The notes under the pieces: model-generated
What the model saw: only the letters and a program-made list of their open reading frames with translations
What the model was told of the DNA's origin: nothing
Database searches by the model: none
Program-made: the position numbers and the translations under genes
From: Promethearchaeota archaeon
GTDB taxonomy: Archaea; Asgardarchaeota; Lokiarchaeia; Sigyniarchaeales; SOKP01
Assembly (NCBI GenBank): GCA_016839765.1
Contig: JAEOTP010000019.1
Location: forward strand, 1 to 22,702
Direction of reading: 5' to 3'
DNA: 22,702 nucleotides
Shown: positions 1 to 22,702 of the stretch, in pieces
How positions within the stretch are numbered: position 1 is the first letter of the stretch
How the letters are laid out: every line of letters begins with the position of its first letter

Positions 1-62
1 ATATATTTTTCCTTAAATTAATTCTTTTAAAAAAATTTTATTTTAGAAATTACTAATGCTTC

Positions 63-2216
63 ATGAAGAATAACAAACTAAGTACCTATTCATTAGCTAA
101 AAATATTTCATATGAAATTCTTATAGAAGAACAGCTTCAACTTAAAAGTGAAGCAACAAGCCGATTATTAGAAAAGTATAATAAAAGGAAAACGTCTCTT
201 AAAGTAAAATTTCTCTCATATAAAATCATAAACGCAATAATTTTCGGAATTTTACCCATTTTTCCATTAATGGCATATATAGACATTAGTCGTTTTTTAG
301 TAGATGTGCCAGTACACCATCAAATTTCGATATTTATAAAAAGTTTAACTTTTGAGATTTTCTTTACTTTACAATTTTTAGATTTCTTTTTAATGGGGAT
401 TTTCAATTTGATTAATATTATGTCTGGAGAGATTTTTGAGTGGTTTAAAACCCTCCCTTTGCCCCGAAAGAAATTGAAGAGATTAGCATTTATCACTATT
501 TTCCATAATTTTGATTTACCAATTCTGGCAAATATATTTGTATTCCCTATAATGATGCTTTTTGCTACCCAGAATATAACTGTATTTTTCGTTTCTCTTG
601 GAACTTCAATTATGAATATTACTTTTTCAATTAGTATATTAATTATCCTAGGCGAAAAAGTAGCTAGGTTGATAAAAAGACAGAATTTAAAGGCTAAAAA
701 ATCGCTTTTAGTTCAAATATTAAATACCTTTAGTTATGCAATAATTATTTTTGGAAGTATCCTTATAATTCAGATAATTCTAAGTTCATTGGTTCCTATT
801 ATCGTCGCTAGTTTGAATTTGTATCGTTCCCCACTATATAACGCTATTTTGAGCTTAATTCCGTTTCCTTTTAATCCTAGTTATTTAATATCATTTTTTA
901 CAATACCTTCCGAAATACAAGTCCCCTACTGGCTAAATCCTCTATTTGGTTTGGGTTTATATTTAATTGTAATTTATGTTCTTTTTCGAAAAGCCTTGAA
1001 ATCGCTTAATAATATCATATCATTAAAGTATAAATTTAACAAAAATGTCTTATCAGGTAAAAAAGATGAATTACAAATACATATAAGCTCTAAAATTAAA
1101 GCTTTTATTCGAAAGGATTTACTAATTGCTTCAAGAAATATACAAACATTCATGTCTTTCATAATGCCAATAATTATGTCGTTTGTGTTCATTATTTTTT
1201 TTAATATTAGTTTTACAGATGGTGTAGACTTATTAAGTAGAGATTTATACTATAGTTGGATTGTTTTGCTTGGATTCAGTCTTATTATCTCTGGTATGAC
1301 TGTTTATAATTTATTAAATATGGAGGCTACTGGAAGAACAATAATAGGCTCCTTGCCTATTGTTTTTCGTGATCACGCTAAATCAAAATTAGTTATTATA
1401 AGTGTCATTCAAATTATTGCGACATTAGCGCCAACTTTAGTATACATATTTCATTATAGGTTTATAGAGTTATTAATAACGGTTCTAGCTACGCTACCCT
1501 TTGTCTTAATTTTTTTAATTTTAACATTCTTATTAAGAGTACGTCTATTTGGGAAGAAAAGATATTCGTATGTTTTAGAAGAAATTTTACCTGAAAAGAA
1601 GATGAGTAAATGGGTGTTAATTTTTGGTTTTGAATACATGCTATATTACTTGATTCTTTTGATATCTAATTTTTTATATTTTAATGATAATTTCATTGTT
1701 TTATTCCTAACTTTATTTATTATATCAACAATTTTTACAGTAATTTTAAAAAGCATTTTTAATAAATTTTTTCCAAAATTTAGCGAGGAAAAACCCCTGG
1801 TTAAGAAACGAGATTTAAAATTCATTAATAAGTTTCTACTCATTACATTTATCTACACAATATATTTTTTTGCTTTTTTAACTTCTAGTCTAGTTTACAA
1901 CTTTTTTGAAATTTTATCTTTTTTAGGCGGTTTATTCATTTTAACTGGTTTTATTTTAATTTTTGAAGTTATAAAATCCTCTAAAAAAGATAAAGTGAAC
2001 TTCCAACAGATTAATTCAGAAGGTAAAAAATCAGATTCAATATTCATCAATAGGCGTCTTTTGATTACCTTTATCCGTATAATATATTTTTTTGTCCTTT
2101 TTCTTTTCTTATTAATTTTTGGCTTTTTTGAAACATCATTTCTTTTAGGTTATTTATTCATTTTCACCGGTCTTATTTTAATTTTTGAAGTTATAATATC
2201 TTCTCTAAAAAAATAA
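63..2216 (+). CDS. Polytopic membrane protein, probable ABC-2-type exporter permease with a duplicated C-terminal TM hairpin
   Basis: 717 aa with many hydrophobic segments in two halves. 'EWFKTLPL' and 'IIGSLPI' resemble the L-x-T/S-L-P loop of ABC-2 permeases, and 'AFIRKDLLIASRN' is typical of the start of the second half. No ATPase partner in the window. Confidence 0.6.
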   Translation: MKNNKLSTYSLAKNISYEILIEEQLQLKSEATSRLLEKYNKRKTSLKVKFLSYKIINAIIFGILPIFPLMAYIDISRFLVDVPVHHQISIFIKSLTFEIFFTLQFLDFFLMGIFNLINIMSGEIFEWFKTLPLPRKKLKRLAFITIFHNFDLPILANIFVFPIMMLFATQNITVFFVSLGTSIMNITFSISILIILGEKVARLIKRQNLKAKKSLLVQILNTFSYAIIIFGSILIIQIILSSLVPIIVASLNLYRSPLYNAILSLIPFPFNPSYLISFFTIPSEIQVPYWLNPLFGLGLYLIVIYVLFRKALKSLNNIISLKYKFNKNVLSGKKDELQIHISSKIKAFIRKDLLIASRNIQTFMSFIMPIIMSFVFIIFFNISFTDGVDLLSRDLYYSWIVLLGFSLIISGMTVYNLLNMEATGRTIIGSLPIVFRDHAKSKLVIISVIQIIATLAPTLVYIFHYRFIELLITVLATLPFVLIFLILTFLLRVRLFGKKRYSYVLEEILPEKKMSKWVLIFGFEYMLYYLILLISNFLYFNDNFIVLFLTLFIISTIFTVILKSIFNKFFPKFSEEKPLVKKRDLKFINKFLLITFIYTIYFFAFLTSSLVYNFFEILSFLGGLFILTGFILIFEVIKSSKKDKVNFQQINSEGKKSDSIFINRRLLITFIRIIYFFVLFLFLLIFGFFETSFLLGYLFIFTGLILIFEVIISSLKK
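1821..2213 (+). repeat. Diverged intragenic duplication (units of about 170 nt, 222-nt period) encoding two copies of a 2-TM hairpin
   Basis: FINKFLLITFIYTIYFF...FFEILSFLGGLFILTGFILIFEVIKSS versus FINRRLLITFIRIIYFF...FFETSFLLGYLFIFTGLILIFEVIISS. DNA 'ttattttaatttttgaagttataa' occurs in both units. Confidence 0.9.
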
Positions 2217-2341
2217 AAAGAAATTACAGCAAAATTGGTCAAAAAAAATTGGAAATATAACTTGGATTTAGACAATGAATTTTTTATATTATAAAATTGA
2301 AACCTTATTATACAAATTAATAAGTCAAGTGGAAAAAATAA

Positions 2342-3367
2342 ATAGGAAAACAAATAGAAATTACTAATCCTTCAAATCTATTTAAAAAGGATGGCTCTCT
2401 TGTACAACGAGGTTGGGTTCGAAAGCCAATATTAAAGTACAACAAAGAAAGTATAGGAAAGGGATGGACTAGAATAAAAGAATGGGATCACTTTTCAGTT
2501 TTAAATAAAGATTTTGGATTTCAATTAACCATAGGAGATATTGGATATCTCACACAAATGAATTATGTGTGGCTTGACTTCAAAAATAAAAATAGAGATG
2601 GTAAAGGTGTTTTCAAATTTTTCACGAAATCAAAACTTTTACCATTAGGTTCCTTGGAAGAAAGCTTTATTGAATTTCCAACGAAAAAATTTAAAGCTTC
2701 AATCTCACGGCAAGGTAATAAACGAATACTTTCGATAAATGATCCAACTTTCCAAGATAAAGGGATAAAAAGTAGTATAACGCTTGAAGATAATCCTAAT
2801 TGGGATAATACTGTGGTGGTAACTGGTTATAAGGAGGACCCAAGACTATTTTATTATAACCATAAGATAAATATGATGCCCGCAGAAGGTATATTACAAC
2901 TTGGAGAAAAAATTTATGAGTTCAATTCAAATTCATCATTCGGTCTAATGGATTGGGGACGCGGGATTTGGCCCTATAAAACACATTGGCTGTGGGGCTC
3001 GGCTTGTGGAATTGTCGATAATGTACCTGTTGCTTTTAACATTGGCTATGGGTTTGGAGATCTGTCAACTCACACAGAAAATATAATATTTTATGATGGT
3101 AAAGCTCATAAAATTGATGAAATTACTTTTCACCATGAAAATAGAGACCCTTCAAAACCATGGAAATTTACAAGCAATGATAATAGATTTGACATGATAC
3201 TTACATCTCTAATTCCTCATACAGAAAAGATTAATTTTGGAATTATTAAATTAAATTCTTCATTAATGCACGGATTATATACTGGTGATTTAGTATTAGA
3301 TAATGGTGAGACAATTCATATTAAAAATATGTTAGGCCATGCTGAAGATATATTTTGGCGTTGGTGA
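2342..3367 (+). CDS. DUF2804-family protein; true start probably ATA at 2342 rather than ATG 2558
   Basis: C-terminal part has the DWGRGIWPYKTHWLWGS, FNIGYGFGD and TENIIFYDGKAHK motifs. The 72 in-frame sense codons upstream of 2558 read (I)GKQIEITNPSNLFKKDGSLVQRGWVRKPILKYNK...RIKEWDHF, matching the family N-terminus as I recall it. In-frame TAA at 2339-2341. Confidence 0.8.
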   Translation: MGKQIEITNPSNLFKKDGSLVQRGWVRKPILKYNKESIGKGWTRIKEWDHFSVLNKDFGFQLTIGDIGYLTQMNYVWLDFKNKNRDGKGVFKFFTKSKLLPLGSLEESFIEFPTKKFKASISRQGNKRILSINDPTFQDKGIKSSITLEDNPNWDNTVVVTGYKEDPRLFYYNHKINMMPAEGILQLGEKIYEFNSNSSFGLMDWGRGIWPYKTHWLWGSACGIVDNVPVAFNIGYGFGDLSTHTENIIFYDGKAHKIDEITFHHENRDPSKPWKFTSNDNRFDMILTSLIPHTEKINFGIIKLNSSLMHGLYTGDLVLDNGETIHIKNMLGHAEDIFWRW

Positions 3368-3381
3368 TTCAACAAAAAGAA

Positions 3382-4071
3382 GTGATAATTCTGAAAATAG
3401 TAATTTTTGAACCTCATCCAGATGATCTGTTAATGGGAGCGGGGCAAGTTATTTTTGATTGGATTGAACAAGGAAATTATATTCACATAATAACGGTTAC
3501 AGACGGTCGAGCTTGTTACAGAAAAATGGAAGATGATAAAACAAGGGAGGCTTTAAGAATGACCGAAGATGAAATTGCCAGAGAGAGATTAACTGAAGCT
3601 AAAAAAGCAGTAGATTTTTTAGATTTAAATCCTGAAAATCTTCACTTGTTAAAATTCCCTGATGCAGAAGCTCAAGATTATGTAGGAAATGGTATTAGGA
3701 AAGTTGTGCCTATTATTAGGAATACAGATCGAATATTAATACCTAGTGATCATAATCTTCATGAAGATCACCAAGCAACTCATGATATTGCAATTGGAGC
3801 TGCTAAAGCATTACAACTAAGAAATATTGAATATTGGGTATACTTTGTACCCCAATATGGTAGATTTAATAAAGATTCAAAAGATAAATTAATTATTGTA
3901 AAAATTTCCGAAGAATTAAGACAAAAATTGGCTGAGTGGCTTCAAATTTATCAATCACAAAAAAGAATAAAAAATACATGGAAATTATATACAAGATATC
4001 TGAAACTTACTAAAGAATTTATTTATGGAAAGTATAAATATGAAGATATAGGAAAATTTTACAATTTTTAA
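3382..4071 (+). CDS. PIG-L/LmbE-family metal-dependent N-deacetylase (start uncertain: GTG 3382, CTG 3391 or TTG 3355)
   Basis: KIVIFEPHPDDL (HPDD metal motif), ITVTDG, R-x-x-E-A-x-x-A, and HEDH (HxDH) motif. Confidence 0.85.
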   Translation: MIILKIVIFEPHPDDLLMGAGQVIFDWIEQGNYIHIITVTDGRACYRKMEDDKTREALRMTEDEIARERLTEAKKAVDFLDLNPENLHLLKFPDAEAQDYVGNGIRKVVPIIRNTDRILIPSDHNLHEDHQATHDIAIGAAKALQLRNIEYWVYFVPQYGRFNKDSKDKLIIVKISEELRQKLAEWLQIYQSQKRIKNTWKLYTRYLKLTKEFIYGKYKYEDIGKFYNF

Positions 4072-4127
4072 CGACTTTTTAAATCTTCTTCTTAAATTTT
4101 TAAATTAATCTATCATTATAATCTCTG

Positions 4128-4883
4128 ATGATAGACGAAAAGCTCTTATCTCAAGCAGTAGGTATAATAAAAAGTTCTAAAGAAATTGTTGTATTTACAG
4201 GAGCAGGATCGTCTACTGAATCTGGTATTGCTGATTTTAGAAGTGAAGGTGGACTTTGGTCCCGTTATAATCCCTCCATATACGCTAATTATCATTACTT
4301 CCTTCAAGATCCAAGTAAATTTTGGGAAATGCATAATGAATTAGTTGAGATCTTATCTGAAGCACAGCCTAATTTAATACATCATTCAGTTGTAGAACTT
4401 GAGAAGCTTGGAAAGGTTAAGGCAATAATAACTCAAAATATTGATGGGTTGCATCAGCGAGCCGGAAGTACTGCCTTTAAAGATATTCCAATTTTAGAAT
4501 TGCACGGTTCTTATTTAACTTTAGGATGTATAGAGTGTAATAGAGAATTTCATTTTGATAAGATTGATACTAAAAATGTTAAATTTCCGATTTGTGAATG
4601 TGGTGGTTATATCAAACCAAATGTTATATTATTTGGCGAATCTCTTCCATATGGCGTATTAGAAAATGCAATAGAAGCGTGTCAAACATGTGATTGTTTT
4701 CTAATGGTTGGAAGTTCGTTATTGGTCTCTCCAGCGAATTTTTTACCACGAATAGCAAAAAATAGTGGTGCTAAAGTAATATTTGTCAATAGAGATAATA
4801 CAATTATGGATAATTTAGCTGATGTTTTTCTAAAGGGAAGTGGTGGTGAAATTCTAATAGAATTAATAAAAAAAGTTAAATAG
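4128..4883 (+). CDS. cobB: Sir2/CobB NAD-dependent protein deacylase (sirtuin)
   Basis: GAGSSTESGIADFRS, TQNIDGLHQRAG, ELHG, Zn ligands CIEC/CEC, KPNVILFGE, GSSLLVSPA. Confidence 0.95.
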   Translation: MIDEKLLSQAVGIIKSSKEIVVFTGAGSSTESGIADFRSEGGLWSRYNPSIYANYHYFLQDPSKFWEMHNELVEILSEAQPNLIHHSVVELEKLGKVKAIITQNIDGLHQRAGSTAFKDIPILELHGSYLTLGCIECNREFHFDKIDTKNVKFPICECGGYIKPNVILFGESLPYGVLENAIEACQTCDCFLMVGSSLLVSPANFLPRIAKNSGAKVIFVNRDNTIMDNLADVFLKGSGGEILIELIKKVK

Positions 4884-5107
4884 GAAGATTTTAGTTTAGT
4901 GAATTCTCAAAAAAGAAAATATTTAAATATTATATATCAATTTAAAAATGGGAATTAAAGAAGATTTAAGGCGATTGATTCATCAAAAGTTGACTTCTTC
5001 GTAACTACAATAACTTCGATTTTTAATATACCTTTTTGGAAATTTAAAAATACCTATAATTAGGATTATAAATATTTAGAATATTTTTCGAGGGATATTG
5101 ATAAAGA

Positions 5108-6073
5108 ATGATTGAGATTATAATAGCTATTTTTATTCTGATTGGAGGATTAGGATTAATTGTTATCTGTAGCATACAAGCAGTTAAACATTCGGCTATC
5201 CTTGCTGCAGCATTAGGTGTATCTCCATTAATAATTGGGGTTGCTTTAGTTTCAATCGGGACAGATGTCGCAGAAATCTTTAATTCAATCGTATCTTGTG
5301 CATTAGGTCATGGAGATATTGATGTGGGAGATAGTGTAGGTTCAGATTTAACTCAACTTACATTAGTATTTGGTATATTACCATTAGTTTCTGGTATTTT
5401 TTATGTTCACAGAAAAGATATCATAATTTTAGGGGCATGTGAGGTTTTATCATTAATATTAATATTTACGGTTGTTGAGAAAGGATATTTTACAAGATTA
5501 GATGCAATACTTATGATTGGTTGTTTAGGGATATATATTTGGCTAATATATAATGCTAATAAAGAGAGTATTTTGCAAAGAGTTGAGAAGATTGAAAAAA
5601 TAAAAGCCCCAAGAGCTAAAAAATTTCATTTATTAATTGCAGTCTTAGCTTTTGGCGGAGTGACTATCAGTTCCATTATGATAGTCGAATCAGTTATTAC
5701 TATTTCTGAAGGATTGAATGTTCCTGAGTATATTATTAGCTTCTTTGGAGTGTCTCTGGGAACTTCTTTACCCGAATTAGCCGTCGACATCAATGCTCTA
5801 AGATTAAAACATCATGAGATAGCTATTGGTGATATAATAGGTTCCTGCATAGTAGATTCCACCCTCTCAATCGGCATAGGTCAAGCTCTTTTCCCGCAAG
5901 CAGTAACTGCCAGTCTTGCAGTTCCTACAGTTTTGTATACTCTAGTCGCCAGTTTTATTGTTATAACTATCGTCGCGGTTAGAAAAAAAGTGGATAAAAA
6001 AGCAGGAATAGTGTTTATTGCATTATATTTCCTTTCTTATGTATTCCTTTTCTCCTTCTGGATGCGTGGTTGA
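5108..6073 (+). CDS. Na+/Ca2+ (cation/Ca2+) antiporter, YrbG/NCX_Mj-like
   Basis: Two alpha-repeats (SIGTDVAE...GDSVGS and SLGTSLPE...GDIIGS) and about 10 TM helices. Confidence 0.9.
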   Translation: MIEIIIAIFILIGGLGLIVICSIQAVKHSAILAAALGVSPLIIGVALVSIGTDVAEIFNSIVSCALGHGDIDVGDSVGSDLTQLTLVFGILPLVSGIFYVHRKDIIILGACEVLSLILIFTVVEKGYFTRLDAILMIGCLGIYIWLIYNANKESILQRVEKIEKIKAPRAKKFHLLIAVLAFGGVTISSIMIVESVITISEGLNVPEYIISFFGVSLGTSLPELAVDINALRLKHHEIAIGDIIGSCIVDSTLSIGIGQALFPQAVTASLAVPTVLYTLVASFIVITIVAVRKKVDKKAGIVFIALYFLSYVFLFSFWMRG

Positions 6074-6137
6074 TAATCTTAGTAATTGCCTAATAATTAC
6101 TTTTTTAATTAATATTTTTATGTTTATTAGTATTGGT

Positions 6138-6485
6138 TCATTCAGGCATGTAAAATTTACATAAACTACACTGCTTCGCTTTTAATCGTCTATCTGGGCC
6201 TAAAATAATATATTTACTTTGCATTAATCCTCCGCATTTAGGACAATTTTTAGCAAAATTCTCTTTAATAGAATTTAATACTATTTGTATACTTTTTTCT
6301 AACTTGAGCAGCTCATTTGCATTTTCAATTATTTTTTTTGCAGAAATTAGACCGATTCCCTTAATCCAAGCTAATTCTTCAGGTTTTGCTTTTGAAATAT
6401 CCTCAATAGATTTAACTCCTGCTTTATTCAAATTTACTGCAGCAATTGGACCAATACCCCTTATTCGCTCAAGTTCGTTAGACAT
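6138..6485 (-). CDS. Helix-hairpin-helix DNA-binding domain protein with C-terminal Zn ribbon
   Basis: Two HhH motifs (LERIRGIGPIAA, LAWIKGIGLISAKKII), as in the RadA/Rad51 N-terminal domain, plus CPKC...CSLC. Confidence 0.8.
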   Translation of the reverse strand: MSNELERIRGIGPIAAVNLNKAGVKSIEDISKAKPEELAWIKGIGLISAKKIIENANELLKLEKSIQIVLNSIKENFAKNCPKCGGLMQSKYIILGPDRRLKAKQCSLCKFYMPE

Positions 6486-6632
6486 AATGGTGAGTTTGAG
6501 ATTATTTTCTTATTAGATTTTCTATTAAAGAATTTTTAAGTTTAGAAACCCAAATATGTTGATATTATATATTATAATATCAATACAGAAAAAAAAAATT
6601 TTAGATTTAAAAAATTCTTTTCCTTTTAAAAA

Positions 6633-7343
6633 TTATTTTTCTATTTGACGCCCCACGCCAAAGTACATTAAATATGCACCTGCTAATCCTAAGATCACCC
6701 CTATTCCGCTTATAATCATTCTAAATGTTGCCTCATCAAGAGTATTCGATACAAAAATACCGTACATAAAGATAATTAGCGTACACAATCCAAATATAAA
6801 AAATTTCCACTTTTTCTTTAAATTTGCATCTTCAAATTTTCTAAATATTTGAAATGATAAATAGAGTAGAGGTATAATTAGCACGCTTTCAACTATTAAT
6901 ACATATATAAAGAATTCAATGCTCCAAACTGGAGACAAGGTAACATTCAGAGTAACTCCAGGTGTAGGAGTGAATAAGAAGATTATCATGCAAAACATAG
7001 CTATACCATAGACAATAAGAATAATTAATTGCTTACCGGTTGTAATCACCTTTTCGGACTTCAAAAGTATTAAATTGAACACAAGAAGGAATATTGGGGA
7101 ATAAAATATGCAGAAATTAGTAATAAAGTTTAAAATAAGAATGGTAGGTATATCAGTAAGAAACACATAAATAAAATTTATAAAGGAGCCAATTATAGCA
7201 GATATATAAAACCCTGAGAAGATTATATTCAATCGCTTTGTGTCTCGCTTAAGAATCTTAATTGCTAAAAAAAGAAAGAAGGCAAAAACCAATCCCTGGG
7301 CAACGAACACTGTGAGAATTCTTGTTGTATTTAATTCTACCAT
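6633..7343 (-). CDS. Stand-alone ~7-TM membrane protein (resembles N-terminal 7TM sensor domains)
   Basis: 236 aa, about seven hydrophobic segments with short basic loops (KILKRD, LKKKWKFF); GTGA 7 nt upstream of the ATG. Confidence 0.7.
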   Translation of the reverse strand: MVELNTTRILTVFVAQGLVFAFFLFLAIKILKRDTKRLNIIFSGFYISAIIGSFINFIYVFLTDIPTILILNFITNFCIFYSPIFLLVFNLILLKSEKVITTGKQLIILIVYGIAMFCMIIFLFTPTPGVTLNVTLSPVWSIEFFIYVLIVESVLIIPLLYLSFQIFRKFEDANLKKKWKFFIFGLCTLIIFMYGIFVSNTLDEATFRMIISGIGVILGLAGAYLMYFGVGRQIEK

Positions 7344-7486
7344 AACTTAATCACATTCTTTGAATTTTTATTTGAATTTTGTATTTAATATTGTACTCTA
7401 TTAATTTAAATGCATTTACTAGTTGCTATTAATTTAAATACTATTAAATGAACAGAATTTTTAATATAAAAATCAACTTATTATAT

Positions 7487-7754
7487 TTATAGCTGTTTTG
7501 GGACACCATAATATACAAAGTACAGAGATATTAGTGTAGACAATGAAATTATTGACCAGATTAACCTAAATATAGGATTTGCTAATGTATTTGAAAAGGA
7601 AGGTCCATAATATAGAAAAAAAGAAGCAAATATCCTAATCAAAAAGTATTTCCACTTCTTTTTGAGCTCTTTTTAAGTCTTTTGCTTCTCTTTTTAAGAT
7701 CTTATAAACCATAAATAAGAAAAATAAGTCGAAAAATCCTTGTAAAATCCCCAA
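7487..7754 (-). pseudogene. Internally deleted, frameshifted paralog of the adjacent 7TM gene
   Basis: Manual translation. Frame A: LGILQGFFDLFFLFMVYKILKREAKDL (cf. VAQGLVFAFFLFLAIKILKRDTKRL). Other frame: ELKKKWKYFLIRIFASFFLYYGPSFSNTLANPIFRLIWSIISLSTLISLYFVYYGVPKQL* (cf. NLKKKWKFFIFG...YGIFVSNTLDEATFRMII...YLMYFGVGRQIEK*). Junction near 7673. Confidence 0.9.
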
Positions 7755-7840
7755 ACCTCTATTGAAAAGCTATCGACAAATTTATGTTTTTCTAGTTAAA
7801 AAACTTTAAAAAAAGATAAAATTAAAAAATGTTATACTAT

Positions 7841-8035
7841 CTATTGTTCACGCCATTCAATTCCACATTTACCGCACCTATACTTCTTACCGTAAACTCT
7901 TGGATAATCACTGATAATGTTTGTTTTATCAACAGATTCATGGATCATATTTTTATTCTCTTCACCGCAAGATGGACACTTTCTCCGTCCATCAGTTTTT
8001 TCAATTGTTAATAATTTATTTGAACCTTCTCCCAT
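7841..8035 (-). CDS. Small Zn-ribbon protein
   Basis: CPSC...CGKC pairs in 64 aa; GGAGTTGA RBS-like motif upstream. Confidence 0.8.
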   Translation of the reverse strand: MGEGSNKLLTIEKTDGRRKCPSCGEENKNMIHESVDKTNIISDYPRVYGKKYRCGKCGIEWREQ

Positions 8036-8201
8036 TCTAAAAATTTCAACTCCGCAACAACTAATTTATTTTATAATTATTTTTGATTATATAATGAGAT
8101 TTGTAATTATTAAATCTTATTAAGCAAAGCATTTAGATTTGCATACTTTATATTTCATATTGATTTATTCTTATTCCTAAATTCTTTTTATAGGAAGTTT
8201 T

Positions 8202-8813
8202 TTAAGAATTAAATTGGTCATTTAATTCTTTTCCATAAGTTTTAGCACGTTCTAATAGTTCTGGATTTATATTCCTTACTTTTTTCATAAAGTTATCGAT
8301 AAATTTATTAAAAATTTCTAATATATCATTATTTCTATTTTGGATTTCGAAGCAGTATAGAAAACCTAAATCCTTCGTTTTTTGTATAAGGTTAATTCTA
8401 CTTATTCTTAATTTATCTGATACAACTCCATTTTCGATGAAGAATTTATCAATTCCAGCGAGAATAGAAACACCTCTAAACATGTATAAAGTATTAAATT
8501 CCTCAAAACCTTTAAAGAGATCTCCATTTAAAGAATTAAGATTATATATGTCAATAATAACGATAATAGCATCTATTCTTCTAATATTTTCATAACGCTC
8601 ATTCAATTGATTAAAATCTTTTCCATTAAATACCTTAATTTTCACTGGAATATCGTTATATATTATTAAAAATTCATTTAATTTTTCATTTTTATCATTT
8701 TTTAAAGCACTTTGTTTTAAGTAATCAATGAGAAAATCTATTCCCGAGCCATCTGCTCCTATTATTCCAAGATTCAGGCTGAATTTAATTTTTTTCAAAT
8801 CTTCACGTCCCAA
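8202..8813 (-). CDS. Degenerate Ras/Rab-superfamily small GTPase-fold protein
   Basis: LNLGIIGADGSGID at the P-loop position, VKIKVFN at beta3, IDAIIVIIDIYNLNSL (cf. Rab 'GAIIVYDITNxxSF'), ILAGIDK at G4, YCFEI at G5, then 'NDILEIF'. Confidence 0.65.
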   Translation of the reverse strand: MGREDLKKIKFSLNLGIIGADGSGIDFLIDYLKQSALKNDKNEKLNEFLIIYNDIPVKIKVFNGKDFNQLNERYENIRRIDAIIVIIDIYNLNSLNGDLFKGFEEFNTLYMFRGVSILAGIDKFFIENGVVSDKLRISRINLIQKTKDLGFLYCFEIQNRNNDILEIFNKFIDNFMKKVRNINPELLERAKTYGKELNDQFNS

Positions 8814-8887
8814 AAATAATTATTACTGTCTTAATTCTATAATATAAATTATTAGTATAAAATTTTGGTTAATAAAGTTATCTTCTA

Positions 8888-9826
8888 ATGTTTGTAATAT
8901 ATTTCTTTTTAATGTTAATGGTAATTATTTGGAGCTTTTCATTTATAATAGTGGATATTTTAATAATAAATGAGTTTATACCTCCTCTCTCTATAGTGCT
9001 ATTTAGGTTTATAGTTGCCTCAATTGGGTTTCTTTTAATTGATTTGTATATTAAACTGAAAAAGAATAAAATTCACAATAATACTCCAAAAATTAAAGCA
9101 ACAAAACGCTATTCGAGAAGAGAATGGATTTATTTAGTCTTGGCAAGTTTTTTTGGAGTTTCTTTTTTCTTTTTTGCTCAGTATTCTGCTATCAATTTAA
9201 TTGGGCCTTCTCTCCCTGCATTATTTGTGTGCCTTTTAGCACCTGTCATGATATCTATATTAGCCCTTATTTTTTTTAATGAAAAGCTAAATAAAATAAA
9301 GATAATTGGTTTCATAATTGCAACAATTGGCGGATTTTTGTTAGTAACAGGAGGGAATTTACAAAAATTTACTCCAAAGTCCCCTAATTTTTTAGGATAT
9401 ATGTTTGCACTTATGACTCCGATATTTTGGGCAATTTATTCTACAATAACTAAAAAATTGGTTAAAAGGAGTTCTAGTAATCAGATAAATAAATATATAT
9501 CATATATTGCAGTTATTGAGCTATTATTTCTGGTATTAATTAATAATGAATTCAAAATTTTTGTCCAAAACATTTTAAATCCGATTTTATTTCTAAGTTC
9601 AATATATCTAGGGGTTGGATGTTATATAATAGGCTATTACATCTGGCAATATTCTCAAAATAAACTAAAATCGGCAAGGGTGGCTTCTTTCTTATATATT
9701 GAACCCTTTCTTACCCTAATGTTTTCAATATTATTACAGAGAAGCGATGAGGTAGCAATTTGGAACATTTTAGGAGGGATTATTGTTTTAATAGCAGTGT
9801 TAATTATTAATTATGAGAGAGAGTGA
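8888..9826 (+). CDS. EamA/DMT-family transporter
   Basis: IWSFSF, PPLS-x-x-x-FRF, LAPVMISILALIFFNEKL, WAIYS, ASFLYIEP; two 5-TM halves. Confidence 0.92.
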   Translation: MFVIYFFLMLMVIIWSFSFIIVDILIINEFIPPLSIVLFRFIVASIGFLLIDLYIKLKKNKIHNNTPKIKATKRYSRREWIYLVLASFFGVSFFFFAQYSAINLIGPSLPALFVCLLAPVMISILALIFFNEKLNKIKIIGFIIATIGGFLLVTGGNLQKFTPKSPNFLGYMFALMTPIFWAIYSTITKKLVKRSSSNQINKYISYIAVIELLFLVLINNEFKIFVQNILNPILFLSSIYLGVGCYIIGYYIWQYSQNKLKSARVASFLYIEPFLTLMFSILLQRSDEVAIWNILGGIIVLIAVLIINYERE

Positions 9827-10020
9827 GACTATCTAGATTATTTTAGTGCTATTGTTAAAATATTCAAGTTCTATCGCTTTACTTTCTGGATTAAATACAC
9901 AAAAATTTAATATAATTAAAAAAAAGACAAAATGACAAAAGATTTCTTATTTCGAGATTTCATATCTTTCAAAATCATTTTGATTATGAATTAGATAAAA
10001 AAAAATAATTATTAGAAAAT

Positions 10021-10593
10021 TTATTCAATTATTACATCTACATAAAAAACATATGGTCCAAAGTAAAATGTTTCTTCATACCCACTTGGTGGGAAATCTG
10101 GTATAGAGATAGTGAGCCCAACTGCAACGGATACAGTATAGATTCCATTCGAAACTTCAATTTCATCAGGCCCTAATAAAACATTTACATCCTGTGTTAA
10201 CATATTCATTAGATCTTCAAGTGTAAATGCCAGTTCATAAAGTTGATCATTGGGAGTTGTTATATTAATATAAATTGTAAGATCCACATATTGAGTAAAC
10301 AATTGTAATGCTGTGTTTCCAGCATTCTTCGCTTCTCCTCCATCAAAAAGATATTCATAAGGACTTACTTCAACATGTTTTACATTAACATTAGGAGTAG
10401 TAAAACCATCAAATTGCATGGTATTATAAGAATCACTTGAAGAACTAGAAAAAGGTGTCATTAAACCAAATCCTGTACCTACAGATAATGCATCAACACT
10501 AAGACCATACATGAATACCGGGATTAAAGCAACTAATGTACCTACAGTAAGTATAGAAACAACTACTATGACGATTATATTTTTTCTTTCCAT
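10021..10593 (-). CDS. Hypothetical N-terminally anchored or secreted acidic protein
   Basis: MERKN followed by a hydrophobic helix, a Ser-rich linker, then a beta-rich, acidic, Lys/Arg-poor domain. Confidence 0.65.
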   Translation of the reverse strand: MERKNIIVIVVVSILTVGTLVALIPVFMYGLSVDALSVGTGFGLMTPFSSSSSDSYNTMQFDGFTTPNVNVKHVEVSPYEYLFDGGEAKNAGNTALQLFTQYVDLTIYINITTPNDQLYELAFTLEDLMNMLTQDVNVLLGPDEIEVSNGIYTVSVAVGLTISIPDFPPSGYEETFYFGPYVFYVDVIIE

Positions 10594-10749
10594 TTTTCAT
10601 TCCTAAATTTAATAATTAAATTTTTTCAATTAATTTGTTAAAATAATATAAATTCTCAATATAAAGGGTTTTGGTATAAATTTTTCCGTCTTTATTTTAA
10701 GTGAGATTGTATTCTGGATGAACTAAAAATAGGAGATTTTATTCTTAAA

Positions 10750-12174
10750 TTATATATTGGCAGACGTAATTTGATCAAGTTGTTTTGCAAGAATTTCATC
10801 AATAGGTTTGATTGGGGACAATTTTTCTAATTTTAAAGTTTGCTCTATTGCTCTTTTTCTGATAGATTTTGATCCTGAGTCTTTCCATGCATCTCGAGAT
10901 AATCTATCTATAATTGGGCTTGGGAGAAATAATTCTTTTTTAAATAATTTCAAAGTTAAGGGATGGGATAATAATTCTTGTTTTTTATCATAAGCTTTTA
11001 GAATATTTGAAGCAAATGGAGCTCCAAAATTTTCAATACCTTTTAAGAATCTTTTTACCATTCCTATTATTTCATTATCGATTAATAATTTTTCAATACT
11101 CTGTGTAGATTCAAAATCTATCATTCCAGGTCCAGAAACCATATTAATCCCTGCTAAACCTGCTAATAGTGCTCCCATTCCTGCTTCAAATCCTGCTTGA
11201 GCATCAGGTACTTTTGAGTCACTTAAACTCATGTAGGCATGAGTCGGTAGTTTTAAAAATTTACCCATCTCAACATCCCCTATATTTATCATCATTGTCT
11301 CTATAGCACCCATAGGAGTCGTACCCCGCCTCATATCTAAAACAGCTGGAGATCCTCCCCATATCACTGGTGCTCCTTTTTTAGTTAATTGAGCTATCAC
11401 TACTCCTGCAAGAGATTCAGCACAATGTTGGGTTATAGAACCTATTAGAGTAATTGGAGCACTTGCACCAGCTAAAGGCATAGATACAAATTCTGAGGGA
11501 ATCATACTATTAGCAGCGTCAATAAGAGACTGAGTTGTCAAATCAGACCATTTTAGAGGAGGACTTGGGCAAGCGTCAAATACAGCTAAGGGTTTTCTAG
11601 CTAAATCCTCCTCTGACAATCTGCATGCTAGAAGTAATTCGCGCATAATTTTAAAACTTTCCTTCCGAAATGTTCCAGTAATAACTGGTTTATAACAATT
11701 AGATAATGCAAGATATAGACGATGCCAGTCTTGAGCCTCTTTTGGCACATCTTGATAAACAATCGCAGTACTTTGAGCGTCAATAAATTGTAATTGTTCT
11801 ACAATTTTTGAAAAATGTATAAAATCTTTAGATAAAGCCTCTCTAATTTCACCAGTTTTTTCATCTAGAATAAAAATAGCGGCGGATCCTGGATCAAAGT
11901 GAACATTATCTTTCGTTAATGATAGAAATTCTTTTCCCTCTCTATCATATAGCTTTATCTCATTAGGTATTGATTCTAAACATTTATCTACCAAATCTGA
12001 CGGAATAAAATAGCGAGAGTTCCTTTCATCAATACCATGTTGCTTGAATATTTTAATGGCTTCCTTGTTTTCCAGAAATATTCCTTGATTTTCAAGAATA
12101 TCCATTGCCTCGTTAAAGACTTTAATCTTATGTTCTTCATCTAATAGTTGGATTTTTGGCTTTAAAATCGTCAT
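10750..12174 (-). CDS. Trimethylamine methyltransferase (MttB/MtgB) superfamily protein, non-pyrrolysine
   Basis: SPPL, GASAPITLIGSITQHCAESLAGVVIAQLTKKGAPVIWG, DMRRG, SDSKVPDAQAGFE, LLIDNEI. No in-frame amber codon; Leu precedes SDSK where Pyl sits in methanogen MttB. Confidence 0.92.
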   Translation of the reverse strand: MTILKPKIQLLDEEHKIKVFNEAMDILENQGIFLENKEAIKIFKQHGIDERNSRYFIPSDLVDKCLESIPNEIKLYDREGKEFLSLTKDNVHFDPGSAAIFILDEKTGEIREALSKDFIHFSKIVEQLQFIDAQSTAIVYQDVPKEAQDWHRLYLALSNCYKPVITGTFRKESFKIMRELLLACRLSEEDLARKPLAVFDACPSPPLKWSDLTTQSLIDAANSMIPSEFVSMPLAGASAPITLIGSITQHCAESLAGVVIAQLTKKGAPVIWGGSPAVLDMRRGTTPMGAIETMMINIGDVEMGKFLKLPTHAYMSLSDSKVPDAQAGFEAGMGALLAGLAGINMVSGPGMIDFESTQSIEKLLIDNEIIGMVKRFLKGIENFGAPFASNILKAYDKKQELLSHPLTLKLFKKELFLPSPIIDRLSRDAWKDSGSKSIRKRAIEQTLKLEKLSPIKPIDEILAKQLDQITSANI

Positions 12175-12197
12175 ATCTTAATCACTTCTAATTTCTT

Positions 12198-13079
12198 TTA
12201 AACTAAGGCATCTAAACCCTTTTTTATCTCTTTTATAGTTTTTGGAGACGTTCCACAGCATCCTCCCACAATTTTTGCTCCTAATTTAACAATCTGTAAA
12301 ATGTCTTTAGCAAAGTCTTGCTCTGATTGATCATAATGAGTGATTCCGCCCTGTGTTAGTCTTGGTTTTCCTGCATTTGGTTTAATCGATATTGGTTTAT
12401 TAGTAATATTTTTCATTTCTTTAATTAATTCAATCATCTCTTTAGAACCTAAAGTACAGTTTCCTCCAATTATTTCAACATTCTCATTTTCTACTTTTTC
12501 TATGCAGTCTTTTAAGGAGTTTCCCATGATTGTGAAAAATCCACGTTTAGTCTTTTTATACGTCATGGAGCTAATTATAGGCTTTTTTGAGACTTCTTTT
12601 ACGGCTTGGATGGCAGCAACCATTTCTTCAATATCAGAAATGGTTTCTATGTGCCATAGGTCAATTCCAGGTTCTAAATATTTAATTTGTTTTAAATAAC
12701 TTGAATACCATTGTTCATATGTCGCTTTTCCTATTGGGGGTTTATATTCTCCTGATGGGCCAATATCCCCCACTATTAAATGATTAGGTGGGCAAACTTT
12801 TTTTAAATTTTCTATAGCCTTTTCGTTAATTTCTTTAATACGATCTTCAAGTTTATATTTTTGCAGATTCATATAACTAGAACCAAAAGTATTCGTTTGA
12901 CACATATCTGAACCAGCCTCATAGTAAGCTTTATGAATTTCTGTGACTATTTCGGATTGTTCCATATTAAGAATATCTGGTAATTTGCCTGGCTTGATTC
13001 CGCGTTTAAATATTTCAGTACCCATTCCACCATCAAATAAAATTATTTTCGAATCATCTTTTAGCCATTCTTTAAACAA
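12198..13079 (-). CDS. Stand-alone homocysteine S-methyltransferase domain (MetH N-terminal / BHMT-like); start TTG 13079 or ATT 13085
   Basis: LFDGGMGT, TNTFG, GDIGPSG, IET, GGNC, PNAGKP and GGCCGT (three Zn-binding Cys). Confidence 0.93.
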   Translation of the reverse strand: MFKEWLKDDSKIILFDGGMGTEIFKRGIKPGKLPDILNMEQSEIVTEIHKAYYEAGSDMCQTNTFGSSYMNLQKYKLEDRIKEINEKAIENLKKVCPPNHLIVGDIGPSGEYKPPIGKATYEQWYSSYLKQIKYLEPGIDLWHIETISDIEEMVAAIQAVKEVSKKPIISSMTYKKTKRGFFTIMGNSLKDCIEKVENENVEIIGGNCTLGSKEMIELIKEMKNITNKPISIKPNAGKPRLTQGGITHYDQSEQDFAKDILQIVKLGAKIVGGCCGTSPKTIKEIKKGLDALV

Positions 13080-13113
13080 AGTAATACTTTAATCAACTCC
13101 AATTTTTATTCTA

Positions 13114-13758
13114 TTAATCCATTAACTTTTTAATTAATTTAACTGCTTCTATGGCATTATCGGCATAGCCATCAGCTTGACATTCATTTACCCAATTTTG
13201 AGTAACTGGAGCACCACCTAATATCACTTTAAACTTATCTCGTATCCCCTTATCTTGCAAAATTTCAATAAGTTTCTTTTGACCAATCATTGTGGTGGTT
13301 AAAAGAGCTGAAACTCCAATTATGTTAGCATTTTTTTCGAGAGCAGTATTAATAATTTTTTCCGCAGAAACATCAGCACCTAAATCATATACTTCAAAAC
13401 CATTCGCACTTAACATAGTTGCTACAATTGTCTTACCAATTGAATGTATATCTCCCTCTATTGTAGCAATTACAACTTTTCCTGACATAATATCTTCTTT
13501 ATTTGCTTTTAAAAATGGTAATAGAATTTCCATTGATTCTTGAACAATATTTCCTCCAAGCATCAATTCTGGTAAGAAAAACTCTCCTTCTTCCCATAAT
13601 TCGCCTATACGACGAATACCCGCACCAAATCCCTTTTCAACTACGTCTAATAAATTCATATTTTCTTCTATTGCCTTTTTTGCAAAACTAATTGCTTTTT
13701 CTCTGTCTAAACTGACAATAGCTTCTGAAATTTCCTTATAAAAACTCTCTTGGGACAC
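13114..13758 (-). CDS. Methyltransferase cognate corrinoid protein (MttC/MtbC-like; cap + B12-binding domain)
   Basis: FFLPELM cap motif, EGDIHSIGK (DxHxxG), SALLTTTM, LGGAPV; GTG start with upstream GGAG. Confidence 0.95.
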   Translation of the reverse strand: MSQESFYKEISEAIVSLDREKAISFAKKAIEENMNLLDVVEKGFGAGIRRIGELWEEGEFFLPELMLGGNIVQESMEILLPFLKANKEDIMSGKVVIATIEGDIHSIGKTIVATMLSANGFEVYDLGADVSAEKIINTALEKNANIIGVSALLTTTMIGQKKLIEILQDKGIRDKFKVILGGAPVTQNWVNECQADGYADNAIEAVKLIKKLMD

Positions 13759-13955
13759 TCAAATCTCTCCTAGAAGTTAGAAATGTGTTTACTTTTTTAT
13801 TCAAATGAACATCTTATTAAAATTTCCAAGGTTTAAAAAATATAACTTATATCTCCCTTAATCTATAATATTGAAAATGCTATTATTTATCTATTATTAT
13901 TAGATTAACTAAAAAGAATATATATCTCTACACTATATGAAATTTAAAAAAATAT

Positions 13956-14480
13956 TTGAGAAATAAATTCGATAATAAAGGTGAAAATAAAATTCCAAGA
14001 CGTTATTATGCTAAATCTAAGAAAACATATGCGAAAGATCAATCTTTTGAACAGGATCAAGTAGGAGAGGAGAAAGAGCGATATTTAATCAGTATAGAGT
14101 TGATGAGTTTAAAGACACTTAAAGATTATGACATATTTGGCTGGCGAGGCGAATTCTATTTTAAAGTAGATGGGCCTAAGGTGTTCAAAGCTAGATGGCC
14201 AAATAAGGGGACTATCAAATTGCAAAGAAATCAAGAATTTACCTCAAAAGCAGATATGTCGCTATGGTCTCAATTTAAAACCGTTCGGGTAGATAAACCT
14301 GCAGTAGAAAACATAAAAGTAATTTTAAGGGAACGCGATCATTTGAAAAAAGATCATACTGTGTGTGAATATGAATACGAAATCATGTTACCATCAAAAA
14401 CTGAATACGTAGTTTTACAAGATGAAAAAGAGAAAACAAAAGCTAAGCTTCGGATTCAAGCAACCAGAACCAGATATTAA
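13956..14480 (+). CDS. Hypothetical protein, possible C2-like beta-sandwich (start TTG 13956 or ATT 13992)
   Basis: Alternating beta-strand pattern; DYDIFGWRGEFYFKV and VILRERDHLKKDHTV resemble C2 Ca-binding loops 1 and 3. Confidence 0.55.
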   Translation: MRNKFDNKGENKIPRRYYAKSKKTYAKDQSFEQDQVGEEKERYLISIELMSLKTLKDYDIFGWRGEFYFKVDGPKVFKARWPNKGTIKLQRNQEFTSKADMSLWSQFKTVRVDKPAVENIKVILRERDHLKKDHTVCEYEYEIMLPSKTEYVVLQDEKEKTKAKLRIQATRTRY

Positions 14481-14573
14481 ATTATTTAAAAATATATTCT
14501 AATTTTTCTATTTTTTATTTATTAGGAGTAAAATTACTATGCTTACTTTTAAGATAAATTGAAGAAACTCACT

Positions 14574-15722
14574 TTATAGCGTAAATTTCTCATATTCAGA
14601 ATTGCAAGGATAATTATCAGTGACCCAAAATTCCTTTTTAAGTGGAAAAAGAATTATAGAGCCTAAGGTTCCCGCAGATGGTCCATGCGTACAGACTGTA
14701 AAATCATCTGGCTCCCTATTATCATGATCACTCAAAATATCTTTTATTATATTCATCGTAATTTGACCATTGTATTTTGTTAATAGCTCAATTTCTCTGT
14801 TATACCGTCTTATAGGAGATTCTATGGGCGAAATATCCATATCATCCATTTTAAATCGTACATATTCTGGTAAATTAGCATTTTCCAGTTCTTTAGTTTG
14901 ATAATGATTAGTATGAGCCAAAATGTTATTTTCAGGTCGACGGATTGCATGTCGAGTGCTTGTGGTTTCAATTACGCACGTATCTCCTGAAGTATCCATA
15001 AGTCCATAATGGCATCCATTTGCACGACCAGTGAAGTTAATAATAAAATCAATAGCTTCTTGCGTCTTTGCACAACTTTCTAAAACTTCTTGTACTATGA
15101 AGGTACCAGGAACACCTTTTAATCTAAAATCTAGCGGTTCTTTTTTCCATGCACGGCCATAATTATAACCAATTGCTAAGCCTTTCTCATTTATTCCCAT
15201 ATGGCAACCTGTAAGAGGGTATTGGGTAAAATTTATATTTCTATAACCATTTTCAGGTATTTCCTCACGAATTACTTGGAACGGCTGGAGTACGTTGGGA
15301 AAATCATAATTACGTCCAAAAATCATTGAATTATCTGGTGTAGCTTCAGGGAGAGCGAATATCATTGAACAAGCTTGAATTGGAGGATTTTTATAGATAG
15401 ACTTTGGATCGCCTGACATCACCTCGATAAAGTGAGCTCCATATATGATTCCTCTTTTTATTCCGGCTCCTTTTCTTAGAGCCATCATTTTTTCAAACTG
15501 ATTAGGAAGAAGTTGTTGTAAAGGCTTCTTTATATTCTTCTTGCCCATAATACCTAAAGCAAATTTAACTATTGAAAGAGGTATTAGTTTAGAGGTCACT
15601 TCTGAAAACATTTTCGAATGGAATACAGTGTCAAACATATTATGAATTTTATCTTTCAATTTGTCTCCCTGTTGAAATCCTCTTTCAGCAGGATTTCCCT
15701 CTACCTTAATAAAATCAACCAT
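14574..15722 (-). CDS. Peptidase C45 family (acyl-CoA:6-APA acyltransferase-like) autoproteolytic Ntn-hydrolase/acyltransferase
   Basis: G-x-P-x-ERG-x-Q-x-G N-terminus, A|CSM cleavage site with nucleophilic Cys, GRNYD, GINEKGLAI, HTNHY. Confidence 0.9.
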   Translation of the reverse strand: MVDFIKVEGNPAERGFQQGDKLKDKIHNMFDTVFHSKMFSEVTSKLIPLSIVKFALGIMGKKNIKKPLQQLLPNQFEKMMALRKGAGIKRGIIYGAHFIEVMSGDPKSIYKNPPIQACSMIFALPEATPDNSMIFGRNYDFPNVLQPFQVIREEIPENGYRNINFTQYPLTGCHMGINEKGLAIGYNYGRAWKKEPLDFRLKGVPGTFIVQEVLESCAKTQEAIDFIINFTGRANGCHYGLMDTSGDTCVIETTSTRHAIRRPENNILAHTNHYQTKELENANLPEYVRFKMDDMDISPIESPIRRYNREIELLTKYNGQITMNIIKDILSDHDNREPDDFTVCTHGPSAGTLGSIILFPLKKEFWVTDNYPCNSEYEKFTL

Positions 15723-15745
15723 TTTTATCCCTTTCTTTTTATATG

Positions 15746-17143
15746 TTATAATTTCCTCTCTTGGATTCTTAATAATATAATCGCTATTATTACTATTGAT
15801 AATGCTACAATAATTTGAATTATACCAAAACCAGCAATCTGTTTTGCAAAAATATCTCCTAAAGCTAATGAAATCACTAAAGTAGCTAATTCAAATAGAG
15901 CAAGATAATTAAGTATCGCCAGAAACTTATTTTCTATCGCTGAAGATTTAGTATTGAGTGTATTTCTCTGCCTATTTAGCGTTTTTCTTATCCTTGAAAT
16001 GACGTCATCCGTTGCTTTTGAGAATGTAAAGCCATCTAATTTATCAATTTGTTCATTGAACATACTTGTCTTGAACGTACTTGTAAATAATAATCTAGTA
16101 ATTTTTGAAATAATTATATCTTTATTCAATTCAAGGATAATCCGGTTTAATTCTGTTTCAAGTTTCTCTAATCTATCAATTTTAACTCTTAAAGTTAATT
16201 GTTCTTCCATTGCCCGAGTTTCTGATATAATTTCATCAAATCTTTCAGCAACAACTAAAATATTTTCCATATGCATAAGTATAAGGAAGCGTTGTACATT
16301 TCCAACCTCGGGAGCGAAGATTGTATCAATCATTAAATTTTTCATTGAATTTGGATCTAACAACCCAGGACCAGGAATAACAACATTCCCAGCATGCGTG
16401 ATCATTACAAATTCATCCTTATAAGGAGAAAGATTCTTCAAATTTATTTGGTCCCTGTAAGCAACTGGATCTAACTCACGGTACTTATCAGTTCGTAATG
16501 TAAGACTTATAGCATAGTGTGCATTTTTGCCAATTTGTTTTCCTACAAAACGATAATCAACTCGATTGAAGTCTGGCTTAGCATCCCAGATTATCCAAGT
16601 ATGATGCCAAGGCTCTAAAACAGATTCTAATTTTGGTTTATCAGCAAAATGTCCTTTTTTAAGCAATTCAATGACATTATCTTTTATTTCTAAAAATTTC
16701 TCAGTTATAGGCCTTCTAGTATTTTCAAGAATGATATTCTCTGGTTTTGATATTTCTATAAAATCCTCAATAGTATGATAATTATCAAAAATCAGCTCAC
16801 AGTGTATCACCAAAACAGACCCATAATGAACATGCCCTTCCAATCTGATTTTGCCCTCAATATGAGGTGCATTTAGGCAAGAAAATCTATCTCTTCCGAT
16901 TTTAAAACAAATAGGTGCATATAAATGTGATTGACTAGAAATCCACTTTAAAGGTTGATGACATTTGAACTCTGTTTTCTCTTCTTTGATTGCACAATGG
17001 TAATCCTTATAGACTTTATAAGAACTCTCCTTTTCCAAAAACTCTCTTATATCTGGAAGATTAAAATAAAGTCCTAATTCATAAAATTTCCAAAAGACTA
17101 GAGTTGCCTTAAATCTGTATTCCTCTTCTATAGGATTTATCAT
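15746..17143 (-). CDS. Hypothetical membrane protein: soluble N-domain, long helical stalk, two C-terminal TM helices (CorA/RMD1-like architecture)
   Basis: 465 aa; coiled-coil-like segment around residues 300-405; two terminal hydrophobic helices; no GMN motif. Confidence 0.6.
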   Translation of the reverse strand: MINPIEEEYRFKATLVFWKFYELGLYFNLPDIREFLEKESSYKVYKDYHCAIKEEKTEFKCHQPLKWISSQSHLYAPICFKIGRDRFSCLNAPHIEGKIRLEGHVHYGSVLVIHCELIFDNYHTIEDFIEISKPENIILENTRRPITEKFLEIKDNVIELLKKGHFADKPKLESVLEPWHHTWIIWDAKPDFNRVDYRFVGKQIGKNAHYAISLTLRTDKYRELDPVAYRDQINLKNLSPYKDEFVMITHAGNVVIPGPGLLDPNSMKNLMIDTIFAPEVGNVQRFLILMHMENILVVAERFDEIISETRAMEEQLTLRVKIDRLEKLETELNRIILELNKDIIISKITRLLFTSTFKTSMFNEQIDKLDGFTFSKATDDVISRIRKTLNRQRNTLNTKSSAIENKFLAILNYLALFELATLVISLALGDIFAKQIAGFGIIQIIVALSIVIIAIILLRIQERKL

Positions 17144-17370
17144 TTTTTTTCAGATGATTATTTGTTAAAATCAATAAAATCTTAAATAATAATAAAATTC
17201 CCTTTTCTCTAAAAAATTTATCCTTCATTGCTGTCCAAAAACCAAACATATTTTTTTGATTAAGGTCATTATTGATTTAGTACTAAATAACTGAATATAT
17301 TGCATACAAAAGGAGATTTTTCCTGAAAATCAAACAAAATAATCCAAATAATTTAGAATTAGTTATAGGT

Positions 17371-17958
17371 TTGGCTAATATAAAAGATGCCGGTGGTATC
17401 CATAATATCTTAATGAAAAATCTAGTTGAAATCGAAGATTTTGATAGCATATCTAAAGAAGAAAGAGGTAACTTAGAAGAAAACGGTTTTTTAAGAAAAA
17501 AAGTAGATGTGGAGTATTATAAACATTTAATTGAGGATCCTACTGTTGATGTTTATATTGCGAAATACAAAAGTAGAAACGTAATTGGCTTTGCTACGTT
17601 CCATAAAGATGAGACTGATGTTAAGTCTGTTCGCGATACTTCAATTAGTTTACATATCGAAGATGATCTGACAAAGCAATTATTAACTAGTAAAAATAAG
17701 AAGTTCGCCTATTTGGATCAGATAAGTATTATTCCTAAATTTCAACGAATGAAAATAGGAACAGCTATTTTAAATAAGGCTTTAGAAGAATTAGAAGATC
17801 CTATAGTTTCATTTATCGTGAAAGTTCCTATAACAAATAAAGCATCTGCTTATTGGCACGAACAAAATGGATTTACACTCGCAGCAACATGCGATGGAGC
17901 CTATAAAGGAAAAATTTTTGAATGGTGGATTTATATCCATTGGAATAGAAAAAATTAA
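17371..17958 (+). CDS. GNAT-family N-acetyltransferase
   Basis: VIGFA, YLDQISIIPKFQRMKIGTAIL (motif A), N-x-A-S-x-x-W-H-E-x-x-GF (motif B). Confidence 0.88.
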   Translation: MANIKDAGGIHNILMKNLVEIEDFDSISKEERGNLEENGFLRKKVDVEYYKHLIEDPTVDVYIAKYKSRNVIGFATFHKDETDVKSVRDTSISLHIEDDLTKQLLTSKNKKFAYLDQISIIPKFQRMKIGTAILNKALEELEDPIVSFIVKVPITNKASAYWHEQNGFTLAATCDGAYKGKIFEWWIYIHWNRKN

Positions 17959-18021
17959 AATTAAGGAACTAAAAAACTTAAATAAATTAATATTACTAAA
18001 CTTAGATTGGAAAAAAGTGGG

Positions 18022-18294
18022 TTACTCTTTTTTACTTTTATTTTCTCCCTTTTTCTCGTCAGTAAGAAATTCTAAGTTTAAATTCTTAGCAAGCTTAAAA
18101 CCAATGTCAAAGAAAGTTTTTATAGAATTATAGAATAAATCTCCAATCGCTTCTGACTCTTGCTGATTCTTTTGGTTTGGAACTTTTGTTTCATCGGAAA
18201 TTAATGTACTCACTAAATCTTCTTTTTTCTTTTCTATTTCAGCATTTAAGTTCATTTGAACCTCATTAATATGTGAATCTTGATTATTAGACAT
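18022..18294 (-). CDS. Small hypothetical protein with an amphipathic helix similar to the N-terminal helix of the upstream acyltransferase
   Basis: Starts 20 nt downstream of the 18315 stop; GAAGGCGA RBS-like motif; shares the D..Y...K.....G..L...L pattern. Confidence 0.7.
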   Translation of the reverse strand: MSNNQDSHINEVQMNLNAEIEKKKEDLVSTLISDETKVPNQKNQQESEAIGDLFYNSIKTFFDIGFKLAKNLNLEFLTDEKKGENKSKKE

Positions 18295-18314
18295 TCTATT
18301 TCGCCTTCTTTTCT

Positions 18315-19007
18315 TTATTCAGATTCTGGTATTGCTTTTAATGATTCAATAATCTTTAGGATGTCCTCTGCTAACTCGTATCTTTGATCTCTGTATTTAT
18401 CACGATTTAAGTGTTTTTCGACTTTCAACGGAGTTCCAATTTTTACGCGTATTCCATCTACCTTAATCATGTTAAACAGTTTTGTCTTCTCTGAATAGAT
18501 TGCTAATGGAATAATAGGAGCGCCTCCTGCAACAGCGAATTTAATTATCCCTGCCATAGCTTTTAATTGAGTCTCAGGATCCAATTTTGATTCAGGTGTC
18601 ATTGCCACTAGGTCACCAACTTCATTAAGATAATGAAATACTTTATCAATTGGCTCTGTATCCTCTTTATCATAAGTGCTACGGAACATACCAAGTGCCT
18701 TTAAAACAGGTCCATAAATCTGATGGCTCATTAATTTATGATGTACCATAAAATGAATCCTACGTCCAGATACTTGGCTTATTATTGCAATATCCCTTAA
18801 AGCATTGTCACTTAAAGTTGTTAATATTGCTTTATCCCTAAGAGGAATATTCTCTTTTCCATCAATTTTTAGGCCAGTAAAAAGTGATAACCCTGCCCAA
18901 CTAAGTCCTTTAACTGTGCCATACAGAACATCATTCAACAATTCCTTACTAAAAAGTTTATCTTTTCCCTTTGTTTCTGGTTCTGGTTCTTGAGTTACTT
19001 CTGCCAT
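18315..19007 (-). CDS. PlsC/lysophospholipid acyltransferase-fold protein with degenerate catalytic motif
   Basis: LKIDGKENIP, RRIHFM, GPVLKALG, MTPES (cf. FPEG), APIIPLAI, VKIGTPL. Block I NHxSxxD is replaced by TLSDNALRD. Confidence 0.82.
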   Translation of the reverse strand: MAEVTQEPEPETKGKDKLFSKELLNDVLYGTVKGLSWAGLSLFTGLKIDGKENIPLRDKAILTTLSDNALRDIAIISQVSGRRIHFMVHHKLMSHQIYGPVLKALGMFRSTYDKEDTEPIDKVFHYLNEVGDLVAMTPESKLDPETQLKAMAGIIKFAVAGGAPIIPLAIYSEKTKLFNMIKVDGIRVKIGTPLKVEKHLNRDKYRDQRYELAEDILKIIESLKAIPESE

Positions 19008-19032
19008 TTTTTTATACCTTTTTTTTATTTTA

Positions 19033-19227
19033 TTATAATTTATCTACAAAATCATTAACTTCCTCCATTCGTCTCTCATAATATTCCTTTAATTCCTTTT
19101 CAGAAACAAATGTTGGAATTACTTTTTCTAAAAAAATATCAAATATAGTTGATAATTTAGTCTTATGTTGTAAGGTTTCGAGGAATTCCTCCCCCAATTC
19201 CTTTAAATTTTTAATAAATTCTGTCAT
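19033..19227 (-). CDS. Small acidic amphipathic-helical hypothetical protein
   Basis: 64 aa, strong AGGAGG RBS, 23-25 nt gaps to both neighbours. Confidence 0.75.
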   Translation of the reverse strand: MTEFIKNLKELGEEFLETLQHKTKLSTIFDIFLEKVIPTFVSEKELKEYYERRMEEVNDFVDKL

Positions 19228-19250
19228 ATTTATTATCTAACCTCCTGAAG

Positions 19251-20273
19251 TTAAAGTATCTCAGACCATTTTCCACATCTCGATCCCCATCTAGCAATAA
19301 CCTCGTCTTTCTCAACCAGAGAGCAAGTTATTATCTCACAGTTGTTAGGACAATCCCCGCAGTTAAATGCTTTCGTCTCGAATTCAATATCCGCAACTTT
19401 AAGTCCTCGAAATGTTGTTTCCTGCTCATGTTCTTGATAATAATCCCTTACTAATATTGCCATTCCTAAAGCACCCATAAGAACATTATATTTCGGAACT
19501 AAGACTTTACAACCAAGATGCCTTTCAAATGCTTGAACAATTCCTTTATTATATGAGACACCTCCCTGAAAAACAACAGGCTCATCCAAATCTTTTCCTT
19601 TAGACAAGTTATTCAAATAATTCCGGACAAGGGAATCACATAAGCCAGCAATAATATCCTCTTTGGAATAACCAGCATTTTGTTTATGTATCATATCTGA
19701 TTCTGCAAAGACAGTGCACCTCCCTGCGATACTAGCTCGATTCTTTGATTTCACAGCATAACTACCAAACTCCTCAATAGGAATTCCAAGTCTTCTTGCT
19801 TGATGATCCAAAAATGAACCTGTTCCAGCAGCACAAACAGAATTCATAGCAAAATCTACAATAATTCCATCTCTAAGTATAATGATCTTTGAGTCTTGAC
19901 CTCCGATTTCTAAAATTGTTCTTACATCAGGATACATAGATTGTGTTGCAACCGCGTGAGCAATAATCTCAGTTTTGGCAAGATCTCCTCCTACTACCGC
20001 CTTGGTTAAATATCTTGCCGATCCTGTGGTGCCACAACAACGTATTGCATAAGCTTTCAATTCTGGATTATCTTCTATATTATTTCGTAATTCTGCCATA
20101 CCTACTTTAGCGGAATCAATGGGAGAACCTTCATTACGTAAGAAAACACTCGTTAATACTTTTCCATTTGTGTCCATTAGAACAAATTTACAACTCACAC
20201 TCCCGATATCAATTCCTAAGAATGCATCCTTCTTTTCTACTTCTACCTTTACTTTATCAGAAACTTGAACCAT
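19251..20273 (-). CDS. ATP-dependent [4Fe-4S] CoA-substrate enzyme activase (HgdC/BadFG, ASKHA fold) with extra C-terminal Cys cluster; PlsA activase-like
   Basis: LGIDIGSVSCK, TTGSAR, EIGGQDSK, MNSVCAAGTGSFLD, CTVFAESD, FQGGV, then FNCGDCPNNC...GSRC. Confidence 0.93.
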   Translation of the reverse strand: MVQVSDKVKVEVEKKDAFLGIDIGSVSCKFVLMDTNGKVLTSVFLRNEGSPIDSAKVGMAELRNNIEDNPELKAYAIRCCGTTGSARYLTKAVVGGDLAKTEIIAHAVATQSMYPDVRTILEIGGQDSKIIILRDGIIVDFAMNSVCAAGTGSFLDHQARRLGIPIEEFGSYAVKSKNRASIAGRCTVFAESDMIHKQNAGYSKEDIIAGLCDSLVRNYLNNLSKGKDLDEPVVFQGGVSYNKGIVQAFERHLGCKVLVPKYNVLMGALGMAILVRDYYQEHEQETTFRGLKVADIEFETKAFNCGDCPNNCEIITCSLVEKDEVIARWGSRCGKWSEIL

Positions 20274-20285
20274 ATCATCACTTTT

Positions 20286-21473
20286 TTATTGATTTTGAAT
20301 CATTTGAAAGCATTCTTTATAAAAATTACTTCCATATTCATGATAAATATCATCTAAATCTTGTTTTAAATAATCTCTTTTGTGGGCAAGTTTATGCTCA
20401 CGACGAGAATACATGAGATCTACAAATGCTTCTAAGCGCGTTCGAAAGCCTTCAAATGCCATTGCCTCATCAAATGAAAAGAAAATAACTGGTAAATCAT
20501 AAACCTTCTTGAGTTTATTGGTTATGATGGTACGAGCTGTGACCTCTGGCATGCAGGTAAACGGATAAATATGTGCCATCCCATCGAAACCTGCGCGAGC
20601 CCTATCAATATATTCGCCCAAAACCCATATGCATTCCCCTCCAATATCCATTGGGACATACGGTTTTGCCAGATGTTCTAGCCATTTTCTGTGATAATTC
20701 AAGTGAAACTTGTGTACAACCCAATCCCATAAGCTTAAATTTTGATGAATTTCTACTTGCATTTCACCTAATTTGCGTCTTATATCTAAATTAACGTATG
20801 GTTCTAAAGAAATGTGAATTTCACCAGATACTGCAACTTTTAATGGATTTCGAGTTTTGTCAACGTCAATTTTGGTAAAATCTTCTTTAATGACCTTTTT
20901 AAAATTCCTTAAGCCTTTGAGGGTATTTGTCTCATCAAGTTTTAATAATAATTTTTTTACAACTCTTGTAGTATCACCTTGGTTGCGTTCATATGCGCGA
21001 TATAACCCTTCTGCAGTTTGTATATCATTCAATAATTTCGCTTTCTTCACAAAAAATATGACAGCTTTTACAAATTTTGAATAAATGAAAGGATCACTTC
21101 TCCCAGTAACTTGTTGAAGAGTTTTGACCCAATGAAATTCCAGAAGATCCGCCTGGTCCAAGGGAATCATGACAAAATCCTTATATCCCATGTCTCTTAA
21201 GATTCGCTCTTGGACACTCGCGTAGAATCCAAAGCGACAAGGTCCACAGTCAATAGCCATGACTAATACATCGGCTCCCTTATCTAATGCATTTTTGAAA
21301 TCTCCAATCGTTGCCTTAAATGGAAAACAGACAAATTCAGGGCTATATTTGACACCAATCTTAACGGCTTCTCGATTAGTCGGATCGGGCAATACAACGT
21401 CTAAATCCAAAGCAGTGAATAAAGTTTTAAATGCAACCCAGTTGGGACCCATATTGGGAAAACTTATAAGCAT
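20286..21473 (-). CDS. 2-hydroxyacyl-CoA dehydratase-like Fe-S reductase subunit (PlsR-like partner of the activase)
   Basis: ISFPNMG, GVKYSPEFVCFPFK, CGPCRFGFY, GEI, GGE, PFTCMPE, FDE...GFRTRLEAFVDL. Confidence 0.85.
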   Translation of the reverse strand: MLISFPNMGPNWVAFKTLFTALDLDVVLPDPTNREAVKIGVKYSPEFVCFPFKATIGDFKNALDKGADVLVMAIDCGPCRFGFYASVQERILRDMGYKDFVMIPLDQADLLEFHWVKTLQQVTGRSDPFIYSKFVKAVIFFVKKAKLLNDIQTAEGLYRAYERNQGDTTRVVKKLLLKLDETNTLKGLRNFKKVIKEDFTKIDVDKTRNPLKVAVSGEIHISLEPYVNLDIRRKLGEMQVEIHQNLSLWDWVVHKFHLNYHRKWLEHLAKPYVPMDIGGECIWVLGEYIDRARAGFDGMAHIYPFTCMPEVTARTIITNKLKKVYDLPVIFFSFDEAMAFEGFRTRLEAFVDLMYSRREHKLAHKRDYLKQDLDDIYHEYGSNFYKECFQMIQNQ

Positions 21474-21682
21474 CTCTATTAATCTCCTAATTTATTTCGA
21501 TATTCCCGTTAATCTCTTCGTATTTTCTTTTTTTTAAAGTATTTAAATTTTACTATTTGAACTTTTCTTAAACGATTTTTTAATTAAATAACACAGTCTT
21601 ATATAAAAAATTACCCATTAAGAACCGAATCGCAAAAGTATGTTAAAAGAATTTAAAAGAAGTAGATAAAATTAATAGCTTG

Positions 21683-21973
21683 CTAAATCTTTTTTAGTTC
21701 CATTCTTTCTTTAGTTTTTGTTTGTATTAATTCAATTGCGTCAAAAGGGCAGATTTCTCTATTTAATATTTTCTTCGAAACTTCTAAAATTATGTCAGAA
21801 TTATATTCATTTTCGCCTTCACGCAATTCTGACACTAATGATTTTAAAACTTTCAAATCTAAATCAAGACGTTTCAAATAATCTATATTTGATTTTTCTT
21901 TGCTCTTCATTAATTCCCAATTCAAATTAAGACGTTTCAAGTAATCCATATTTGAGTTTTTTTTACTCATCAT
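21683..21973 (-). CDS. Hypothetical protein with a 21-aa N-terminal tandem duplication
   Basis: MMSKKNSNMDYLKRLNLNWEL / MKSKEKSNIDYLKRLDLDLKV. Confidence 0.55.
   Translation of the reverse strand: MMSKKNSNMDYLKRLNLNWELMKSKEKSNIDYLKRLDLDLKVLKSLVSELREGENEYNSDIILEVSKKILNREICPFDAIELIQTKTKERMELKKI
21848..21973 (-). repeat. Two diverged 63-nt tandem units
   Basis: 'gacgtttcaa' at 21868 and 21931; flanking 'atatttga' also repeats at 63-nt spacing. Confidence 0.88.
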
Positions 21974-22391
21974 AATTCAATTCTTTTTAAAGTATTTAAA
22001 TACAAAGTTATTAATGAATAGAGATTTACAATTTACACAAGCTTGAAAAATATTACTTAAAATAGGTCTTATAAAGCTTTTTATTAAAATTATTCAAAAC
22101 ATTCTTCTTCTCTTTTTTGTATTGCTATTTTCATATCATAAACAAAAGTAAATCTTCAATCTCTTTCTTCTCTTTAGGTAAAATAGCAAAATTATCTAGA
22201 AGAGATAAAAGAAGTTCTTCAAAAGAGAGAAAAAAACCTACAGTCAAGAAAATCCATCTTAAAATCCTTAATCAAAAATATCATTAAATTTGGAATCATT
22301 TCTTAAATTATCAAGATGTTTGTCTACTTTATTTAAAAGTAATAGAAATGGAGATTAGATATAAAAAAATTTAAAAAAAGAAATCTTTAAA

Positions 22392-22581
22392 TCATACATC
22401 CTGAGCAGATTTAATCTTTATTTTTTCCCTTGGACTTAATCCAAGTTTTTTCCTCTTTCTTCGAACCATTTCAACAAAAGATTCTATTCTCGTGAGCATA
22501 CCAGCCTCCCCAATATGTTCATCCATAATAATCTCCAGAAACGATAATCCAACACTTTCATATCCCGCATAATCAAGTTTT
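22392..22581 (-). pseudogene. 3' fragment of a DUF2229-type activase-associated/reductase subunit gene
   Basis: Manual translation: KLDYAGYESVGLSFLEIIMDEHIGEAGMLTRIESFVEMVRRKRKKLGLSPREKIKIKSAQDV*. DEH-x-GEAG-x-x-TR-x-E-x-F is the C-terminal signature of this family. The frame is closed upstream by TGA at about 22617-22615. Confidence 0.75.
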
Positions 22582-22702
22582 GAAGGGAAAACAGACGAAC
22601 TCAGGGCTGTGTTTCACGCCAATCTTCACATCGTTACGATTCGTGGGATCTGGCAGAATCACCTCGGCACCCATACACTCGAAGAAAGTCTTGAACGCCG
22701 GC
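22573..22702 (-). pseudogene. GC-rich 5' fragment of a second PlsR-like gene, truncated by the window edge and an internal stop
   Basis: PAFKTFFECMGAEVILPDPTNRNDVKIGVKHSPEFVCFPFKT* versus VAFKTLFTALDLDVVLPDPTNREAVKIGVKYSPEFVCFPFKA in 20286-21473. Hand count gives 63 G+C in the last 122 nt (about 52%). Confidence 0.8.

Follow-up and report, generated by a model that had tools for sequence, protein, structure and literature searches.

A run of three minus-strand genes in the genome of a Lokiarchaeia-type Asgard archaeon is proposed, with a probability of roughly two in three and on the strength of sequence comparisons, to encode a split cobamide-dependent methionine synthase without the pterin module of MetH, to which a methyltransferase of the MttB family (MT1) would supply the methyl group. 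The mechanism would involve, first, methyl transfer from a methylated small molecule to the Co(I) form of a corrinoid protein, catalysed by the MttB-family MT1; followed by transfer of the methyl group from CH3-Co(III) to homocysteine (Hcy), catalysed by a MetH-type zinc enzyme (MT2), to yield methionine. Corrinoid oxidised to Co(II) would be re-reduced, probably by the single RamA-type activase of the genome, which is encoded elsewhere and is proposed for this role because this genome lacks the gene for S-adenosylmethionine (SAM)-dependent activation that sister lineages possess. In this scheme we infer which way the methyl group flows, that the three proteins are physical partners, what RamA does and what kind of compound the donor is. 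A preliminary description of the same DNA had proposed a relay from an amine through the corrinoid protein to homocysteine. The relay without a pterin module is retained, since the cassette carries the sole PF02574 gene of the genome, neither MetE nor the activation domain is present, and the operon is conserved. A betaine-like donor, in contrast, is not supported. Among the points against the mechanism is that a housekeeping methionine synthase reliant on a possibly external methyl donor is awkward.

Within the window, that is, the whole stretch of 22,702 nucleotides analysed, the genes lie in the order corrinoid protein (13114..13758, minus strand; 214 aa, GTG start), Hcy S-methyltransferase (12198..13079, minus strand; 293 aa, TTG start) and MttB-family protein (10750..12174, minus strand; 474 aa, ATG start). 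The ORF list and Pfam agree with the triad as first described, and the coordinates give gaps of 34 nt between the first two genes and 23 nt between the second and third. The AT-rich intergenic region of 197 nt at 13759..13955, shared with a divergent gene for a 174-aa protein, presumably contains the promoter of the operon, and a GGAGAG motif lies 7 nt upstream of the GTG start of the corrinoid gene. Downstream of the MttB-family gene, the 190-aa ORF at 10021..10593, whose product has a membrane anchor at its N-terminus, was considered as a degenerate activation domain and rejected, as it matches neither Pfam nor an activation-protein profile. The statement that there is no gene for a pterin-binding, MtbA-like or RamA protein was borne out by a Pfam search of the whole window; it does not extend to the genome, which houses two MtrH/MtgA-family genes and one RamA-type gene elsewhere.

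The product of 13114..13758 contains the domains B12-binding_2 (66.9 bits) and B12-binding (100.7 bits), scores 213.2 bits against TIGR02370, and carries the DxHxxG motif in the form GDIHSIGK; across 17 homologues neither this motif nor SxL...GG varies. The nearest solved structures are the predicted cobalamin-binding protein 1Y80 (156.6 bits), MttC (155 bits) and MtmC (154 bits), with the cobalamin domain of MetH at 104 bits, so that to judge by its sequence the protein is a cobamide-binding methyl carrier of the MttC/MtmC methylamine type.

The case for a role in methionine synthesis rests first on the content of the host genome, a metagenome-assembled genome (MAG) that is 95.9% complete, for which reason the absences reported here are not proven. 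Profile searches found a single PF02574 gene, that of the cassette, and gave no match in the genome to PF01717, the domain of MetE, or to the MetH activation domain PF02965. An activation protein was likewise sought in the genome by tblastn, with no convincing match at E 1e-3, and with a profile made from six cluster-linked activation proteins, with no match. Two proteins match PF00809, and were considered as hidden pterin methyltransferases; this was rejected, as one is a dihydropteroate synthase (DHPS; TIGR01496, 200.1 bits against a cut-off of 162.6) and the other a DHPS-like protein (TIGR00284), both biosynthetic enzymes, and the genome encodes no pterin methyltransferase of the MetH/AcsE type. 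The genome does encode AdoHcy hydrolase, so homocysteine must be remethylated. To the question raised in the preliminary description, whether MetE or full-length MetH is lacking, the answer is that neither is recognisable, and that the cassette is the only recognisable methionine synthase of this genome.

The second line of evidence is conservation, also put forward beforehand as a check. The same ordered triad is present in 24 of the 25 sampled PF02574-bearing genomes from two Asgard families (f1 and f22), as well as on contigs labelled Loki-, Thor- and Odin- and in named Promethearchaeota MAGs. Such constancy of order argues that the arrangement is not due to chance, though the counts overstate independence, because the sample consists of related genomes. 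Among the f1 genomes a MetE-like gene is found in six of the seven that lack the cassette, as against three of the 19 that have it. Clusters of other Asgard families and of several bacterial phyla include in addition a gene for MetH-type activation or for RamA. The neighbourhoods examined in families f5 and f27, and on three contigs (two at 69-70% GC), combine an MttB of the clade described below with the corrinoid protein, the Hcy methyltransferase and an activation-like gene. A separate check of named bacterial MAGs showed RamA inside the cluster in Aminicenantales and Marinimicrobia. Throughout, the Hcy methyltransferase gene is placed between or beside those for the corrinoid protein and MttB, with gaps of 20-35 nt. 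For RamA the tally is 24/25 genomes in f1 and 0/13 in f5; for the activation domain it is 0/25 and 8/13, respectively, and this domain is present also in the one f27 genome (1/1) and in two f22 genomes. In f1 the triad is repeatedly accompanied by a gene for an EamA transporter, which is found also in one distant cluster (L092); it was set aside as a clue to the substrate, because the EamA proteins of f1 and L092 do not match each other by BLAST and families f5 and f22 lack the gene.

Near relatives of the MttB-family protein that share its substrate-pocket signature (described below) are found with other acceptors, and it is this that is new here: in other lineages they sit next to core-MetE, MtrH or an MtaA-like protein. 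One genus of Freyarchaeia has, in six of six genomes, a corrinoid-MttB pair next to core-MetE, which is a non-homologous displacement of the acceptor. At two loci (L069 and L094), MtrH genes whose products are 36-37% identical to one encoded on contig C95 of the host genome adjoin the genes for MttB and a corrinoid protein, and in family f15 the core-MetE and MtrH genes overlap in one operon. Such MttB proteins occur also without any Hcy methyltransferase, in families f7, f12, f13 and f15, so that methionine production is not in all lineages what the enzyme is reserved for; this is a further point against the proposed mechanism.

These arrangements bear on a different allocation of roles, in which the corrinoid protein and the Hcy methyltransferase form the synthase, the methyl group for housekeeping purposes comes from methyl-H4MPT (or methyl-THF) through a stand-alone MtrH/MtgA-family enzyme, and MttB is an auxiliary or catabolic entry to a bidirectional hub, as in MtgBCDE of Ruegeria. 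The genome houses two candidate genes for that enzyme, on contigs C95 and C19, of which the C95 copy scores 221 bits against the MtgA model and 251 bits against the MtrH family model. The neighbours of MttB at L069 and L094 and the f15 operon lend this allocation some weight, as does the precedent of Ruegeria, where the gene for the pterin module is separate from that for the corrinoid protein. However, no MtrH gene was seen in or near any of the Hcy-methyltransferase cassettes examined, whereas MttB is present in every one, and neither MtrH gene of the genome itself adjoins a gene for a corrinoid protein. This alternative is regarded as unlikely.

The product of 10750..12174, presumed to be the donor:corrinoid methyltransferase (MT1), is a member of the non-pyrrolysine MttB superfamily. 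It matches the MTTB domain PF06253 at 239.6 bits, and among structures in the PDB it matches MttB (7XCL, 195.5 bits) and MtgB (2QNE, 173.4 bits), being about 30% identical to each. Against TIGR02369 it reaches 366.7 bits, below the cut-off of 525, and there is no in-frame UAG at its active site, so that it is not an MttB of the pyrrolysine type. Codon 317, TTA (11224..11226, minus strand), is the homologue of the codon that in MttB is UAG and specifies pyrrolysine: the pyrrolysine X334 of 7XCL aligns with L317, MtgB likewise has leucine there, and a match to the Rfam family PYLIS_3 starts at this codon. In a tree built without the characterised MtcB, MtpB, MtyB and MthB, a clade uniting this protein with all the members linked to an Hcy methyltransferase has 99% SH-like local support. 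It includes the MttB proteins of four-gene clusters on three metagenome contigs (two at 69-70% GC); the Freyarchaeia protein is a near relative that falls just outside. The sequence thus places the window MttB in an uncharacterised clade, apart from both MtgB and MttB.

Glycine betaine is bound in MtgB by Y97, R312, H348 and F356, of which Arg312 has been reported to be conserved in every member of known function, and the characterised non-pyrrolysine members all use quaternary amines (PMC13080624). It might therefore be supposed that glycine betaine serves as the donor here, or else a different acidic quaternary amine such as carnitine, proline betaine or gamma-butyrobetaine, and the MtgB-like leucine at the pyrrolysine position accords with this. 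However, inspection of the pocket, which the preliminary description had proposed along with a betaine-like donor, revealed no MtgB-type motif: in the alignment Ser97, His312 and Glu355 take the places of Y97, R312 and F356, and H348 falls opposite a gap adjacent to Ser347. These equivalents are kept throughout the clade, with histidine (or glutamine) at the Arg312 site, as part of a distinct signature, PGSA ... HxY ... FE..Q, which the Freyarchaeia protein shares; arginine is retained in two other MttB paralogues of the same genome, on contig C96. Nor was a betaine transporter of the BCCT or ProX type seen in the examined cassettes. The loss of Arg312 makes it improbable that the donor is an acidic quaternary amine, and a betaine-like compound has become an unlikely candidate. 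It is tempting to suggest that this MttB subfamily uses a kind of donor new to the superfamily, perhaps a metabolite of endogenous origin rather than a quaternary amine from the environment, and that the cassette represents a distinct class of methionine synthase, on which most Lokiarchaeia rely as their only housekeeping source of methionine; this is advanced tentatively, as a possibility with the odds against it. If it were true, the growth of Lokiarchaeia would be tied both to cobamide and to that donor.

The acceptor role in the proposed synthase is allocated to the product of 12198..13079, which matches S-methyl_trans (PF02574) at 225.6 bits. Its zinc cysteines are present in the motifs NC208 and GGC274C275G, with C208, C274 and C275 invariant in an alignment of homologues, and its identity within its Asgard family is 62-96%. 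It is collinear with the Hcy module of Thermotoga maritima MetH (1Q7M), and on this evidence appears to be a stand-alone MetH-type zinc enzyme, the methyl acceptor module (MT2). A predicted complex with the corrinoid protein gave a score of 0.52, against 0.00 for the best of three controls, with contact agreement between runs of at least 65% and partner pLDDT of at least 79. This is weak support: in calibration 58 of 80 solved complexes passed the mark, as did two of 110 mismatched pairs, and seven of those 80 complexes and both of the passing mismatches did so with scores of 0.60 or less. Because structures of MetH exist, the pass may stem from these, and the prediction is not counted as evidence.

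As PF02574 also contains B12-independent enzymes, and the protein has weaker NCBIfam matches to the BHMT (184.8 bits) and MmuM (118.2 bits) models, it might be of the MmuM or BHMT kind, take its methyl group from S-methylmethionine, SAM or betaine, and be the mere neighbour of an unrelated MttB-corrinoid demethylation pair. This is very improbable: the similarity to the MetH Hcy module amounts to 180 bits, as against 55 for BHMT and 50 for MmuM-type enzymes; the gene is constantly placed with the corrinoid and MttB genes at such short spacing; and the clusters of relatives include a MetH-type activation gene or RamA, sensible only for a corrinoid. Methyl transfer from methylcobalamin to homocysteine thiolate by MetH is strongly exergonic. 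Hence the suggestion in the preliminary description that the system runs in reverse, or catabolically with methionine or the methionine cycle as methyl carrier for methylotrophic energy metabolism, is barely credible and found no support, given also that the cassette gene has no rival in the genome as a candidate for a housekeeping function and that its identity of 62-96% within the family fits a biosynthetic enzyme; the catabolic-looking wiring of same-signature MttB to MtrH or MtaA-like acceptors elsewhere is not specific to it.

If the proposed synthase is real, then most Loki-type Asgard archaea would make methionine, and recycle the homocysteine left by every methylation with SAM, only by way of a cobamide protein loaded by an MttB-family enzyme. 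This would bear on the feeding of these hard-to-grow relatives of eukaryotes (with cobamide, methionine and methyl donors), on the consumption of methylated compounds in sediments, and on the evolution of modular B12 methyl-transfer systems. On this last point, near relatives that share the MttB signature are combined with four acceptors (MetH-type, core-MetE, MtrH and MtaA-like), and for reactivation a SAM-type domain and RamA replace one another. The three-protein system is small and open to direct testing in vitro.

The idea of an MttB-fed methionine synthase is not new: the same cluster was described, and corrinoid-dependent methionine synthesis hypothesised, for Electryoneota and diverse bacteria by Williams et al. 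in 2022, in MAGs that also have full-length MetH (PMC9324843). The three core genes, the proposed function and the clade, shared with the MttB of four-gene clusters on metagenome contigs, are common to both; the present cassette differs in being archaeal, in having three genes where that cluster has four, the fourth being for an adjacent activation protein, in the lack of any activation-domain gene genome-wide, and in being the only recognisable methionine synthase. The core folate-independent methionine synthases MesA-MesC, with MtrA or CoFeSP as proposed donors (Price et al. 2021, PMC7857596), similarly make methionine from a methyl-corrinoid protein and bind no methyl-pterin, but their acceptor fold is PF01717, the mark of core MetE (MesA-D) that the genome lacks, rather than PF02574, and their donors are not MttB-loaded; neither Price 2021 nor GapMind 2026 mentions MttB or Asgard archaea. 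MetH itself (EC 2.1.1.13) shares the zinc cysteines of the Hcy module, and the B12 cap and Rossmann domain with the His-on DxHxxG motif; here there is neither a pterin-binding nor an AdoMet activation module, and the corrinoid protein is nearer to MttC/MtmC. With MtgB/MtgC/MtgA of Desulfitobacterium hafniense and MttB/MttC of Methanosarcina the cassette shares an MttB-superfamily TIM-barrel MT1 and an adjacent cognate corrinoid protein, and with MtgB the leucine at the pyrrolysine position, although the substrate residues of MtgB are lost and the MT2 is an Hcy methyltransferase in place of MtgA (THF) or MtbA (CoM). Ruegeria offers an experimental precedent: genetic evidence shows that there MtgC serves both MtgB, a glycine betaine enzyme, and methionine synthesis, which requires the pterin module MtgD, the genes being scattered (Mausz et al. 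2025, PMC12478193). MtgBCDE of Ruegeria pomeroyi and the split MetH of Phaeobacter inhibens thus resemble the present system in having separate synthase proteins, one corrinoid protein for an MttB-family MT1 and a separate Hcy module, and a RamA-type activase encoded elsewhere (here on contig C23, a RACo_C_ter protein of 655 aa whose function is predicted); they differ from it in that the Asgard genes form one operon, with no PF00809-type methyltransferase in the genome, though with two MtrH/MtgA-family genes elsewhere that might partner the corrinoid protein, and with a pocket that is not that of a betaine enzyme.

Three adjoining genes on the minus strand of the window encode a corrinoid protein of 214 aa (13758..13114) with the Pfam domains B12-binding_2 and B12-binding, a stand-alone homocysteine (Hcy) S-methyltransferase of 293 aa (13079..12198; PF02574), and an MttB-superfamily protein of 474 aa (12174..10750; PF06253, 239.6 bits). 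The ORF listing matched the coordinates of the preliminary description exactly, together with its intergenic gaps of 34 and 23 nt, and domain searches upheld its statement that no pterin-binding, MtbA-like or RamA (reductive corrinoid activase) gene lies in the window. The Hcy methyltransferase retains the zinc ligands (NC208, GGC274C275G) and is collinear with the homocysteine module of Thermotoga MetH (1Q7M; 180 bits, against 55 for BHMT and 50 for MmuM-type enzymes). The corrinoid protein has DxHxxG and SxL...GG motifs that are invariant in 17 homologues; its best single match is the predicted cobalamin-binding protein 1Y80 (156.6 bits), and it is nearer to the methylamine-type carriers MttC and MtmC (~155 bits) than to the cobalamin domain of MetH (104 bits), so that the cassette is, as judged from sequence, a chimera of a methylotroph-type front end and a MetH-type back end. 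Co-folding of the Hcy methyltransferase with the corrinoid protein scored 0.52 (best of three controls, 0.00), with at least 65% of contacts in agreement between runs and partner pLDDT of at least 79. Of 80 solved complexes, 58 passed the mark, but only 7 of the 80 did so with scores of 0.60 or below; of 110 mismatched pairs 2 passed, both in that low range. This lends weak support to the pairing; because MetH structures exist, the pass may mirror mere likeness, and it is not relied on here.

The genome assembly (3.32 Mb in 96 contigs, 95.9% complete) contains a single PF02574 gene, that of the window, whose nearest homologues are labelled Promethearchaeota, Hermod-, Loki-, Heimdall-, Thor- and Hodarchaeota. 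On the question whether MetE or full-length MetH is lacking, the genome gave no match to PF01717/MetE or to the MetH activation domain PF02965, and neither tblastn nor a six-sequence profile of cluster-linked activation proteins found a significant match to the latter. An AdoHcy hydrolase is encoded, so homocysteine arising from use of SAM needs remethylation.

Conservation of the cassette was surveyed in an even sample of 151 Asgard genomes, 37 of which contain PF02574. The triad proved to be well kept in two Asgard families: in f1 and f22 an MttB orthologue lies directly beside PF02574 in 24 of the 25 PF02574-bearing genomes, the 25th being interrupted by a contig end, and the order corrinoid protein, Hcy methyltransferase, MttB is fixed. 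Contigs labelled Loki, Thor or Odin show the same order, as do named Promethearchaeota MAGs. In families f5 and f27 there is a fourth gene of ~220 aa, encoding a MetH-type activation domain (PF02965, 32–38 bits), between the Hcy methyltransferase and MttB genes, sometimes with a further insertion of ~4 kb; in two f22 genomes it follows MttB. This four-gene cluster also houses more distant MttB relatives (39–44% identity) on three metagenome contigs of 47–70% GC, and is present in named Thermoanaerobaculia and Krumholzibacteriota MAGs with related Hcy methyltransferases; a short KSB1 contig has the Hcy methyltransferase and MttB side by side. The bacterial version is the cluster described by Williams et al. 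(2022) in Ca. Electryoneota and 'diverse bacteria', and hypothesised by them to yield methionine from an unknown methyl donor (PMC9324843).

Several neighbouring genes recur. A 174-aa (probably 162-aa) protein without a Pfam family is encoded divergently from the triad at 13956–14480 (+), adjoining it in some contigs but not all; it belongs to an Atlas hypothetical family found mostly in Promethearchaeota, and at 78–86% identity in four Loki-type contigs (L027, L029, L105, L106) is more conserved than the methionine-synthase genes. In many f1 genomes the triad faces a convergent EamA/DMT transporter gene (8888–9826, +, in the window). At another locus, L092, an EamA gene follows the four-gene cluster, and since it has no detectable similarity to the window type, the recurrence is not taken as evidence of a functional link to the cassette. 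L106 (DATKTW010000084.1), labelled 'Candidatus Nanopelagicaceae bacterium', is probably an Asgard contig that was mis-binned: it carries, at 63–78% identity, the Loki-type triad along with the EamA gene and the 162-aa gene specific to Loki. At 19251–21473 (-) genes for a BcrAD/BadFG-type ATPase (340 aa) and a DUF2229/HGD-D-like protein (395 aa) adjoin each other and make up an 'activase' pair like those of 2-hydroxyacyl-CoA dehydratases. In L027, too, the ATPase gene is found close to the triad.

Two comparative observations bear on function. Among f1 genomes without PF02574, six of seven contain a 340-aa MetE-like gene, compared with 3 of the 19 that have PF02574; in the seventh, a contig begins with a truncated MttB orthologue. 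In the Freyarchaeia genus g29, all six sampled genomes, including the closed genome of Candidatus Freyarchaeum deiterrae, have a corrinoid-MttB pair within ~60 nt of a convergent core-MetE gene (PRK00957, 244 bits), the MttB being 48–51% identical to that of the window. Here the MetH-type homocysteine methylase is apparently replaced by a non-homologous one beside a closely related pair of carrier and MT1 (donor:corrinoid methyltransferase) with the same pocket signature. In the Freyarchaeum genome paper, MttB/MtbC is interpreted as a system for quaternary amines that supplies the Wood-Ljungdahl pathway, and methionine goes unmentioned (PMC11291895). Together with the status of the cassette as sole candidate, the f1 complementarity and the g29 swap point to its being the methionine synthase. 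We put at roughly two in three the probability that it is a three-protein, cobamide-dependent methionine synthase free of a pterin module, in which the predicted MttB-subfamily loader would transfer a methyl group to the corrinoid protein and RamA, encoded elsewhere, would reactivate the carrier in trans.

A single RamA-type activase (655 aa) is encoded in the genome, on contig C23. RamA (PF14574) was found in 24/25 f1, 5/7 f22, 0/13 f5 and 0/1 f27 genomes, whereas the counts for the activation domain run the other way (0/25, 2/7, 8/13 and 1/1, respectively); with few lineages involved, this complementarity is given as a pattern without a statistic. In Aminicenantales and Marinimicrobia MAGs, RamA lies within the cluster where the activation gene would be. 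Both observations support the view that the three-gene Loki form has lost a SAM-type activation gene and depends on RamA in trans.

The window MttB is ~30% identical both to pyrrolysine-containing MttB (7XCL, 195.5 bits) and to MtgB (2QNE, 173.4 bits), and scores 366.7 bits against TIGR02369, under the 525-bit cut-off. The pyrrolysine position corresponds to Leu317 (codon TTA, 11226–11224). An Rfam PYLIS_3 match above the gathering score (47.1 bits; 11127–11226, -) begins exactly at this UAG-homologous codon; as there is no UAG, it most likely reflects coding-sequence homology rather than a functional PYLIS. The glycine-betaine-binding residues of MtgB are known from mutagenesis and a ligand-bound structure, and the same study states that R312 is kept in every functionally characterised member, all of which act on acidic quaternary amines (PMC13080624). 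In the 2QNE alignment (offset verified on R312, H348 and F356), Y97, R312, H348 and F356 of MtgB correspond to Ser97, His312, a gap after Ser347, and Glu355. An alignment of 147 relatives shows another signature across the orthologous group (Pro95-Gly-Ser97-Ala, His(or Gln)312-x-Tyr314, Leu/Met317, Phe354-Glu355, Gln358), conserved whichever acceptor gene adjoins. The architecture of the split synthase first proposed is supported by the sole PF02574 gene, the lack of MetE and the conserved operon, but its 'betaine-like' donor is not supported. Two further MttB paralogues on contig C96, with their own corrinoid protein, both keep Arg312 and so are better candidates for betaine-type substrates. 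At this locus (C96:60879–65980) one paralogue is followed after 3 nt by a Cys/Met-metabolism PLP enzyme (426 aa, gamma-synthase/gamma-lyase family), and the corrinoid protein and second paralogue are divergent from that pair.

FastTree places all Hcy-methyltransferase-linked MttB proteins (10 triads, 7 four-gene clusters, one orphan) within a single 60-row clade that has 99% local (SH-like) support, in a tree with weak deep branches, an arbitrary root and the characterised MtcB, MtpB, MtyB and MthB left out. Just outside this subclade fall MttB genes with the same signature and other acceptors: MtrH and a corrinoid protein at L069 (family f15) and L094, an MtaA-like URO-D enzyme at L091, and in f12 (L064–L066) an operon of CysK-like PLP enzyme, corrinoid protein and MttB genes, 2 kb from which lies an MtaA-like URO-D gene. 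Such variety would be expected if a substrate-specific MT1 passed its methyl group on to either methionine or the C1 pool. In families f7, f12 and f13 no methionine synthase is recognisable. The f12 and L091 lineages lack PF02574 and PF01717, and the MtaA-like enzyme found there might methylate homocysteine (or another thiol), as a third type of such enzyme. The window's own genome has an orphan corrinoid module at C40:30401–32189 (-), where an MtaA-like URO-D methyltransferase gene (378 aa) overlaps a 236-aa corrinoid gene with no MT1 nearby. In a single f7 genome (L067, G134; 6591–10812, -), the genes for methionyl-tRNA synthetase, a 207-aa LRR protein and an MttB whose pocket is related but has partly diverged are joined by overlapping stop and start codons, which suggests one operon. 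In an operon at L104 (G029:C11, f15; 5178–7945, -), a 309-aa gene is followed by core-MetE (304 aa) and MtrH (308 aa) genes that overlap by 4 nt, another modular combination and one that resembles a pterin-fed corrinoid pathway to methionine.

The main rival to loading by MttB is that an MtrH could load or unload the window's corrinoid protein. The genome has two MtrH/MtgA-family genes (C95:19107–20009 and C19:5973–6857), neither beside a corrinoid gene; the C95 protein is 36–37% identical to MtrH proteins linked to same-signature MttB relatives, and in Ruegeria MtgBCDE a pterin subunit loads or unloads the corrinoid protein (PMC12478193). As main donor, however, MtrH is disfavoured: every Hcy-methyltransferase cassette examined contains MttB and none an MtrH gene. 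The two PF00809 proteins are ruled out as corrinoid methyltransferases, both being biosynthetic (a dihydropteroate synthase, TIGR01496, 200.1 bits against a cut-off of 162.6; and an archaeal DHPS-like protein, TIGR00284).

The cassette is a variant both of the bacterial cluster of Williams et al. (2022), a published hypothesis, and of the split systems of Roseobacters, which have experimental support; it differs from them in being archaeal, in having no activation gene and in being the only recognisable methionine synthase of its genome. To these the present analysis adds the pocket comparison, the acceptor swaps around one type of MT1 pocket, and the finding that RamA and the activation domain are distributed in complementary fashion.

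What the first reader, a model, noticed from the sequence alone, without database searches (positions are those of the whole stretch)
18022..21473. Candidate acyl-ester-reducing (plasmalogen/alkyl-ether) lipid operon in a probable Asgard archaeon: split PlsA/PlsR-like enzyme plus PlsC-fold protein
Seen: five co-oriented genes separated by only 12-25 nt, most with RBS-like motifs: Fe-S reductase/dehydratase-like subunit, ASKHA activase with a C-terminal CxxCxNxC...RC tail, a 64-aa protein, a PlsC-fold protein and a 90-aa protein. The 3' end of a DUF2229-type third subunit lies upstream (22392-22581). Established: activase + DUF2229 + dehydratase-like domains form the anaerobic plasmalogen synthase PlsA/PlsR (Clostridium perfringens) and the related glycerol ester reductase Ger (Thermotoga), which act on fatty-acyl ester phospholipids. 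Archaea canonically make isoprenoid ethers by a different route. Inference: coupling to a phospholipid-acyltransferase fold points to a lipid substrate, i.e. making or remodelling bacterial/eukaryote-type acyl lipids into (vinyl-)ethers, which bears on the lipid divide. Alternatively it is an ordinary acyl-CoA dehydratase/reductase of amino- or fatty-acid fermentation.
Basis: partly seen in the sequence, partly recalled or inferred. Interest (0 to 1): 0.85.

Follow-up and report, generated by a model that had tools for sequence, protein, structure and literature searches.

The report
Asgard four-part lipid ester reductase operon
An Asgard (Lokiarchaeia) archaeon keeps all its PlsC-type fatty-acyl transferase domains in one conserved gene cluster with a split, ATP-driven iron-sulfur enzyme related to the bacterial enzymes that turn ester lipids into ether lipids; this is a testable but unproven route to non-archaeal-type lipids in close relatives of eukaryotes.

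Summary
The five genes are real (gaps 12, 23, 25, 20 nt) and the host is Lokiarchaeia. The window holds only the rear half of the cluster. The functional DUF2229 subunit A, a double PlsC with intact catalytic motifs and a HAD phosphatase lie on contig C61; the piece at 22392-22581 is a recombination scar. The window's PlsC-fold protein lacks the catalytic histidine. An intact PlsC lies within about 4 kb upstream of A in 46 of 50 class members, and the cultured type strain MK-D1 has the operon. A, B and the activase match PlsA/PlsR module by module (six invariant cysteines, CxxCxNxC tail) far better than they match HgdAB or Bzd, although the activase tree alone is not decisive. A co-fold places the 64-aa protein on B (0.80 vs best control 0.00) exactly where PlsR carries a 44-69 aa insertion, so it is probably a fourth subunit. 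A laterally spreading paralogous cassette with a DHCR24-like flavoprotein fusion splits the operon. Best reading: acyl-glycerolipid synthesis plus ester-to-(vinyl-)ether reduction, about 55-60%. No split enzyme has been assayed, and MK-D1 lipids are reported only as isoprenoid. The scan noted this operon and cassette before in other genomes.

The parts
20286..21473 (-). Subunit B (395 aa), PlsR-equivalent Fe-S reductase/dehydratase half
   Evidence: DUF2229 N-part plus HGD-D. Invariant C49, C79, C307 in 75 homologues, aligning with the three Cys motifs of PlsR-architecture proteins. Model pLDDT 92.9 with HadBC/DCCP/Bzd fold at 10-16% identity.
19251..20273 (-). Single-domain ATP-dependent activase (340 aa) with C-terminal CxxCxNxC...RC tail, equivalent to PlsA activation domain 2 plus its linker
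   Evidence: PF01869 E 3e-48, TIGR00241. Tail present in all split-type activases and behind Act2 of nearly all fused PlsA-type proteins sampled, absent from HgdC, BzdP/Q, DCCP-R and YjiL.
19033..19227 (-). 64-aa helical protein, probable fourth subunit that docks on B where PlsR has its insertion
   Evidence: Follows the activase in Lokiarchaeia families f1, f2, f3, f6, f7. Co-fold with A+B ipSAE 0.80 vs best control 0.00, contacts centred on B Y260. PlsR and fused forms have 44-69 extra residues between B 259 and 260.
18315..19007 (-). PlsC-fold pseudo-acyltransferase (230 aa): His of HX4D lost, Asp kept, PES for PEG; probable lipid- or acyl-CoA-presenting accessory protein
   Evidence: PF01553 E 2.8e-7; His missing in all aligned orthologues; best fold match T. 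maritima PlsC 5KYM, E 3e-6; linked in 44 of 47 loci.
18022..18294 (-). 90-aa helical protein, variably present; not an acyl carrier protein
   Evidence: 15 of 47 loci. Weak ACP hit not reproduced in homologues; no phosphopantetheinyl transferase found in the genome.
21683..21973 (-). 96-aa orphan ORF in the variable A/B junction; not part of the enzyme
   Evidence: No family; no match in 69 related loci.
22392..22581 (-). Scar: duplicated 3' end of subunit A (aa 306-358, 91% identical to the intact A gene on C61:492-1568)
   Evidence: The same B-scar/A-scar/B layout occurs in L078 (83% DNA over 307 nt).
22576..22702 (-). Scar: B-like N-terminal fragment (aa 14-54, 71% identity, 52% GC), right flank of the inserted cassette; the contig ends here
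   Evidence: 93% DNA identity over 159 nt to the flank downstream of the cassette in another species, L080.

Best explanation
The window is the rear half of a Lokiarchaeia-wide glycerolipid operon: HAD phosphatase, double PlsC, A, B, activase, 64-aa protein, His-less PlsC and an optional 90-aa protein. Inferred working: the two intact PlsC domains (perhaps with the genome's PlsY fusions) esterify acyl-CoA onto a glycerol-phosphate or lyso-lipid backbone, and the HAD enzyme removes a phosphate. An activase homodimer hydrolyses ATP to drive low-potential electrons, probably through the extra Cys-tail metal centre, into the A/B heterodimer. Each subunit of A/B holds a three-cysteine 4Fe-4S site. 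These reduce the acyl ester carbonyl and eliminate water to give a vinyl ether (plasmalogen type), possibly further reduced to an alkyl ether. The 64-aa protein completes B in trans as the membrane-facing lid that PlsR carries as an insertion, and the His-less PlsC presents lipid. Shown: genes, motifs, linkage, homology, predicted fold and interface. Inferred: substrate, product, direction, and the roles of the accessory proteins.
For: All PF01553 domains and the only full DUF2229 found in the genome are in this cluster. The double PlsC keeps HX4D and PEG twice. An intact PlsC lies within about 4 kb upstream of stand-alone A, on the same strand, in 46 of 50 class genomes; 3 more are split across contigs and 1 is a paralogue (counted by hand). 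The linkage survives changes of acyltransferase architecture (double, two separate genes, triple). The A profile scores 74-157 bits on fused PlsA-type DUF2229 domains vs at most 21 on HgdA/Bzd/DCCP/YjiM; the B profile scores 21-65 vs at most 11. Six invariant Cys match the PlsA/PlsR motifs. The Cys tail is shared with PlsA Act2. The same A/B junction also takes up PlsA+PlsR-architecture pairs (L037, L176, L177) and a cassette fused to a DHCR24-like lipid C=C reductase. The 64-aa co-fold scored 0.80 vs best control 0.00; that mark was reached by 58 of 80 solved and 2 of 110 mismatched pairs; the runs agree in at least 98% of contacts and partner pLDDT is 70-72. In Bacillota, one activation domain correlates with plasmalogens (PMC13274423).
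Against: No split, single-activase enzyme has been assayed in the papers I could search. Confirmed alkyl-ether producers all have two activation domains plus DUF2229 in one protein (PMC13159169). Identity to PlsR-type proteins is low (B profile only about 44 bits). The AU test does not reject HgdC-type activases as sister group (p 0.42). Bacterial split homologues (4 contexts) and split paralogues of another Asgard family have no PlsC beside them. MK-D1 carries the operon, yet only phytane and biphytanes were reported from its co-culture (PMC11316595). No ACP synthase or GpsA was found in the genome. A LarA-like racemase sits in some versions of the cluster, which would suit 2-hydroxyacyl dehydration.
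Confidence: 0.57

Rival explanations
1. Lipid-linked but with different chemistry: a radical dehydratase or reductase that tailors an acyl chain (for example removing a 2-hydroxyl from a long-chain acyl-CoA or lipid) without forming an ether. The PlsC enzymes then make ester, hybrid acyl/isoprenoid or storage lipids.
For: Same superfamily fold as 2-hydroxyacyl-CoA dehydratases. LarA-like racemase in L052 and L059. The DHCR24-like fusion could act as an enoyl reductase. No non-isoprenoid ethers were reported for MK-D1.
Against: The only DUF2229-containing enzymes with a tested function in the papers read (PlsA/PlsR, Ger) make ethers. LarA is absent from most versions of the cluster.
Confidence: 0.2
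2. An ordinary fermentative acyl-CoA dehydratase/reductase (HgdABC, HadIBC or Bzd type) whose position beside acyltransferases is historical.
For: The activase tree cannot formally exclude kinship with HgdC types. Lokiarchaeia ferment amino acids (PMC11316595).
Against: DUF2229 and the Cys tail are absent from the fermentative enzymes. HgdC/Bzd/DCCP-R/YjiL form a separate branch at 100% support. The genome has its own bzd-type reductase on C33. No CoA-transferase or acyl-CoA dehydrogenase was identified among the conserved cluster genes, and PlsC linkage holds across orders.
Confidence: 0.08
3. An acyl route to isoprenoid or hybrid ethers: PlsC transfers an isoprenoid acyl group (or acylates an archaeal lyso-ether) and the reductase converts the ester into an ether, so the products look archaeal.
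For: MK-D1 has the operon (L056) and isoprenoid ethers, but is reported to lack GGGP synthase. No clear G1P dehydrogenase hit in this genome with the one family tried. No ACP system was found.
Against: This genome has a PcrB/GGGPS gene beside a UbiA/DGGGPS gene on C17. I know of no precedent for isoprenoid acyl donors of PlsC.
Confidence: 0.1
4. Salvage or remodelling of scavenged bacterial ester lipids for carbon rather than for membrane building.
For: Sediment heterotroph with no fatty-acid carrier system found.
Against: ATP-driven reduction costs energy and intact PlsC domains are synthetic. No lipase or transporter was identified among the conserved cluster genes.
Confidence: 0.05

Closest known systems
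Anaerobic plasmalogen synthase PlsA/PlsR (C. perfringens CPE1194/1195; single-gene forms in Enterococcus and Listeria)
   Same: Activase, Cys tail, DUF2229 module and PlsR-like module, with the six cluster cysteines in register.
   Different: Three to four separate proteins, one activase domain instead of two, gene order permuted (A-B-activase), PlsR's 44-69 aa insertion missing and apparently supplied by a separate 64-aa protein, low identity, and an operon with acyltransferases.
Glycerol ester reductase Ger (T. maritima Tmari_0479, D. alkenivorans) and its fused homologues in Lokiarchaeota (PMC13159169)
   Same: Same modules; fused ~1400-aa versions occur in related Lokiarchaeia.
   Different: Lacks the two-activase-plus-DUF2229 single-chain core. 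It belongs to a separate split clade, and the genome searched has no fused copy.
Uncharacterised three-gene DUF2229/HGD-D/activase operons of Bacillota and Nitrospirota (e.g. Monoglobus WP_102365312/311/310)
   Same: Same gene order and same activase clade (98-99% support); 53% activase identity.
   Different: No PlsC, HAD or 64-aa gene beside them in the contexts seen.
2-hydroxyacyl-CoA dehydratases HgdABC/HadIBC, Bzd/Bcr benzoyl-CoA reductases, DCCP:DCCP-R
   Same: Fold of B and of the activase core.
   Different: No DUF2229, no Cys tail, 10-16% identity for B, soluble substrates.
PlsC / lysophospholipid acyltransferases; Lokiarchaeal PlsC and PlsY homologues already noted (PMC6431249, PMC9385802)
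   Same: Fold (5KYM); intact motifs in the double PlsC on C61.
   Different: The window copy is His-less. I found no paper linking these genes to a PlsA-type reductase; their function is described as unresolved.

Membership tests
PlsA/PlsR plasmalogen synthase | Activase (PF01869), DUF2229 and PlsR-type module all present | tested here: met
   A is on contig C61.
PlsA/PlsR plasmalogen synthase | Three conserved cluster cysteines in each reductase module | tested here: met
   A: C63, C101, C289; B: C49, C79, C307, aligned to PlsA/PlsR-architecture proteins of Fusobacterium and Listeria. The assayed C. perfringens sequences themselves were not available.
PlsA/PlsR plasmalogen synthase | Two activation domains fused to DUF2229, in one or two genes | tested here: not met
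   Single stand-alone activase; three to four genes.
PlsA/PlsR plasmalogen synthase | Converts the sn-1 acyl ester of a diacyl phospholipid into a vinyl ether | not testable with these tools
   Needs anaerobic expression and lipid analysis.
Ger glycerol ester reductase | BBD core (two PF01869 plus PF09989) in one protein, conserved in all confirmed alkyl-ether producers (PMC13159169) | tested here: not met
Ger glycerol ester reductase | Saturated alkyl-ether product | not testable with these tools
   PMC13274423 states that Ger and PlsA cannot be told apart by sequence.
HgdABC/HadIBC/Bzd acyl-CoA dehydratases and reductases | Catalytic subunits of the HGD-D/HadB/HadC/BzdN/O type without DUF2229 | tested here: not met
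   HGD-D below cut-off and no Had or Bzd equivalog hit for B; profile scores at most 21 bits.
HgdABC/HadIBC/Bzd acyl-CoA dehydratases and reductases | Activase branches with HgdC/BzdPQ/DCCP-R | tested here: inconclusive
   Separate branches in the best trees, but the AU test gives p 0.42 for a sister placement.
PlsC/LPLAT acyltransferase (window 18315-19007) | Catalytic HX4D and PEG motifs | tested here: not met
   His absent and PES/PEA in all aligned orthologues.
PlsC/LPLAT acyltransferase (window 18315-19007) | PlsC fold | tested here: met
Acyl carrier protein (90-aa gene) | PP-binding family match, DSL motif and a phosphopantetheinyl transferase in the genome | tested here: not met

The most novel reading that the evidence does not exclude
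Lokiarchaeia have, since before their orders split, kept a self-contained pathway that builds fatty-acyl glycerolipids and reduces them anaerobically to plasmalogens or alkyl ethers. It uses a four-subunit, unfused PlsA/PlsR-type enzyme whose membrane lid is a separate 64-aa protein. A laterally spreading cassette adds a DHCR24-like flavoprotein that saturates the vinyl ether. Asgard membranes would then mix isoprenoid and fatty-acid-derived ether lipids.
Probability: 0.35. Interest if true: 0.88.

Novelty: new variant of a known kind. Interest (0 to 1): 0.66.

Why it matters
Whether Asgard archaea make bacterial- or eukaryote-type lipids is an open question in the lipid-divide debate, and reviews call the role of their PlsC/PlsY homologues unresolved (PMC9385802, PMC12993045). 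This operon ties those acyltransferases to a specific downstream chemistry. It is present in the cultured type strain MK-D1 (G050's contig length equals the published 4,324,194-bp chromosome), so the question can be tested directly. It would also define a minimal unfused PlsA/Ger architecture suited to structural work, name a candidate for the missing vinyl-to-alkyl ether reductase, and add archaea as possible sources of non-isoprenoid glycerol ethers that are now assigned to bacteria in sediments.

Tried and rejected
1. 22392-22581 as the end of the functional third subunit: rejected, it is a scar.
2. Contig-end misassembly as the cause of the scars: unlikely, because the same junctions occur in other species (C61 end 96.6% identical over 700 nt to L136; window end 93% to L080).
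3. 90-aa protein as an ACP: rejected.
4. Cassette FAD domain as alkyl-DHAP synthase: only a weak match (E 5e-5); its homologues include a protein annotated delta-24-sterol reductase at 56% identity, and two stand-alone homologues showed no lipid genes nearby. Kinship with BfaA/TmsA is from my own knowledge and was not tested.
5. Sequence homology of the 64-aa protein to the PlsR insertion: none detected, so the equivalence is positional only; the Atlas search was blank.
6. Activase phylogeny as a decisive test: AU tests were inconclusive.
7. Assayed references (CPE1194/1195, Tmari_0479) could not be fetched; Listeria, Fusobacterium and Collinsella proteins of the same architecture stood in. 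The Jackson 2021 paper and the Sci Adv supplement were not held.
8. Expression: two metatranscriptome runs hold short exact-match contigs in the activase and PlsC-fold genes, but without a silent control this does not show transcription.
9. G1P dehydrogenase: only weak Fe-ADH hits with PF13685; a glycerol-kinase-like gene scored below cut-off. Backbone stereochemistry is unresolved.
10. The homologue search with the activase returned only close relatives at about 80% identity or more.
Full report
OBSERVATION. The window is the whole contig C77 of a 3.3-Mb, 96%-complete genome. Five minus-strand ORFs of 395, 340, 64, 230 and 90 aa lie at the stated coordinates, with gaps of 12, 23, 25 and 20 nt. 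The 395-aa protein (B) has a DUF2229 N-part and a weak HGD-D C-part; the 340-aa protein is a PF01869 activase; the 230-aa protein hits PF01553. Close relatives come almost all from records titled as Asgard archaea, mostly Promethearchaeota, and a same-genus genome is the SOKP01 assembly. A same-order genome, G050, has a single 4,324,194-bp contig, the published size of the MK-D1 chromosome. The host is therefore Lokiarchaeia.

TWO CORRECTIONS. First, the stretch 22392-22581 is a 53-codon duplicate of the C-terminus of subunit A. It is preceded out of frame by a B-like N-terminal fragment and is separated from B by an orphan ORF. The intact A gene is on contig C61, behind a HAD phosphatase and a 561-aa double PlsC. 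Second, the window's PlsC-fold protein keeps the fold (best match 5KYM) but lacks the HX4D histidine and has PES for PEG in all aligned orthologues, whereas both domains of the C61 protein have intact motifs.

THE OPERON. In uninterrupted relatives the order is HAD, double PlsC, A, B, activase, 64-aa, His-less PlsC, 90-aa (L042-L045, L049, L178). B is followed by the activase in 47 of 47 loci, the 64-aa gene in 46, the His-less PlsC in 44 and the 90-aa gene in 15. Across the class, 50 of 61 sampled genomes have a stand-alone A. In 46 of them an intact PlsC lies within about 4 kb upstream on the same strand; three more are split across contigs and one is a paralogue (my count). The sample is dominated by one family and kin are not independent, but the link persists in other families and orders, where the acyltransferase is two genes or a triple-domain protein. 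In this genome the cluster holds every PF01553 domain and the only full DUF2229 found. The genome also has archaeal GGGPS/DGGGPS-type genes, two PlsY fusions and a separate bzd-type reductase; no ACP synthase or GpsA was found.

WHY THE OPERON IS BROKEN HERE. C61 ends in a B fragment followed by the first 60 codons of an 808-aa FAD-domain/DUF2229 fusion, which opens a three-gene cassette in many relatives. Cassette genes are 94-96% identical in DNA across seven genomes whose resident genes are 77-78% identical, so the cassette spreads laterally. Both junctions are shared with other species. C61 and C77 are therefore very probably neighbours with the cassette unassembled; this is an inference. 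The FAD domain belongs with proteins annotated as delta-24-sterol reductase, i.e. a lipid C=C reductase type. PMC13274423 invokes an unknown vinyl-to-alkyl ether enzyme, for which this domain is a candidate (inference). Some relatives carry a PlsA+PlsR-architecture pair at the same junction.

WHICH FAMILY. A and B each have three invariant cysteines that align with the DUF2229 module of PlsA-type proteins and with PlsR-type proteins. Profiles of A and B score 74-157 and 21-65 bits on fused PlsA-type proteins, against at most 21 and 11 bits on HgdA, Bzd, DCCP and YjiM subunits (reference identities checked). B folds like HadBC/DCCP/Bzd at 10-16% identity, as expected for the superfamily. The CxxCxNxC tail occurs in all split-type activases and behind the second activase of nearly all fused PlsA-type proteins, and in none of the HgdC, Bzd, DCCP-R or YjiL activases sampled. 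In the trees the window's activase sits in a split-type clade with bacterial three-gene operons (98-99% support). The PlsC-linked Lokiarchaeia sequences group together roughly by host family, and the HgdC-type group is one long branch apart. However, the AU test does not reject attaching that branch next to the Lokiarchaeia sequences (p 0.42). The assignment therefore rests on DUF2229, the tail and the profile scores, not on the tree.

THE 64-AA PROTEIN. It follows the activase in the PlsC-linked clade but not in the unlinked paralogues. Co-folded with A and B it scored 0.80 against a best control of 0.00. That mark was reached by 58 of 80 solved and 2 of 110 mismatched pairs (the calibration held pairs of single chains, so the counts apply only roughly). 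The runs agreed in at least 98% of contacts and partner pLDDT was 70-72. All confident contacts are to B and centre on residues 253-267, above all Y260. PlsR-type and fused proteins carry 44-69 extra residues exactly between B 259 and 260, and the short H-x-N-[YF] loop there is typical of the lineages that have the small gene. No sequence homology to the insertion was detected. I read the protein as a fourth subunit that supplies in trans what PlsR has as an insertion. This is a model, not a measurement.

MECHANISM. By analogy with the PlsA/PlsR proposal of two one-electron reductions, protonation and dehydration (PMC8788747), the activase dimer would use ATP to inject electrons, via the Cys-tail centre, into the A/B clusters. 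These would reduce the acyl ester made by the operon's own PlsC domains to a vinyl ether. One activation domain correlates with plasmalogens rather than alkyl ethers in Bacillota, so a vinyl ether is the likelier product, with the cassette's flavoprotein possibly saturating it. With no ACP system found, acyl-CoA is the likelier donor. I give this reading 0.57. Rivals are other acyl-chain tailoring (0.20), an acyl route to isoprenoid or hybrid ethers (0.10; MK-D1 is reported to lack GGGP synthase), a fermentative dehydratase (0.08) and lipid salvage (0.05). Against the main reading: no split enzyme has been assayed in the papers found; bacterial and other Asgard split homologues lack the PlsC link; and only isoprenoid chains are reported for MK-D1.

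COMPARISON AND NOVELTY. It plausibly works like PlsA/PlsR or Ger but fails their architectural definition (two activases fused to DUF2229), so it is a variant, not a member. Fused Ger homologues and PlsC/PlsY genes in Lokiarchaeota are published. I found no paper describing the split form in an operon with the acyltransferases, the small subunit or the mobile flavoprotein cassette; the library searched is incomplete. Earlier notes of this scan describe the operon and the cassette in other genomes. I formed my reading before seeing them and do not count them as evidence. The interface of the 64-aa protein at the PlsR insertion site did not appear in the excerpts shown.

VERDICT. The feature is real, conserved and almost certainly lipid-related; ether formation is the best but unproven reading. 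It can be tested directly by anaerobic expression and in a cultured Asgard archaeon. Interest 0.66; new variant of a known kind.

Noticed in passing
G000 C61 start (L001:1-181); L040:3485-8267, L037, L038, L041, L094: A three-gene cassette (DHCR24-like FAD domain fused to a DUF2229 subunit, second activase, second B) is inserted between A and B. Its genes are 94-96% identical in DNA across seven genomes whose resident genes are 77-78% identical, and its flanks carry scrambled A/B scars. No integrase was identified; it looks like lateral spread by recombination. Only its first 60 codons are assembled in this genome.
   Followed up: partly
L037:12975-17335, L176:11960-16328, L177:9019-13404: Two-gene PlsA+PlsR-architecture pairs (about 980 + 470 aa) sit just downstream of A in some relatives, so up to three reductase types stack at one locus.
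   Followed up: partly
L183/L184 (G000 C51:43677-45559): Two tandem ~400-aa genes with an N-terminal PlsY domain fused to a further membrane domain, next to a TFB-like gene.
   Followed up: no
L054, L055, L057 (family f2): One of the two upstream PlsC genes has also lost the catalytic His, so pairing an active with a His-less PlsC recurs in other lineages.
   Followed up: partly
L052, L059: A triple-domain acyltransferase (~876 aa) followed by a LarA-like nickel racemase and a HAD protein precedes A-B-activase in other Lokiarchaeia orders.
   Followed up: partly
window 10750-13758: Three-gene set of an MttB-family methyltransferase, a homocysteine S-methyltransferase domain and a corrinoid protein, conserved near the lipid operon in the genus.
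   Followed up: no
L041:9533-12658: A 1041-aa protein with a LAGLIDADG domain lies in the variable A/B junction of one relative.
   Followed up: no
L002 (G000 C33:168000-173000): bzd-type benzoyl-CoA reductase genes (BzdN and BzdO above cut-off, plus two activases) in the same genome.
   Followed up: partly
P0321: The anaerobic protist Anaeramoeba flamelloides has a protein annotated 24-dehydrocholesterol reductase that is 56% identical to the cassette's FAD domain.
   Followed up: no
phylum survey: Full DUF2229 domains were found in Lokiarchaeia and in one other Asgard family (16 of 17, both fused and split forms) but not in two large families searched (0 of 32, 0 of 14).
   Followed up: partly
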